From Akkermansia muciniphila (GTDB lineage Bacteria > Verrucomicrobiota > Kiritimatiellia > RFP12 > JAAYNR01), in contig CAMBQN010000002.1 in the NCBI GenBank assembly GCA_945870025.1, forward strand, positions 6,994-70,993: a DNA stretch of 64,000 nt, given 5' to 3'. Below the pieces are notes generated by a model, which saw only the letters and a list, made by a program, of their open reading frames with translations, was not told the DNA's origin and did not search any database. This document shows positions 1-64,000 of the stretch, piece by piece (position 1 is the first letter of the stretch; each line of letters starts with the position of its first letter). The translations under genes were made by a program, and so were the position numbers.

Positions 1-165
1 ATTGACCCGGAATTGTGTACCGGTTGCACGCTCTGCGCGCGCAAGTGTCCGACGGGCTGCATTTCCGGCAAAGTCAAAGATGCGCACGTCATCGACCAGA
101 CGACGTGCATCCATTGTGGCGCCTGCTTTGACGCCTGCAGGTTCAGCGCTGTTTGCAAGAAATAA
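1..165 (+). CDS. 3' end of NuoF/HydB-like NADH-binding subunit (C-terminal 2x[4Fe-4S] domain), partial at window edge
   Basis: Frame 1 reads IDPELCTGCTLCARKCPTGCISGKVKDAHVIDQTTCIHCGACFDACRFSAVCKK*, with two CxxCxxCxxxC motifs. It lies directly upstream of fdhA and is missing from the ORF track. Confidence 0.85.
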   Translation: MDPELCTGCTLCARKCPTGCISGKVKDAHVIDQTTCIHCGACFDACRFSAVCKK

Positions 166-191
166 ACCGCTTTTCAGGAGAACGTTCTGCC

Positions 192-2936
192 ATGAGCGAC
201 ACCATCACGTTATGGATTGATAAACAACCGATCACGGCCATCAAAGGGGAGACCATTCTGGAGGCGGCCCTGCGCAACGGTATCGAGATCCCCAACTTGT
301 GCTACAACAAGAAGGTTTCACATACCGCTTCCTGTCGGTTATGCATTGTAAACATTGCAGGCCGACCGGGTGCCATTCCGGCCTGCACGACCCCGGCCGA
401 AGAAGGGATGACTATCACCTGCTTCAGTCCCGCGCTGGAGAAGGTGCGGCGCACCACGCTTGATCTGGCGCTGTCCAATCACAACGACGACTGCATCTCT
501 TGCGTCAAGGACGCATCCTGTCAGTTGCAGGATCTGGCTTTCCGCTACAACCTCGGTTTCAAGGATCGCCAATTCCCGCCCATTTGGGAGGAGCTGAATA
601 AAACGTCGGATTTCAGCAGCCAGGTGTTGAATTACGATGCCTCCAAGTGCATCCAATGCAAGCGGTGCATCAAGGCCTGCTCCGAATTGCAAGGCAAAGG
701 CGTGCTGACCTTTGTGAACCGCGGCATCCGCACGACGGTGGGGACGGGTTACGCCGAGTGGAAAGATTCCAAATGCGACGGCTGCGGGGAATGCGCTCAG
801 ATCTGTCCCGTAGGCGCCATCACCGTCAAACAGTTCTATGGCCCGCGCACACGTATCCGCCAGAAAGATATTGAACGCGTCGTGCGCACCACGTGCCCGT
901 ATTGCGGCGTGGGGTGTCAACTGGATGTTGCCACGCGCCGGTGTTTCAGCGAGGGGGTGGGCAGCAAGGATCTCATGATCCAGGTCACGGGCGCAGACGT
1001 CGTTCCCAACTATGGAAGAACCTGCGTCAAGGGGCGTTTTGGACTCGATTTTGTCACCCGCCCGGATCGGCTCAAGCGCCCGATGATCCGCAAAGAGGGC
1101 AAACTGGTCGAGGTGGAGTGGCCGGAGGCGATCAGCTACACCGCTCATCGCCTGAGTGAGATCCGAGCGAAACACGGGCCTGCGGCGATTGCCGGCCTGT
1201 CGTCAGCCCGTTGCACCAATGAGGAAAATTACCTCTTCCAGAAATTCATCCGATCGAGCATCGGCAGCCCGCACATCGACCATTGCGCCCGTCTCTGCCA
1301 TGCCTCGACCGTTGCCGGACTGGCGATTACGCTGGGCTCCGGCGCCATGACCAACTCCATCGCGGAACTGGAACATGCCTCGGTGATCCTGGTGACCGGA
1401 TCGAACACCACCGAGACGCACCCGGTCATCGCCACCTACATCAAACGCGCGGTGCTCCACCACAAGGCCAAGCTGATCGTGGTCGACCCCCGTGAGATCG
1501 ACCTCTGTCGCTTTGCAACGCTCTGGCTGCGCCAGCGCAATGGAACCGACATCGCCTGGATCAACGGCATGGTGCAGGCCATCATCGAGAACGGATGGGA
1601 AAACAAGGCCTTCATCGCGTCTCACACGGAGAACTTCGACGCCACGCGTGAGGTCATGAAGAAGTACGATGCGAAGACCGTTGAGCATCTGACCGGCATC
1701 CCAGCGGCGCAACTGGTGAAGGCGGCGAAGCTCTTTGCCCAGGCCAAGACCGCCTCCATCGTCTATTCTATGGGAATCACGCAGCATGCCCACGGCACGG
1801 ACAATGTCAAGGCGATCTCCAACCTGGCGCTCGTTGCCGGCCAGATCGGCCGCGAAAGCACCGGCGTCAACCCCCTGCGCGGTCAAAATAACGTGCAGGG
1901 CGCCTGCGACATGGGCGCGCTTCCGAATGTCTTCCCGGGTTATCAGAAGGTGGACGACGCCACCGCGCACGACAAGTTTGCGACGGCGTGGCACAACAAG
2001 CACCTGCCCGAAAAGGTCGGCATGACGGTCACGGAGATCATGGGCGCCGCACACGATGGGACTGTCAAGGCGCTCTATATCATGGGCGAGAACCCGATGA
2101 TCTCAGACCCGGATATCACCCATGTCAAAGCATCGCTGGCCCATCTTGAATGCTTGATTGTCCAGGACATTTTCCTGACGGAAACGGCTGAATTGGCCGA
2201 TGTGGTTCTGCCCGCCTCTTCGTTTGCCGAGAAGACCGGCACGTATACCAACACCGAGCGCCGCATCCTGCCGCTGGCCCGGATCGTCGATCCGCCGGGC
2301 GACGCACGCGCCGATTGGGAGATCGTGCAGAGTCTGGCGCAAGCCCTCGGTCATGCGTGGAACTATGATGACACAAACGACATTCTTCGCGAGATCAATG
2401 CGCTCGTGCCACAGTACGCCGGCATCACGCCCGAGCGTCTGGCGGCGGGCGAGCGCCTGCAATGGCCATGCCCCTCCGTCACGCACCCGGGAACCCGCTT
2501 CTTGCACAAGGACGGGGCGTTCTCGCGCGGCAAGGGTCTGTTCTCCGCAGTCGACCATATCGCGGCCAAGGAGCAGCCTTGTGCCGAGTATCCGTTCGTT
2601 CTCAATACCGGTCGCATGCTTTATCATTACCATACCTGCTCCATGACCCGACGCACGGAAGCCCTTCCGCGCTACGTCAAGGATGCGTACATGGAGATGT
2701 GCAAAGCCGATTGCGATGCGCTGGGCGTTGCGCACGGCGAGATCGTCCGCGTCTCGTCCAGGCGGGGCGCGATCAACATCCCCGTGAAGCTGACGGAGAT
2801 TGTGGCGGTGGGCAGCGTGTTCATCCCGTTCCACTTCGCCGAGGCTGCCGCGAACGTCCTCACCAACACGGCCATCGATCCCACGGCCAAAATTCCTGAA
2901 TTGAAGGTTTGCGCCGTCAAGATCGAGAAACTCTAA
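192..2936 (+). CDS. fdhA: Formate dehydrogenase alpha subunit (Mo/W-bisPGD; NuoG-like N-terminal Fe-S domains), Cys-type
   Basis: N-terminal 2Fe-2S and 4Fe-4S motifs, TTCPYCGVGC, CARLCH (Cys, not Sec), LRGQNNVQGACDMG, C-terminal PELKVCAV. AGGAG RBS precedes ATG 192. Confidence 0.95.
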   Translation: MSDTITLWIDKQPITAIKGETILEAALRNGIEIPNLCYNKKVSHTASCRLCIVNIAGRPGAIPACTTPAEEGMTITCFSPALEKVRRTTLDLALSNHNDDCISCVKDASCQLQDLAFRYNLGFKDRQFPPIWEELNKTSDFSSQVLNYDASKCIQCKRCIKACSELQGKGVLTFVNRGIRTTVGTGYAEWKDSKCDGCGECAQICPVGAITVKQFYGPRTRIRQKDIERVVRTTCPYCGVGCQLDVATRRCFSEGVGSKDLMIQVTGADVVPNYGRTCVKGRFGLDFVTRPDRLKRPMIRKEGKLVEVEWPEAISYTAHRLSEIRAKHGPAAIAGLSSARCTNEENYLFQKFIRSSIGSPHIDHCARLCHASTVAGLAITLGSGAMTNSIAELEHASVILVTGSNTTETHPVIATYIKRAVLHHKAKLIVVDPREIDLCRFATLWLRQRNGTDIAWINGMVQAIIENGWENKAFIASHTENFDATREVMKKYDAKTVEHLTGIPAAQLVKAAKLFAQAKTASIVYSMGITQHAHGTDNVKAISNLALVAGQIGRESTGVNPLRGQNNVQGACDMGALPNVFPGYQKVDDATAHDKFATAWHNKHLPEKVGMTVTEIMGAAHDGTVKALYIMGENPMISDPDITHVKASLAHLECLIVQDIFLTETAELADVVLPASSFAEKTGTYTNTERRILPLARIVDPPGDARADWEIVQSLAQALGHAWNYDDTNDILREINALVPQYAGITPERLAAGERLQWPCPSVTHPGTRFLHKDGAFSRGKGLFSAVDHIAAKEQPCAEYPFVLNTGRMLYHYHTCSMTRRTEALPRYVKDAYMEMCKADCDALGVAHGEIVRVSSRRGAINIPVKLTEIVAVGSVFIPFHFAEAAANVLTNTAIDPTAKIPELKVCAVKIEKL

Positions 2937-2970
2937 ACACGTTTTCACCCCCACACGAACAAGGATACGA

Positions 2971-4299
2971 ATGAACACGAAGAACCGCTCACTGAATGCG
3001 TCCGTCGCACAAGGCAAGGTCATGAACCGCTGGCTGATCGCCATCATGGGCACGCTGTTGCAGGTGTGTCTCGGGACGGTTTACGCATGGAGCTTTTTTC
3101 AGAAGCCGATCATGGCTGAATTCGGATGGAACAATGCTCAGGTGATGTGGATCTTCAGTCTGGCGATTTGTTTTCTCGGCCTTTCCGCCGCCTGGGGCGG
3201 CATCAATCTGGCCAAGATCGGTCCCACCAAGCTGGCGATGGCTGGCGGCGTGCTCTATGGCCTCGGTTATCTGCTGGCGGCGCTGGCCATGCAGCAGAAG
3301 AGCCTGGTGCTGTTCTATCTCGCGTTTGGCGTGATCGGCGGCTGCGGCTTGGGGTTGGGCTATGTGACGCCCGTCGCGACTTCCGCCAAGTGGTTCCCTG
3401 ACAAGAAGGGGTTCATCACCGGCATGGTTGTGATGGGCTTCGGACTCGGCGCGCTGTTCATGTCCAAAGTTCTGGCTCCCATCCTGATGAAGTCGTTTGA
3501 CGGCAATTTGGTCACTGTCTTTGGCTGCATCGGCATCACGATGTTGATTCTGGCCACCGCCGCCGGGTCTTTCATGCGCAACCCGCCCAAGGGCTACGTG
3601 CCCGCCGGCTACACCCCGCCCGCGACCTCGGCCGCCGCCCAAGCTGCCGGTGACGCCACCACGGCCAAGGACTGCGTCGTCTCGTTGCCGTTCATCACCG
3701 TCTGGCTGTTCTTCTTCGCCAATATCTGCGCAGGCATCATGTTCATCGGCATGCAGTCCCCCATGCTTCAGGATCTGCTCAAAGTCGGCGAAAAATACGC
3801 CAACCTGGATCCTGCCGCCGCCAAGGTCGCACTCGCTGGCGCTGGCGCCACGCTGATCGCTATCAGTTCGCTCTTCAACGGCGTCGGTCGCTTCTTCTGG
3901 GGCGGGCTGTCGGACAAGATCGGGCGCGTCAAAACCTTTCGGATCATTCTGGCATCCCAGATTTTTGTGTTTGCCGCCTTGACCCAAGTCACCAACCCCT
4001 GGCTCTTCGGCATTCTCGTCTGCTACGTGTTGCTCTGCTACGGCGGCGGCTTCGGAACCGCTCCGTCTACCGTCCTGACGATCTTCGGCGCGCGCCTGAT
4101 GCCCGTCGTTTACGGCATCCTCCTGACCGCGTGGTCGACGGCCGGCATTGTCGGCCCCCAAATCGCCGCCATGATCAAGGACAAGTTCCCGGCGCATGCA
4201 CCGCTCTACACCTTCGTGACCGGTGCGATTGTTTTGACCTGCGGCTTCGCTCTCACCTTCCTCGTCAACGACAAGCCGTTCCATAAGAAATCCTTGTAA
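2971..4299 (+). CDS. OFA-family (oxalate/formate antiporter-like) MFS transporter
   Basis: Many hydrophobic segments; GTVYAWS, KWFPDKKGFITG, NGVGRFFWGGLSDKIGR, YGGGFG. Confidence 0.9.
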   Translation: MNTKNRSLNASVAQGKVMNRWLIAIMGTLLQVCLGTVYAWSFFQKPIMAEFGWNNAQVMWIFSLAICFLGLSAAWGGINLAKIGPTKLAMAGGVLYGLGYLLAALAMQQKSLVLFYLAFGVIGGCGLGLGYVTPVATSAKWFPDKKGFITGMVVMGFGLGALFMSKVLAPILMKSFDGNLVTVFGCIGITMLILATAAGSFMRNPPKGYVPAGYTPPATSAAAQAAGDATTAKDCVVSLPFITVWLFFFANICAGIMFIGMQSPMLQDLLKVGEKYANLDPAAAKVALAGAGATLIAISSLFNGVGRFFWGGLSDKIGRVKTFRIILASQIFVFAALTQVTNPWLFGILVCYVLLCYGGGFGTAPSTVLTIFGARLMPVVYGILLTAWSTAGIVGPQIAAMIKDKFPAHAPLYTFVTGAIVLTCGFALTFLVNDKPFHKKSL

Positions 4300-4302
4300 G
4301 AC

Positions 4303-4336
4303 AAAGAATGGGGAGCTTTCCGGCTCCCCATTCTTT
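4303..4336 (+). terminator. Hairpin terminator after the fdh-MFS operon
   Basis: Perfect 14-bp stem AAAGAATGGGGAGC-tttccg-GCTCCCCATTCTTT right after the stop codon. Confidence 0.75.
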
Positions 4337-4343
4337 GGCCATT

Positions 4344-4367
4344 CGATATGTTACGCCATGCATAACG
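4344..4367. promoter_or_regulatory. Putative ModE-box operator overlapping the modE start
   Basis: CGATATG-N10-CATAACG inverted repeat resembling the CGTTAT...ATAACG ModE motif, at the head of the modE-wtp-moco operon. Confidence 0.55.
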
Positions 4368-4744
4368 CATCTCCACACCTTCCGGATCCAGCCGCCGATC
4401 TCCAGCCCAACTTCCGGCTCTGGATTTATTCCCCCATGCGTCAGGGAGTCTTCGGTGACGGCAAGGTTCGGCTGTTGGAGACCATCGCGCGCACCGGCTC
4501 GCTCCAACTCGCTGCCCGGGACCTCGGCATCAGCTACCGCAAGGCGTGGGGCGACTTGAAGAAGGCCGAATCCTGTCTGGCCAAGCCTCTGATCCTGCGC
4601 GTAAGGGGGGGCAAAGGCGGCGGCCGGACAACCCTCACCCCGCAGGGAGACCGGATCATCCAGGCTTTCCAGCAGTTCCGTATGACTGTCGAGCGGCACA
4701 CGCTCACCGCCTTCAATACACTCAAAGGAGAACTCAACCCATGA
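4358..4744 (+). CDS. modE: ModE-family winged-helix regulator (HTH-only form)
   Basis: FGDGKVRLLETIARTGSLQLAARDLGISYRKAW...RGGKGGGRTTLT. Confidence 0.9.
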   Translation: MHNASPHLPDPAADLQPNFRLWIYSPMRQGVFGDGKVRLLETIARTGSLQLAARDLGISYRKAWGDLKKAESCLAKPLILRVRGGKGGGRTTLTPQGDRIIQAFQQFRMTVERHTLTAFNTLKGELNP

Positions 4745-5697
4745 TCCAGAAACTCGTGGCCCTGTCCCTCATACTTGGAATGATCGGGTCCGCCCGCTGC
4801 GAAGAAGCGCCCGGCGGCAAGTTGATCGTCTTTCATGCTGGCAGCCTCTCCGTGCCGTTCAAGCAGATCGGCCAGGCCTTCAACAAGCAATACCCAGACG
4901 TCGAAATTCTGTTCGAAAGTGCCGGGTCCCTCGATTGCGCACGCAAAATCAGCGACCTGAACCGCCCTTGCGACGTCTTCGCCTCGGCCGACTATCTCGT
5001 GATCGATAAGCTCCTGATCCCGGCCCATGCGGAGTGGAACATCAAGTTCGCGGCCAATGAAATGACCCTCGTCTATCACGACACGTCGCGACGGAGCGCC
5101 GAGCTGACCGCAACGAACTGGTTCACGATCCTGCAGGATCCGGCGGTGGCATTCGGCCGCGCCAATCCCAACGCCGACCCCTGCGGCTATCGCGCCGTAT
5201 TATCCATGCAATTGGCTGAAAAGCACTACCAAAAGCCCGGGCTGGCCGATGCCCTGCTCAAGAAGGACGCGAACTATATCCGCCCCAAGGAAGTCGACCT
5301 GCTGGCCCTGCTTGAATCCGGCACCATCGACTATATTTTTCTTTACCGTTCCGTGGCGGTGCAGCATGGCCTGAACTACCTGCTCCTGCCCGATCCGATC
5401 AACCTGAAGAAGGCGGAACTGGCGGAGCACTACGCTCAGGCATCGGTCCAGCTCTCCGGAAAAAAGCCAGGCGAATATGTTACTCAGAAGGGCGAGCCCA
5501 TGGTCTACGGCATCACCATACCGACCCGCGCGCCCAACCCGGTGGCCGCGCGGGCCTTCGTGAAGTTCGTGCTGACTCGGGATCACGGCATGAAGATCAT
5601 TGAGACCCTCGGCCAGCCGTCCGTCGTCCCCTCCCCCTGCAGCGCGTGGGAAAAACTGCCGGTCGATCTGCAGCCGTTCGCGACGCCCCGCAAATAG
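4741..5697 (+). CDS. wtpA: Tungstate/molybdate ABC transporter substrate-binding protein WtpA
   Basis: Signal peptide, FHAGSLSVPF, SADY, PNADPCGYR, RPKEVDL, YRSVA. ATG 4741 overlaps the modE stop (the upstream extension in the ORF track is spurious). Confidence 0.9.
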   Translation: MIQKLVALSLILGMIGSARCEEAPGGKLIVFHAGSLSVPFKQIGQAFNKQYPDVEILFESAGSLDCARKISDLNRPCDVFASADYLVIDKLLIPAHAEWNIKFAANEMTLVYHDTSRRSAELTATNWFTILQDPAVAFGRANPNADPCGYRAVLSMQLAEKHYQKPGLADALLKKDANYIRPKEVDLLALLESGTIDYIFLYRSVAVQHGLNYLLLPDPINLKKAELAEHYAQASVQLSGKKPGEYVTQKGEPMVYGITIPTRAPNPVAARAFVKFVLTRDHGMKIIETLGQPSVVPSPCSAWEKLPVDLQPFATPRK

Positions 5698-5708
5698 GAA
5701 CCCTGTTC

Positions 5709-6506
5709 ATGCGTTCCTCTCACCAACCCTCCTATTTCGAACTCGCGCTCTGGTTCTGCGGCGCGCTGGTTCTGCTGTTTGTCGTGGCACCGCTGGCGGG
5801 CATGGCGCTGCACAGCTCCTGGCCGTCGCTTCGCGAGACGGCAGCGGATGCGGAGGTGCAGCGCAGCATCCGCCTCACCCTGCTGACCTCGCTGGCCGGC
5901 ACGCTGGTGTTCTCGCTCATCGCCATCCCCTTTGCCTGGCTTCTCGCGCGCCACACCTTTCCCGGTAAGCGGTTCCTTCTCGGTTTGATCGATCTGCCGA
6001 TCGTCATTCCCCACTCCACGGCGGGCATCGCACTCCTCGGTGTGCTCAACCGCGACTCACCCGCGGGCCGCATCGCGGAAAGCCTGGGCTTTTCCTTCAT
6101 CGGGCACCCGGCCGGCATTGCGGTGGCCATGGCCTTCGTCAGCAGCCCCTTTCTCATCAATGCCGCCCGGGACGGGTTTGCCGCCGTTCCCGAGCGCCTG
6201 GAAAAGAGCGCACTGACGCTCGGAGCCTCGCCGGGGCGTGTCTTTTTCACCATCTCGCTGCCGCTCGCCAGCCGCTCGCTCCTGACCGGTTTCGTCATGA
6301 TGTTCGCCCGGGGGCTCAGCGAGTTTGGCGCGGTGCTCATCGTGGCCTATCATCCGATGATCACGCCCATCCTGATTTACGAGCGATTCACCTCCTTCGG
6401 GCTCTCCTACGCCCGCAGCGTGGCCGTCCTGTTCCTGGCGATCTGCCTGCTGGTGTTCATCGTGCTTCGCCTCGTGTCAGGAGGGCCACGCCATGCTGAC
6501 CGTTGA
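5709..6506 (+). CDS. wtpB: Tungstate ABC transporter permease WtpB
   Basis: DLPIVIPHSTAGIALL, EAA-like loop LEKSALTLGAS, ARGLSEFGAV. Confidence 0.88.
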   Translation: MRSSHQPSYFELALWFCGALVLLFVVAPLAGMALHSSWPSLRETAADAEVQRSIRLTLLTSLAGTLVFSLIAIPFAWLLARHTFPGKRFLLGLIDLPIVIPHSTAGIALLGVLNRDSPAGRIAESLGFSFIGHPAGIAVAMAFVSSPFLINAARDGFAAVPERLEKSALTLGASPGRVFFTISLPLASRSLLTGFVMMFARGLSEFGAVLIVAYHPMITPILIYERFTSFGLSYARSVAVLFLAICLLVFIVLRLVSGGPRHADR

Positions 6507-7554
6507 CGCACTCGCCTGCCATCTCGGCGGCTTTGAGCTGCACGACGCCACCTTCCGCGTGGATGCCGGCGATTATTTCGTCCTGCTGGGCGCGTCCGGC
6601 GCCGGCAAGACCGTGCTGCTGGAACTGTTGGCCGGACTTCTCGTTCCGGATCGCGGACAGCTCACGTTCGACGGCCGCGACATCACCCGCTGCCCCATCC
6701 AAAAACGCCCCTTCGGCCTGGTCTATCAGGATCACGTCCTGTTTCCCCACCTGACCGTGCGCCGGAATATCGCCTACGCCCTTCCCCGGTCCAGCCATTC
6801 CGAGGTCGAACGCCTGGCCGATCAGGTCGGAGCCGGAGCCCTGCTGGACCGCGCACCCGGCACCTTGTCTCTGGGCGAGGCCCAACGTGTCGCCATCGCC
6901 CGCACCCTTGCCCACCGTCCGCGCGTCTTGATGCTCGACGAGCCGCTGGCCTCGTTGGACGTTCAGGCGCGTACCGGCATCCGCGCGCTCCTCCGCCGTC
7001 TCCATGCGGCCGGACAAACCATCATCCACGTCACGCATGATTACGAGGAGGCGCTGGCGCTGGCCTCTCGCGTGGCGGTGCTCGAAGCAGGCCGCATCGT
7101 CCAAGTCGGCACGCCGGAGGAGGTCTTCCACCACCCCCGCTCTCAATTCATCGCCCGCTTCGTGGGAATCAAGAACTTCTTCCGCGGCCGGCTCGTGACA
7201 ACGGGCGGCCGCGCGCAGTTCGAGACCGCCGGCGTCCGCTTCGCCGTTGCGGCTGAGGCGTCGGACGGCTCCGGTTGCGCCGTGTTCGAGAGCAACGCCG
7301 TCACCGTCTCGCTGGCCGAACCCTGCGGGAGCGCGCGCAACGTCTTTTTCGGAACGGTCACCGATCTCGAACCCGCCCCCCTCGGCATCGAGCTGACCCT
7401 CGCCTGTGGCGTCACCCTCCAGGCCCTGATTACGCGGCAGTCGCGCGACGAGATGGGGCTTGCGATCGGCACGCCGGTGTGGGCAAGCTTCAAGTCCACA
7501 AACGTCCGGTTCATTCCTGATGAGTGCCGTGAACACACCGGAGTCGCCCCATGA
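6493..7554 (+). CDS. wtpC: Tungstate ABC transporter ATPase with C-terminal TOBE domains
   Basis: Walker A GASGAGKT, LSLGEAQR, LMLDEP, VTHD, SARN TOBE motif. Confidence 0.88.
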   Translation: MLTVDALACHLGGFELHDATFRVDAGDYFVLLGASGAGKTVLLELLAGLLVPDRGQLTFDGRDITRCPIQKRPFGLVYQDHVLFPHLTVRRNIAYALPRSSHSEVERLADQVGAGALLDRAPGTLSLGEAQRVAIARTLAHRPRVLMLDEPLASLDVQARTGIRALLRRLHAAGQTIIHVTHDYEEALALASRVAVLEAGRIVQVGTPEEVFHHPRSQFIARFVGIKNFFRGRLVTTGGRAQFETAGVRFAVAAEASDGSGCAVFESNAVTVSLAEPCGSARNVFFGTVTDLEPAPLGIELTLACGVTLQALITRQSRDEMGLAIGTPVWASFKSTNVRFIPDECREHTGVAP

Positions 7555-8681
7555 CCGTTGTTCCGAACCTGTTGACTCTGGGCGCCGCCAGCCGCAATGT
7601 CGGCAAGACGGAGTTCGCCTGCGCGCTGATCCGCCGTTTTGCTCAGACGCAGCCCGTGTTCGCCGTCAAAATCACCACCGTGCAGGAGCGCGACGGGCTC
7701 TGTCCGCGAGGAGGCAAGGGATGCGGCGTCTGCTCCTCGCTGTGCGACACCTTTGACATCTCCGAGGACGACCCCGCCCACACCGATCCTAGCAAGGACA
7801 CGGCACGCATGAGGGCCGCGGGTGCCCGTCAAGTCTTCTGGCTGCGCGTGCTGCGCGATCACCTCGAAGAGGGCGTGACGGCCCTGCTCGCCCGGATTCC
7901 GCCGGGCGCCTGCACGGTGTGTGAGTCCAACTCGGTGCGTCAGGTCATCGAACCCGGCGCCTTTCTCATCATTCGCGACCCCGAAACAACGGCCATCAAG
8001 GCGTCGTGCGCGGCCGTTCTGCCCCTGGCCGACCGGATAGTAGGCTTTCACGGCGACGGCTGGGACTTCTCCCCTGATCGCTGCGCCTTCTCCAACGGCC
8101 GTTGGTCTGTTCCGCTGGCGGCAACGGTCGCGGTGCTGGCGGGAGGTCGCAGTCGGCGCATGGGCCAGGACAAGAGCCTGATGCCGTTTCGCGGGCGTCC
8201 GTTGCTGGGGCACATCCTCGATCAGCTTCGTCCACTGGCGGACGAGTTGCTGGTCGGAGCCAATGATCCAGACCGTTTTGCTTTCGCCGGGTGTCCGATC
8301 ATCCCGGACGAAGAGCCTGATCAGGGACCGCTGATGGGGATACTCTCCTGTCTGACGGCCGCGAGCCATGACCGCGTCCTGGTCACCGCGTGCGACATTC
8401 CTGAACGGCCGCTCGATTTTCTGCGCGACCTGCTGCGGCGCGCCTCCCACGCGGATATCGTCATGCCCCGCAACGCCGATGGCCGCTGCGAGCCGCTGCT
8501 CGCCGTTTACACGCGGCGGATCATCCCCGTCGTGCGCGCCGTGCTCGCACGCGGCGAGCGCCGCATCACCGCCCTTTGTGATGAACCCGGCATACGCACC
8601 GACCCCGTTCCGATGCCCCCCGGAGACTGGTACCACAATCTCAACACGCCCGAAGATTACCGGAGGATCCTGCACCCATGA
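7551..8681 (+). CDS. mobA: MobB-like P-loop domain fused to molybdenum cofactor guanylyltransferase MobA
   Basis: N-terminal GAASRNVGKT with CPRGGKGCGVC. C-terminal VLAGGRSRRMGQDKS, GPLMGI, ACD, NLNTPED. Confidence 0.85.
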   Translation: MTVVPNLLTLGAASRNVGKTEFACALIRRFAQTQPVFAVKITTVQERDGLCPRGGKGCGVCSSLCDTFDISEDDPAHTDPSKDTARMRAAGARQVFWLRVLRDHLEEGVTALLARIPPGACTVCESNSVRQVIEPGAFLIIRDPETTAIKASCAAVLPLADRIVGFHGDGWDFSPDRCAFSNGRWSVPLAATVAVLAGGRSRRMGQDKSLMPFRGRPLLGHILDQLRPLADELLVGANDPDRFAFAGCPIIPDEEPDQGPLMGILSCLTAASHDRVLVTACDIPERPLDFLRDLLRRASHADIVMPRNADGRCEPLLAVYTRRIIPVVRAVLARGERRITALCDEPGIRTDPVPMPPGDWYHNLNTPEDYRRILHP

Positions 8682-9853
8682 TCACCTACGAAGAAGCCTT
8701 GTCGCGGATGCTGGCGGCCGCTCCGCGAATGCCAGCCGAAGCCGTTGCCCTCGCCGAGGCCGACGGCCGCATCCTCGCCCAGGACGTGGTTGCCGACATG
8801 GACATGCCGCCGTTTGACAAATCGGCCATGGATGGCTACGCCTGCCGGCGTGCCGACCTCGGGCTGGGCGAATTGACCGTGATTGAGGATATTGCCGCCG
8901 GTGCCTGGCCCGCCCGAACCGTCGTCTCCGGAACCTGCGCGCGCATCTTCACCGGCGCGCCCCTGCCGCTCGGCGCCGATTGCGTCCTCATGCAGGAGCA
9001 GTCCGAACGGCGGGGCGACCGCATCCGCATTCACAACCCCGACACCGCCGACAACATCTGCCGGCGTGCCGAGGATATCCGCACGGGAGATCGCGTGCTC
9101 GCCTGCGGCGAGCGGCTCACCCCGGCCCACATCGCCGTTCTCGCGTCGGTCGGCGTCGCCCGCCCGCTCGTCGCCCGCCGTCCGCGTGTGGCCATCCTCG
9201 CCACCGGCAATGAACTCGTTCCGGTGGACGTCACGCCCGGTCCCGCCGGCATTCACAACAGCAACAGTCCGCAACTCGCGGCGCAAACTCGCGCCATGGG
9301 TGTCTGCGTGACGGATCGCGGCATTGTCGGGGACGACACCGCCACCCTCACGGCGGCCATCCACGACGCCCTAAGCGATCACGATGTACTCCTCCTCTCG
9401 GGCGGCGTCTCCACGGGCGATTACGATCTCGTTCCCGGCATACTCCGGCAGCTCGGCTTCGCCTTCGCGTTTGAGAGCGTGGCCATGCAGCCCGGTCGGC
9501 CAACCGTCTTTGCCCAGAAGGACGCGCACTTCTGCTGCGGACTTCCGGGCAATCCGGTATCGACCTTTGTGGTCTTCGAGCTTCTGGTCAAACCCTTTCT
9601 TTTTCAAATGATGGGGCACACCGTCGAGCCGCGCATCGCCACCGGCCGTCTCACGCGCCCCGTGCGTCGCCGTGCGACCGACCGGCAGGCCGCTTTTCCG
9701 GTTCGGTTCACCGCGCCCGGCGACGTGGAACCCATGACCTACCATGGCTCGGCGCACATCAACGCCCTGACACGTGCCGACGGCATCATCACGCTGCCCA
9801 TTGGAAAAGGCTGTTTTGAGGCGGGAGAACACGTCCATGTTCGATGCTTTTAA
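8678..9853 (+). CDS. moeA: Molybdopterin molybdenum/tungsten transferase MoeA
   Basis: PPFDKSAMDGYA, IFTGAPLP, TGNEL, SGGVSTGDYD, GLPGNPVS. Confidence 0.95.
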   Translation: MITYEEALSRMLAAAPRMPAEAVALAEADGRILAQDVVADMDMPPFDKSAMDGYACRRADLGLGELTVIEDIAAGAWPARTVVSGTCARIFTGAPLPLGADCVLMQEQSERRGDRIRIHNPDTADNICRRAEDIRTGDRVLACGERLTPAHIAVLASVGVARPLVARRPRVAILATGNELVPVDVTPGPAGIHNSNSPQLAAQTRAMGVCVTDRGIVGDDTATLTAAIHDALSDHDVLLLSGGVSTGDYDLVPGILRQLGFAFAFESVAMQPGRPTVFAQKDAHFCCGLPGNPVSTFVVFELLVKPFLFQMMGHTVEPRIATGRLTRPVRRRATDRQAAFPVRFTAPGDVEPMTYHGSAHINALTRADGIITLPIGKGCFEAGEHVHVRCF

Positions 9854-10634
9854 TCGCGCCATCACCTACCTGCGCATCTCGGTCACGGATCGATGCAATT
9901 TACGCTGCACCTACTGCATGCCGGATGAGGGCATCACGCTCAAACGCCATGCCGATATTCTCTCTTTTGAAGAGATTGAAGCCTTGACTCGGGTGGCTGT
10001 GGAACTCGGCATCACCAAAGTCCGCATCACCGGCGGAGAACCCCTCGTCCGCACGGGCATCATCGACCTGGTGCAACGACTGGCCGGGATTCAGGGAATC
10101 GTTGATCTTGCCCTCACCACCAACGGCACGCTGCTGCCGCGCTTTGCGGACTCCTTGCGCGACGCCGGTCTCCATCGCATCAACATCAGCCTCGACTGCG
10201 TGGACCCTCAGCGCTTTGCCGCCATCACCCGCGGAGGCTCCGTCGCGGATGTGCTAAGAGGCATTGAGGCCGCCCGGGACGCCGGGTTCCAAAAGGTCAA
10301 GCTCAACTGCGTCATCGCGTCGTCACCCGACGAACCTGATGCTCAGGCCGTGGCTGCCTATGGCGCGGCACGAGGCCTGGAGGTGCGCTTCATCCGGCGC
10401 ATGAACACCGGCGCGGGCGAGTTCTGGCGCGTCATCGGAGGCGACGGCGGTCACTGCGAACGGTGCAACCGTCTGCGCGTCTCCAGCGACGGGCTTGTCT
10501 TTCCCTGTCTTTTCAGCGATATTAGTTACGGCGTGCGTGAACTGGGAGCCCGGCAGGCCCTTCTGGCAGCCGTGGCGAACAAGCCCGCCGCCGGTTGCCA
10601 CAGTGATAACCGCTTTTACGCTTTGGGAGGATGA
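9837..10634 (+). CDS. moaA: GTP 3',8-cyclase MoaA (short form)
   Basis: YLRISVTDRCNLRCTYCMP, TGGEP, CERCNRLR...PCLF, C-terminal GG. Confidence 0.9.
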   Translation: MFDAFNRAITYLRISVTDRCNLRCTYCMPDEGITLKRHADILSFEEIEALTRVAVELGITKVRITGGEPLVRTGIIDLVQRLAGIQGIVDLALTTNGTLLPRFADSLRDAGLHRINISLDCVDPQRFAAITRGGSVADVLRGIEAARDAGFQKVKLNCVIASSPDEPDAQAVAAYGAARGLEVRFIRRMNTGAGEFWRVIGGDGGHCERCNRLRVSSDGLVFPCLFSDISYGVRELGARQALLAAVANKPAAGCHSDNRFYALGG

Positions 10635-11089
10635 GTGCCATGAGTTTGAGTCATCTCGATGAACACGGCCGGCCGCGCATGGTGGACGTCGGCGGCAAGG
10701 CCGTCAGCCGTCGGACCGCGCGCGCCACGGGCTTTATCCAATTACAACACGCCACGATCGACTTGATTGCTTCCTGCCGAATCCAGAAAGGCAATGTGCT
10801 GGTCACGGCCGAGTTGGCGGGCGTCCAAGCCGCCAAGCAAACGGCGGCGCTCATTCCACTGTGCCACACCCTGATGCTCACTCAGGTGCAGGTCGCAGCC
10901 ACCCTCGAAGATGCGGGCGTGCGCGTCGTCAGCGAGGTGAGGTGTACCGGACAAACCGGTGTGGAGATGGAGGCGCTCACCGCCGTCAGCGTGGCGTTGC
11001 TGACGATCTACGACATGTGCAAGGCCGTTGACACGACCATGACGCTCGGCGAAATCAGGCTGGTCAAGAAAACCAAGGAACGCGTATGA
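10631..11089 (+). CDS. moaC: Cyclic pyranopterin monophosphate synthase MoaC
   Basis: MVDVGGK, LIPLCH, TGVEMEAL, YDMCKAVD. Confidence 0.95.
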   Translation: MSAMSLSHLDEHGRPRMVDVGGKAVSRRTARATGFIQLQHATIDLIASCRIQKGNVLVTAELAGVQAAKQTAALIPLCHTLMLTQVQVAATLEDAGVRVVSEVRCTGQTGVEMEALTAVSVALLTIYDMCKAVDTTMTLGEIRLVKKTKERV

Positions 11090-12018
11090 GCGCAACCATC
11101 GTGTCCATCAATATCTCCGTCGAAAAGGGAACGACCAAGACGCCCGTTCCCGAGGCCGAAATCACCGCCTGCGGCATGGTCGGCGATGCGCATGCCGGCG
11201 CGTGGCATCGCCAGATCAGCCTGTTATCCCAGGAATGCGTGGCCTTCTTTGGCAGGCAGTCTGGGACGGTCTACCGCGCCGGTGATTTTGCCGAGAATCT
11301 CACGACCGAGGGGGTGGACTTGAGTCAGGTCGCGATTCGCGATACGTTCACCAGTGGCGACGTCGAGCTGGAGGTCACCCAAATCGGCAAGGCGTGCCAC
11401 GGTGGCGGGTGCGCGATTTTCCGTAGCGTCGGCGCGTGCGTCATGCCGAAAGAGGGAATCTTCTGCCGCGTGCTTCACGGCGGTCGTCTCAGACCCGGCG
11501 ATGCGATTACGCACCACCCACGCCCCCTCCGGGTGCGGGTCATCACCGTCAGTGATCGCGCCAGTCGCGGTGTGTATGAGGACCGCAGCGGGCCTGCGGT
11601 CGAAGCGGCTGTCGCCGCGCACTTTGTCGGCATGCGTTGGCATCTGGAGATCTCGCGGAGCTTGGTTCCCGATGAGGCCGAGCCGTTGCGCAACCGGCTG
11701 GCCGAAGCCATTGCAGGCGGCGTGGACCTCATCATCACCACGGGCGGAACCGGGATCGGTCCGCGCGACATCACCCCCGACGTGGTCACGCCCCTACTGA
11801 ACAAGGAACTGCCGGGGATCATGGACTTTGTCCGGATGAAACACGGGGAGCGTCTTCCGTCTGCGCTACTCAGCCGGTCTCTCGCTGGAGTCGCCGGGCA
11901 ATCACTGATCTATACCCTGCCCGGCAGCGTCAAGGCTGTGGCGGAGTATCTCGCCGTCATTCTGCCAACGGTTGAACACAGTCTGCTGATGCTAAGCGGG
12001 ATTGACGCACATGGTTAA
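11086..12018 (+). CDS. mogA: MOSC domain - MogA/MoaB molybdopterin adenylyltransferase fusion
   Basis: MOSC part GDAHAG.WHRQISLL, GDFAENLT, TQIGKACH...C.MPKEGIF. MogA part TVSDRA, DRSG, TTGGTGIGPRDITPD, LPGS. Confidence 0.9.
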   Translation: MSATIVSINISVEKGTTKTPVPEAEITACGMVGDAHAGAWHRQISLLSQECVAFFGRQSGTVYRAGDFAENLTTEGVDLSQVAIRDTFTSGDVELEVTQIGKACHGGGCAIFRSVGACVMPKEGIFCRVLHGGRLRPGDAITHHPRPLRVRVITVSDRASRGVYEDRSGPAVEAAVAAHFVGMRWHLEISRSLVPDEAEPLRNRLAEAIAGGVDLIITTGGTGIGPRDITPDVVTPLLNKELPGIMDFVRMKHGERLPSALLSRSLAGVAGQSLIYTLPGSVKAVAEYLAVILPTVEHSLLMLSGIDAHG

Positions 12019-12282
12019 CGCATCGAAGTGGCGATCCTCTGCACGCCCGAGCAGTCTGTGCCGAACCTGCTGGAGCAGCTCCGCAGCACCGGCGTCATCC
12101 GCGGCGTGCTCAATTTCACCCCCACGCCGCTGCGCAGCGACGAGCAGTTCTGCGTGCAGAACATCGATATTCGCATGGAATTGGAAAAGCTCTTCTGCCT
12201 GATTCACTTTGACAAGCACAGGCGCGGCACGAATGACGTTCACAAGAAGTGCTGCGCACTGAAGACGGCGGAAGTAACCTAA
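12019..12282 (+). pseudogene. rex: C-terminal fragment of redox-sensing repressor Rex
   Basis: RIEVAILCTPEQSVPNLLEQLRSTGVIRGVLNFTPTPL...VQNIDIRMELEKLF resembles the Rex C-terminus (GILNFAP motif). The wHTH and GxGxxG regions are absent. Confidence 0.7.
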
Positions 12283-12321
12283 AATACAAGGCATCCTGCA
12301 ACCACTCGTGGGTCCGTTTTC

Positions 12322-13341
12322 TCAAGGGCCAACAGGATCCGATAGGTCGGCTGGCGATGCTATTTCCGCGCACCAGCGATTCATGGCCAGGCACATCGTA
12401 CGCGTGAGCGTTACGGCTGTAGGTGACGGGGGGCGGCAGGAGAGGATCAGGAGCCTGCCCTGCACACAGAGGTCGAAGTAATGACCATGCGGTTTGAAGT
12501 AGCGGTCGAAGCCGTCCGGCTTCAATAGGATGACCGACCCGCCAGCATCCAGTGCGCTCCGCGCGGTCTCCTTCTCTCCCGGTGAGATAAACGGCGAGAC
12601 GAGCACGCCGCCCGATCTCACCCACTCGACAGTGTCTCGGCGCAACGCATCGAGCGCGTCCGCCGCCAGGCTTCTGGACACCTGCAGCGCGTGGAGTTCC
12701 GGCTTGTCGAGGAGGAAGAGGTTGCCGTATCCGCTCCAGGTCTGGTCAGGCGGCAGGCGGGAGTGGCGGAGGTCGTTGGCGCGAGTGAAGAGATTGGGAT
12801 GGGCTTTTTTGAGGCAATAGCGCCTGGGATTGTCCTTCATGTAGCGGATATAGGCATCAAGCGCGCCGCGACGCCAGACGGCAAGATCGTGATATCCCGG
12901 AGTCCAGATGCTTAGGTCGGGATTGCCGTAGCGCTTGCGCAACGCGGATGTGACCTGCGACTTGAAGGCGCGGAGCGGCACGCCGACAGGCTGCTCCAGT
13001 TGCTCTTTTACGCGCACCAGACCGTGAAGGTGGTCGGGCATGATGACAAGCGTAGAGGTGTCGATCCGCGGGTAGTCTTTGGCGATGCGGTGCCAGAGGT
13101 CGTATACGAGCCAACCGTCGTCGTTCAGAGTGGATCGATCATTTTCGCAAGTGGCAAAGAGGGGCTTGCGGTCAAGCGCCGTCATCGTGATCATGTAGAA
13201 GGCCGGGATGCGGTAATCCCGGCCGGGGAAGCGGATGCCTTGCAGCCGGTGAACCGGCTGGGCAGGACGCGATGGCGTATGGCCGCCTCTTTCAGGATGC
13301 GACGGCGTATTGCCGCCTGTGTTTACACAGGGCGTCATCAT
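12322..13341 (-). mobile_element. RAYT/Y1-type HUH tyrosine transposase with extra C-terminal (DprA/SLOG-like) domain
   Basis: YMITM, IMPDHLHGLV (HUH), FKS, WTPGYHD, YMKDNP. C-terminal GNLFLL...VSPFISPGEK...GRLLILS. The true start is uncertain. Confidence 0.8.
13264..13318. repeat. Two imperfect ~25-bp direct repeats (REP-like) at the transposase 5' end
   Basis: AGGACGCGATGGCGTATGGCCGCCT and AGGATGCGACGGCGTATTGCCGCCT. Confidence 0.55.
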
Positions 13342-13674
13342 CCCGCCTCCACCATCGTGATCTCTTCCGGCGTGAGCCCATAGAGGCGGTAGATGAGGAC
13401 GTTGAGGGCGGACTCGCGGTCGACGAGCGTCTGATCGAGGGCGGTGATTTCGGCGTCGAGGGCGAGAAGGCGGTCACGTAGCGGCGCGTCGGCGGTTGTG
13501 CGAAGATCAAGCAACAGCCGCTGGAGGCGTTTGGCGTCGAAGGCCTCGGTGACCCGCTGGTCACGCAAGGCGTGCCAGCAGGGCTCCGGCCTCCGGGCTG
13601 TCGCGAAAGGCGAGGAATTCAGCCTCCCATTGGGCGCGCAGAAACGGTTCGTCAAAAAGCGACAAGGTGGGCAT
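13338..13674 (-). pseudogene. Internally deleted type IIG restriction-modification (N6-methylase) gene
   Basis: N-terminus MPTLSLFDEPFLRAQWEAEFLAFRDSPEAGALLARL is joined out of frame to a typical type IIG C-terminus ...DAEITALDQTLVDRESALNVLIYRLYGLTPEEITMVE. Confidence 0.6.
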
Positions 13675-13878
13675 GGCATTCTTTTCCGGAACGGTCCGCC
13701 GCGTGTCTCGGCGGGAGGTGTCGGTCAGCTTTCGATGCGGTCGGCCCCTGACGGCCCTGAGGCATGATGCCAAATCGCATAGGGGGGTGTCAATCGCGGT
13801 GATGCGCGGATCCGATGATTTGCCGCGATAATTGCGAATTGCACGAAGCAGTGAGAATCCGTTAAACTATCCGCCGTT

Positions 13879-14241
13879 ATGAGCAGTTCACGCGAAATCG
13901 AATGTACGGCGTGCGGACAGACCGCGTTGGCGCGGATCGAGCCGCTTTACGAGGGTTTTAAGCGGGTCGGCGAGGAGGTGGTCTGCACGGCGTGCGGCCA
14001 CCGCTATGCCGACGCCGCGCCGTTTGCCGCAGCAGCCGGGCGGCCGCAGGTCTTCACGGCGGCGGACAAGCCGTGCCCGCTGAATATCTTTGCCGACGAT
14101 GAGCGCCGCAAAAGCTGCGGCTGGTGCGCGCATTTTGTGGTTAACCCGTTCAACCAGCGGTGCGGGATTACCAATCGCGAGACCCAAGCGACCGATTTGT
14201 GCATGCGTTTTGAATCCCAACCCGCCGCTGACGCGGAATAG
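13879..14241 (+). CDS. Small Cys-rich putative metal-binding protein
   Basis: CTAC...CTAC...CGWC...C...C; stop 8 nt before carB; promoter-like TTGCAC-N18-TAAACT upstream. Confidence 0.7.
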
Positions 14242-14249
14242 ATATCTCT

Positions 14250-17200
14250 ATGCCAAAAAGAACAGACCTTCACAAGGTGATGCTGATCGGATCGGGTCCC
14301 ATCGTGATTGGGCAGGCTTGCGAGTTTGACTATTCGGGGGTTCAAGCCTGCAAGTCCCTTCGCGAGGAGGGATACGAGGTGGTGCTGGTGAACAGCAACC
14401 CGGCCACGATCATGACCGACCCCGAATTCGCCGACCGCACCTATATCGAGCCTTTGAGCGCCGACTTCCTCTCGGCCGTGATTCGGCGCGAACGGCCTGA
14501 CGCGCTCCTGCCGACCGTGGGCGGCCAGACCGCGCTGAATCTGGCGATGGAACTGGACAAGGCCGGCGTTCTTGAAAAATACGGCGTCGAAATGATCGGC
14601 GCCACCGCGGAGGTGATCGAACGGGCCGAAGACCGCTCGCTGTTCAAGCAGGCCATGCTGAAGATCGGCCTGGACATGCCCCGCAGCGGATCGGCGCGCA
14701 CGATCGACGAGGCGCGCAAGGTCCGTGACACGCTCGGGTATCCGCTGGTCATCCGCCCGGGCTTCACCCTGGGCGGCGCGGGCGGCGGCATCGCCCGTGA
14801 CGAGGCCGCGTTCGAGCGGATTGTTCAGCAGGGCCTGTTTCTCAGTCCGACCCACGAAGTGCTGGTCGAGGAATCGATTGAGGGATGGAAGGAATTTGAG
14901 CTGGAGGTCATGCGGGACCGGAAGGACAACTGCGTCATCGTCTGCTCGATCGAGAACCTCGATCCGATGGGCGTGCACACGGGCGATTCGATCACCGTGG
15001 CCCCGGCCCAGACGCTGACCGACCGCGAATACCAGAACATGCGCGACGCGGCGCTGGCGGTGATGCGGGTGATCGGCGTGGAGACGGGCGGGTCGAACGT
15101 CCAGTTTGCGCTGAACCCGGCCAACGGACGAATGGTGGTGATCGAGATGAACCCGCGCGTCTCGCGTTCGAGCGCGCTGGCCTCCAAGGCAACGGGCTTC
15201 CCGATCGCCAAGATCGCGGCCAAACTGGCCGTGGGCTATACGCTGGACGAGCTGCGCAACGACATCACCCGCCAGACGCCCGCCTGCTTTGAACCGTCGA
15301 TCGACTACGTGGTGACCAAGATTCCGCGCTTCGCCTTTGAAAAGTTCCCCAGCGCCGACCCCGTGCTCGGCACGCAAATGAAGTCGGTCGGCGAAACCAT
15401 GAGCATCGGACGCACGTTTAAAGAGAGCCTGCAGAAGGCGCTGCGCTCGCTGGAGACCGGCCGGGCCGGGTTCGGGGCGGACGGCAAGGACGACCCCTTC
15501 GAAGCTCGCGACGACGCTTCGCTGGAGGCCGCTCTGCGCACCCCGCACAGCAACCGGCTGTTCGACATCCGCGCTGCTTTCCGCCGCGGCTGGAGCGTCG
15601 CGCGCATTCACGGCATCTGCAAGGTCGACCCGTGGTTTCTCCGTCATCTCGAGGAGCTGGCCGCCTACGAGGACGAGATCCGTGCGGCTGGCTCACTCGC
15701 GGAACTGGAGCGCGATGCCGCCCGGTTCATGCAGGCCAAGCAGTTCGGTTTCTCCGACCGGCAGATCGCCTGGATCCTGCAGGCGACCGAAGACGCGGTC
15801 CGCGCGGCGCGGCAACGGCTCGGCCTAGTGCCCGCCTATGGGCTGGTCGACACCTGCGCGGCGGAGTTCGCTGCCCTGACGCCGTACTTTTATTCGACCT
15901 ACGGTTCGGGCGGTCTGCCCGAGGCCTCGCCCACCGCCCAATCGGGCGCGCCCCGCCGGAAGATCATGATCATCGGCGGCGGCCCCAACCGCATTGGCCA
16001 GGGGATCGAGTTTGACTATTGCTGCGTCCACGCCTGCTTCGCCCTGCGCGACGCCGGGTATGAAACCGTCATGGTGAACAGCAACCCCGAAACCGTCAGT
16101 ACCGACTACGACACCAGCGACATGCTCTATTTCGAGCCGCTGACGCTCGAGGACGTGCTGCACGTCTACCGCCACGAGGGGTGCGCGGGCGCGATCGTGC
16201 AGTTCGGGGGTCAGACGCCGCTGAACCTCGCGCGGGCGCTCGAAGCCAATGGCGTGACGATCATCGGCACCAGCCCGTACAGCATCGATCAGGCCGAAGA
16301 CCGCAAGCAGTTTCAGGAACTGGCCGCGCGACTGGGGTTGCGCCAGCCGGAAAACGGGCTGGCGACCGGCGCCGACGAGGCCGAGGCGGTGGCGGCGCGC
16401 GTCGGCTTCCCGGTGCTGATGCGGCCGAGCTTCGTGCTGGGCGGCCGGGCGATGGTGATCGTCTTTGACCGCGAGACGCTCCGGACGTACATGCGCGAGG
16501 CGGTCGAGGTGTCGGAAGATCGCCCCGTGCTGATTGACCGGTTTCTGGCCAATGCGTGCGAGGTGGACGTCGACTGCATCTCCGACGGCGAGACGCACGT
16601 GATCGGCGCGATCATGGAGCACGTCGAGCTGGCGGGCATTCACTCCGGCGACAGCGCGTGCATCATTCCGGCGCCGAATCTGAGCAAGTCGGTCAAGGCG
16701 GTCATCCGCAAACAGACGTTCGCTTTGGCCGAGGCGCTGAAGGTCAAGGGGCTGATGAACATCCAGTTCGCCGTCCAGGGGGAGGACGTGTATATCCTCG
16801 AAGTCAACCCGCGGGCGTCGCGAACCGTCCCCTTCGTCAGCAAGACGACGGGCGTGCCGCTGGCCAAGCTGGCGGCGCTGGTGATGGTGGGCGAGAAGCT
16901 GGTCGACCTGGGCTTCACCCAGGAATTCATCCCGCAACATTACGCAGTTAAAGAGGCGGTGTTCCCCTTCACCCGCTTCCCCGGGATCGACGTGGTGCTC
17001 TCGCCGGAGATGAAGTCGACGGGCGAGGTGATGGGCATTGACGGCAACTGCGGGCTGGCCTATCTGAAAAGCCAGATTGCTGCGGGCAACCGCCTGCCCA
17101 AGGGAGGCGGCGTCTTCCTGAGCGTTCGAGACGAGGACAAGGGCGATGCGGTCGAGCTGGCTCGCAAGCTCAAGCAGCTCGGCTTTACGCTCTACGCGAC

Positions 17201-17561
17201 GCTCGGGACCAGCACCGCGCTGTGGAAGGCGGGCATCCGAGACCGGGCGGTCTTCCGCATCTCGAGCGGCCACCCGAATGCCATCGACTTGATTGAAAGC
17301 GATGAGATCAACTGGATCATCAGCACCCCCACGGTGGGCACGGAACCGGCGTGGGACGAGGTGAAGATGCGCGCCCATGCGGTGACGCGCAACATACCGA
17401 TCACGACCACGATCAACGGCCTGCGCTGGTCGATCATGGGGCTGAAGTCGTATCAGACGGCGCACGGACATGTCAAGGTGCGCTCCATTCAAGAATACCA
17501 TGAGCGGTCGCCGCCGGTGCGGCTGCCCACGCGCGTCTCCGGGAAAGGCTTACAGGCATGA
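14250..17561 (+). CDS. carB: Carbamoyl-phosphate synthase large subunit
   Basis: [23 protein letters not shown], duplicated ATP-grasp, [15 protein letters not shown]. Confidence 0.98.
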
Positions 17562-18727
17562 CCACATTTCATTGGGCGGAGCAGCGGAAAAAGCCGGCCT
17601 ATCTGGCGTTGGAAGACGGCACGATCTTTCGCGGCTGGTCGGTTGGCGCCGCGGTTGACCGCGTCGGCGAGGTGGTGTTCAACACCGGCCTGACGGGCTA
17701 TCAGGAGATCATCAGCGACCCTTCGTATGCGGGGCAGTTCGTGACGTTCACCTGTCCTGAGATCGGCAATGTCGGCATGAACGCGGCCGACCGGGAGTCG
17801 TTGTCGATTCACGCCAGTGGACTGGTGATGCATGCCTGCAACGCGGCGAGCAACTGGCGGAGCGAATCGGAACTCGGACGGGCGCTGAAGGACGCGGGCG
17901 TGCCGGCGCTCGCGGGGATCGACACGCGGCGGCTGACGCGGCTCCTGCGCGACCAGGGGACGATGAAGGGCTTTATGTGCGTGACGGGCGCCGCGGACGA
18001 GGCGGACGGCGTCGCGCAAGCCCGCGCGTGGCAGGGCCTCGACGGCCAGGACTACGCAGCGCGGGTCTCGTGTGCCCAACCCTACGCCTGGGACGCCGAT
18101 GGCCGCGAAACCTGTTCGTGGGGAATGGCCGCCCGCCTGCCGCCCGCCGACCTAAAGATCGTGGCGTATGATTTCGGCATCAAGTGGAACATCCTGCGCG
18201 GCTTGCGGCGGCAGGGGATGCAGGTGACGGTCGTGCCGGCCAAGACCACCGCAGCCGCGGTGCTGGCGATGAAACCGGATGGCGTCCTGCTGTCCAACGG
18301 ACCAGCCGATCCTGCGGCACTGCCATACGCGGTGGCGGCCATCCGCGAGCTGCTGGGAAAGGTGCCGATGATGGGCATCTGCCTGGGGCACCAACTGCTC
18401 GGACTGGCGTTGGGTGGACGGACGTACCGCCTGAAATTCGGCCACCACGGCTGCAACCATCCGGTGATGGATCTGGCGGCGGGAACCGTGGCGATCACCT
18501 CGCAGAATCACAACTTTGCGGTCGCCGCCGAGACGATCGACACCGCCCGTGTCGACGTGACCCACATCAACCTCAACGACCAGACGGTCGAGGGGATTCG
18601 ATGCAAGGCCTTCCCCGCCTTCTCGGTGCAGTATCATCCCGAGGCGTGCCCCGGCCCGCACGATGCGGCGCCGCTGTTCCAGCAGTTCAGGACATCCATA
18701 ACTGTCTCTGGGTGCGCGGCTCGCTGA
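17558..18727 (+). CDS. carA: Carbamoyl-phosphate synthase small subunit
   Basis: [33 protein letters not shown]; ATGA overlap with carB. Confidence 0.97.
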
Positions 18728-18829
18728 CTCATGGGCTGCGGCGCGGTCGATTTCGTTTGCCGGCCCCCATCGCGTGCCTGCCTAACATCGAGTAGACAAC
18801 TCGTTCGCTCTTGTCCTACGCTCTTCGTC

Positions 18830-18858
18830 TTGCTTTCCGTCCATCCGATGCGTATAGT
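18830..18858 (+). promoter_or_regulatory. Sigma70-like promoter for the glycan cluster
   Basis: TTGCTT-N17-TATAGT, followed by the palindrome GCGTTTGAAACGC (possible operator). Confidence 0.55.
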
Positions 18859-18951
18859 GTTTGGCGTTTGAAACGCTGCCCGCCCGTGTGCCTACGACTG
18901 CTAGTCTCAGCCGGCGCTGGGTCGACCCCGTGGCGTGATGAGGAAACTGAA

Positions 18952-20625
18952 ATGACCACAGCCGCATCTTGTACAGAAAACACCCACACCGGCAACTCCG
19001 GTGATCAGGGCGATGGGACCTTTCGCAACCCGGTGCTCGCTTTTGATTACAGCGATCCCTGCCCCATCCGCGTCGGCCAGGACTACTACCTGGCGAGTTC
19101 CACTTTCCAGATGTCGCCCGGCGTGCCGATTCTGCATTCGCGGGATCTGGTGAACTGGACGACCATCGGCGCAGCCATCCCCGACATCTCCGTGCTGGCG
19201 CCGGAATTCAACTGGGACCGCATGGACCGCTATGGCGGCGGCGTCTTTGCCCCCAGCCTACGCTACCACGACGGCAAGTTCTGGGTCTTCGTGAACTGTT
19301 ACACCGGCGAAGGTTTCTACGTCTGCACAGCCACGAACCCGGCTGGCCCGTGGCAGGTGCGGCAGATCAAGGACAAGAACGGCAAGCCGCTGCGCACCAC
19401 GGCCTGGACTGATCCATGTCCGTTCTGGGACGACGACGGCAAGGCGTACCTGATCAGCAGCCACGTCGGCAGCCAGTGGTTCGGGTATCTGTTCGAGATG
19501 GCCCCGGACGGCTCGCAACTGTTCGATGCGGATGTGGATCACATGAACGACGGTGATGGCCCCCATGTCTACCCGCGCGGCGGCACGATGGTCTCGCCCT
19601 TCCAATCCACCGAGGGGAACAAGATCCTCAAGCGCAACGGCTACTACTACCTCGTGCATATCGAGTTCCTCGACTCCGGACAGGGGCGTGGAACCTATGT
19701 CTTCCGGTCCAAGCACATCTACGGCGTCAAACCCGATGGGACGCCGGGCAAACCCGGCGATCCGGGCAAATACGAAGTCTTCAAGTTCGGACCGGTCAGC
19801 GCCGAGGCCTACGCGCAGAATCGGGAACTCCCCGGGCAGGGCGGTTTTGTGGACACCCCGGACGGCCGCTGGTTCTGGATCGGCCAGTTCAATTACCACT
19901 CTGCGGACGGTCGGCTGCCAGAATTGGTGCCGGTGACCTGGATTGACGACTGGCCTGTCCCCGGTGTGGACATTCAGGATGGCCACGGCCGCATGGCCTG
20001 GCACTTACCCAACCCCATCGCGGGATCTCCGGCCAGCACGCCACAGGGGAGCGATGATTTCAAGAAGCCGGTACTCGATCCGCGCTGGCACTGGAACCAC
20101 CAGCCGCGTGCGGATAAGTGGTCGTTGACCGAGCGTCCGGGCTTCCTCCGGATGCATGCCTTCCCGCAACTCGAACCGGGGAAATTCTTTAAGACCCGCA
20201 ACGTGATTTGTCAGCGCCACACCCGTCGTGTCCTGACTCAGGTAACGATCAAGCTCGATCTGGTCGGCATGACCGACGGACAGGAGGCCGGGCTGGTACA
20301 CTTCGGCCCCGGCAACACCTCGGCATCCATTGCCGTGCGCAAGACTGGCACCACGCTGGCCATGCGTTTCAACAAGGCCGCTACGCCCACTGATGGCCCC
20401 GCGCTGCCCGCGGGCACAACCGCCCTCTGGCTGCGCTCAGCCGCGGGCTTTGACGACCAATGCGTCTTCTCCTTTAGCACGGACGGCCAGACGTTCTCCC
20501 CGCTGGGCGAAGCCTATACCCTTGTTGGCGGCGGGTGGCGCGGCGATATCGTTGGCATCTACACCTTCAACAATCAGGCCGAACGCGGCTATATTGATGT
20601 CGATCGGTTCGAATACCAGTTCTGA
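18952..20625 (+). CDS. GH43 beta-xylosidase/arabinofuranosidase with C-terminal ConA-like domain
   Basis: NPVLAFDYSDP, HSRDLVNW, FAPSLRYH, DPCPFWDDDG, EG, QGG, W.WN; RBS GAGG before ATG 18952. Confidence 0.9.
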   Translation: MTTAASCTENTHTGNSGDQGDGTFRNPVLAFDYSDPCPIRVGQDYYLASSTFQMSPGVPILHSRDLVNWTTIGAAIPDISVLAPEFNWDRMDRYGGGVFAPSLRYHDGKFWVFVNCYTGEGFYVCTATNPAGPWQVRQIKDKNGKPLRTTAWTDPCPFWDDDGKAYLISSHVGSQWFGYLFEMAPDGSQLFDADVDHMNDGDGPHVYPRGGTMVSPFQSTEGNKILKRNGYYYLVHIEFLDSGQGRGTYVFRSKHIYGVKPDGTPGKPGDPGKYEVFKFGPVSAEAYAQNRELPGQGGFVDTPDGRWFWIGQFNYHSADGRLPELVPVTWIDDWPVPGVDIQDGHGRMAWHLPNPIAGSPASTPQGSDDFKKPVLDPRWHWNHQPRADKWSLTERPGFLRMHAFPQLEPGKFFKTRNVICQRHTRRVLTQVTIKLDLVGMTDGQEAGLVHFGPGNTSASIAVRKTGTTLAMRFNKAATPTDGPALPAGTTALWLRSAAGFDDQCVFSFSTDGQTFSPLGEAYTLVGGGWRGDIVGIYTFNNQAERGYIDVDRFEYQF

Positions 20626-20686
20626 GCGGGAGCCGGACGAATCGATTTCGAATGTCTTTTTGTGAATCAAGAGAGGATCAGCGAGT

Positions 20687-22420
20687 ATGGATCTACGCAC
20701 GCACGCACGACTCTCGCTCCGTTTTCTGGAGAACTCTACGAACCCGAAGATGGGGGACCTGCCCTATTTCTGGATCGATTTCGTGCGGAATCCGCCCGAA
20801 TTCGTCCACTGCATGGTGTTCGACGATGTGGAGAACTTCGGCCGGTGGCTCTATGCCATTTCCGCCGCTCAGGCCGTGAGCGGCACGGACGGCGCCGAGG
20901 AAACCCGCCGCGCCATGCTCCGCGAAATTGACCGCCGTCGGAACGGGCCCTACGGACTGCTTTACACATCCGACTACAGTCCACAGTATTGCCGCGGATT
21001 CACCGAGCATCATTCCTGGCTTTGGGGTGACCGGTCGGTTTTGCAGGGATGGGTGCTCAGCTATCGCTTCGCCACTGACGCGCGTCAGCGCGACGAACTC
21101 AAGCAACGCATCGATGCCATGGTGCAGGGGCTGAACGAGTTTTCGGTGAAACTGGGCCCCTGCGCTTTCTTCCCGACGTACACGCCCACGCGATCCTTCC
21201 GCAAGCGTGATGACATGATTCCGCCTCAGACCTCCGGGCCCCGGACCTGGGACGCGCTGTACAGTTCGGGCGTACCCTCCGACCCGCGCCAGTTGCCTTA
21301 CATCTCGGACAGCACCGGCGGCATGATTGCGCCGCTCGTGCAGTGGTATGAACTGACCGGCAATGCGGCGGCCCTGGAGCTGGCCGTCGGGCTGAGCCAT
21401 ACCATGGTCACCTACCACACTGTCGAAGGCAGCGTGACGAATCCGATCGGCTGCTTCTCCAACAACCACGGGGTCCTCAATGCCGTGGCAGGCGTGCTCG
21501 CGGCCAACCGCCACGCCTTCGAACGCCGGCATTTGATCTGGGCAAAGACGCTGTGGGAGTATTACGTTGCCCGCTGCGCTTCGTCGTTCGGGTGGGCGCC
21601 GGAGAATGAATCCGTGGACTACAGCAACCCGCTGGAGCGTCCTTCGTGCGAAGGGTGTGCCACGGTGGACATGGTGCGCGTGGGCGTGGAACTGGCGAAG
21701 GCGGGCTTCGTCGAATCCTGGGACATGATCGAGCGTTTTGTCCGAAACTACATGACTCAGGCCCAGATTCAACACGAAGTTCAACCTTTCACGCTGGATG
21801 GAGTGGCCGTGAACGATGTCTCGCGCCCTGGGATTGAATGCGAGCCGGAAGCGCTGCGGGACCGCAACGACGTGGGGCGTCGTTGCGTCGGCGCCCTGGC
21901 CGGTTGGGGCGCGCCGAACGACGTGCTCGATCCCCGCGGCCGTTTCGCGATGTGCGTGCAGAACTGTTGCAGCGGGCACCTGCCGTTGGGGTTGCTCAAC
22001 GTCTGGGAGCAGGTGGTCACACGGGAGCCAGACGGGGTCCGGGTCAACCTGCTGTTCGACCACGACAACGCGGACTGCACGGTTTCCGATTCGCAACCCG
22101 CAGAGGGACGGCTGGAGGTGCGGATGAAACGGAAGGGAATGGTCCGCGTGCGAATTCCGGACTGGGTTCCGGACGGATCGGTGCGTCTGGAGGTGGATGG
22201 CCGCGCCATCGACACGGCCTGGGAACCGCGGCCAAGCCGCTACGTCTGCGCGAACGACGTCCCCGCTGGCTGCACGGCCACGATCCTCTACCCGCTGCGC
22301 GAGCGCACGCTCACCGAGCGTCTTGGCGGCGAACTGTACACCACCCAGTGGAAGGGCGATACCGTGGTCGGGATCGATCCCGGCGGACGATTCATCCCGG
22401 TGTTCGGCGGGGGCGCGTAA
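20687..22420 (+). CDS. Divergent GH127/GH146-like (cysteine glycosidase-type) protein
   Basis: SCEGCATVD and QNCCSGH resemble the ETC and CC Zn ligands of GH127; C-terminal beta domain VRIPDW. Confidence 0.65.
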   Translation: MDLRTHARLSLRFLENSTNPKMGDLPYFWIDFVRNPPEFVHCMVFDDVENFGRWLYAISAAQAVSGTDGAEETRRAMLREIDRRRNGPYGLLYTSDYSPQYCRGFTEHHSWLWGDRSVLQGWVLSYRFATDARQRDELKQRIDAMVQGLNEFSVKLGPCAFFPTYTPTRSFRKRDDMIPPQTSGPRTWDALYSSGVPSDPRQLPYISDSTGGMIAPLVQWYELTGNAAALELAVGLSHTMVTYHTVEGSVTNPIGCFSNNHGVLNAVAGVLAANRHAFERRHLIWAKTLWEYYVARCASSFGWAPENESVDYSNPLERPSCEGCATVDMVRVGVELAKAGFVESWDMIERFVRNYMTQAQIQHEVQPFTLDGVAVNDVSRPGIECEPEALRDRNDVGRRCVGALAGWGAPNDVLDPRGRFAMCVQNCCSGHLPLGLLNVWEQVVTREPDGVRVNLLFDHDNADCTVSDSQPAEGRLEVRMKRKGMVRVRIPDWVPDGSVRLEVDGRAIDTAWEPRPSRYVCANDVPAGCTATILYPLRERTLTERLGGELYTTQWKGDTVVGIDPGGRFIPVFGGGA

Positions 22421-22422
22421 CT

Positions 22423-23433
22423 ATGAATTCAAGGCAGAGAGTGATGGCCGCGGTTGCGCGGCGGGAAGTGGATCGTGTTCCGGCGCGTTTTAACGGCTGG
22501 GGCGAGATTTCCATGAAGATCGCCCGTCATCTTGGGCTTGACGTTAGCCGCCCGGACTGGGAGATCGTCATGTACGAGCGGCTGGGCATCGACATGGTCA
22601 ATGGAAGCGCCTGGACGCCGCCGGGCGTTGAACCGCCGGACTTGGGTCCGGCGACGGCGCCCTGGAAGGATGCCGCCAGTGTGGCCGATCTGAATCCCGC
22701 CTGGGCGGAGTTCCATGCCAACCCCGCCAACGTCTCCTTTCAGCACATGGTGGAGTGGATGCGCGAGCGCGATCAGCGCGGCAATCCGCCGGCCCTCTTG
22801 ATCAAGGCCGGGATGATGTTTGGCACGATGCGCCGTTTGCGAGGGTGTGAGCAGGCGATGATGGACTTGGCCGACGGCAACGACATTCTCAACTACATCC
22901 TCGACGCCACCGAACAGCAGAATGTCGTGCTCCTCGACAAGGCGCACGCGGACCTGGGCGACCGTATCGACCTCTTCTATTTCGTCGAAGAGCTTGGCAT
23001 GCAGGATGGGTTGATGTATCCGCCGGGCATGATCCGCGAGCATTTCTTCCCGCGCCTGAAGCGGCTGTTTGCGCGGGCGCACGGCTACAGATACAAGGTG
23101 TTCTTTCACAGTTGCGGGGCGATTCGCGAACTGATTCCCGAGCTCATCGAACTGGGCGTGGACGTGCTTAATCCGATACAACCGGGCGGACAGGGCATGG
23201 CACCGGAGGAGCTGGCGCGGGATTTCGGCGGCAAGGTCTGCTTCTGCGGCGGGATGGACATGCAGCGGCTGATGCCGATGGGGAAGCCGGACGAGGTTCG
23301 CAAGGAGGCGGAGCGGTACATGCGCGTGCTGGCGCCGGGCTACATTCTCGACTACGCCAACATCCTTCACGAAGATATCCCGCCCGAGAACTCCCTGGCC
23401 ATGTATGCGGCCGACCGGATGTGCGGCGGGTGA
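22423..23433 (+). CDS. Uroporphyrinogen decarboxylase (URO-D/MtaA-like) family protein
   Basis: MNSRQRVMAAV..REVDRVP, FFHSCG, GVDVLNPIQ, FCGGMDMQ, DIPPEN. Confidence 0.88.
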   Translation: MNSRQRVMAAVARREVDRVPARFNGWGEISMKIARHLGLDVSRPDWEIVMYERLGIDMVNGSAWTPPGVEPPDLGPATAPWKDAASVADLNPAWAEFHANPANVSFQHMVEWMRERDQRGNPPALLIKAGMMFGTMRRLRGCEQAMMDLADGNDILNYILDATEQQNVVLLDKAHADLGDRIDLFYFVEELGMQDGLMYPPGMIREHFFPRLKRLFARAHGYRYKVFFHSCGAIRELIPELIELGVDVLNPIQPGGQGMAPEELARDFGGKVCFCGGMDMQRLMPMGKPDEVRKEAERYMRVLAPGYILDYANILHEDIPPENSLAMYAADRMCGG

Positions 23434-23471
23434 GAAAGGCTTAATAACGGCAACATAATCGGAAAAAACAC

Positions 23472-24479
23472 GTGAAAAAAGATCCCACAACGCCTGCCGG
23501 CACCATCCATCGCCTGTCGCTTGACAGCCAGGTGCTAGTCGGCAATCGGCTCGGTGATCCGGCCCGCCGCGAAATCGCCGTTTACGTGCCCCATGGGCAT
23601 GACGGCGGCGGTTTGCCGCTGCTCGTGAACGTCGTTGGCTTTACCTCCGGTGGCCCGGCCGAAACGAACTGGCAGAACTTCGGCGAGAACATGCCGGAAC
23701 GGCTCGATCGCCTGATTGCCACCGGCGCAATGGCGCCGTGCGTGGTGGCTTTTCCTGACTGCTTCACCCGCCTGGGCGGCAACCAGTATGTGAACTCGGC
23801 GGCGATGGGGCGTTGGGACGATTTTCTTTTGCAGGAGGCTGTCCCGTTTGTCGAACGCACGTTCGGTTGCGGCGGCACGGGCAAGCGCGGCATTTTCGGT
23901 CATTCCAGCGGCGGCTACGGCGCGATCGTGCATGCTCTGCTGCACGCTGATTTTTGGAGCGCGGCCGCCGTGCATTCCGGAGACATGGGGTTTGAGCTGC
24001 TCTACCGGCACGAATTTGCGGGGGTGCTGCGCGAGCTGGCTCGGTTCGGATTTGATTGCGGCAAATGGGTGGACACGTTCTGGGAATCGAAGAAATTCAA
24101 GGGCGCCGACATCAACGTCATCATGATTCTGGCGCAGGCCGCGAGTTTTGATCCTGACCTTTCTGCGCCCTACGGGATTCGCCTGCCGGTGACGCACGAC
24201 ACCTGCGAACTGATTTCGGAGCGCTGGAACAACTGGCTGCAGTGGGATCCGCTGACGCTGGTCGAGAAGCACGGCGCTGGTCTGAAACGGCTCAAGGCGC
24301 TCTACATCGACTGCGGCGACATCGATCAATACAATCTGGTTTATGGCGCGCGGCGTTTGCACCGCCGACTGGAGTCCCTCGGCGTGCCGCACCTGTATGA
24401 GGAATTTCCCGACGACCATTCATCGGTGGATTACCGGCTGGATGTCAGCCTGCCGGTGTTGGCCAAGGCGTTGAGGTAG
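23472..24479 (+). CDS. Alpha/beta-hydrolase esterase (enterochelin esterase-like)
   Basis: GHSSGGYG nucleophile elbow, DCG..DQY, DDHS. Confidence 0.85.
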   Translation: MKKDPTTPAGTIHRLSLDSQVLVGNRLGDPARREIAVYVPHGHDGGGLPLLVNVVGFTSGGPAETNWQNFGENMPERLDRLIATGAMAPCVVAFPDCFTRLGGNQYVNSAAMGRWDDFLLQEAVPFVERTFGCGGTGKRGIFGHSSGGYGAIVHALLHADFWSAAAVHSGDMGFELLYRHEFAGVLRELARFGFDCGKWVDTFWESKKFKGADINVIMILAQAASFDPDLSAPYGIRLPVTHDTCELISERWNNWLQWDPLTLVEKHGAGLKRLKALYIDCGDIDQYNLVYGARRLHRRLESLGVPHLYEEFPDDHSSVDYRLDVSLPVLAKALR

Positions 24480-24490
24480 TAGTGGGGTGT

Positions 24491-24514
24491 AGGTTTCAGG
24501 TGTCAGGTGTCAGG
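24491..24514 (+). repeat. Heptamer tandem repeat (CAGGTKT-type)
   Basis: AGGTTT CAGGTGT CAGGTGT CAGG; same unit as the element at 56206-56355. Confidence 0.6.
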
Positions 24515-24524
24515 AGATCACAAC

Positions 24525-26207
24525 ATGTCAAACAACTTTGTCTTGCGCCAAAATGATCGCATTGTTTTTCTTGGCGATTCCATCACCGAGCAGCAACTCT
24601 ATACGAATTACGTCGAGGCCTATTTGGCATCGCGTTATCCGGAACTGAAGCTGACGTTCTTCAACGCCGGCTGGGGCGGCGACACGGCACCCGGCGGCTG
24701 CGCGCGTTTGGAGCGTGATGTGCTGGCGCTCAAGCCGGACGTGGTCACGATCTGCTACGGCATGAACGACGGCGGCTACTGCCCCATGAAGCCAGAGATC
24801 CGCGATGCGTTTGTGGGTGGCATGCGGCAGTTGGTGAGTCGGTTGAAGGCGGCGGAGGTGCGGGTGGTGCTGCTGACTCCGGGGATGGTGGATGTGACCG
24901 TGAATTCGGATCTCAGCAAGGTCGAGTACAACACCCGGTCGTTGCGCGCGCTGGCCGATGAGGTGCTGGCGTTGGCGGCAGCCGAGCAGTTGCCGGTCGC
25001 CGACCTGCACCGATTGATGAATGACGTGGAGGCTGCGGCCAAGGCGGCGGATCCAGCCTTCTGCATGGTCCCAGACAGCGTGCATCCGGATCCGGCCGGA
25101 CATCTGGTCATGGCATTCGGCCTGCTTCAGGCGCTGGGCGTGCCGCCGCGCCACGAGGAGGTGACGGTTGATCTGACCACACGGCAAGCGACAGGAACGT
25201 CTGAGATCGGCATCAAGCACGTGCGTCATACTCGAAAAGGTGACACGGTGGACGTGCGACTGGACAAGCTTCCCTTCTTTGTTGAGCCGGCCGCGCGCAA
25301 GGTGCTGCCGTTTCTGCCGTTTCAAGAAACATACAATGAGGTCAAACTGCGCGTGACAGGGATCGCACAAGAGCGGGCGTACGTCCGCACGGGTGCCACC
25401 CGCACGGCGTCCATGCCGCGCGCGTTCTTCGCGCAGGGGATCAACCTGCTCGATCTGCGCGGCGGTGCCGCGATGAAAGCCGCGGCGACGCTGCACGCTT
25501 ATACACGGGAGAAGGATCAGATCTATTTCCGCCTGTGGCGGGTGGTGGCGCTCAATAATAGCAATGCCACTGGCTATAGCGCAGCCGTGCACAAAGAGGC
25601 GATCCGGCTGGGTCCGGGTCTCGACCGCGCGCGGGACCGCATGCTGAGCAAGTCCGCGCTGACCCTGCGTCTGGTCGTGTCGCCCACGGAGCAGACGGGC
25701 GAGAGGGTGGACAACGGCGATTTCATTGGCCGCTGGAGTGTTCTCGGTCCGTTTGGCAAACCCTTTGCCGATGACAAGGTGGGTGGCGAGGCGGCCCTCA
25801 CGGCGACAGTCCCTGCGCTGGCGAGCAACTGGTTGGCCGTTGATCTGGATTTGGATGGTTTGGCGAACAACCTGACGTCGGTATTCGGCGTGCGCACCGA
25901 CTCGTTCGTGTATGCGCTCACCACGCTCGACTCGCCCGTGGAACAGGATGCGGAACTGTTGCTGGGATCGGACGACGGCTTTGCCGTCTGGCTCAACGGC
26001 GAAACGATCGGCGCCAACCTCGGGATCGGCCGCTGGGCGCAGCCGGATTCCGACCGGTTCCCGGTGCGACTCAAAAAAGGGCGCAATGTGCTGCTGGTGA
26101 AGATCACGCAAATGAGCGGCGAGTGGGGGTTCTGCGTGCGCTTTGGCGGGTTGCGGTCGCCGATCTGGGCCGTTCGCCACGACGAATGCCCAACGCTCAA
26201 CGTTTAA
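24525..26207 (+). CDS. SGNH/GDSL hydrolase with C-terminal beta-sandwich domain
   Basis: FLGDSIT, GWGGD, YGMND, DSVHP; C-terminal LGSDDGFAVWLNG...LKKGRNVLLVK. Confidence 0.87.
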   Translation: MSNNFVLRQNDRIVFLGDSITEQQLYTNYVEAYLASRYPELKLTFFNAGWGGDTAPGGCARLERDVLALKPDVVTICYGMNDGGYCPMKPEIRDAFVGGMRQLVSRLKAAEVRVVLLTPGMVDVTVNSDLSKVEYNTRSLRALADEVLALAAAEQLPVADLHRLMNDVEAAAKAADPAFCMVPDSVHPDPAGHLVMAFGLLQALGVPPRHEEVTVDLTTRQATGTSEIGIKHVRHTRKGDTVDVRLDKLPFFVEPAARKVLPFLPFQETYNEVKLRVTGIAQERAYVRTGATRTASMPRAFFAQGINLLDLRGGAAMKAAATLHAYTREKDQIYFRLWRVVALNNSNATGYSAAVHKEAIRLGPGLDRARDRMLSKSALTLRLVVSPTEQTGERVDNGDFIGRWSVLGPFGKPFADDKVGGEAALTATVPALASNWLAVDLDLDGLANNLTSVFGVRTDSFVYALTTLDSPVEQDAELLLGSDDGFAVWLNGETIGANLGIGRWAQPDSDRFPVRLKKGRNVLLVKITQMSGEWGFCVRFGGLRSPIWAVRHDECPTLNV

Positions 26208-26242
26208 CAATCAACTTCCAACTTCCAACAACCAACAACCAA
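26191..26242 (+). repeat. Degenerate heptamer tandem repeat (CAACNNY-type)
   Basis: CAACGCT CAACGTT TAACAAT CAACTTC CAACTTC CAACAAC CAACAAC CAA. Confidence 0.6.
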
Positions 26243-26269
26243 GAATAAGAGGCGAGAGGATCAGCACTT

Positions 26270-29200
26270 ATGATGAATCAAGATTGGCAGCGTCGGGTAG
26301 GTCGGTGGCGTGAGACCATGCCTCGCCTTTTTTATCGCGAACTCGGGACCCTTGACCTGCAAGGGTTCTGCACGATGGAGCACATCACTTTGGAGCAGGC
26401 AAAAAAACAGAAGTTCCGTCCGATGCCGGCGGGCACGGAGTGGGGTGCCAAGTGGGAATACGCCTGGTTCCGGGGCGAGGTGGTCGTGCCCAAGACCGCG
26501 AAGGGCGAACGCATCGCGCTACGCATCGAGACGGGTGGCGAATCGGCGATCTTTGTCAATGGCGTCGCTACCGGCGCGAAAGGGTGGTCGGATCGCGAGA
26601 TCACGCTGACACGCAAAGCCAAGGGCGGCGAGAAGTTCAGTATCCTTGTGGAAAGTTATGGCGGACACGGGCCAATGGAATGCGGTGGCGGCCCTTATGA
26701 ATACGGACGGGAGGCCGTCCCGGAGCCGCCCGCGAAGCAGACCAAGGTGGGTGTGACCACCTTCGGCATCTGGGAGGAGGAACTGTTCCAACTCCGGATG
26801 GACACCGAGACGCTGGCGCAATTTGTCGAGCACACGCAGGAGAAGGAGTCGTTGCGGGTCGCGGAAGTGACCGAGGCGCTCAATGAGATGTCGCTGGTCG
26901 TGGACTTGGAGTTGCCCCGCGCCGAGATGATGAAGACCGTGCGCGCCGGCCGGAAGATCCTGCAGCCGCTGCTGGCGGCGCGCAATGGCACCAGCGCCGC
27001 GACGCTGCACACCTTTGGTCATTCGCACATCGACGTGGCCTGGCTCTGGCCGCTTCAGGAAACGGAGCGGAAGTGCTGCCGCACCTTTGCCTCGCAACTG
27101 GCGCTGATGGCGGAATACCCGGAATACCGCTTCCTGCAGAGTCAGACGCACCTCTATCAAATGGCCAAGACGCTCTACCCGGCGCTTTACGAGCGTATCA
27201 AGAAGGCTGTGCGCGCCGGGCAATGGATTCCCGATGGCGGCATGTGGGTGGAGCCGGACACCAACGTCACCGGCGGCGAGTCGCTGATCCGCCAGTTCCT
27301 CCATGGCAAGCGTTTCTTCCGCGAAGAATTCGGCGTGGACAGTCGGCTGATGTGGCTGCCGGATGTGTTCGGCTACTCCGCCGCGCTGCCGCAGATCATG
27401 GCCGGGTGCGGCATTGATTACTTCTCCACGCAAAAGCTTGCCTGGACCTACAGCGGCGGCTACCAGTTCCCACACAACTGGTTCTGGTGGGAGGGGCTGG
27501 ATGGCTCGCGTGTGCTCTCCTATCTCCACAACGACTACAACTCTACGACCAATCCCGAAAAGACGCTGACACGCTGGCATGAACGGGTTCAAAAGGAGGG
27601 CTGGCACAAGACCCGGCTCGTGCCGTTTGGGCATGGCGATGGCGGTGGCGGACCGACCCGCGAGCACCTCGAGTACCTGCGACGTCAGCAGGACTTCCAA
27701 GGGTTGCCGAAGTGCCGGCAGGAAGCACCCGTGGCATTTTTCGACGAAATGGTGCGCTCGCCAGACCGCGAGAAGGTGCCGACCTGGGTGGGCGAGCTCT
27801 ATCTGCAGGTGCATCGGGGTACCTACACCACGCAGGCGAAGACCAAGAAGGGGAACCGTCTGTCGGAGTTCGGTTTGCGCGAAGCCGAGCTCTGGGGCGC
27901 CGCCGCCGCCTGGCTGGCGGAGGCCGCCTATCCGCTGGCCCGTGCGGATCAACTCTGGAAGGATGTGCTCCTCTGCCAGTTCCATGACATCATTCCCGGC
28001 TCCTCCATCCATCGCGTGTACGAGGAAGCGGAGGCCATGCATGCCGCTGTCATTCGTGACGCACGTGCGATTGCGGACAAGGCTAGGCAGGCGTTGGTGC
28101 AGAAATCCGCCAGCGCCATCACCGTGTTCAACTCCCTCTCCTGGGAGCGGGAGGCCCTGATCGAACTTCCGGCCGGTTTCGCGGGCGCGCAGGATGCCGC
28201 GGGCAACTCGCTGCCTGTTCAGGTGGTGGACGGTCGCACGCAGGCGCTCACGCCCAAGCTGCCGCCCTGCGGCTGGCTGACGTTGCGCAAGGCCGCTCCG
28301 GCTGCGTCGGCCAGGAGCGCGGTGCGCGCGACCAAGCTGTCGCTGGAGAATGAGCTCGTCAAGCTGACGCTCAATGCCGACGGCGAGATCACGAGCATCC
28401 GGGACCTGACCTGCGATCGCGAGATGGCCGCCGGTCCTTGCAACGCGTTCAAGCTCTACAAGGACGTGCCGAGCTGGTTCGACGCCTGGGACATCGACAG
28501 CCCTTACAAGTTCCAGCCCGTGGCGCTCGACGCCAGGGCCAGGATCGAAGTCGTGGCCAATGGCCCGCTCGTGGCGACGCTGCGCGTCACCCGGCAGATC
28601 AACGAGTCCGAGCTGATGCAGGAGATCTCGGTGCGAGCCGATTCGCCGCGCGTGGAGTTCCGCACCCGAATCAACTGGCAGGAGAAGCACAAGCTCCTGA
28701 AGGTTAACTTCCCGGTCACCGTGCACAGCGAGGACGCCCTGCACGAGATCCAGTTCGGTCATGTGCGACGCCCCACGCACGACTCGATGGAGTACGATGC
28801 CTCACGCTTCGAGGTCTGCAACCAGAAGTGGACCGCGCTGACGGAAGAAGGGCGCGGCGCGGCGGTGCTGAACAACTGCAAGTACGGCGTGAGTGTGGAA
28901 GGCAACAGCATCAACCTGACCCTGCTGCGCGCCCCGATGTCGCCGGACATGACGGCGGATCGCGGTGTGCAGGAGTTCGCCTATGCGTTTCAGTGCTGGA
29001 ACAATGCCGCCTTCCGTGACGCCGGCATTGTGCAGAGCGGCTACGACTTCAACGTGCCGGTCACGGTTCAGTCGGGCGACGCGGGCACGGCCAGCCTCTT
29101 CGCACTGGATGCGCCCAACGTCATCATCGAGACGGTCAAGCTGGCCGAGGATGGCTCTGGCGATGTGATCGTGCGGCTTTATGAAGCGATGCGCACCGCC

Positions 29201-29356
29201 ACCACCTGCACGCTCACCTTCGCACTGCCGGCGAAGCGGGTGGCAACGGTCAACATGCTGGAGGAGAAACAGGGCGTCGCGAAAATCAAGAACGGCAAGG
29301 TCGCACTGGACCTGCGCCCCTTTGAGATCCGCACGCTGAGGTTCAGTCGGGGGTAG
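26270..29356 (+). CDS. GH38 alpha-mannosidase (class 2C type)
   Basis: GHSHIDVAWLWP, GGMWVEPD, WLPDVFGY, FGHGDGGGGP, HRGTYT, QFHDIIPGSSI. Confidence 0.95.
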   Translation: MMNQDWQRRVGRWRETMPRLFYRELGTLDLQGFCTMEHITLEQAKKQKFRPMPAGTEWGAKWEYAWFRGEVVVPKTAKGERIALRIETGGESAIFVNGVATGAKGWSDREITLTRKAKGGEKFSILVESYGGHGPMECGGGPYEYGREAVPEPPAKQTKVGVTTFGIWEEELFQLRMDTETLAQFVEHTQEKESLRVAEVTEALNEMSLVVDLELPRAEMMKTVRAGRKILQPLLAARNGTSAATLHTFGHSHIDVAWLWPLQETERKCCRTFASQLALMAEYPEYRFLQSQTHLYQMAKTLYPALYERIKKAVRAGQWIPDGGMWVEPDTNVTGGESLIRQFLHGKRFFREEFGVDSRLMWLPDVFGYSAALPQIMAGCGIDYFSTQKLAWTYSGGYQFPHNWFWWEGLDGSRVLSYLHNDYNSTTNPEKTLTRWHERVQKEGWHKTRLVPFGHGDGGGGPTREHLEYLRRQQDFQGLPKCRQEAPVAFFDEMVRSPDREKVPTWVGELYLQVHRGTYTTQAKTKKGNRLSEFGLREAELWGAAAAWLAEAAYPLARADQLWKDVLLCQFHDIIPGSSIHRVYEEAEAMHAAVIRDARAIADKARQALVQKSASAITVFNSLSWEREALIELPAGFAGAQDAAGNSLPVQVVDGRTQALTPKLPPCGWLTLRKAAPAASARSAVRATKLSLENELVKLTLNADGEITSIRDLTCDREMAAGPCNAFKLYKDVPSWFDAWDIDSPYKFQPVALDARARIEVVANGPLVATLRVTRQINESELMQEISVRADSPRVEFRTRINWQEKHKLLKVNFPVTVHSEDALHEIQFGHVRRPTHDSMEYDASRFEVCNQKWTALTEEGRGAAVLNNCKYGVSVEGNSINLTLLRAPMSPDMTADRGVQEFAYAFQCWNNAAFRDAGIVQSGYDFNVPVTVQSGDAGTASLFALDAPNVIIETVKLAEDGSGDVIVRLYEAMRTATTCTLTFALPAKRVATVNMLEEKQGVAKIKNGKVALDLRPFEIRTLRFSRG

Positions 29357-29370
29357 GAGCGGAGGCGAGG

Positions 29371-29450
29371 CCCGTCGAAACCCGTCGCATCCCATCGAGA
29401 CCCATCGACAGGATGCGACAGGATTCGACGGGTTTCGATGGGTTTCGAAA
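29371..29450. repeat. Palindromic array of decamer repeats
   Basis: CCCGTCGAAA CCCGTCGCAT CCCATCGAGA CCCATCGACA followed by inverted copies ...TTCGACGGG TTTCGATGGG TTTCGA. Confidence 0.7.
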
Positions 29451-29454
29451 AGAA

Positions 29455-30834
29455 ATGAACACGATGAAAATCATCCAGGTCGATCCTTCAGGTTGGGGGT
29501 TCCGGGAACGGAATTCCGGCGCCTCGTTCACACCGTGGGGGTGCAACTACTATGATCCTGCGACGGGATGGGCCCCTCGTATCTGGGAGCAGTTCGATCC
29601 GGTTCGGGTCGGAGAGCACCTGGATCACATCCGGACCATTGGCGCGAATACCATCCGCGTCTTCAGCACCATTCAGAATCTTCTCGAGAGCCCCCATCGC
29701 GTGCGCGCGGCGGGTATCGCCAAGATGATGAAGATGCTCGCGCTGGCCGAAGCCAGGGGGCTGCGGGTGATCTGGTCCGGACCCAGCCGGTGGGAGGGAA
29801 GGCCGGACTGGTGGCGCGAAGACGCACCCTACGAAGTTTGCGCCCGTGACGATCTCATGGCCGCACTGGAGACTGCATGGCGTGGTATGGGGAATGCCTT
29901 TCGTGGCCACCCGGCGCTGTTCGCGTACGACTTGCAGAACGAGCCTTATGCCCCCTCCTTGCCCACGCCAGCCATGAATCAGTGCTGGGCCCGGTGGCGT
30001 GCCGCGCACGTTCCTGATGCACCGGAGAGTCTGCCCACGCCGCCGGTCCGGGAGGGCGAACGGTGGCTGACGGCGGTGCACCGTTTCCGCGAGGATCTGG
30101 CGACGGAGTACGTCCGGCGCATGGCTACCGCCGTCCGTGAAACCGACGACACGCATCTGGTCACCATTGGCATGCACCAGAAAAGCGTTCCGTTCGACTG
30201 GTATCCGCCGGATTCCTATATCGCCTTCAACCCGCATCGCATGGCCGCGTATCTGGACTACACCTCGATCCACTTCTATCCGCACCACAACTGGCATCCG
30301 AATCTGTACCGTGATCCTTGTGAGACGCCCGACGGGATGCAGGAAACCCTCTGGCATGCCCGCGCCATTTGCCGCTATATGCACATCCCGGGCAAGCCGC
30401 TGGTCATGGAGGAGTGCGGCTGGTACTCGGGCGGCAATGTGCCGATCGGCGGTCGTGAGCAGCCCTGGCGCTCGGAGGAGCAGCAGACCGACTGGTGCGT
30501 CAGGCTGGTCAAGGCGACCCGCGGCGACGTCTGCGGCTGGCTGTTCTGGCCCTACCAGGACACGCCGACGGCCTCGGATTTCAGCCGTGGCAGCGGGCTC
30601 TACACGGCCGACGGAAAACTCAAGGATTGGGGGCGGGCCTTTGCGCGCCTGGCACCCCGGATCACTGCCGGCAGACCTGTCCGGACTACGGCTTCACGCA
30701 CTTTGGCCTTGCCCTGGGCAGAGCTTGTCACGGAGCCTGACGCCGTCAAATTTTTTCGGGCGCAATATCTGGATTTGTTCCGGCGCGGCAAGGTGATGGA
30801 CTTCGCGATAGGAAAGAAAGGACCGATGATATGA
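29455..30834 (+). CDS. Clan GH-A (GH5-like) glycoside hydrolase
   Basis: GANTIRVF, YDLQNEP (acid/base), HFYP, LVMEECG (nucleophile), GWLFW. Confidence 0.8.
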   Translation: MNTMKIIQVDPSGWGFRERNSGASFTPWGCNYYDPATGWAPRIWEQFDPVRVGEHLDHIRTIGANTIRVFSTIQNLLESPHRVRAAGIAKMMKMLALAEARGLRVIWSGPSRWEGRPDWWREDAPYEVCARDDLMAALETAWRGMGNAFRGHPALFAYDLQNEPYAPSLPTPAMNQCWARWRAAHVPDAPESLPTPPVREGERWLTAVHRFREDLATEYVRRMATAVRETDDTHLVTIGMHQKSVPFDWYPPDSYIAFNPHRMAAYLDYTSIHFYPHHNWHPNLYRDPCETPDGMQETLWHARAICRYMHIPGKPLVMEECGWYSGGNVPIGGREQPWRSEEQQTDWCVRLVKATRGDVCGWLFWPYQDTPTASDFSRGSGLYTADGKLKDWGRAFARLAPRITAGRPVRTTASRTLALPWAELVTEPDAVKFFRAQYLDLFRRGKVMDFAIGKKGPMI

Positions 30835-31937
30835 GATCTCAAATGGACGAACCGTTCTGCACCTGGAAGCCGAACTGGGCCGAGAGCCGGCAGCACTATG
30901 TGGATTGGTGGAACCACACGGGTCTGGTTATTGGCGGATGGGGCACGCCGCCGCTGCCGGTGCCGAATGACCCAACGCCAGTCCCCCCACCGCCGCCGGG
31001 CGGAGACCGCGCGCGCTTTGATGACGTTGAATGGCGTGCTCAGCAGGCGTTCGCCTGGCTGGGGAAGTGCCATTTCGGTGCTGACCATTTGGCCATGGCC
31101 GAAACCCAGCTCGGGGCGAACACCCTGGCGTTGCTGCTTGGCGCGGAACCCCGCTTCACGCCGGAGACCGTCTGGATTGATCCGACCCTTAACACGGTGC
31201 CGGATGTCCTTTCGCTGCCGCCATTCCGGCTCGATCGGGATTCCCACTGGTTGCGGCTTATCGAGGCGCAGGGACGCCGGCACAAGGAACTCAGCGCCGG
31301 CCGCTACCTCGTCGGCATGCCGCTCCTGGTCTCCAATTTCGACATTCTGGGCACACTCCGCGATCCCCAACTGCTGCTGATGGACATGGTGGATAATCCC
31401 GAGTGGGTGATCCGGGCCATGCAGGAGATCAACCAGGCGTATTTTGAAGCCTATGACCGGATCTACAATGTCTGCAAGGATCCGGACGGCGGCGTGGGGT
31501 CCTGGGGCTACTCGCAATGGGCGCCCGGCAAGACCGATCTGGTGACCTGCGATATCGCCGCCATGATCTCGCCGGAAATGTTCCGCGATTTCGTCAAACC
31601 GGCCCTGGCCGAGCAGTGCGCCTGGCTGGACTATCCCATCTTGCACCTGGACGGCACGCAGTGCCTCTGCCACCTCGACCACATTCTCGACATCGAGCCG
31701 TTGAAGGCGGTGGAGTGGACGCCGAATACCGATGAGCCGGGTAGGCACGAACGGTGGTTCCCGATCTACAAACGCATCCTGGATGCCGGCAAGTCGGTGC
31801 AGATCCTGGGCGGCAGCACGGACGACATTGAGCCGATCCTCAAGGCGATCGGATCAAAGGGTGTTTACATCTACGGGTCAAACAACACGATCGAGGAGAT
31901 CGAAGCCTCCGCCCGCATCGGCGACCGGTGGCGATAG
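30831..31937 (+). CDS. URO-D-fold protein (HLDG subtype)
   Basis: LRDPQLLLMDMVDNPE, CDIAAMISPEMFRDFVKP, LHLDG, VEWTP. Confidence 0.8.
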   Translation: MRSQMDEPFCTWKPNWAESRQHYVDWWNHTGLVIGGWGTPPLPVPNDPTPVPPPPPGGDRARFDDVEWRAQQAFAWLGKCHFGADHLAMAETQLGANTLALLLGAEPRFTPETVWIDPTLNTVPDVLSLPPFRLDRDSHWLRLIEAQGRRHKELSAGRYLVGMPLLVSNFDILGTLRDPQLLLMDMVDNPEWVIRAMQEINQAYFEAYDRIYNVCKDPDGGVGSWGYSQWAPGKTDLVTCDIAAMISPEMFRDFVKPALAEQCAWLDYPILHLDGTQCLCHLDHILDIEPLKAVEWTPNTDEPGRHERWFPIYKRILDAGKSVQILGGSTDDIEPILKAIGSKGVYIYGSNNTIEEIEASARIGDRWR

Positions 31938-31982
31938 CGCTAGGTAGACGACGCTCAAAAGGCGGAAATAGGAGAAGTTGTT

Positions 31983-33746
31983 ATGAGTCGTGTGAAGTCA
32001 TCGAAACATTTGCATGCCGCGGACTGGCTCAGCGAGGCGCGCATCGGCGCGTTCATGCACTTCCTGCCCGGGATTGGCTCGGGGCCGGCGGCAGTCGCCG
32101 GATTCGATGTCGAGGCATTGGCACAGCAACTGGAAGGGATAGGCGCGCGATATTTTGTGCTCACGCTGAGCCAGAACGCCGGCTGGGTCAATTCGCCCAA
32201 TGCCGCCTACGACCGGATGGCCGGGTTTAGGTCTGGGGAGCGGTGCGCGACACGCGACCTGCCGCTCGATCTCCATCGCGCCCTGAGCACCCGTGGGATC
32301 CGGCTGATGCTCTATCTGCCGTGCCAAACGCCCAATCGCGATCCGCGCGCACAGCATGGCTTCGGCTTCCCCCCGGGCCATGTGGACCAACCCATTGACG
32401 TGGCAGCCGCGCGGAAATGGGCCGAGGCCATTTATGAATGGTCCGCGCGGTATGGCGAGAAGGTCAGTGGGTGGTGGTTTGACGCCGGCTATCCGCACAT
32501 CGGTTTCAACGAGGAGATCGCCGGGATCTATGCGGATGCCGTCAAACGCGGAAACCCCAAGGCCATCGTCACCTTCAACCCCGGCATCATGCTCATCCGC
32601 CATACGCAGGCCGAGGACTACACCGCGGGAGAGTTGAACGAGCCGTTGGACGTCGTGCCGACGTCCCGCCGGGTGGACGGTTCGCAGTGGCATTGCCTGA
32701 CTTACATGGGCTCGGACTGGGGGAAACGGAATGTCCGGTATTCGACCGGGCAATGGCAGGCGTGGCTCAAGAAAGTCTTTGCCCAAGGCGGCGCGGTGAC
32801 GTTCGACATGGGCCCCAACATGAACCCGGAGGCTGGCTTCATCGGCGAGATCGCGCCGGACCAGGCAGCCCAGTTCCGCACCCTTGCGCAACAGGCCGCG
32901 GAGAAAGCGGAAGATGCGGAAGGCGGCAAGGCGCCGGCCCGACGGACTTGCTTGCGAATCCGATCCGCTTCACGAAGCCGCGGCGCGCCGACGCTGCCCA
33001 CGGCTTGGCCGTTCAATGCGAAGGAAGCCCGGCAACGACAGATGACGTATGCCAAGCTCACGGGCCTGCCGATCGAACATAGCGTGGACTTGGGCCGCGG
33101 GATGAAGCTGGAGCTGGTTCTGATTCCGCCGGGGCAGTTCCAGATGGGCAGCCCAGCCGACGAGCACGGCCGCGACAGCGACGAGGTGCAACACCTGACC
33201 ACCTTGTGCAAAGGGTTCTACCTCGGCAAGTACCCGGTCACCCAGGCGCAGTGGGATGCCGTGCTGGGGAGCAATCCCAGCAAGTTCAAGGGACGCAACA
33301 GCCCGGTGGATCAAGCACGCTGGGAAGATTGTCAGGCTCTATGCCGGGCGCTGGGAACAGGCTTCCGCCTGCCCACGGAAGCGGAGTGGGAATACGCTTG
33401 CCGTGCGGGAACTGGTGGCGCGTATGCCGGGATTCTGGATGAGATGGCCTGGCATGATGGAAACAGTGGAGCGATCACCCATGCCGTGGGACAGAAGAAG
33501 CCGAATGCCTGGGGGTTGTGCGACATGCACGGCAACGTCTGGGAGTGGTGCGCGGACGGGTATCGCAACTATCCCGCCTCCGCGGTGACGGATCCCGTGG
33601 GCAGTGAGTCTGGCCGGCACCGCGTAATCCGCGGCGGTAGTTGGATCAGCGACGCCCGGGACTGCCGTTCCGCGGAACGCAACTGGCGCATCGCCGAAAA
33701 CCGTAACGACGACATCGGCTGCCGGCTGGTTCTTTTCCCCCTCTGA
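31983..33746 (+). CDS. GH29-like TIM-barrel domain fused to FGE-sulfatase (SUMF1) domain
   Basis: N-terminal GAFMHF, GARYFVLT, RYGEKVSGWWFDAG, VTFNPG. C-terminal GQFQMGS, YPVTQAQW, FRLPTEAEWEYACRAG, PNAWGLCDMHGNVWEWC, RGGSW. Confidence 0.78.
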   Translation: MSRVKSSKHLHAADWLSEARIGAFMHFLPGIGSGPAAVAGFDVEALAQQLEGIGARYFVLTLSQNAGWVNSPNAAYDRMAGFRSGERCATRDLPLDLHRALSTRGIRLMLYLPCQTPNRDPRAQHGFGFPPGHVDQPIDVAAARKWAEAIYEWSARYGEKVSGWWFDAGYPHIGFNEEIAGIYADAVKRGNPKAIVTFNPGIMLIRHTQAEDYTAGELNEPLDVVPTSRRVDGSQWHCLTYMGSDWGKRNVRYSTGQWQAWLKKVFAQGGAVTFDMGPNMNPEAGFIGEIAPDQAAQFRTLAQQAAEKAEDAEGGKAPARRTCLRIRSASRSRGAPTLPTAWPFNAKEARQRQMTYAKLTGLPIEHSVDLGRGMKLELVLIPPGQFQMGSPADEHGRDSDEVQHLTTLCKGFYLGKYPVTQAQWDAVLGSNPSKFKGRNSPVDQARWEDCQALCRALGTGFRLPTEAEWEYACRAGTGGAYAGILDEMAWHDGNSGAITHAVGQKKPNAWGLCDMHGNVWEWCADGYRNYPASAVTDPVGSESGRHRVIRGGSWISDARDCRSAERNWRIAENRNDDIGCRLVLFPL

Positions 33747-33785
33747 TCACAAACCACCAAAGGGAGACACGCTGAGCAGGAAAGA

Positions 33786-33875
33786 AGGCACCTAAAAGTC
33801 GGCAAGCGGCTCACCCTCTCGGTCCAGCGCAGCCAGAAGCAGGTGAATGTCGATGTGACCGTGAAAACTGAGTGA
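33786..33875 (+). pseudogene. Possible remnant of a PDZ-domain C-terminus
   Basis: RHLKVGKRLTLSVQRSQKQVNVDVTVKTE* resembles the last strands of protease-associated PDZ domains; no start codon. Confidence 0.3.
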
Positions 33876-34109
33876 ACCTAGGGAAACTGGCCTTCGACGC
33901 GGCGGGACGCCGCTGCGCGATCCGTTTTCGCGCTTTTTCTTCTCCTGAACCTTATACCCAATCCCTTCCAGAAACGTCCATTTTTTTTCGTGTTATTTTT
34001 TGGGTTGACGAATCACCGACGGCGTGACAAACTACCCAATGACGATGGTTTGGAAATGGGTATTATTCGTGTTTAACCGCGACGCAAGTCGCACAGAAGG
34101 AAGGTAATT

Positions 34110-34766
34110 ATGACGTTTCGCAAAGCTAAAGGGTTCACCCTCGTTGAAATGTTGGTGGTGATCGCGATCATCGCCATTCTGGCGGCCGCATTGTTCCCGC
34201 AGATTCAGAACGCGATAGACCAAGCCCGCGCAACGGCTATGAAGAACAAGGGCCGCGGCATCTGGATTGGTCTTGTTTCCGCAAATAATGAGCGCACTGT
34301 GCTCTCAAAGGATTCGGCATGGCCGACTGAGCTGGGGAAAACCACGGGCACGGCGTATTTTCAAGCTATGTTTGGTGGTGACGACGGAGTTTTTTCAACG
34401 GAACCCGACGGCCAGTTGGTCAGCGATGTGAAGACCGACATGTTATCAGCCCGGGGCTTTCCGCCTGCGGCAAAAGGCACGTCACCGGCCAAAGAGAACA
34501 TCGCGTGGCGAGTTTTTGGCACGAGCGATGATTCCGGGGGTGGTGACGCCTTCATGGCGAGCAAAGACCTTGGCGACGGCACGGCCGTTACCGTCGTTTC
34601 AAACACGACGACCGTTGCTTTGAGTTCAAAAGGCCCTTTCGGCGGACGCAGGGTGACATATGTTACTGTGGGAGGTGGCTGTTTAGACGCCCGCAAAATT
34701 TATTTGAAGAATCTCGACCTGTTAATGGGCGGAACCACCAACACGATCTATCTTCTCGCCGACTAG
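34110..34766 (+). CDS. Prepilin-type N-terminal cleavage/methylation domain protein
   Basis: KAKG^FTLVEMLVVIAIIAILAAALFP. Confidence 0.9.
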   Translation: MTFRKAKGFTLVEMLVVIAIIAILAAALFPQIQNAIDQARATAMKNKGRGIWIGLVSANNERTVLSKDSAWPTELGKTTGTAYFQAMFGGDDGVFSTEPDGQLVSDVKTDMLSARGFPPAAKGTSPAKENIAWRVFGTSDDSGGGDAFMASKDLGDGTAVTVVSNTTTVALSSKGPFGGRRVTYVTVGGGCLDARKIYLKNLDLLMGGTTNTIYLLAD

Positions 34767-34794
34767 TTCGTATTGTGTGTGTGTGGGTGATGTG

Positions 34795-37104
34795 ATGGTC
34801 GCACGGGTGGCTTTGGACGCGGCGCTGGACCGGCTGTTCGACTACGCCGTGCCCGAGGAATGGGTTGAGCGCATCCGCACCGGCGTGCGGGTGCGCGTTC
34901 CTTTTGGTTCGCGCGTCTGTTCGGGATACGTCATCGAATGTTCCGATCAGCCCGAGCCGCGCGTGGCGGCCGCGGGTGTGGCGGTGCAGCGAGGCCTGTT
35001 CAGCGAGGATGACGCGCCGACGGCTGGAGGCGGTCGGCTCCGCTTGATCGCCGGAATTGACGATGACCGCCCGTTCTTCTCCGAGACTCTGATCCGCCTG
35101 ATCCGCTGGATCGCCGACTATTACTTTGCCCCGCTGGAAGTGTCGCTCCGCTGCGCCCTCCCCGCGCCGGTCCGGGACGGCGGCTCGAAGCCGAAGGAAC
35201 AGGTGTTTGTGGGCCTGCCGGCGGCGAAAGCACAAACGTCATCAACCGATCTCAAGCCGCCGCTGACCGCCCGCCAGCAGGCCCTCATCGCCGAAATCCG
35301 CGTTCGCGGCGGTGGGTTGCTCCAGATCCTCTGCCGTGAGCTGAAATGCGCCCCCGAGACGATCAAGCGCCTAGCCGCCGCAGGCTGGCTGACGCTGGAG
35401 GCGCGCCAGATCCGGCGCGACCCGCTCGCCAACCGCACCATCCTCCCAACCGGTCCGCTCGCCCTGATGCCCCAGCAGGCGGCCGCCTTGCAACTGATTT
35501 GCGCCGATTGCGACGCCGCACTCGCCGCCCGCGCTGCCGCTACCGTCAAGCCACCGCCGCCGGTGCTGCTCTACGGAGTGACCGGCTCGGGCAAGACCGA
35601 GGTCTACCTGCAGGCCATCGCGCACGTGCTGGAGCGCGGCGGCGGGGCGATCGTGCTGGTCCCCGAAATCGCGCTCACCCCCCAGACGGTGCAGCGGTTC
35701 GCCGGGCGGTTCGGCGGGCGGATCGCCGTCCTGCACAGCGCCCTGAGCGAGGGCGAGCGGTTCGACGAGTGGCATCGGATCCGCGATGGCGACGCTCGCG
35801 TGGTGATCGGGCCGCGTTCAGCCGTGTTCGCGCCCGTGGCCAATCTGGGGCTGATCGTGGTGGACGAGGAGCACGAACCGAGCTACAAGCAGGACGAGGC
35901 ACCGCGTTACAACGCCCGCGACACGGCGGTGATGCGCGGCTGGCTCGAGGGCTGCGGCGTGGTGCTCGGCTCGGCCACGCCCGCCATGGAGTCGTGGATC
36001 AACGTCCGGCGCGGCAAGTACGCGCTGGCGCAGATCGAGAACCGCGTCGAGGATCGCTCCATGCCGACGGTCGAGGTTGTCGACATGCGCCTCGAAACGG
36101 CGCGCAGCGGTCATGCGCAAGTCTTTTCGCAACGGCTGATTGAGACCATTCAGGGACGGCTGACCGTCGGCGAGCAGGTGATCCTGTTTCTCAACCGCCG
36201 GGGCTTTGCCACGTCGCTGGTCTGCACCCACTGCGGTTTTGTGGCGGAGTGCGACGCGTGCAGCACCGCCTATACCTACCATCAGACCGACAATCGCCTC
36301 CGGTGCCACATCTGCGGCGCGTGCGCCACCGTGCCGGCCGCATGCCCCGGCTGCGGCGACCCGGCGTTCCGCTACGCCGGTTTCGGGACGCAGCGGATCG
36401 AAACGATCGCACAGACGTGCTTTCCCCAGGCGCGGATCGCCCGGCTCGACGCCGATGCAGCCGCGCGCAAGCACGGGCCTGACGAAATTCTGGGCGCCTT
36501 CCGATCCGGCAAGACCGACATTCTGATCGGCACGCAGATGATCGCCAAGGGCCACCACTTTCCCAATGTCACCCTCGTCGGCGTGCTGCTGGCCGATTCG
36601 AGCCTGCACATGCCCGACTACCGGGCGGGTGAGCGCACGTTCCAGCTCCTGGCGCAGGTCTCAGGCCGGTCCGGCCGCGGCGAGATCCCCGGCCACGTGA
36701 TCGTTCAGACCTACACCCCGGACCATCCGGCGATCGAGGCCGCGCGCACCGCGGATTTTCCGCGCTTCGCCGAAAGCGAGCTTGTTTTGCGCCGCGACGG
36801 GGGACTCCCGCCGTACAGCCACGTGGTCTGCCTGACGTTCAAGGGTCGCGATGAGGGCAACGTCGCCTTTGCGGCCGCCGCGCTGCACAAGGCGCTCGCG
36901 CCCCTGCTGCCGCCTGGCGCGGAATGCCCCGAACCGATGCCCGCGCCGCTCGCCCGCGCCAAGGGCGACTACCGGTATCAGATGCTCCTGCGCGCGGCCT
37001 CGGTGCGGCTGCTCACCGGGCCGCTGCGCCGGGCGGTCAAGGCCGCGCCGCCGCCCGCCGACGTCTCGCTGGCGGTGGACGTCGACGCGCTATCCGTGAT
37101 GTGA
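34795..37104 (+). CDS. priA: Primosomal protein N'
   Basis: GVTGSGKTEVY, VPEIALTPQ, DEEHE, NRRGF with four CxxC, GTQMIAKG. Confidence 0.96.
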   Translation: MVARVALDAALDRLFDYAVPEEWVERIRTGVRVRVPFGSRVCSGYVIECSDQPEPRVAAAGVAVQRGLFSEDDAPTAGGGRLRLIAGIDDDRPFFSETLIRLIRWIADYYFAPLEVSLRCALPAPVRDGGSKPKEQVFVGLPAAKAQTSSTDLKPPLTARQQALIAEIRVRGGGLLQILCRELKCAPETIKRLAAAGWLTLEARQIRRDPLANRTILPTGPLALMPQQAAALQLICADCDAALAARAAATVKPPPPVLLYGVTGSGKTEVYLQAIAHVLERGGGAIVLVPEIALTPQTVQRFAGRFGGRIAVLHSALSEGERFDEWHRIRDGDARVVIGPRSAVFAPVANLGLIVVDEEHEPSYKQDEAPRYNARDTAVMRGWLEGCGVVLGSATPAMESWINVRRGKYALAQIENRVEDRSMPTVEVVDMRLETARSGHAQVFSQRLIETIQGRLTVGEQVILFLNRRGFATSLVCTHCGFVAECDACSTAYTYHQTDNRLRCHICGACATVPAACPGCGDPAFRYAGFGTQRIETIAQTCFPQARIARLDADAAARKHGPDEILGAFRSGKTDILIGTQMIAKGHHFPNVTLVGVLLADSSLHMPDYRAGERTFQLLAQVSGRSGRGEIPGHVIVQTYTPDHPAIEAARTADFPRFAESELVLRRDGGLPPYSHVVCLTFKGRDEGNVAFAAAALHKALAPLLPPGAECPEPMPAPLARAKGDYRYQMLLRAASVRLLTGPLRRAVKAAPPPADVSLAVDVDALSVM

Positions 37105-37110
37105 TCGCTC

Positions 37111-37145
37111 AAAAAAACGAGGCCGTCCCTTGCGGAACGACCTCG
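37111..37145 (-). terminator. Rho-independent terminator
   Basis: Minus strand CGAGGTCGTTCC-GCAA-GGGACGGCCTCG-TTTTTTT, downstream of the small secreted-protein gene. Confidence 0.8.
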
Positions 37146-37168
37146 CACGACACAGAAAGCAAATAGAA

Positions 37169-37375
37169 CTATTGGCCCATCGGCTTGGGGGCGTCCTTCT
37201 TGATTTCGGTGACCTTGACCGCGTTGGTCGTCACGACGCCCGTGACCGCATTGGTCGTCACAACAACTGCCGCAGGGGCCTTCGGTGCGACCTTCACAGG
37301 AGCAGCAGCCTCTTCCGCGATGGCTGCGAATCCCATAGCCGCAACACAAACCGCGATCAGAACTGAATACTTCAT
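37169..37375 (-). CDS. Small (68 aa) secreted low-complexity protein
   Basis: MKYSVLIAVCVAAMGFAAIA signal peptide, VVTTNAV twice, AGAGGAG RBS upstream, own terminator. Confidence 0.75.
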   Translation of the reverse strand: MKYSVLIAVCVAAMGFAAIAEEAAAPVKVAPKAPAAVVVTTNAVTGVVTTNAVKVTEIKKDAPKPMGQ

Positions 37376-37686
37376 GGTATCTCTTCTCCTCTGAGAAATC
37401 CATGTGCTCCCTCGCAAAGATGTGCCTATCGGCCCTTTCCCGCGAGACAACCCATGAACTGAAGGAGCTTGGCATCCACCATGGACGCTTACTTCCAACA
37501 GTCTTTCCCAGTTACAGTTTTTTGCGTAACGACATGCTACGCCGAAAAACATGTAAGAGATGTTATCAATCTTGGACGCCCGCGTCAAGTGGAAGCTGGA
37601 AAATGCCGTCCTACGCGTTGACATTGTAATTCGGAAATGCAAAACTTACATTTTGTCTATTGTTCGGGGCTGAGGCGGGGTAACGC

Positions 37687-38136
37687 ATGAAGGCGTTGAT
37701 ACAACGGGTGACGGAGGCGTCGGTCACGGTCGACGGTGAGGCGGTCGCCACGATCGGCCGGGGGCTGCTGGTGCTGCTCGGCATCTGCCACGAGGATGGC
37801 GAAAAGGATGTGCTGTGGCTGGCGCGAAAATTGCCCCAGTTGCGGATCTTCGAGGACGATGCGGGCGCGATGAACCGCTCGCTCGAGGATGTTGGCGGCG
37901 CCGTGATCGTGGTCTCGCAATTCACGCTCTACGCCGACGCCAGCCACGGGAACCGGCCGGGCTTTTCGGCGGCGGCGCGCCCCGAGCAAGCGGAACCGCT
38001 CTACGACTCGCTCGTTGCGCATCTACGCGCCCGACTCGGCCCGCAACGGGTCGGCACCGGACGCTTTGGCGCCGACATGCAGGTGCGGCTGGTCAACGAC
38101 GGCCCCGTGACGATCGAGCTGGAAAGCGGAACCTGA
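37687..38136 (+). CDS. dtd: D-aminoacyl-tRNA deacylase
   Basis: [31 protein letters not shown]. Confidence 0.96.
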
Positions 38137-38195
38137 TTTTGTGGTTGTATCCGGGCCGCTCACATGAAATAATGCCCCGTTAAAGGAGCCTGAAT

Positions 38196-38330
38196 ATGGA
38201 CACACTGACATTTGGCCTCACCCTGCTCGTCGTCGGCATGGGCGGCACGCTGGTGGCACTGGCCACACTCGCCTTATTGATGGAACTCTTGAAAAAGATA
38301 TTTCCTCATCACAACTCCGAAGCCAAATAA
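38196..38330 (+). CDS. OadG-like small membrane subunit (44 aa)
   Basis: MDTLTFGLTLLVVGMGGTLVALATLALLMELLKKIFPHHNSEAK*, AAGGAG RBS, directly before oadB; below the ORF-track cutoff. Confidence 0.75.
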   Translation: MDTLTFGLTLLVVGMGGTLVALATLALLMELLKKIFPHHNSEAK

Positions 38331-38354
38331 GACGCCGGACAACAGGAGATCACC

Positions 38355-39506
38355 ATGTTCGAAGCAATCATGAATGGGTTGAGCGGTCTGGGTGCGGGCG
38401 TGGCCCATTTGCAAGGGTCCAATCTCGTGATGATCGCGGTTGGCGGCGTGCTGCTCTACCTCGCGATCAAGAAGGATGTCGAACCGCTGCTGCTGGTGCC
38501 GATCGGCTTCGGCGCCATTCTGGTCAACATTCCCCTAGCCAACCTGATGGGCGAGGGCGGCTTTCTGCGCACCATTTACAACATGGGCATCGCCAACGAG
38601 CTTTTTCCCCTCCTGATCTTCATCGGCATCGGCGCCATGACTGACTTCGGTCCGTTGCTGGAGAATCCGAAGATCTTTCTACTGGGTGCCGCCGGCCAGT
38701 TCGGCATCTTCCTGACGATCGGGCTGGCCCTGCTCTTCGGTTTCGACAAGCTGGACGCCGTGACGATCGGCGTCATTGGCGCCTGCGACGGGCCGACGGC
38801 CATCTTTGTGGCTTCGCGCTACGCCCCCCATCTGCTCGCGGCCGTCTCCGTCGCGGCCTACTCCTACATGTCGCTGGTGCCGATCATCCAGCCCCCCATC
38901 ATGCGGCTGCTGACCACCGAGAAGGAGCGCGCCATCAACATGACCGAGCGGGCCAAAAAGACGGCGCCGGTATCGAAAAACGCCCGGATCATCTTTCCGA
39001 TCATGGTGACCATTTTCGGCGGCCTGGTCGCCCCTCAGGGGCTTCCCCTGATCGCCACGATCATGCTCGGCAACCTGATGCGGGAATGCGGCGTGGTGAG
39101 CCGCCTGACCAAGGCCACCGAGAACGAGATCGCCAACGTGGTGACGCTCTTCCTGGGCATCTCCATCGGCGCCACGATGGACGGCGTCGCGTTCCTAACT
39201 ACGCAGACCCTGATGATCCTGATGTTCGGCTTCGTGGCCATCTGCCTGGACACCGTGTGCGGCGTTCTCTTCGGCAAGCTCATGTGCTTCCTGACTGGAG
39301 GCCGGATCAACCCCCTGATCGGGGCGGCGGGCATTTCGGCGTATCCCATGGCCGCGCGGGTCGTGCAGAAGGAGGGTCTGAAACACAACCCGTCCAACTA
39401 CCTGCTGATGCATGCCGTGGGAGCCAACACCGGCGGGCAGATCGGCTCGGTCATGGCTGCGGCCATCATGCTGTCGGTGCTCAAAGGCATGGGCATCATT
39501 CCGTAA
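38355..39506 (+). CDS. oadB: Sodium-translocating decarboxylase beta subunit
   Basis: EPLLLVPIGFG, IGAMTDFGP, IGACDGPT, AAYSYMSLVPIIQPP, NPLIGAAGISA. Confidence 0.93.
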   Translation: MFEAIMNGLSGLGAGVAHLQGSNLVMIAVGGVLLYLAIKKDVEPLLLVPIGFGAILVNIPLANLMGEGGFLRTIYNMGIANELFPLLIFIGIGAMTDFGPLLENPKIFLLGAAGQFGIFLTIGLALLFGFDKLDAVTIGVIGACDGPTAIFVASRYAPHLLAAVSVAAYSYMSLVPIIQPPIMRLLTTEKERAINMTERAKKTAPVSKNARIIFPIMVTIFGGLVAPQGLPLIATIMLGNLMRECGVVSRLTKATENEIANVVTLFLGISIGATMDGVAFLTTQTLMILMFGFVAICLDTVCGVLFGKLMCFLTGGRINPLIGAAGISAYPMAARVVQKEGLKHNPSNYLLMHAVGANTGGQIGSVMAAAIMLSVLKGMGIIP

Positions 39507-40767
39507 CGGCCGTGATTCGGCTAAACGGCTTGAGCACGCGTTCCAACGTTGCAGGCCCCTGGAGATACGAGAGCAGAACACCGTAGTTGGTGATGGGCAC
39601 GCCCACGGTTTCCAAGTCGCGCAAACGGGCCTGGAGTTTCTGTGCGCTGATCATGCAGCCCCCGCAGTGGATGATCAATGTGTACTGCTCCAACTGCTTG
39701 TTGTCTTGAAACTCGCGGCCGAAGTTGTGCTCGATCGTGACGCCTGGATAGTGTTTTGCAAAATGGTTCGGGATCTGCACCGTGCCGATATCTTCGCCAA
39801 TCCGTGAATGATTGCACGCCTCCACGATGAGGACCTTGTCCCCGGATTTCACGGTCTCGAGCGCTTTCACGCCGGCGGCAAAGGTGTGGAGCCTGCCGCG
39901 GCTGAAATAATTGATCATCACAATCGAGAAGGTGGTTAATCCGATGTCCGGGGGGCACCAGTCTTTCATGATGTCCATGGCTTGAGAGTCGGTAATCATC
40001 GTGTGCGGGCGTTTCTTGAAATTCTTCAGAAAGCGCTGAAACCGCGTGTTCTCTTCTTCCGCCTGTTCGCGCGCACCGCGGGCTTTGCCTAAATCCAAGC
40101 GGAACGAGACCGGATAGGCCCAGTGCCTGGTGATGTATTCTTCGACCATGGCCTGGGGGCGCAAGAAACGGCCCGGCGGCGTCTCGACATCCATGGGAAT
40201 GATCAAAACGTAGTATTCGTCTTTTCGGACAAAGGGGAGCAGCTCGGTGGTGTCTTGTTTCGGGGTATAGTTCTTTAGAATGAAATCAATGAGTCCGGCG
40301 CGGTATTTGACATTGTTTGCCTCGATATGAATCTTCTTGTAGAACCGAAGCAGGTCCAGCGCTTCCTCGATCGGCGCCGTCGGGGTCGGGTCAAAGTGAT
40401 TATAGACAATGAGAATTTGCTTGTCTAAATCGCGCGCTTTCTCGATGACGTCCTGTTCGGTGCGGATATCCCGTGTCGCCGGATCAATGACCAGAAGCAC
40501 CAGGTCGCATTCTTTCAAGTCGTTCAATGTCTTGTGGCGCTTCTTCTCGCCGAGTTTCCCGGTTTCGTCCAATCCCGCCGTATCGAAGAGCTTCACCGGG
40601 CCAATGCCGTGGATTTCCTGCAAAGCGATTTGGGTGTCGGCCGTGGTGCCGGGTGTCGGGTCGACAATCGAGGTTTCCTGCTGGGTCAGCAAATTCATCA
40701 CCGAGCTCTTGCCCGAGTTCATTTTGCCAAAAATCCCGATGTGATCTCTTTCCACGAGTACAGACAT
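39496..40767 (-). CDS. hydF: [FeFe]-hydrogenase H-cluster maturation GTPase HydF
   Basis: GKMNSGKSS, GTTAD, DTAG, TDSQ, LTTFSI, EACNH...EDIG...HCGGCM. Confidence 0.88.
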   Translation of the reverse strand: MSVLVERDHIGIFGKMNSGKSSVMNLLTQQETSIVDPTPGTTADTQIALQEIHGIGPVKLFDTAGLDETGKLGEKKRHKTLNDLKECDLVLLVIDPATRDIRTEQDVIEKARDLDKQILIVYNHFDPTPTAPIEEALDLLRFYKKIHIEANNVKYRAGLIDFILKNYTPKQDTTELLPFVRKDEYYVLIIPMDVETPPGRFLRPQAMVEEYITRHWAYPVSFRLDLGKARGAREQAEEENTRFQRFLKNFKKRPHTMITDSQAMDIMKDWCPPDIGLTTFSIVMINYFSRGRLHTFAAGVKALETVKSGDKVLIVEACNHSRIGEDIGTVQIPNHFAKHYPGVTIEHNFGREFQDNKQLEQYTLIIHCGGCMISAQKLQARLRDLETVGVPITNYGVLLSYLQGPATLERVLKPFSRITAVTE

Positions 40768-40830
40768 GGGGGAAAGTGTACGCCTCGCGCTGCGAGGTGT
40801 CAAGGGAAGCGCCATTCTCACTATGGCCTC

Positions 40831-42477
40831 TCAGCCCAGTCCGAGTCCCGCAACCTCCAGACGATGAACCCCTTTCGGACGGTAATGCAGACGGTTGCTG
40901 ATTCCCATGAGTTCGGAACAGAGATAGATGATGCTCAGCCACATTTCTGTGCCCTGCAGTCCCGGCGTGAAACCTGGTCGTGAGGCATCCTGCTCCAGCT
41001 CAAAACTGAACCCCTGATGCTCCACCCATTTTGAGATCGCCCGCTTCAGATGACGGGAAGCGACCTCCTGGATTTCAGCGCTTCTGTAGTCCGTCTGCTT
41101 GCCGATGAGCCAGAGGGGGTGAATGATGTCGAGCGTCATGCACGCGTTGCCGCAGTCTTCACGGAAGATCGTGGTATTCCGTGTATGCGCCAACACCGAA
41201 TCAACGGCCTCCTTCACGCACGGCAGCGGTTTTCCAAATTGGGCATAGGTGCCCCGAGTCAGCCGATAAAAGCCATTGACGGGCTGAACCCATTTTTCTT
41301 CCGGTGTGGGTTTGCCCCAAAGGCCCAGAATAGGGTCCACATGCGTCGCGAGCCAGCCCCAGAGCGGCTCGAGCCTTTTTCGGGAATGAAAATATTTTGC
41401 ATTGAAATAGGCGCCCGTTCCAAAAGCATCCAACCAGTCACCGGCCCCCCAGGCGTTCGTCTCCCAGTTCAGGGCGTCAAGGGCCTGGAGCAGGCTATCG
41501 GTATCCATGTTCTCAACCGCGCTCACCGGATAGCGCAGATGGGATCCGAGCGTTTCCAGTGCATACCCGACAGCCAGAATCGGATAGCGGAAGGCCTGGT
41601 GTTCAAACGTGGGGCGCCTGTCGGAAGGGAGACCGGGCCCCATGAAAAGACCGCTGTTTTTGTCCTGCGTGTCCTGCAAGGTTTCGATCAGCCGTTCCCG
41701 GGGCTGCACCGGCGGGAGCATTCCGAACATAGCCATGATCTCAACGGCATCACAGAGCGGACGGAGTTCGGCTTTTCCGCCAGGCGTGTCGACGTAATTC
41801 TTCCCGTCCGACGATTCGCATCGCTTCAGCACGGCCGGAAGCTGGGTTCTTACCGTCTCTTCAAACTGTTCCAGGATTCCTTCCCAGCCGGAACCGCTGT
41901 TCTTCTGTTTCCTGGAAGCCCGGCGGTCACGGATGACCCGAGCAGGATTGCCTCCCACAATGGCGTATTCCGGAACATCGCGAGTCACCACCGCCCCGGC
42001 CGCCAGAATGGCGTGGCTGCCGACGGTCACACCGTCGAGCACCACCACATGCGCGCCCACCCAGACATCGTCGCCAATCGTGATTCCTTCTATCGTGACC
42101 CGTTGTTTGTGAACCGGAATGGAAAGGTCATCAAAGGAGTGATTCGCTCCGGCCAGTGTTACCAGAGAGGCCACGCGAACGCCATTTCCAAGAATTACTT
42201 TTCCATGGATGCTGGTAAACGGATTGATGGAGCAGTCTTCGCCGATGGAAAGCTCACCGCGAACCAAGGCATGGGCCGCAATATAACTGCGCGCCCCGAT
42301 CTTCAGCTTTTCCGCAAAGACCCGTGCCTTCGGTGAAATAAAGGCTTCAGGGCTGATTTCAGCTTCGTATTCCGATGCCAATCGTGCGTGTAGCGCGTTC
42401 TGTTCCTGCTGTACTTCAGGGGAAAAAGGGAACCCCGTCCAGGGGAGATAATCGAGCTCTCGAGATTCGGTGCTCAT
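40831..42477 (-). CDS. Hexapeptide-repeat (LbH) acyltransferase fused to a large uncharacterised C-terminal domain
   Basis: IGDDVWVGAHVVVLDGVTVGSHAILAAGAVVTRDVP...GNPARV. C-terminal NAWGAGDW, VNGFYRLTRGTY, NAC..LD..HPLW, GLQGTEMWL. Confidence 0.8.
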   Translation of the reverse strand: MSTESRELDYLPWTGFPFSPEVQQEQNALHARLASEYEAEISPEAFISPKARVFAEKLKIGARSYIAAHALVRGELSIGEDCSINPFTSIHGKVILGNGVRVASLVTLAGANHSFDDLSIPVHKQRVTIEGITIGDDVWVGAHVVVLDGVTVGSHAILAAGAVVTRDVPEYAIVGGNPARVIRDRRASRKQKNSGSGWEGILEQFEETVRTQLPAVLKRCESSDGKNYVDTPGGKAELRPLCDAVEIMAMFGMLPPVQPRERLIETLQDTQDKNSGLFMGPGLPSDRRPTFEHQAFRYPILAVGYALETLGSHLRYPVSAVENMDTDSLLQALDALNWETNAWGAGDWLDAFGTGAYFNAKYFHSRKRLEPLWGWLATHVDPILGLWGKPTPEEKWVQPVNGFYRLTRGTYAQFGKPLPCVKEAVDSVLAHTRNTTIFREDCGNACMTLDIIHPLWLIGKQTDYRSAEIQEVASRHLKRAISKWVEHQGFSFELEQDASRPGFTPGLQGTEMWLSIIYLCSELMGISNRLHYRPKGVHRLEVAGLGLG

Positions 42478-42497
42478 GCGGGATTCCCATGCCGATT

Positions 42498-43583
42498 CTA
42501 TAAGCGGCTGACGATGGAACTGGCTCGTTCGAAGAACCAGGTGAGCGTATCGTGCTCCACTTCCGGCGGGATCGAATGGTCGGAGTGGACGATGTACCCG
42601 CTGCCGGCTTTCAGGACCGGGATGATCTTGCGGTTGATTTCTTCCTCGATCTGCGCCCGGTCATTGCTTCCGATGATGCGGATGTCGATGCCGCCGCAGA
42701 AAGCAATCTTGTCGCCGAACATGGCCGCCAGCCGCGGCAAGTCCATGCCGGCTTTGACCTCCATGGCCTGCAGGCAGTCCATGCCGGCCCGGATCAGGCC
42801 CGGCACCAGCGGCTCCACAAAGCCGCAAGAATGCACGAGCACCTTCATGCCCCGTGCATGCGCGTCGTCAAAGAGGAGCTTGTGGCCAGGCTCGACCAGT
42901 TCCTGATACATGGCCGGAGACATGAAGGGCTTGTCCTTGAACCCCATGTCCTCGTAGTACCACATGAAATCGGGCGCCCCTTCCTCGGCGAAGAGCACGG
43001 CCTGATGCATGAGTGTCATCTTGGCGAAGGTCATCACCATGTCCAGAACCCATTCGGGGTCGAGCGCCATGCCCATGAGCATGTACTCATGGCCGCAGAC
43101 GGGGTGCATCTGTTCGAAGGGCGCCACGCCGGACCAGCAGAACGCGCGCCCCTCGGCCGCCGCCCGCGCCTTCTCGTGGCGATACCCCTCGAAGTTGATG
43201 CGGCGCCGGTCCACCGTGAGCAGGTGCGGCTTGATCAAATCCTCCCATGCGGGCCGTTCCTTGACCTTGAAATCCACATGCTCCGGCGTTCCGCTTTTTG
43301 CCTTAAACCAACGCAACGTGGCGCCGTTGCCATTGATGACCAGCTTGGTCTCTTCTGTTTCCTCCAGTAGCTGATCCTGGAAGTCCAGATCGGCCGTGCT
43401 GTTGAGCCAGCCGCCCCCGCGCCAGCTCATGTCAAAGTGCGTGCAGACATCCTCGTCCTTCTGCAGCTTGCCTTGCTCGAGGTATTTCTGATGGGTTTCG
43501 CCCCACAGGCCATCCCCATGCGGGAGTTCATCTACGGATTTGCGACTCAAGGCGTTCAGCATGCGTTCTTTGTGTGTCATCAT
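42498..43583 (-). CDS. URO-D/MtaA-like family protein
   Basis: MTHKERML, APFE, YEDMG, MSPAMY, VHSCG, GGID, HSDHSIPP. Confidence 0.88.
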   Translation of the reverse strand: MMTHKERMLNALSRKSVDELPHGDGLWGETHQKYLEQGKLQKDEDVCTHFDMSWRGGGWLNSTADLDFQDQLLEETEETKLVINGNGATLRWFKAKSGTPEHVDFKVKERPAWEDLIKPHLLTVDRRRINFEGYRHEKARAAAEGRAFCWSGVAPFEQMHPVCGHEYMLMGMALDPEWVLDMVMTFAKMTLMHQAVLFAEEGAPDFMWYYEDMGFKDKPFMSPAMYQELVEPGHKLLFDDAHARGMKVLVHSCGFVEPLVPGLIRAGMDCLQAMEVKAGMDLPRLAAMFGDKIAFCGGIDIRIIGSNDRAQIEEEINRKIIPVLKAGSGYIVHSDHSIPPEVEHDTLTWFFERASSIVSRL

Positions 43584-43626
43584 GTGGGTACTCTCCTATT
43601 TCAGCTTTCCGTTTTCCGTGTTCTCT

Positions 43627-44535
43627 TCACGCCTGGGGGTTCGGCACAAAGACACCGCCTCTGCATTGCTTGAGGTAGTTCAGCGCGTGGACCTGACCCG
43701 TCATTTCCAGATCGTCGCGATAGACGGGGTCGTGCCATCCCTCGATGTCGATCGATCCCTTGAATCCGGCCCGGCGGAGATCGCTGATGATGTCGGTCCA
43801 GTTGCTGTCGCCAAATCCCGGCGTGCGGTGGAAGGCGAACGGATCCTTCCCGTAGACGCCGTGCTTCTGCACCACGTCGCGCAGGATCGTGGCATCCTTG
43901 CCATGCACGTGGAAGATCCGGCTGGCCCACTGGCGCAGTTGTGGCATGGGGTCAATCAATGCGACCATCTGATGACAGGGCTCCCACTCCAGGCCGACGT
44001 TGGCAGCCGGCACGGCATCGAACATCAGTTGCCAGGCATCGGGATTGTGCGCGATGTTCCAGTCTCCACTGGCCCACGTGCCGCCCATGCTGCAGTTTTC
44101 AAAGGCCAGCCGGACGCCCTTATCCGCCGCACGCCGGGCCAGTTCCCCGAAGACCTGCTTGAAGCGCGGAATAGAATCCTGGATGGGCTTGCCGCGGATC
44201 CGGCCTGTGAATCCGGCCACAACGTCGGTGCCGAACAGGTGCGCGTGGTTGATCAGCGCCGTCCATCCCTTGCGGCTTTCCTTGTCCTTCTCGTCGTTCT
44301 CCAGCGGATTGCCAAAGATGCCGAGGGAGCTGATGACCACATCCCGGTTGCCGATGGCTTCCTTCACGTTCCGGGCAAGCTGCTTCAAGTCGGTGTCACC
44401 GAGTGTTTGCCAGAAGGTCAGCGAGAGGCTCTCAAAGCCGTGCGGCAGGATCTGCCGGATGTATTCCCCTGTATTCTTCCCTCCGCCGACCAGCGTTCCG
44501 ATCCGTATGTCGTGATGATTCTCGTGCGGTGTCAT
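43627..44535 (-). CDS. Sugar phosphate isomerase/epimerase (AP endonuclease 2 TIM barrel)
   Basis: FENC, EWEPCH, HVHGKD, RTPGFGD, DIEGWHD; start MTPHENHH. Confidence 0.87.
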   Translation of the reverse strand: MTPHENHHDIRIGTLVGGGKNTGEYIRQILPHGFESLSLTFWQTLGDTDLKQLARNVKEAIGNRDVVISSLGIFGNPLENDEKDKESRKGWTALINHAHLFGTDVVAGFTGRIRGKPIQDSIPRFKQVFGELARRAADKGVRLAFENCSMGGTWASGDWNIAHNPDAWQLMFDAVPAANVGLEWEPCHQMVALIDPMPQLRQWASRIFHVHGKDATILRDVVQKHGVYGKDPFAFHRTPGFGDSNWTDIISDLRRAGFKGSIDIEGWHDPVYRDDLEMTGQVHALNYLKQCRGGVFVPNPQA

Positions 44536-44551
44536 ATCCCTGTTCCCTTTT

Positions 44552-45589
44552 CTATCCTTTGACCTTGACCTCGCGGCCCTTTTCCGCGCTTTCGATGGCC
44601 GCAAAGACCATGGACAGACTCTTGATGTTGTCACTGGAGGTGGTCTCAGGCGTGACGCCTTCCCGCAGACAGCGAACGAACTCCGCGATCTGGCCGCCGT
44701 GTCCGATCGGCTTCGTTGCGTCCGCAAAAGGCAAAGGGGCGATGTCCTCCACCTGGCTGAAAGGCGTTGCGCCCTTTGTGACCGCCTGCGCCTGGAAGCC
44801 ACGGTAGCCGTCCCATCTCAAGCTACCGCGCGTTCCGATGCCATGCCAGACGCTTTCCCATGAGGTGGCCAATCCTTCCGAGCACCAACTGCCCCGGTAG
44901 GTATAGATCACCCCGTTGCTCATCGTGAACACGGCAATCGCCGAGGCGCCATGGGCATACCACGAGCCGGCCGGGTTCCACTCCTTGCAGTAGACCGACA
45001 CCGGGTCTCCGCCGCACAGCAGGCGCGCGGCATCGAAGGTGTGGATGGCCATGTCGAGCAAGAGCACATGCTGCATCTGCTCCCGGAAGCCGCCGAAGTG
45101 GGCGCCAATGAAGAAATCGGAACTCAGCGTGGTTAGCGGCCCCAGCCGCTCGGAGGCGATCAGATCGCGCACGACCCGGATCTCCGGAAGGTAGCGGCGA
45201 TTCTGCATCACCGCATGCGTGCGACCGGCCTTGGCCGCCGCCCGCACCATGCGCCGGGCAGCGGTCATCGAGTCGGCCAACGGTTTTTCCCCGAGCACCT
45301 GGCAGCCGTGCCGGAACGACTCCAGCGCAACCGCGGCATGCGCTTCGGGCACGGTGCAATCGAAGACGATGTCCGGCTTGGTCTTCTTCAATACTTTCCG
45401 GAGATCCGTCCCGACCACGGCCGATTCCAGATGGAATTGCTCGGCCCGCTTACGGGCGCTCTCCTCCACCCGGTCAACCAGACCCACGATCTGAAGTTCG
45501 GGCATGGACGCCACCGGCTTGAGCCAGGCTTCGCTGATGCCGCCGCAACCAACAAGAACCACACGAAAGGGATGATTCATATTCCTCAT
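44552..45589 (-). CDS. Gfo/Idh/MocA oxidoreductase
   Basis: [24 protein letters not shown]. Confidence 0.92.
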
Positions 45590-46581
45590 TTTTTTTCGAA
45601 GGCGGCATCAAAGGCCGCCCGGGACGGCATGAAGTCGAGCTGCTTGACAAACGCGCAGGCTTCGCGGGCGCCATCCTCGCGGTCCATCCCGCTGTCTTCC
45701 CACTCCACGGAAAGCGGGCCGCTGTAGCCGATCGCATTCAGCGCGCGGATGATCCGCTCGAAGTCCACGTTGCCGCGGCCCAGTGACCGAAAATCCCAGA
45801 ACCGCCGCGCATCGCCGAAGGTCAGATGTCCGCCGAACACGCCGGACAGGCCCGGCGTCTGGCGCCATGCCACGTCCTTCATGTGGACATGGAAGATGCG
45901 GTCGCGGAACCGTTCGATGAACGCCACGTAGTCCACGCCCTGATAGCCGAGGTGACTCGGGTCGTAGTTAAACCCGAAGGCCGGATGGCCGTCGACCGCC
46001 TCAAGGGCGCGCTCGGCCGAGACGATGTCGAAAGCGATTTCCGTGGGATGGACCTCCAGCGCGAACTTCACGCCGAGTTTCTGGTACTCGTCCAGAATCG
46101 GTTTCCACCGCTTGCCAAAGTCTTGGTAGCCCGCATCGATCATCGCCGGCGAGACCGGCGGGAAGGCATAGAGCAGGGGCCAGATCGAACTTCCGGTAAA
46201 GCCGTTGACCACGCTCACGCCCAGCCGCTTCGCGGCCTTCGCCGTCTGGATCACGTCTTTGGCCGCGCGCCGGCGCACCCCTTCCGGATTGCCGTCACCC
46301 CAGATGTGCGGCGGGAGAATGGTCTTGTGCCGTTCGTCGATCCGGTCGCAGACCGCCTGGCTCACGAGGTGCGTGCTGATCGAGAACAGCTTGAGTCCGT
46401 GCTGTTCCAGCAGTGCGCGCTTGGCCTTGCAATAGGCGGCATCCGCTTTCTCGACCTCAAAATGGTCGCCCCAGCAGGCCAACTCAAGGCCATCGTAGCC
46501 GAGCGCCTTTGCCTTTTGGCAAAGCGTCTCCAGTTTCAAATCCGCCCATTGCCCTGTAAATAACGTAACCGGTCTAGCCAT
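45586..46581 (-). CDS. Sugar phosphate isomerase/epimerase (AP endonuclease 2 TIM barrel)
   Basis: [42 protein letters not shown]. Confidence 0.9.
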
Positions 46582-46608
46582 GACAGTATCCTCCTCTTTG
46601 AGCCGGGC

Positions 46609-47778
46609 TTACAGCGCCGGCATTTTTGTCCATTTCTGATTGCTCTTCGAACTCTTGACCACCGTTTCGATAAACGCCATGCCGCGCACGCCATCCTCCA
46701 CGGTCGGGAAATCCAGAGCTGCGGCCGGCACCTTCTTCCCGGCCTGCGCCAGCGCCACGGCCGCTGCGAAGCTGCGGTAGAGATTCGCGAATGCCTCCAG
46801 GTACCCTTCCGGGTGACCGGCCGGCAGGCGTGTAGCCTTGAGCGCGGGGGCCGAGAGGAAGCCATAGCCGCCACCCGTGCGCAGGATCTGCCGTGGACGG
46901 TCCGGCCACTTGAGGATCAGCGTGTTGGGATCCTCCTGATGCCATTCGAGGCCGCCTTTCTCGCCATAGATTCGGATCGCCAACGCGTTCTCCTCGTCAA
47001 TCGAAATCTGGCTGGTGCTGAGAATGCCACGGGCGCCGCCCGTGAAGCGCAGCAGCACGTTGCCGTCGTCTTCCAGCTTCCGCCCCGTGACGAAGGTGGT
47101 CAGCTCGGCGCAGACGGACTCGATCTGCAGCCCGGTGATGTACTCTGCCAGGTTTTCCGCGTGCGAACCAATGTCGCCGATGCAGCAACTCGCGCCAGCG
47201 CGCGTGGGATCGGTCCGCCAGTCGGCCTGCTTCTGGCCGGTCGCCTCCAGCAGCGAAGCCAGCCACCCTTGCGGGTATTCGGCCACGATCTTGCGGATCT
47301 TTCCCAGTTGGCCGGAGCGCACCCGTTCGCGGGCTTCCTTGACCATGGGGTAGCCGGTGTAGTTGTGGGTCAGCGCGAAGATCAGTCCGGTTTTACGCAC
47401 CAGAGCCGCCAGGGCGCGGGCCTCCTTGAGGTTGAACGCCAGCGGCTTGTCGCAGATCACATGGACGCCGTGCTCCAGCGCCAGCTTCGCCACGGGATAG
47501 TGCATGTGGTTGGGCGTGACGATGCTCACGCAATCCATGCGTTCACCTTCCGGCAGTTCCTTCTCCCGCTTGAACATCTCGGCGTATGAACCGTAGACCC
47601 GGTTGGCCGGCAGGAACAGATCCGCGCCCGACGCCTGGGACTTGGCCGGATCGGCGCTGAACGCACCGCAGACCAGCTCAATCTGTCCATCCAACTGAGC
47701 GGCCATGCGGTGTACCGCGCCGATAAACGCCCCGCGTCCGCCGCCGACCATACCCATTCGTATCTTGCGAACTGCCAT
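46609..47778 (-). CDS. Gfo/Idh/MocA oxidoreductase
   Basis: MGMVGGGRGAFIGAVHR, TPNHMH, CDKP, DIGSHA, PAGHPEGYLEAFAN. Confidence 0.92.
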   Translation of the reverse strand: MAVRKIRMGMVGGGRGAFIGAVHRMAAQLDGQIELVCGAFSADPAKSQASGADLFLPANRVYGSYAEMFKREKELPEGERMDCVSIVTPNHMHYPVAKLALEHGVHVICDKPLAFNLKEARALAALVRKTGLIFALTHNYTGYPMVKEARERVRSGQLGKIRKIVAEYPQGWLASLLEATGQKQADWRTDPTRAGASCCIGDIGSHAENLAEYITGLQIESVCAELTTFVTGRKLEDDGNVLLRFTGGARGILSTSQISIDEENALAIRIYGEKGGLEWHQEDPNTLILKWPDRPRQILRTGGGYGFLSAPALKATRLPAGHPEGYLEAFANLYRSFAAAVALAQAGKKVPAAALDFPTVEDGVRGMAFIETVVKSSKSNQKWTKMPAL

Positions 47779-47789
47779 ACCTATCTCCC

Positions 47790-48821
47790 TTACTTGTACT
47801 TCGCCTTCATGGCTTTCCCTGCCTTGGCGCTCTGGCAGGCCAGATCGATGATATGGATCGGCCGGCGCGACCACTCCGGCGTGATTACCAGTTTGGCCCC
47901 CTTGACCAGATGATTCGCGATGTTCTGGTAAAAAAGGTGTCCCTTCGACGGAGGCGTGGGGATCTGCGTGGTGACCCGTTTGTCGCCATCCAGCGTCGTG
48001 ATCTCGGTATTCCACCAGTCCGGCGTCAGGGTTCCTTGGGTGCCGACCACCTTGAACCACGGCTGGTTGGGGCGGGCATCCAGCGAGGTGATTTGGATCG
48101 TCGCCCAGGCGCCGCTCGTGAAGCGGATCACGATCTGCCCGTCGTCCTCAATAGTGTCCTTCTTCCACTGCGTCTGTCCGGCCCAGACGCCGTTCCAGGT
48201 GAAGCCGCTGACCTCGGCGATATCGGAGTCGACCATCTGCAGGATGTATTCGCAGAGGTGCACGCCCCAGTCGTACAGGATCCCGCCGGAGATGGACTTG
48301 CTGGAGCGCCACCAGTCGCCCGGCTTGGCGAGCCGCCCCATCTCCATCTCGATGCGCACCACGTCGCCAATGGCGCCGGAGCGGATTTGTTCCAGAGCGC
48401 CGAGGATGATGCCGTCCCAGTGCCGGTTGTGGTAGGTCGAGAGGACCACCTTTGACTTTTTGGCGGCCGCGATCATCGCGTCACACTCCGCCGTGGTCAC
48501 GGCCATGGGCTTCTCCGCCACGACATGTCGGCCGGCCTTCAGGCACTTCATCGCCAGCGGCGCATGCGTGTTGTGCGGCGTAATCAGCGTCACGAGGTTC
48601 ACGGACGACTTTCGCAGCATCTCGTCCACGGTCCGGTAGGTCTCGATTCCGGGGAACTCCTTCGCCGCCACGGCCAGACGCTCCGGGTCGATTTCCGCCA
48701 CGGCCCGCGGCGTCATGCCGGCCGCCTGCATCTCGTTGAAATGGGCGCGTCCCATGTTGAACGCCCCGCCGTATCCGACCACACCGACCTGGATTTCACC
48801 GGCCTTCGAAAACGATTTCAT
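47790..48821 (-). CDS. Gfo/Idh/MocA oxidoreductase
   Basis: VGYGGAF, TPHNTH, AEKP, HNRHWD, YDWGVH. Confidence 0.92.
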   Translation of the reverse strand: MKSFSKAGEIQVGVVGYGGAFNMGRAHFNEMQAAGMTPRAVAEIDPERLAVAAKEFPGIETYRTVDEMLRKSSVNLVTLITPHNTHAPLAMKCLKAGRHVVAEKPMAVTTAECDAMIAAAKKSKVVLSTYHNRHWDGIILGALEQIRSGAIGDVVRIEMEMGRLAKPGDWWRSSKSISGGILYDWGVHLCEYILQMVDSDIAEVSGFTWNGVWAGQTQWKKDTIEDDGQIVIRFTSGAWATIQITSLDARPNQPWFKVVGTQGTLTPDWWNTEITTLDGDKRVTTQIPTPPSKGHLFYQNIANHLVKGAKLVITPEWSRRPIHIIDLACQSAKAGKAMKAKYK

Positions 48822-48919
48822 TCGTCACTCCTTCGCGTGTTGCTGGCACATGCCGACCCGAACAGTGGCGTACATGATAAACCGGAAACGCGCGTTCGTC
48901 CATGCGAATCGGCTCCTAT

Positions 48920-49070
48920 CAGCGATTCCGAATTATGGAGAGGGGACCATCGGCGTCGGGGTCGGGGTCGGTATCGGTATCGATAAAACCAACGGACATT
49001 CGACCCCGATTCCGATACCGACCCCGACCCCGACCCCGATGACTCAATCGCCTCATAATTAGAATGGCTG
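48920..49070. mobile_element. MITE/REPIN-like palindromic element (copy A)
   Basis: Ends CAGCGATTCCGAATTATG and CATAATTAGAATGGCTG flank (RTCGGN)n arms and their inverted complements. Confidence 0.7.
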
Positions 49071-49072
49071 GC

Positions 49073-51406
<2,334 letters not shown>

Positions 51407-53170
51407 TCAATCGGCTGATCCCGGTTCATCGGCGGCGAGGAGGGTCAGGACAGGGGCGAGGGATCCGGCGGCGGCAGCAAGCCGACGGGCATCCTCGCGG
51501 TTGCCGGTTTCCAGCAGGCGAAAACAGACCGAAGCCGCCTGTTGGGGTGCCAGACGGGGTCCGAGGAGGCGAATCTTCTCGGCGTCGGGAATGCCAGCGA
51601 TCTTGACCGTGACGTGGCGCTTCTGATCGGTAACAAAGAAGAGCACCTCCCCATTGGCGATCGTCTTCGGAACCACCTGGCGGGTTTTGCCCTGATAATT
51701 CAGAACCATCTCGGTATCGATCACCTGTTCGAGGGCGTGAACCACGAGGCGGTCGAAGGGTTCGACGGCGGCGAGAGCCTCCTGCAAGGCTTTGAATCCA
51801 AAGTGCGTGTGGCCTGCGGCGAGCCGGGCGGTGACGAGGGTCTGCATCGCGGCGATGCCCCCGGTTTTATAGGCATCGGCCAGCGCACGTTGGAGTGCGG
51901 CGTCGGGCGGCGCGTCGGTCGAGCGCGTCTCAAAGATGCGGATCGTCGGCGGAGGGGGTGTGACCGGCTGTGGTTTGGGCCGGGGCGTGACTTCGGGCAG
52001 GCGCGCGACGGGCGGCGCGACGGGCGGCGCGACGCGGGCTTCGGGTTTCGGGTCCGCCGGCTTGCGTCCTGAGATAAATGGGGTGGAGGGGACAAGCCCG
52101 GTGATCACACTCTGCAGACGCGGAACAAGCCCGGCCGGGTCGCCGAGCCGATCGTTGCCCAGCGCGACGAACCAGAGCGCCAGAAGCATCCAGAGAATCA
52201 AGCGGGAGAAACCGCCGCGGCCGTTGCGACTGTCATGACGATCGGACTTTAGAAAGGCCCGATCTTCAGAAGTCGATGCAACTTTCGAAGACGTGAGGGT
52301 TGAAATCCCCGTGCCCAGCAGCGGGCTGCGCCGGATGGGCTTTCCGGCCAACAGCCGGGTGATGTCGGCGATGACATCGCCCCAGGACGGATAGCGGTTA
52401 TCCGGATCCTTCATGAGCAGCCGTTCGACCAGCGCGCATACGGAGAGCGGGGTGTCCGGCCGACTCTCCCGCAAACTGGGCAATTGGGCCTCAAGCTGGC
52501 TATGCATCACCTGGTCGGGCGGCTGGTCGCCAAAAGGAATGCGGCCGGTGATTCCAAAATAGAGAATCATGCCCAACGCGTACATGTCGGCACGGCAGTC
52601 GATCGGACGGGAACGGGTAATCTGTTCGGGTGCGATGAAATTGGGCGTGCCGACGACCGTGTCCTCGTCGAACGACTCGGTCTCGCTGCCGAGCGTCATG
52701 AGCGTGGCCATGCCGAAGTCGGTCAGCTTGGCCGTGCCGGCCGGGGTGATGCGTATCGCCGTCGGTTTGAGGTTGCGGTGCACGAGCCGGTCATGGGTCC
52801 ACGCTTTGTCGAGCGCGTCTGCCAGATCAAGCGCATACCGAAGCATCTGACTCATCGAACTGCGTTGCGTGGCCTGAATGCGATCCGAAAGGACCTGCCC
52901 GGCCACATCTTCCATGACCACATAATGAACGTCATGCGCGCTGGACACGTCGAAAATCTGGCAAAATGCATCCGCCTTGATACGGGCGATGGCGCGGAAG
53001 ACCGAAACAAACTGCTCGACCTGCCGGGGATCTGCGGCGGCTTCGGGCAACAGCGCCTTGACCATCACATGACGATCGAGCGAACGCTGATAGGCGCGCC
53101 AGGTCGTGGTGTTGCTGGACTCCGAAATCGTTTCAAACGACTCCAGTCCGGGTATATCGGGGAGATACAT
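51407..53170 (-). CDS. Membrane-anchored Hanks-type Ser/Thr kinase-like protein (probable pseudokinase)
   Basis: VMVK, HRNLKPTAI, TDFG, GTPNFIAPEQ, DMYALG; TM helix and Pro-rich linker. Confidence 0.85.
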   Translation of the reverse strand: MYLPDIPGLESFETISESSNTTTWRAYQRSLDRHVMVKALLPEAAADPRQVEQFVSVFRAIARIKADAFCQIFDVSSAHDVHYVVMEDVAGQVLSDRIQATQRSSMSQMLRYALDLADALDKAWTHDRLVHRNLKPTAIRITPAGTAKLTDFGMATLMTLGSETESFDEDTVVGTPNFIAPEQITRSRPIDCRADMYALGMILYFGITGRIPFGDQPPDQVMHSQLEAQLPSLRESRPDTPLSVCALVERLLMKDPDNRYPSWGDVIADITRLLAGKPIRRSPLLGTGISTLTSSKVASTSEDRAFLKSDRHDSRNGRGGFSRLILWMLLALWFVALGNDRLGDPAGLVPRLQSVITGLVPSTPFISGRKPADPKPEARVAPPVAPPVARLPEVTPRPKPQPVTPPPPTIRIFETRSTDAPPDAALQRALADAYKTGGIAAMQTLVTARLAAGHTHFGFKALQEALAAVEPFDRLVVHALEQVIDTEMVLNYQGKTRQVVPKTIANGEVLFFVTDQKRHVTVKIAGIPDAEKIRLLGPRLAPQQAASVCFRLLETGNREDARRLAAAAGSLAPVLTLLAADEPGSAD

Positions 53171-53297
53171 GGTGATAAGATAGCATAAAACCGGATCGGG
53201 CGACAATGGGTAAGGAAGGTAATCGGTTAGAATTGCTGTTGTGTGCCGGCGCGCGACATGCTAACGTAATTCAATGACGTGTGGGGGAGAAACGGGG

Positions 53298-55328
53298 ATG
53301 GATTTCAAACGGATAGGCGAGCCGCTTTTTGCGCAGGACCCCACGGGGCGGCCGCTGTCGCGCGTGGGGACGGTTTTTCTGCGCACGCCGGGGCTGGTCA
53401 CCCTGCCGGGCGTGCATGCCATGCAACGGCTGGCTTGGGTCGACGGTCTCAACGCCGATCGGGCCGCCGCCGGCGCGCCGCCGCTCTCCGAGACGGAGCA
53501 AGACGCCGAATTCGACGCCTCCGTGGATCTGCTCCTGGAGGGAAGCACCGTCCTGATCCGCCCCGATCCTTCACGCATGGATCTTGCCTTTCTGGCCGAC
53601 GATTTTCTGCAGACGTTTGTCTCCAAGCGACGCATCCGTTTTCTCAACACGGCCAACGAGACGATTCGGGAAGCTCTCCGCAGGCGTGGCGAAAACTGGC
53701 GCATGAGCCCCCTGCCGCAGACCCAGGAGGAAATCATCGCCCTGATTGCCGACGCCCGCACCGCCATTGAGAACGTCCCCGTCTACTACTACAACCGTGT
53801 CGCCGGCACCCGTTACCTCACCTGCGAATCCTTCCGCTGGCTGGCCGCGCTGGATGACGCCACCTTCCGATCGCAGCTCGACGAGATCGCGCGCTTTAGC
53901 ACCCGGCGCAATCGCCTCGGGCATTCTGAGATCGACGTCTTTCCGCCCGGCTGCCCGTTTGATCGCGCCGCCTTTGCGGCGCTCGCCCCGACGGGCGATG
54001 CGTCATCCGCCGAGCTGCGCCGCCGCCATGCGACGCTCGCGTCGGACTACGAGGCAGCCGTGCCGCCGATCCTCCGGGCGGACGCCCCCGGGGCGCCCGA
54101 GTGGCGCCGGGCGATGTGCGCCGCGTTGGTCAAACAGCCGAATGCAGCCGTTTCGGACGAGATCGTCAGCGGCCTCTCCGCCGAGTTCTACCTGCAGATC
54201 GAATGGCTCCCCGGCGCGCGCATCGAGGACGGCGAACTGATTTTTGATCCGCTCTTCGACGAATGCGCCGCCCGGCCGGACGACGCCGAGTTGCGCGCTC
54301 TGTGCGATTTTCGCGCGCGCGGCATGATTTTCAATTACGTGCGCGAATTCCGCGAGATCGAATACATCAACATCGGCCGGATATCCCGTTCCCTGTCGCG
54401 CCGCGTCACCACCTCCCGGCGACCCACGGTCTACATCGCCGAGGTTCAGCACGCCCACGCCGACAAGCCGGTCGTTCGCATCCTCCGTCTGCAGAAATGG
54501 GGCATCGCCGAACATCTGGACGAAGGAAAGGACCTGCTGCAGTCGATCATCGAGGCCGAAACCTACACCGACTACATCCTCGACCGCCGTCTCGGCTGTC
54601 AGCAACTCGGTATGAGCCTGCCGCCGCAGATTGTCGCCCGCCGCATCAACGAGACCTACACCGGGACGAATGCGCGCTACGTCGGCCAGACCTACTGGCT
54701 CACGTACCTCGAGCGGCCCTACCTGTACGGGTGGACTTCGGCCAAGATTCCGCCGCACCACTATGCGAATACGGAATTTAATCGTCGGCTGGCGGCCCTT
54801 CTCGGTGCAGCGGCCGCGACCAATCTGATTCTCGGGCGCACTCGGGTTGACAGCGCCAACGTCCTGTTTGACGACGGCGACGAGATCGTTCTGTTTGATG
54901 CCGATGGGCTGCCTCAGAGCTTGGTGGTTGCCGACCACACCGGGACGTTTTCGCACTACCTGGGGCCCCTGGCGGATCTGGCGTCCGCCTATGCTGCGCC
55001 GGTCAACTGGCGTGCGGGACTCATGCCCAATGCGAGCGAGTTTGCCGTGTGTTATCTGGCCGCCTTCGTCGAACGTTTCGATTACACACGCGGGGAATAC
55101 CTCCGGCGCAAACGGGCGTTTGACACACTCTTCATCCACCGCGCCCGCGACGTGGCCGGCAGTTTCGCTTACCGCTGGGAATGCGTCCTCAACCGCCTCG
55201 CGGCCACCCCTTCCGGGCCGCTCGCGGCGGTGATCCGAAATCAAATCACGGCCGTTGACCACACCCTTTTGAATTCTCTTTCACCCCCACCCCAGGAGCA
55301 TCCATCATGCAAAGCATCCCCGTCCTGA
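53298..55328 (+). CDS. Large hypothetical protein with possible atypical kinase-like C-terminal domain
   Basis: Long ORF with coding-like composition; NLILGR...NVLFD...VVADHTGTF; overlaps the thyA start. Confidence 0.75.
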   Translation: MDFKRIGEPLFAQDPTGRPLSRVGTVFLRTPGLVTLPGVHAMQRLAWVDGLNADRAAAGAPPLSETEQDAEFDASVDLLLEGSTVLIRPDPSRMDLAFLADDFLQTFVSKRRIRFLNTANETIREALRRRGENWRMSPLPQTQEEIIALIADARTAIENVPVYYYNRVAGTRYLTCESFRWLAALDDATFRSQLDEIARFSTRRNRLGHSEIDVFPPGCPFDRAAFAALAPTGDASSAELRRRHATLASDYEAAVPPILRADAPGAPEWRRAMCAALVKQPNAAVSDEIVSGLSAEFYLQIEWLPGARIEDGELIFDPLFDECAARPDDAELRALCDFRARGMIFNYVREFREIEYINIGRISRSLSRRVTTSRRPTVYIAEVQHAHADKPVVRILRLQKWGIAEHLDEGKDLLQSIIEAETYTDYILDRRLGCQQLGMSLPPQIVARRINETYTGTNARYVGQTYWLTYLERPYLYGWTSAKIPPHHYANTEFNRRLAALLGAAAATNLILGRTRVDSANVLFDDGDEIVLFDADGLPQSLVVADHTGTFSHYLGPLADLASAYAAPVNWRAGLMPNASEFAVCYLAAFVERFDYTRGEYLRRKRAFDTLFIHRARDVAGSFAYRWECVLNRLAATPSGPLAAVIRNQITAVDHTLLNSLSPPPQEHPSCKASPS

Positions 55329-56200
55329 CTGTCCGCGGCGGTTCGCTCGCCGAAGCCTACGAGCGCGCCCTGATTGCCCTGTACCACGGCGGCATCCGTC
55401 TCCGCACGCAGTACGACAAACCTGGCGCCCCGTTGAGCCTTGATGCCACGATGAACATCACCATCGACGACCCGCTGGCCGATCCCATGATTCACAAGGC
55501 CTTCCCCGGCGGACTTCCCGACCTGCGCGAATATGTCTACGAGCTGGAAGGACGCAAGGATCACTGGGTCAAGGCGATCAACGATCCCGCCGACACCCGT
55601 TGGGAGTACACCTATCACGGCCGCCTGCAGAACTATGGCCAATGGAAAGAGCGCGGCGCCGACGGGAAAAACCAGTTTGTCGGCCCTTTTCAGGTCGACC
55701 AGATCGCCTACGTCATCGACAAGCTCGTCGCGCAGCCCTTCACCCGGCAGGCGCAGATGATCACCTGGATGCCGAATCATGACCTCGCCTGCTACGACCC
55801 GCCGTGCCTGCAGTCGCTCTGGTATCGCATTCTGGAGGACGACACCGGCGTACAGTGGCTCAACGCCAACGTTCGTTTCCGTTCCAACGACGCTTGGGGC
55901 GCGAACTTCATGAACATGTTTGGCTTCATCCAGTTCAATCAGACCCTCATCGCCGCCGAGATCGCGCGCCGCACCGGCAAGCCGGTGCGCCTCGCGCGCA
56001 TGAACTGGCAGGCCGATTCCTATCACATCTACGGCAAGGATATCGAACAGGCCGAGCAGAGGCTCTTCAGCCGTCTGGAAACGACCGCGTTCGACGACCG
56101 GATCTACCATTTCCACGACCCGGCCATCACCGAGATGTACCACGAGGAGGAGGCCGCCATCCTGCGCAAGATCGACGAGATGTCGCAGCGGATGGGCTGA
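55307..56200 (+). CDS. thyA: Thymidylate synthase, archaeal/methanogen-type ThyA
   Basis: YTYHGRL, DQI, TRQAQMITW, PPCL (catalytic Cys), FRSND, conserved Asn in FMNMF, SYHIY; CAGGAG RBS. Confidence 0.85.
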   Translation: MQSIPVLTVRGGSLAEAYERALIALYHGGIRLRTQYDKPGAPLSLDATMNITIDDPLADPMIHKAFPGGLPDLREYVYELEGRKDHWVKAINDPADTRWEYTYHGRLQNYGQWKERGADGKNQFVGPFQVDQIAYVIDKLVAQPFTRQAQMITWMPNHDLACYDPPCLQSLWYRILEDDTGVQWLNANVRFRSNDAWGANFMNMFGFIQFNQTLIAAEIARRTGKPVRLARMNWQADSYHIYGKDIEQAEQRLFSRLETTAFDDRIYHFHDPAITEMYHEEEAAILRKIDEMSQRMG

Positions 56201-56205
56201 CCTCA

Positions 56206-56355
56206 GAGGCGCATGCAAAACCCTTGCAAGCGCCGGTTTCAGGTTTCAGTGTTCAGGTTTCAGAAAACGCGCAACTCACTGTGGTTGAGCGAGCGACTAC
56301 CTGACACCTGACACCTGAACACTCCGCCTGCAAAACAGGGTTTTGCAGGCGGCTC
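56206..56355. mobile_element. MITE/REPIN-like palindromic element with heptamer arms (copy C)
   Basis: Ends GAGGCGCATGCAAAACCCT and AGGGTTTTGCAGGCGGCTC (17/19 inverted match); internal CAGGTTT/CAGTGTT repeats versus CCTGACA repeats; lies between convergent thyA and rhaB. Confidence 0.65.
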
Positions 56356-56356
56356 C

Positions 56357-57874
56357 TCACCCCTGTGCGCGGGCGATGAGCGCCAGGAAACGGGCGGAAG
56401 CGGCGTTCCAGACGGCGGTGTCGCCGGGCTGGAAGGTCTTGATCGGGAAGGCGGCGCGGATGAGCGGCTGCGCCTCGGCCATGGAACGGATGACCCCCAG
56501 TGCCATGGCCTGAACCATGAGGTTGCCCACGGCGGTTCCCTCCTGCGGGCCGGCGTGGACCGGCACGCCGATGGCGTCGGCGGTGAATTGGTTGAGCATC
56601 GCGTTGCCGCTGCCGCCGCCCACGATGTGGACCGCTCGCGTCGGCGTGCCGCAGATCGCGCAGATCTGGTCGTTCACCAACCGGTACTTCAACGCCAAAC
56701 TCTCGTAGACGATGCGAAGCGTCGTGCCGCGATCGGCCGGCTGCCGCTGGCCGGTCTCGGCTAGAAAGGCGCGGATGGCATCCTCCATGTTGGCCGGATT
56801 GTAGAAGCGGGCATTGTCGGGGTCAATGAAGGCGCTGAAGGCGGGCGCGGTGGGGGTGATCGCGTCGACCTCGGACCATCCCAGTCGGCGGCCGTCGGCG
56901 GCTTCCCAACCCCGGAGCAATTCCTGAACGATCCAGGTGCCCATGCAATTCTTGAGGAACCGGGTGTTGCCAATGCCCCCCTCGTTGCTGATGTTCGCGG
57001 CCATCGCTTCGTCATTCGTGATCGGTTTGCCGACGAGCCGGCCGACCAGTGACCACGTTCCCGAACTGATGATGAGGGCGTGCCGCGCATCCGTGACCGG
57101 GGCCGCCGCAAAGGCGCTGGCCGTGTCGTGCGAGCCGACGGCCACGATGGCGGCTTCGTTCAGACCGAGCACGCCGGCGAGCGGCGGGCGCAACGCTCCG
57201 ATCACCGTACTTGGGGCCACGATCGGGGGCATGATCCGCGCCGGGATCTTCAGTGCGCGCAGCACTTCACGGGACCATTTCCGCCGCTTGGCGTCCATGA
57301 GCTGCGTCACGCTCGCCCACGAGGAGTCCACCGCCGTGCAACCCCCGAGATAGAAATTGAACAGTGCTGGAATGGGGAGGAATTGAGCGGTGAGCTTCAG
57401 CAGCTCCGGCCGCCGCGTGGCGAACCAGCGCAACTGGTTGCTCATGTTGAAGGGTTGGAAGTGGATGCCGGTGATTCCGTACAGCCGACGCGCGTCGATG
57501 CACGCCTTGACCTCGTCGCACATCGTGTCGAGCCGGTGATCACGGTAACAATGGGTTTTGCCCAGCAACTCGCCGTCCGCGCTCAAAAAGGCGCCATCCG
57601 CGCCCCAGGTGTCGATGCCGATCGCGTCAAGCTGGCCGCCAAACTTCCGCTTGTAGGCCTGAAGCCCCTTGATGATGTTTTCGTAGATCCAGGTGTCATC
57701 CCAATACGTCCGCTCGGTCACGGCGCCCGCCCGGTCAGCCAGAAAGAACGACGTGCCGCCATGCGCGAAACGATGAACCTCCTCCATGCGGAAGCCGCCG
57801 CCCTCCGCAAAGATGCCCGCAAAACACTTGCCGCCCGAAGCGCCCAGATCGACTGCCAACACCTTGATTTCCAT
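56357..57874 (-). CDS. rhaB: Rhamnulokinase / FGGY-family sugar kinase
   Basis: LAVDLGASGG, GIDTWGAD, SHDTASA, ISSGTWSL, SNEGG, IVGGGS. Confidence 0.85.
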   Translation of the reverse strand: MEIKVLAVDLGASGGKCFAGIFAEGGGFRMEEVHRFAHGGTSFFLADRAGAVTERTYWDDTWIYENIIKGLQAYKRKFGGQLDAIGIDTWGADGAFLSADGELLGKTHCYRDHRLDTMCDEVKACIDARRLYGITGIHFQPFNMSNQLRWFATRRPELLKLTAQFLPIPALFNFYLGGCTAVDSSWASVTQLMDAKRRKWSREVLRALKIPARIMPPIVAPSTVIGALRPPLAGVLGLNEAAIVAVGSHDTASAFAAAPVTDARHALIISSGTWSLVGRLVGKPITNDEAMAANISNEGGIGNTRFLKNCMGTWIVQELLRGWEAADGRRLGWSEVDAITPTAPAFSAFIDPDNARFYNPANMEDAIRAFLAETGQRQPADRGTTLRIVYESLALKYRLVNDQICAICGTPTRAVHIVGGGSGNAMLNQFTADAIGVPVHAGPQEGTAVGNLMVQAMALGVIRSMAEAQPLIRAAFPIKTFQPGDTAVWNAASARFLALIARAQG

Positions 57875-57971
57875 AGACTCTCCTTAATCAAAAGAATGAC
57901 GCAGTTTATCACGGTTCGTCGTCAACCGCAACCGCAACCGCCCCGACACCTCAACCGCCCCCAAACCATCC

Positions 57972-58110
57972 AGCAATTCTAATTATGGCACATCTGTACA
58001 GTCGAAATCGAAATCGCTATCGCTATCGGGATCGAATTCCTTGCTTTCTCATCGATTTCGGTCCCGATCCCGATTTGGATCCCGATAGCGGCTGCCATAA
58101 TTAGAATTGC
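57972..58110. mobile_element. MITE/REPIN-like palindromic element (copy B) with flanking direct repeat
   Basis: Perfect 18-bp inverted ends GCAATTCTAATTATGGCA and TGCCATAATTAGAATTGC; internal ATCGNN hexamers and their complements; CCCCAAACCATCC on both sides (57959-57971, 58111-58123). Confidence 0.8.
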
Positions 58111-58123
58111 CCCCAAACCATCC

Positions 58124-58152
58124 TTGACCTCTGCTTGCCAGAGTGCTACAAT
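58124..58152 (+). promoter_or_regulatory. Sigma70-like promoter of the GT4 gene
   Basis: TTGACC-N17-TACAAT with extended -10 TG. Confidence 0.65.
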
Positions 58153-58198
58153 TGGGAACATTGGAGGGTGGAAAAGGATTTTTTTTGGAGATGATTTC

Positions 58199-59362
58199 AT
58201 GCGCGTGCTCCTGGTCGAAACAATCTCCGAACTGGGCGGGGCCCAGTGGAGCCTGTTCGAGTTGGTCCGCCAGCTCAAGCAGGACGGTGTCGATGTGCTC
58301 GCGTTGGTTCCCAAGGGGCCGTTGCAGGTCGCGCTGAAAGACGCGGGCGTTCCGGTCGCCTCCATTCCCTCGTTCCGGGCGCGACGCAAGCCGTTGGCCC
58401 TGTTGGCTCAGTTCTTTAGGGGCGTGAACGAAACCGCGCAGATCCACAAGGCCGTCTGGAGATTCAAACCGGACATCATCCACGCTAACTCGATTACCGC
58501 CGGACTGCTCTCCTTGTCTCTGGCCCGCAGCCGGGCGCTCGTCTGTCATGTCCGCGACCTCCGTTTTCCGGTCAAGCCGATGAGCCGGATCGCGCGGAAG
58601 GCGCGGCGGATTGTGGCGGCATCCGACTCCATCGACAATTCCTTGAGCGAATTCCTGCGCGGTTCGTCGCGCAGCCGGCTGGTCCGCGTCGTGAACGGCA
58701 TCGACATCGGCCGCTTTGCGCCGTGTGACCCCGCTCAAGCGCGTCACGCCTTCGGACTGCCCCCTGGCGTGCCGGTCATCGGCATGATCGCGCATCTGAC
58801 GCCGTGGAAGCGTCACGAGGTCTTCATTGAAATGGCGGCCCAAATCGCCCAAAAAAGCCCCGACGCCCATTTTGTCATCGTCGGGCGCGATCTGCTGGGC
58901 GAAAATAAAGCCTATCGCAAAGCACTTCGTCAGCGCGTCACATCCCGAGGCCTCGATGCCGCGTTCCATTGGCTCGAAGAGGTGGGCGACGTGCGCGAGG
59001 TTCTTCAGGCCATGGATGTCCTGGTCCACCCGCCCCACGACGAGCCGTTCGGCCGTGTCCTGTGCGAGGCGATGGCCATGCGCAGACCGGTCGTTGCCGT
59101 CCGGAAAAACGGTCCGGCATCCATCGTCGAACACGGGGTGAGCGGCCTGCTGGTGAGCGCCCCTAAGTCGGAACCGTTCGCGCAAGCGGTGCTCCATCTG
59201 CTGAATAACCCTGCGCAAGCCAAAGCCATGGGCGAAGCGGGACGGCAGCGGATCATCGACCAGTTTGACATCACCCGAACCGCCAGTCAGATGCGCATCG
59301 TTTACCAGGCGGCTTTCAACGATTTTGAGATGGAACGCCGGGCGCGCACGAATCAACCCTAG
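58199..59362 (+). CDS. GT4 glycosyltransferase
   Basis: GGAQ, HAN, NGID, WKRH, EPFGRVLCEAMAM. Confidence 0.9.
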   Translation: MRVLLVETISELGGAQWSLFELVRQLKQDGVDVLALVPKGPLQVALKDAGVPVASIPSFRARRKPLALLAQFFRGVNETAQIHKAVWRFKPDIIHANSITAGLLSLSLARSRALVCHVRDLRFPVKPMSRIARKARRIVAASDSIDNSLSEFLRGSSRSRLVRVVNGIDIGRFAPCDPAQARHAFGLPPGVPVIGMIAHLTPWKRHEVFIEMAAQIAQKSPDAHFVIVGRDLLGENKAYRKALRQRVTSRGLDAAFHWLEEVGDVREVLQAMDVLVHPPHDEPFGRVLCEAMAMRRPVVAVRKNGPASIVEHGVSGLLVSAPKSEPFAQAVLHLLNNPAQAKAMGEAGRQRIIDQFDITRTASQMRIVYQAAFNDFEMERRARTNQP

Positions 59363-60165
59363 TGCCCATGCCCCAGCCACGCCACCGAGGCCGCGCCCGC
59401 GCACAGACAGTAAATAGCAAAATGCCAGAACCGGCCGCGACACAACAGCCGCACTAGGATCCCGATCGCCGCGTAACCAACTCCCGCCGCCACGCACGCC
59501 CCGACGATGTAATGCGCCAGTCCCAGCGTGCCGCCGCCAGCGTTTGGCGCGGTATGAAGGAAATCCGCAGCCACGGCGCCGAGCAGTATCGGAATCGACA
59601 TCAGAAATGAAAACTCGGCCGCCTGATCCGGACGCACGCCCAGATGGCGCGCCACGGTGATCGTGCTTCCCGCCCGACTGATGCCCGGCAAAATGGCCAC
59701 CGCCTGCATGCAGCCGATCCACCAAGCTTGCCACGGCGTCACCGGCCCGTCTTTCGCGCGCCGGGCGAACTTCACCGACAGCAACAGGCCTCCCGTCACC
59801 AACAGCAGCCACGAAGCCGCGACCGCCGCCTGCCGCTGATCGCCGAACAGGGCGTCGAGCTGATCGCCAAACACAACCCATGCCACAACGGCCGGAACCG
59901 CCGACAACGCTAGCAATCCACCTGTCAACCAGGCCGCGCGTGATCCCGTCAAGGCCCCCATCACGATCTCCGTCAGCCGTTTGCGGTAGAACGCCACCAC
60001 CGCCACCAGCGTTCCGAGATGCAGCACCACTTCGAAATGGACACCGGGAGCGTTCAAGCCGAGCAGCTCCTTGCCGATGAGGAGGTGCGCCGAACTACTG
60101 ACGGGCAGAAACTCGGTCACGCCCTGGACAACCGCCAGAATCAACACGCTGATCCAATCGTGCAT
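59359..60165 (-). CDS. uppP: Undecaprenyl-diphosphate phosphatase
   Basis: VQGVTEFLPVSSSAH, PGISRAGST, EFSFLMSIP. Confidence 0.93.
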   Translation of the reverse strand: MHDWISVLILAVVQGVTEFLPVSSSAHLLIGKELLGLNAPGVHFEVVLHLGTLVAVVAFYRKRLTEIVMGALTGSRAAWLTGGLLALSAVPAVVAWVVFGDQLDALFGDQRQAAVAASWLLLVTGGLLLSVKFARRAKDGPVTPWQAWWIGCMQAVAILPGISRAGSTITVARHLGVRPDQAAEFSFLMSIPILLGAVAADFLHTAPNAGGGTLGLAHYIVGACVAAGVGYAAIGILVRLLCRGRFWHFAIYCLCAGAASVAWLGHGH

Positions 60166-60176
60166 ACCCCCCCAAT

Positions 60177-60206
60177 AAAAAAGCCGCGTCCCGTGACGCG
60201 GCTTTT
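60177..60206 (-). terminator. Rho-independent terminator after tRNA-Asp
   Basis: Minus strand AAAAGCCGCGTC-ACGG-GACGCGGC-TTTTTT. Confidence 0.8.
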
Positions 60207-60223
60207 GGAAGCTTCTTGAAAAT

Positions 60224-60300
60224 TGGCGGGAGCGACGGGGCTCGAACCCGCAACTTCCGGATCGACAGTCCGGTACGCTAACCAATTGCGCCACGCCCCC
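60224..60300 (-). tRNA. tRNA-Asp(GTC)
   Basis: GGGGGCGTGGCGCAATTGGTTAGCGTACCGGACTGTCGATCCGGAAGTTGCGGGTTCGAGCCCCGTCGCTCCCGCCA folds as a cloverleaf with anticodon GTC and encoded CCA. Confidence 0.97.
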
Positions 60301-60316
60301 GCAGAAAAGAAAGACC

Positions 60317-60345
60317 ACTATACCGAGAGTCGCAGGATAATGCAA
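60317..60345 (-). promoter_or_regulatory. Sigma70-like promoter of tRNA-Asp
   Basis: Minus strand TTGCAT-N17-TATAGT. Confidence 0.65.
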
Positions 60346-60404
60346 GCGTGATTTTTTGAAATATCCGCTGGCCTCCCCCCGTCAGCCGTGTTATCGTCAT
60401 TCCC

Positions 60405-61712
60405 ATGGTTCCACAGTGGATGATCGAGAAGAAACGGGACGGCGGCGCGCTGAGTGCCGACGAGATCCGCGCTTTTGTTGCCGGGTATACTGCGGGCACC
60501 ATCCCCGATTACCAGATGGCAGCCCTGGCCATGGCCATTTTTTTCCGGGGCATGACGCCCGACGAAACCGCCGCGCTGACCGACGCGATGATGCGCTCGG
60601 GCGACACCCTCTCCTTTGCCGGTTGGCCCCGCCCGACGGCCGACAAGCACTCGACCGGCGGCATCGGCGACAAGATCTCGCTGGTCCTCGGCCCCCTCGC
60701 CGCCTCGGCCGGCCTGGCCGTGCCCATGATCTCGGGCCGCGGCCTCGGTCTCACCGGCGGCACCCTCGACAAACTGGAGGCGATCCCCGGCTTCAACACG
60801 CGGCTCTCGCCGGACGCTTTCCGCGCCGCCCTCTCCCGCGCCGGCTGCGCCATCATCGGCCAGACCGACCGCCTCGCCCCCGCCGACCGCAAGCTCTATG
60901 CTCTGCGTGATGTCACCGGCACCGTCCCGAGTATCCCACTCATCACCGCGAGCATTCTGTCCAAGAAACTCGCCGAGGGCGCCGTCTCCCTCGTTCTGGA
61001 TGTCAAGTGCGGCCGCGGTGCCTTCATGCGCACCCCCGAACAGGCCCGCGCATTGGCCGACAGTCTCCTCCGGGTCGGCCGCGCCCTCGGCCGTACTATG
61101 GCCGCTCTGATCACCGACATGGAGCAGCCTCTCGGTCGCACCGCGGGCAACGCACTCGAGGTGCGCGAGGCGGTCGAGGTCCTCCGCGGCGGCGGCCCCG
61201 CCGATATCCGCAGCCTGACCCTCGCCCTGACCGCCCGCATGTGTCTGCTCGCCGGCGTGGCCACGGACGCGGCGGCGGCCGAACGGGATCTCGCCGCCCA
61301 CCTCGACGACGGTCGCGCCCTGGCCGCCTTCCGCGACATGGTCGCCGCCCAGGGCGGCGACATCCGCGTGGCCGACGACCCCGGCGCGGTTTTGCCGACG
61401 GCTGCGGTGATGGAGAGTCTGTCCGCCTCCGCCGACGGCTGGGTCGCCGGTGTGGATGCCGAGATCATCGGCCGCGTCGTCCTTCAACTCGGCGCGGGCC
61501 GCCGCCGCAGCGATGACGTCATCGACCCGGCCGCCGGCGTGGACCGCCTCGTTCAGTGCGGCGACCGGGTCCGCCGCGGAGACACCCTCATGCGCCTCCA
61601 GGCCGCGACCCCCGACCTGATCGCCGCCGTCCGCGACGCCGCCCGCGGCGCGGTCCGCCTCGCCGACGCGCCGGTTACACGACCGCCCCTGATTCTCGAA
61701 ACCCTTCTATAG
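60405..61712 (+). CDS. pdp: Pyrimidine-nucleoside/thymidine phosphorylase
   Basis: DKHSTGGIGDK, SGRGLGLTGGTLDKLEAIPG, LRDVTGTV, SILSKK, DVKCGRGAFM. Confidence 0.95.
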   Translation: MVPQWMIEKKRDGGALSADEIRAFVAGYTAGTIPDYQMAALAMAIFFRGMTPDETAALTDAMMRSGDTLSFAGWPRPTADKHSTGGIGDKISLVLGPLAASAGLAVPMISGRGLGLTGGTLDKLEAIPGFNTRLSPDAFRAALSRAGCAIIGQTDRLAPADRKLYALRDVTGTVPSIPLITASILSKKLAEGAVSLVLDVKCGRGAFMRTPEQARALADSLLRVGRALGRTMAALITDMEQPLGRTAGNALEVREAVEVLRGGGPADIRSLTLALTARMCLLAGVATDAAAAERDLAAHLDDGRALAAFRDMVAAQGGDIRVADDPGAVLPTAAVMESLSASADGWVAGVDAEIIGRVVLQLGAGRRRSDDVIDPAAGVDRLVQCGDRVRRGDTLMRLQAATPDLIAAVRDAARGAVRLADAPVTRPPLILETLL

Positions 61713-61726
61713 GAAAGGTGCCGCCC

Positions 61727-62218
61727 ATGCCCACACGAAAATCGACACCCGCGCCGCCCTCGCCACGCCCGCTGGTCGCCGCCGCCCGTGAAGCCGCGAC
61801 CCGCGCACATGCCCCGTATTCCGGGTTTCGCGTCGGCGCGGCGCTGCTGACCGGGGACGGACGCATCTTCACCGGCTGCAATATCGAGAACGCCTCCTAC
61901 GGCCTCACCCTCTGCGCCGAGCGGGTCGCGCTCGCCAAGGCCGTCAGTGAAGGTGCGACGGACTTCCGCGCCCTGGCCATCGCTGGCGGTGCCGCCGACA
62001 CCCCCGCCACGCCCTGCGGCGCCTGCCGCCAGGCCCTCGCCGAATTCTGTCCGCCCCGCATGCCCGTCTGGTACGCGGGCCTGGCCGCCGGCTCCGCCCG
62101 CGCCACCACCATCCGCAAGCTCCTGCCGCACGCCTTCGCACTTGCTTGCACACGAGGCTTGTCAGCCGCGCCCGGTTGCCGTATGCTTTCCCACACAGCC
62201 GAAGGGTCGCCGACGTAG
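61727..62218 (+). CDS. cdd: Cytidine deaminase (homotetrameric type)
   Basis: APYSGFRVGAA, GCNIENASY, CAER, PCGACRQ. Confidence 0.93.
   Translation: MPTRKSTPAPPSPRPLVAAAREAATRAHAPYSGFRVGAALLTGDGRIFTGCNIENASYGLTLCAERVALAKAVSEGATDFRALAIAGGAADTPATPCGACRQALAEFCPPRMPVWYAGLAAGSARATTIRKLLPHAFALACTRGLSAAPGCRMLSHTAEGSPT
62159..62187 (+). promoter_or_regulatory. Sigma70-like promoter of dapA within the cdd 3' tail
   Basis: TTGTCA-N17-TATGCT. Confidence 0.55.
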
Positions 62219-62247
62219 CGTGGCCCGGCTGGGGAGGAATCTTCATT

Positions 62248-63114
62248 ATGTTCACCGGCACTTACACGGCGATTGTCACCCCTTTCAACCGGGACGGCTC
62301 GGTCGACTTCGGTTGCTTCCGCGCGCTCGTCGACTGGCAGATCGCCTCGGGTGTGGACGGTCTCGTTCCCGTCGGCACCACGGGAGAATCGCCAACCCTC
62401 GAAATGGACGAGCATCTGAAGGTCATTGAAGCTGCGGTCGCCGCCGCCGCCGGCCGCGTGCCGGTGATCGCTGGCACCGGCGCCAATTCCACCGCCGAAG
62501 CTCTCCAACTCACCCGGGGCGTCCTGAACATGGGCGTTGCCGGCACGCTGCAGGTGACGCCCTACTACAACAAGCCGAACCAGGAGGGTCTCTTCCGCCA
62601 CTTCTCCGCCGTTGCCGACCTCGGCCTCCCCGTTGTGCTGTACAATGTGCCGGGCCGGTCTTCGCGCGAAATCGCCGTCGAGACGGTGGTCCGTCTGGCC
62701 GCGCACCCCCAGATCGTGGCCATCAAGGAGGCGGGCGGCAGCGTCGAACGGGTCAGCGCCATTGCCGACGCCTGCGACCTCGCCATCCTGTCCGGCGACG
62801 ACGGCCTGGCCGTGCCGATGATCAGCGTCGGCGCCGTCGGCCTGATCAGCGTCGCCTCCAACGTCGCGCCGCGCGAGGTCGCCGACATGGTCCGCGCCGC
62901 CTGCTCCGGCGACTTCCGCGCCGCTGGCGCCGCCCACCGCCGCCTCTATCCGCTCTTCCGGGACCTGTTCATCGACACCAACCCGATTCCGGTGAAGGCC
63001 GCCCTCGCCCTCCTCGGCCGCTGCCCCGAAGTCTACCGCCTCCCACTCTGCGAGACGTCGACCAAGATCCGCGAACAAATCCGCGCCACCCTTTCGGCGC
63101 TCAACCGGGTGTGA
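62248..63114 (+). CDS. dapA: 4-hydroxy-tetrahydrodipicolinate synthase
   Basis: GTTGESPTL, PYYNKP, LYNVPGR, IKEA, SGDD, NPIPVK; GGAGG RBS. Confidence 0.97.
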   Translation: MFTGTYTAIVTPFNRDGSVDFGCFRALVDWQIASGVDGLVPVGTTGESPTLEMDEHLKVIEAAVAAAAGRVPVIAGTGANSTAEALQLTRGVLNMGVAGTLQVTPYYNKPNQEGLFRHFSAVADLGLPVVLYNVPGRSSREIAVETVVRLAAHPQIVAIKEAGGSVERVSAIADACDLAILSGDDGLAVPMISVGAVGLISVASNVAPREVADMVRAACSGDFRAAGAAHRRLYPLFRDLFIDTNPIPVKAALALLGRCPEVYRLPLCETSTKIREQIRATLSALNRV

Positions 63115-63120
63115 CCTGAT

Positions 63121-63912
63121 ATGACAACAATCGCCATCCTCGGCGCGGCCGGCCGCATGGGTCAGATGCTGATCCGCTGTGCCGCGCGCCTGCCTGAACT
63201 CCGTGTGACCGGCGTCTGCGAACGGGCGGGACATCCCGCGCTCGGCCAGGACGCCGGCCAGATCGCCGGGATCGGTGCGCTCGGCGTCTCCCTCGCCGAC
63301 ACCTGGCCCGCCGATGCCGACGTCGTGATCGACTTCACGTTTCACACGGCCGTTGCCGCCAATCTGGACTGCGCCGTCGCCCGCCGCCAGGCCGTGGTGC
63401 TCGGCACCACCGGGCTTAGCGATGACGAGAAGCAGCGCGTCGCCGACGCCGCGAAGGTCATCCCCATCGTCTGGGCGCCCAACTTCAGTCTGGGCGTCAA
63501 CCTCCTCCTCGATCTCGTTCGCCGGGCCGCCACCGTGCTCGGTCCCGCTTATGACGCCGAGATCGTGGAGATGCACCACCGTCTGAAGAAGGACGCTCCC
63601 AGCGGCACCGCGCTCGGCCTTGCCGAAGCCCTTGCGGCGGGTCGCGGCGTGGATCTCAAGGCCGTCGCGACCTACGGCCGCGAGGGGATCGTCGGCGAGC
63701 GTCCTCGCGGTGAGATCGGCATCCACGCCGTCCGCGGCGGCGACGTTGTCGGCGACCACACGGTGCTTTTCGCTACCGACGGCGAACGGGTTGAACTCGC
63801 CCACAAGGCGACGTCACGCGAAGCCTTCGCCAACGGCGCGCTGCACGCAGCCCTCTGGCTCCGCAGCAAACCCGCCGGGCTTTACTCCATGCGCGATGTT
63901 CTGGGTCTGTGA
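63121..63912 (+). CDS. dapB: 4-hydroxy-tetrahydrodipicolinate reductase
   Basis: GAAGRMG, IDFT, GTTG, EMHHRLKKDAPSGTA. Confidence 0.97.
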   Translation: MTTIAILGAAGRMGQMLIRCAARLPELRVTGVCERAGHPALGQDAGQIAGIGALGVSLADTWPADADVVIDFTFHTAVAANLDCAVARRQAVVLGTTGLSDDEKQRVADAAKVIPIVWAPNFSLGVNLLLDLVRRAATVLGPAYDAEIVEMHHRLKKDAPSGTALGLAEALAAGRGVDLKAVATYGREGIVGERPRGEIGIHAVRGGDVVGDHTVLFATDGERVELAHKATSREAFANGALHAALWLRSKPAGLYSMRDVLGL

Positions 63913-63951
63913 ACGCGCGGCCGGGCATTGGCCCGTTGACGGTCTTCTTCC

Positions 63952-64000
63952 ATGACCTGTGAATCCATTCTCTCTCTCGGCAGCAACCTGGGCGACCGGC
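63952..64000 (+). CDS. folK: 5' end of 2-amino-4-hydroxy-6-hydroxymethyldihydropteridine diphosphokinase (partial)
   Basis: MTCESILSLGSNLGDR, the N-terminal signature of FolK. Confidence 0.8.
   Translation, partial: MTCESILSLGSNLGDR

Follow-up and report, generated by a model that had tools for sequence, protein, structure and literature searches.

A high-copy MITE with insertion sequence ends beside a glycosyltransferase promoter, and the positional bias of its family toward TTG(ACA)

In the 64,000-nucleotide stretch of DNA analysed here (the window), the spacer between two divergent genes, encoding a carbohydrate kinase and a glycosyltransferase, holds a palindrome that ends next to the glycosyltransferase promoter. 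The locus raises the question of what this palindrome is, which enzyme could have mobilized it, where its repetitive body came from and whether its place beside a promoter is a coincidence. The original prediction was of a recently inserted non-autonomous element, MITE- or REPIN-like, with an inverted microsatellite as its body.

The element occupies positions 57971-58112 and is 142 bp in length. Its arms (57973-57990, GCAATTCTAATTATGGCA, and 58093-58110) are perfect 18 bp reverse complements, as had been predicted, and the terminal inverted repeats match at 19 of 20 positions once the terminal dinucleotide is counted. With up to three mismatches allowed, the 18-mer arm occurs at two sites in the whole window, both belonging to the element itself, and gave 0 matches in 100 shuffles. 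The complementary hexamer body was likewise recovered: TRF reported TCGAAA in 2.5 units (58002-58016) and ATCGCT in 2.7 units (58013-58028), and the hexamer arms at 57999-58039 and 58054-58094 are 71% complementary. Folded as single-stranded DNA, the element reaches -33.9 kcal/mol (z = -6.7 against 200 shuffles). A six-frame search for ORFs of at least 40 amino acids over the element returned only chance frames of the GC-rich surroundings that run into the adjacent genes, and the element has no coding capacity of its own. The best Rfam match, to a microRNA family, scored 29.7 bits, short of the gathering score of 90, and was discarded as noise.

A 13 bp sequence, CCCCAAACCATCC, flanks the element on both sides. 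The exact direct repeat, GCCCCCAAACCATCC, extends to 15 nt (57957-57971 and 58109-58123) because it overlaps the final GC of the right arm. The repeat claimed in the original prediction is therefore real, but its 13 bp length is peculiar to this copy, the norm of the family being 9 bp: the right terminus here is CC instead of TG, which stretches a 10 bp duplication to an apparent 13 bp. The promoter begins at the base after the right repeat copy, so that the element does abut the -35 box as proposed, and the same promoter is conserved in the empty site of a congener (G003). The copy is atypical in this respect too, its -35 hexamer beginning 14 nt past the arm compared with 20-21 nt in the family. 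The features of the locus are listed in Table 1.

Table 1. Features of the element and its surroundings, in window coordinates
Feature	Position	Strand	Basis or remark
FGGY-family carbohydrate kinase, divergent, upstream	56357..57874	-	Pfam PF02782 5.6e-33, PF00370 2.7e-30
Left target-site duplication copy CCAAACCATC, 10 bp	57961..57970	.	Single copy in empty sites
Left terminal inverted repeat including terminal CA, CAGCAATTCTAATTATGGCA	57971..57990	+	CA in 34/41 copies; same terminus on autonomous IS
Spacer CATCTGTACAG from repeat arm to hexamer arm, marking the 'left' side of family A	57991..58001	+	40 aligned family A copies
Left hexamer arm, TCGAAA x2, TCGCTA x2, TCGGGA, TCGAAT	58002..58037	+	TRF
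Central loop TCCTTGCTTTCTCA	58038..58051	+	Family A alignment
Right hexamer arm, TCGATT TCGGTC CCGATC CCGATT TGGATC CCGATA GCGGC	58052..58092	+	Partial complement of left arm
Right terminal inverted repeat TGCCATAATTAGAATTGC; TGTCAT in most copies here	58093..58110	-	Arm matching, family alignment
CC in place of terminal TG (TG in 29/41 copies)	58111..58112	.	Lengthens the apparent direct repeat
Right target-site duplication copy CCAAACCATC	58113..58122	.	Matches left copy
Sigma-70-type promoter of the glycosyltransferase gene, TTGACC-17 nt-TACAAT, TG before the -10	58124..58152	+	10/12 matches
Family 4 / group 1 glycosyltransferase, downstream	58199..59362	+	Pfam PF00534 3.5e-35, PF13439 1.3e-12

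With respect to transcription of this region, run X15 has an RNA contig that covers the glycosyltransferase gene from 58177 onwards and leaves 58132-58155 uncovered, a weak hint at most. The RNA data lack cover at 57868-57963 and 58132-58155; because they are contigs rather than reads, and because the allele in the RNA sample is unspecified, we draw no inference from these gaps.

Further copies of the terminal repeat, which the original prediction would lead one to expect, proved to be plentiful. In the host genome (2.76 Mb, 81% complete, with repeats at nearly all contig ends), blastn located the element at 61 places, and 120 repeat-arm matches resolve into 44 paired elements and 32 single ends. 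Forty of the paired elements belong to what we term family A and four to family B; family A copies measure 132, 138 or 144 bp through gain or loss of hexamer units. The element is present in 4/4 genomes of the same genus, 6/6 of the same family and 19/40 relatives overall, and those relatives with family A copies that carry a name are labelled Kiritimatiellia (L089). The consensus ends read CA-GCAATTCTAATTATGG...TG, with CA at 34 and TG at 29 of 41 copies in the host genome. Flanking duplications are present at most copies, usually of 9 bp: in the host genome the flanking 9-mers agree at seven or more positions in 18/41 copies and perfectly in 9/41, compared with 0.4% of shuffled pairs at seven or more, and of 30 copies in the relatives, 13 show a perfect 9 bp duplication and 17 match at eight or more positions.

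The insertion could also be caught in its absence. The orthologous spacer of congener G003 lacks the element and has a single copy of the target, and each of two lake-water metagenome runs (X1 and X3) contains a 5703 nt contig of the empty allele, so the single-copy site that recent insertion implies exists in both a related genome and a natural population. The metagenome contig differs from the locus at none of 257 nt on the left and one of 292 nt on the right (1 in 549 aligned), and skips exactly 152 nt, the joint being ambiguous by 15 nt. In a further run (X11), unitigs end exactly at 57971 and 58109. Among the contig pieces listed from three DNA runs, which have 597 further, unlisted pieces, neither junction of the filled allele is bridged. 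The insertion would be recent enough for cells with and without the element to coexist in nature.

The ends of the element are shared with autonomous insertion sequences. The 20 bp MITE ends (CAGCAATTCTAATTATGGCA) are the ends of a widespread IS of approximately 1.44 kb with a single DDE transposase of ~440 amino acids; in other phyla this IS has the same ends and the same 9 bp duplications as the MITE. Three loci (L060, L074 and L209) carry an IS with MITE-identical ends around a ~440 amino acid ORF, and the end pair was found at 51 of 80 further IS loci, 31 of those 51 with a perfect 9 bp duplication; the ends of all of these read CAGCAATTCT(A/C)ATT. The autonomous element with matching ends envisaged in the original prediction thus exists, outside the host genome. 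The element at 57971-58112 is a member of family A, a high-copy MITE: it is small and non-coding, it has terminal inverted repeats, a duplication of fixed length, dispersed copies and empty sites, and it shares its ends with an IS. The description as a recent, non-autonomous MITE with an inverted microsatellite body is supported by these copies, duplications, empty sites and autonomous elements together.

The mobilizing enzyme had been called unclear. Judged by the sequence of the transposase that shares these ends, the predicted enzyme is an ISNCY-type, IS4-related DDE transposase, though none was found in the genome. The source annotation is 'ISNCY family transposase', and the ISNCY (ISNpu3-like) family comprises at least 8000 protein clusters in many phyla. 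Pfam DDE_Tnp_1 scores 33.9 bits for the L074 protein and 18.4 for that of L060 (cut-off 23), and NCBIfam IS4 models give 15.7-19.9 bits against cut-offs of 115-152 (19.9 against 115). In an alignment of the transposases (A1), D124, D213/D214 and E334 are invariant, and the D-D-E spacings of 89-90 and 120 residues lie inside the IS4 ranges. The Y(2)R(3)E(6)K motif is incomplete: R330 and E334 are invariant, there is no Y three residues before R, and an invariant K stands at E+8 and not at E+7. The IS duplication has a weak symmetric internal preference, GT.....AC. A sequence search of solved structures with the transposase gave only insignificant zinc-finger-like matches. Using tblastn with two transposase queries, no transposase of this type was found in the host genome at its 81% completeness, and among the 40 relatives only G027 yielded fragments; Pfam DDE_Tnp_1 hits in the host genome amount to two short C-terminal fragments whose locations bear no relation to the repeats. 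Given that degree of completeness and the repeats at nearly all contig ends, the genome may nevertheless carry a helper. Seven contig starts that join the terminal repeat to a different interior ('family C') were initially taken as an IS end; this candidate was dropped because a metagenome contig with the same interior (L312) has it as a separate palindrome with neither terminal repeat nor transposase.

The IS is not the source of the hexamer body. From sequence comparison, the body is most likely derived from a cassette around a four-helix-bundle gene of the 23S rRNA IVS protein family. Arms of family B flank intact four-helix-bundle genes at 94-100% identity. At locus L239, a terminal repeat is followed by a hexamer arm and the start of an intact four-helix-bundle gene; the contig stops within this gene, so that a single end is visible. 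L306 and L302 are intermediates, likewise with one end and partly deleted. On the opposite strand, the left hexamer arm reads as GAT-NNN (Asp-X) codon pairs and the central loop contains GAGAAAG, which precedes the acidic-tail repeat in a four-helix-bundle cassette (C25). For the family A body itself the link to the cassette is thin, consisting of one 34 nt low-complexity match (88%) and short shared strings. Neither the 30 cassette loci from the bacterial family nor 53 loci from genome contigs included a complete repeat-gene-repeat unit with both ends. Originally, the gene would have been enclosed by a stem formed between its leader and the hexamer repeat that encodes (Asp-X)n in its tail, and deletion of the gene would have left the inverted microsatellite behind.

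The family is biased in position toward TTG(ACA). Across the family, in four partly overlapping sets of flanks, the start of TTGAC(A) lies 20-21 nt past the repeat arm. Exact TTGAC started 20-22 nt after ...AATTGC in 11 of 117 own-genome flanks (0.90 expected, P=4e-9), in 10 of 60 flanks from relatives (0.24 expected, P=1e-13) and at 10 of 76 ends from other phyla (0.33 expected, P=3e-12); 24/31 such flanks had a -10-like hexamer at a spacing of 16-18 nt, against 47/222 of the others. When one mismatch was allowed, TTGACA started at 20 or 21 nt in 44/253 flanks, compared with mostly 0-3 and at most 7 at other positions. The autonomous IS behave in the same manner, with TTGACA (at most one mismatch) exactly 17 nt past the terminus in 13/98 flanks (0.8 expected, P=4e-12); these 13 start at position 18, and positions 19 and 20 have no matches. 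The preference is partial, in that a near-consensus TTGACA stands at the fixed distance in only 25/67 family A elements, and several TTGAC flanks of the IS set have no visible -10. Where TTG is present, AC follows it more often than expected (16/38 MITE flanks, 7/22 IS flanks). A symmetric, two-sided target was not seen as such: among the 31 IS with perfect duplications, TTG lies on one side in 14, on neither in 17 and on both in none, where independence would give approximately 1.6. An orientation bias that was apparent by eye was dropped at 14 left versus 11 right. In the open-access literature retrieved by a narrow search, including the accessible parts of the reviews PMC10969869 and PMC3184786, no description of this target preference was found.

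Could the filled site be an artefact of assembly? The element is a repeat that breaks the assembly at many contig ends, two runs show the empty form only across the site, and the filled junction is unbridged among the listed pieces. Against this, a chimeric join needs shared words and the 15 nt repeat lies outside the element consensus, the same ends and duplication structure recur at dozens of other sites, and the unitig stops of run X11 are those expected for a branch between two alleles; we regard an artefact as extremely unlikely. REP elements, to our knowledge, do not duplicate their target. An origin as a REPIN or REP-type element, with a RAYT (Y1) transposase as the mobilizing enzyme, would account for a palindromic, intergenic, high-copy repeat in a genome with three Y1_Tnp matches, but 9 bp duplications and CA...TG termini identical to those of a DDE IS with equal duplication length make this origin extremely unlikely, and the 'REPIN-like' part of the original prediction is unfit because of the target duplications and the ends shared with that IS. 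Movement by the four-helix-bundle hairpin cassette itself, with the terminal repeats incidental, would fit the cassettes and gene-less hexamer hairpins that lack terminal repeats (L235, L215/L216) and the multi-copy nature of such genes, with 33 matches in 6/7 genomes of the bacterial family. Since the family A body nearly always lies between terminal repeats in this genome, and since the elements match the IS in duplication length and termini, we judge such movement very improbable.

Random insertion, with the promoter link produced by survival of harmless insertions in promoter-bearing spacers, is consistent with the intergenic location of the elements, with a 9 bp duplication that spares the promoter out to ~17-18 bp upstream of the -35, and with the enrichment of AC after TTG, which could reflect selection for true promoters. 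Selection cannot give a peak one base wide, however, whether in the 44/253 flanks with a start at 20 or 21 nt or in the IS set with its abrupt stop after position 18, and the geometry is identical in unrelated phyla. Survival of random insertions is accordingly a very unlikely explanation. That this particular copy has been co-opted to regulate the glycosyltransferase promoter, as an insulator hairpin or by an A/T-rich end acting like an UP element, is suggested by position only, the A/T-rich end lying ~14-28 bp upstream of the -35. Since the population is polymorphic for the insertion, and since the empty site already has the promoter, we consider co-option improbable.

The explanation that, as a whole, very probably holds is that of a family A MITE with IS-type ends, mobilized in trans with a bias toward TTG(ACA), whose body is a gutted cassette. 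Here, an ISNCY-type transposase supplied in trans would bind both ends, excise or copy the element and join it to a staggered cut of 9 bp (10 bp at this locus) in the target, the product being an insertion into the spacer between the divergent kinase and glycosyltransferase genes just upstream of the glycosyltransferase -35. We infer both the cut-and-paste chemistry and trans-mobilization in the host. Members of the transposase family would prefer TTG, often the full TTGAC(A), at a distance of 8-9 bp from the 9 bp duplication, to one side of it, and may read it either directly in the DNA or through a promoter-bound protein. With such a target preference, elements would build up at 17-18 bp ahead of promoters that face outward, and those promoters would stay intact. 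It is tempting to go further and to suggest that ISNCY transposases are promoter-seeking, reading the -35 directly or via sigma-70/RNA polymerase and integrating exactly 17-18 bp upstream, and that the MITEs are gene-less hairpin four-helix-bundle cassettes; to this bolder reading we give slightly less than an even chance.

Taken by itself, this copy is a MITE insertion of the ordinary kind, and its polymorphism in a natural lake population makes it useful as a marker. The wider interest lies in a very widespread IS family and its MITEs with a one-base-sharp preference for sites 17-18 bp upstream of TTGAC(A) that does not destroy promoters. If intrinsic, the preference would be a rare bacterial case of promoter-directed integration, would explain the high copy number in compact genomes and would offer a natural tool for DNA insertion at promoters. 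The link between MITE body and cassette would give a concrete origin for the 'inverted microsatellite' hairpins of many phyla.

Among known systems, the Nezha MITE, reportedly described by Zhou et al. 2008 from Anabaena variabilis and Nostoc sp., is a close parallel. According to the accessible part of PMC3184786, its presumed helper is ISNpu3 of Nostoc punctiforme; by the description available there, it is likewise ~130-170 bp in length with a stable hairpin, has empty and filled sites among relatives, and shares its terminal repeats with an IS absent from the MITE's host, and that part makes no mention of a fixed distance to -35 hexamers. It differs in the phylum of its host, and in that the body here is a hexamer microsatellite hairpin. 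An ISNCY-annotated IS on the N. punctiforme plasmid pNPUN02, which we do not equate with ISNpu3, has a transposase 62% identical to that of L060, ends of CAGCAATTCTCAT... whose first 11 nt are those of our element, and a 10 bp duplication.

Mobile insertion cassettes, of which MIC231 in the IS231 (IS4 family) group is an example, have IS ends and a passenger gene, lack a transposase and are mobilized in trans. The end, arm and gene start of L239 resemble such a cassette, and the MITE looks like a cassette with its gene deleted; unlike in those cassettes, only one end is seen, and the passenger is itself enclosed by a hairpin and also occurs without IS ends. The term mobile insertion cassette occurs in the accessible part of PMC2266710. 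As far as the accessible part of PMC4596501 describes it, the BrickBuilt MITE of Porphyromonas gingivalis also has a tandem repeat of varying unit number as its body and is always intergenic, but that repeat is a 23 nt direct minisatellite and the element carries promoters, whereas family A has 6 nt units in inverted arms and the promoter outside the element. The IS4 family (Tn5/IS50, IS10, IS231), for which the accessible part of PMC2266710 gives a spacing of D(60-110)D(100-150)E, shares with the autonomous IS the single ORF, the D-D-E spacing, the 9 bp duplication (approximately one helix turn) and a weak symmetric preference within it. The differences are the incomplete YREK motif, NCBIfam IS4 scores far under the cut-offs and the assignment to ISNCY in the sources.

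Finally, among the yeast retroelements Ty3 inserts at Pol III start sites and Tf1 upstream of Pol II promoters. Our elements resemble these, by analogy only, in entering at a defined position ahead of promoters, sparing genes, and if the promoter-seeking reading is true they would follow a comparable bacterial 'safe haven' strategy. The enzymes and hosts are different, and here tethering is no more likely than a direct sequence preference for TTG(AC).

Both arms of the element between the kinase and glycosyltransferase genes were exact reverse complements, as stated in the original prediction of perfect 18-bp inverted repeats, and were found only at these two sites of the window; a search with the 18-mer arm allowing ≤3 mismatches gave no further site, and 0 matches were obtained in 100 shuffles. 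The predicted body of inverted hexamers was also confirmed, with TCGAAA and ATCGCT units in two partly complementary arms, as was the abutment on the −35 box of the glycosyltransferase gene, where TTGACC begins at the base directly following the right repeat copy. Folding of the element as single-stranded DNA gave −33.9 kcal/mol (z=−6.7). The flanking direct repeat reads as 15 nt because it includes the GC at the end of the right arm.

Features of the window locus and of the PF05635 genes found elsewhere in the same genome (C numbers denote its contigs)
Feature	Coordinates	Strand	Remarks
FGGY carbohydrate kinase gene	56357-57874	minus	
Microsatellite (CAACCG)3.2	57923-57941		kinase-side part of the spacer
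Flanking direct repeat, left copy	57957-57971		15 nt, GCCCCCAAACCATCC
Terminal inverted repeat, left arm	57973-57990		exact reverse complement of right arm
Terminal inverted repeat, right arm	58093-58110		exact reverse complement of left arm
Flanking direct repeat, right copy	58109-58123		15 nt, GCCCCCAAACCATCC
Promoter TTGACC-17-TACAAT	starts 58124		TG before the −10 box
Family 4 glycosyltransferase gene	58199-59362	plus	
PF05635 four-helix-bundle gene	C7:37100-37680		
PF05635 four-helix-bundle gene	C14:29820-30500		
PF05635 four-helix-bundle gene	C25:29880-30560		

Using the 138-bp core as a blastn query, we found 61 places in the genome that contains the window at C2:6994-70993 (2.76 Mb, 59 contigs, 81 % complete), ~40 of them full length with 92–99 % identity. 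The element was also present in 4/4 genomes of the same genus, 6/6 of the same bacterial family and 19/40 of the relatives searched. Matching the repeat arm as a pattern with ≤3 mismatches gave 120 arms in the own genome, comprising 44 pairs, each of them an element, and 32 unpaired ends; many contigs terminate within element copies. The pairs measured 138 bp (n=27), 144 bp (n=6), 132 bp (n=4), 140 bp (n=3) and 141, 134, 126 and 120 bp (n=1 each), the 6-bp steps representing single hexamer units gained or lost, mostly in the left arm. Forty pairs belong to family A, that of the window copy, and four to family B, which shares the outer 14 nt of the arm and differs in its hexamer body. With three paired copies near contig ends left out, the consensus ends were CA-GCAATTC...GAATTGC-TG (CA in 34/41 copies, TG in 29/41); the 18-bp ends first described fall two bases short of these termini. 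In this CA...TG frame the flanking 9-mers matched at ≥7/9 positions in 18/41 copies and perfectly in 9/41, whereas shuffled left/right pairings reached ≥7/9 in only 0.4 %. From four relatives 40 copies were taken, and among the 30 analysed after leaving out 10 without an arm pair by pattern, the 9-bp duplication was perfect in 13 and matched at ≥8/9 in 17. By every criterion tested here, the element is a MITE.

Another type of element has the same terminal repeat followed by a palindrome, GGTCGATTGACAAACTAACTGCGCC..., and occupies the first 146–164 nt of contigs C14, C23, C24, C25, C35, C43 and C56; all seven break at the identical place. A metagenome contig (L312:2000-2070) holds this palindrome without the terminal repeat.

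The flanking duplication of the window copy is real, and its predicted length of 13 bp becomes 10 bp in the family frame. The left side reads CCAAACCATC-CA-arm and the right side arm-CC-CCAAACCATC-C, with the terminal TG replaced by CC. This CC is identical to the dinucleotide just upstream of the left duplication, and the base following the right duplication is a C, like that of the left CA; the apparent 13 bp arise because CC and C coincide with adjoining target bases. In two other copies (C15:65763-65904 and C5:20170-20311), the deviant terminal dinucleotide is likewise identical to the neighbouring target bases, and the direct repeat is 11–12 bp.

The search for an empty site recommended with the original prediction was successful in a same-genus genome and in metagenomes. 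G003 has the kinase and glycosyltransferase genes side by side, like the window, and its spacer contains a single diverged target copy, then the same promoter, without the element. Two lake-water metagenome runs from different years (X1 and X3) contain a 5703-nt contig that is identical to the window over 57700-57956 and differs at 1 position over 58109-58400. It fuses the two stretches without the intervening 152 nt, the junction being ambiguous over 15 nt. This contig is the empty allele with one repeat copy. Unitigs of a further run, X11, end at 57971 and 58109, as expected where two alleles branch. No piece among those listed from the metagenome runs bridges the filled-allele junctions, and the filled form is known from the genome assembly. 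An insertion created by misassembly would not be expected to show what we observed, since the window copy has the structure seen at dozens of further sites, and its 15-nt repeat is foreign to the element consensus. The window locus is an ordinary, recent and polymorphic MITE insertion, its filled form coming from the assembly only.

The same spacer is occupied by other sequence in G002 and G001, and in G004 the contig breaks there in a different IS with ends CAGGGCGAACGCATCTAA and a 10-bp duplication, TTTTCCATTG. The CAACCG microsatellite has two units in G004 and G001 and one in G003. This second, CAGGGCGAACGCATCTAA-ended IS or MITE family was seen in G004 on L160 (~2330-2380) and L165 (reverse strand, near the contig end), and further in the own genome at C49:8630-8650 and C2:75450-75470, and on L171 and L194. 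Several family A or B copies lie within 0–9 bp of such an end; on L171, the 9 nt duplicated by the MITE are the final ones of such an end, which is itself located 9 nt upstream of TTGACA.

An autonomous element with the same ends, for which the original prediction recommended a search, was found in other taxa and not in the host genome. A first scan of one genome per species, with the arm given as 16 nt with one N, returned chance matches and many CA-preceded ends in Desulfobacterales, Lentisphaerales, Kiritimatiellia, Chloroflexota, Alphaproteobacteria and others. At two loci, a single ORF (447 aa in L060, 439 aa in L074) was enclosed by both ends, 1.4–1.8 kb apart, and L074 has a perfect 9-bp duplication, GGCACCCAT. 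Against a cut-off of 23 bits, Pfam DDE_Tnp_1 reached 33.9 with L074 and 18.4 with L060, and NCBIfam IS4 models scored far under their cut-offs on these transposases. In tblastn against plasmids, 62 % identity was found to an 'ISNCY family transposase' gene of Nostoc punctiforme pNPUN02, in an IS with ends CAGCAATTCTCAT... and a 10-bp duplication. The transposase family is very large, with at least 8000 protein clusters (8000/8000 scored candidates at E≤1e-10), mostly on IS-sized contigs. An alignment of 10 sequences showed D124, D213/D214 and E334 invariant at IS4-like spacing and an incomplete YREK motif, judged against the IS4 hallmarks in the available part of PMC2266710. With the protein alignment as query, a second scan, not fully independent because L074 recurs in it as L380, kept 80 IS loci, of which 51 had an end pair 1.40–1.93 kb apart; 31 of these 51 had perfect 9-bp duplications. 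No homologue was found by tblastn in the 81 %-complete own genome, or in the 40 relatives except for fragments in G027. Short-read bins typically lack IS that are present in multiple copies, and we therefore describe the helper as not found rather than absent.

These elements tend to insert at a fixed distance from −35 hexamers. Counting flank positions outward from the base after ...AATTGC, an exact TTGAC started at 20–22 in 11/117 own-genome flanks (0.90 expected from other positions; P=4e-9), 10/60 flanks in relatives (0.24 expected; P=1e-13) and 10/76 CA/TG-ended matches from other phyla (0.33 expected; P=3e-12). Ends without TG gave 1/50 (0.14 expected; P=0.13), the lone match being L123, which is a genuine family A copy ending in TA. 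The reverse motif showed no peak in the same flanks. When the three sets were pooled, TTGACA with ≤1 mismatch started at 20 or 21 in 44/253 flanks, with a minor −35-like peak at position 11 (7/253), 9–10 bp or about one helix turn nearer. A −10-like hexamer followed at 16–18 nt spacing in 24/31 TTGAC flanks versus 47/222 others. In family A, 25/67 copies had such a −35-like hexamer at one end alone, in 14 cases next to the CATCTGTACAG side and in 11 next to the opposite side, and 0 had it at both ends. Around autonomous IS, counted from the terminus, the hexamer was exactly at position 18 (17 nt between) in 13/98 flanks (0.8 expected; P=4e-12), with 0 at 19 or 20; an exact TTG occurred at position 18 in 22/98 IS flanks and one base further out in 38/177 MITE flanks. 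The duplication itself shows a weak and symmetric preference, GT.....AC. The arrangement typical of the family can be written as [−35 hexamer]-8 or 9 nt-[9-bp duplication]-element, the promoter being directed away; the window copy, whose −35 hexamer begins at position 14, is outside the modal class. A peak this sharp, one base in width, cannot be due to selection alone. Both AC following TTG and −10 boxes are enriched, which suggests that genuine promoters are either what is mainly targeted or what mainly survives.

A search of the own genome for the 23S rRNA IVS protein family (PF05635) gave three genes, each within its own inverted tandem repeats of 6, 7 or 8 nt units; G001 and G004 have 12 matches each. 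The 5′ leader of the C25 cassette contains ATCGAAATCGGGACCGGGATCGAAC, and its gene ends ...GAGAAAG-TCGATCCCGATCCCGATCCCGATTTCGATTTCGAA. Because this tail encodes EKVDPDPDPDFDFE, the hexamers are Asp-X codon pairs and their complement. On the opposite strand, family A shows the cassette layout minus the gene, ...GGGATCGGGACCGAAATCGAC-GAGAAAG-...GACCCCGATAGCGATAGCGATTTCGATTTCGAC, the sole significant match between its body and the cassette being 34 nt at 88 %. The link is much clearer for family B, whose arms flank intact genes on both sides in same-genus genomes (L235, L242 and L246; 94–100 % identity over 27–39 nt). Up to its contig end, L239 has terminal repeat, arm, ribosome-binding site and intact gene start; L306 has the repeat and arm with the start codon plus five codons, from where it passes straight to the final ~30 codons and the tail arm; in L302 a portion of the gene survives along with the two arms and the right terminal repeat, after which comes TG-9-9-TTGAGG-17-TATACT. 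No complete two-ended gene-bearing unit was found among the cassette loci examined, and cassettes and gene-less hairpins also occur without terminal repeats. The MITEs appear to derive by gene deletion from a repeat-capped cassette rather than from the IS itself. Gene-less TAATCG/TAATCT hexamer hairpins without terminal repeats were seen at L163 ~2975-3060 (G001), C6:65700-65730, C8:15580-15610 and C12:74910-74960, and some adjoin family A copies.

What merits follow-up is not the locus, which is ordinary, but the target choice of the family and the source of its body. In a limited search of the open-access literature, including the available part of PMC10969869, neither a fixed spacing from −35 hexamers nor a MITE originating from a four-helix-bundle cassette was found to have been described. 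By description, not sequence, the element works in the same mode as Nezha with ISNpu3, as set out in the accessible portion of PMC3184786. BrickBuilt, in the part of PMC4596501 available, is a precedent for a tandem repeat within a MITE, and the repeat-capped gene cassette from which the present MITEs may derive is akin to a mobile insertion cassette.
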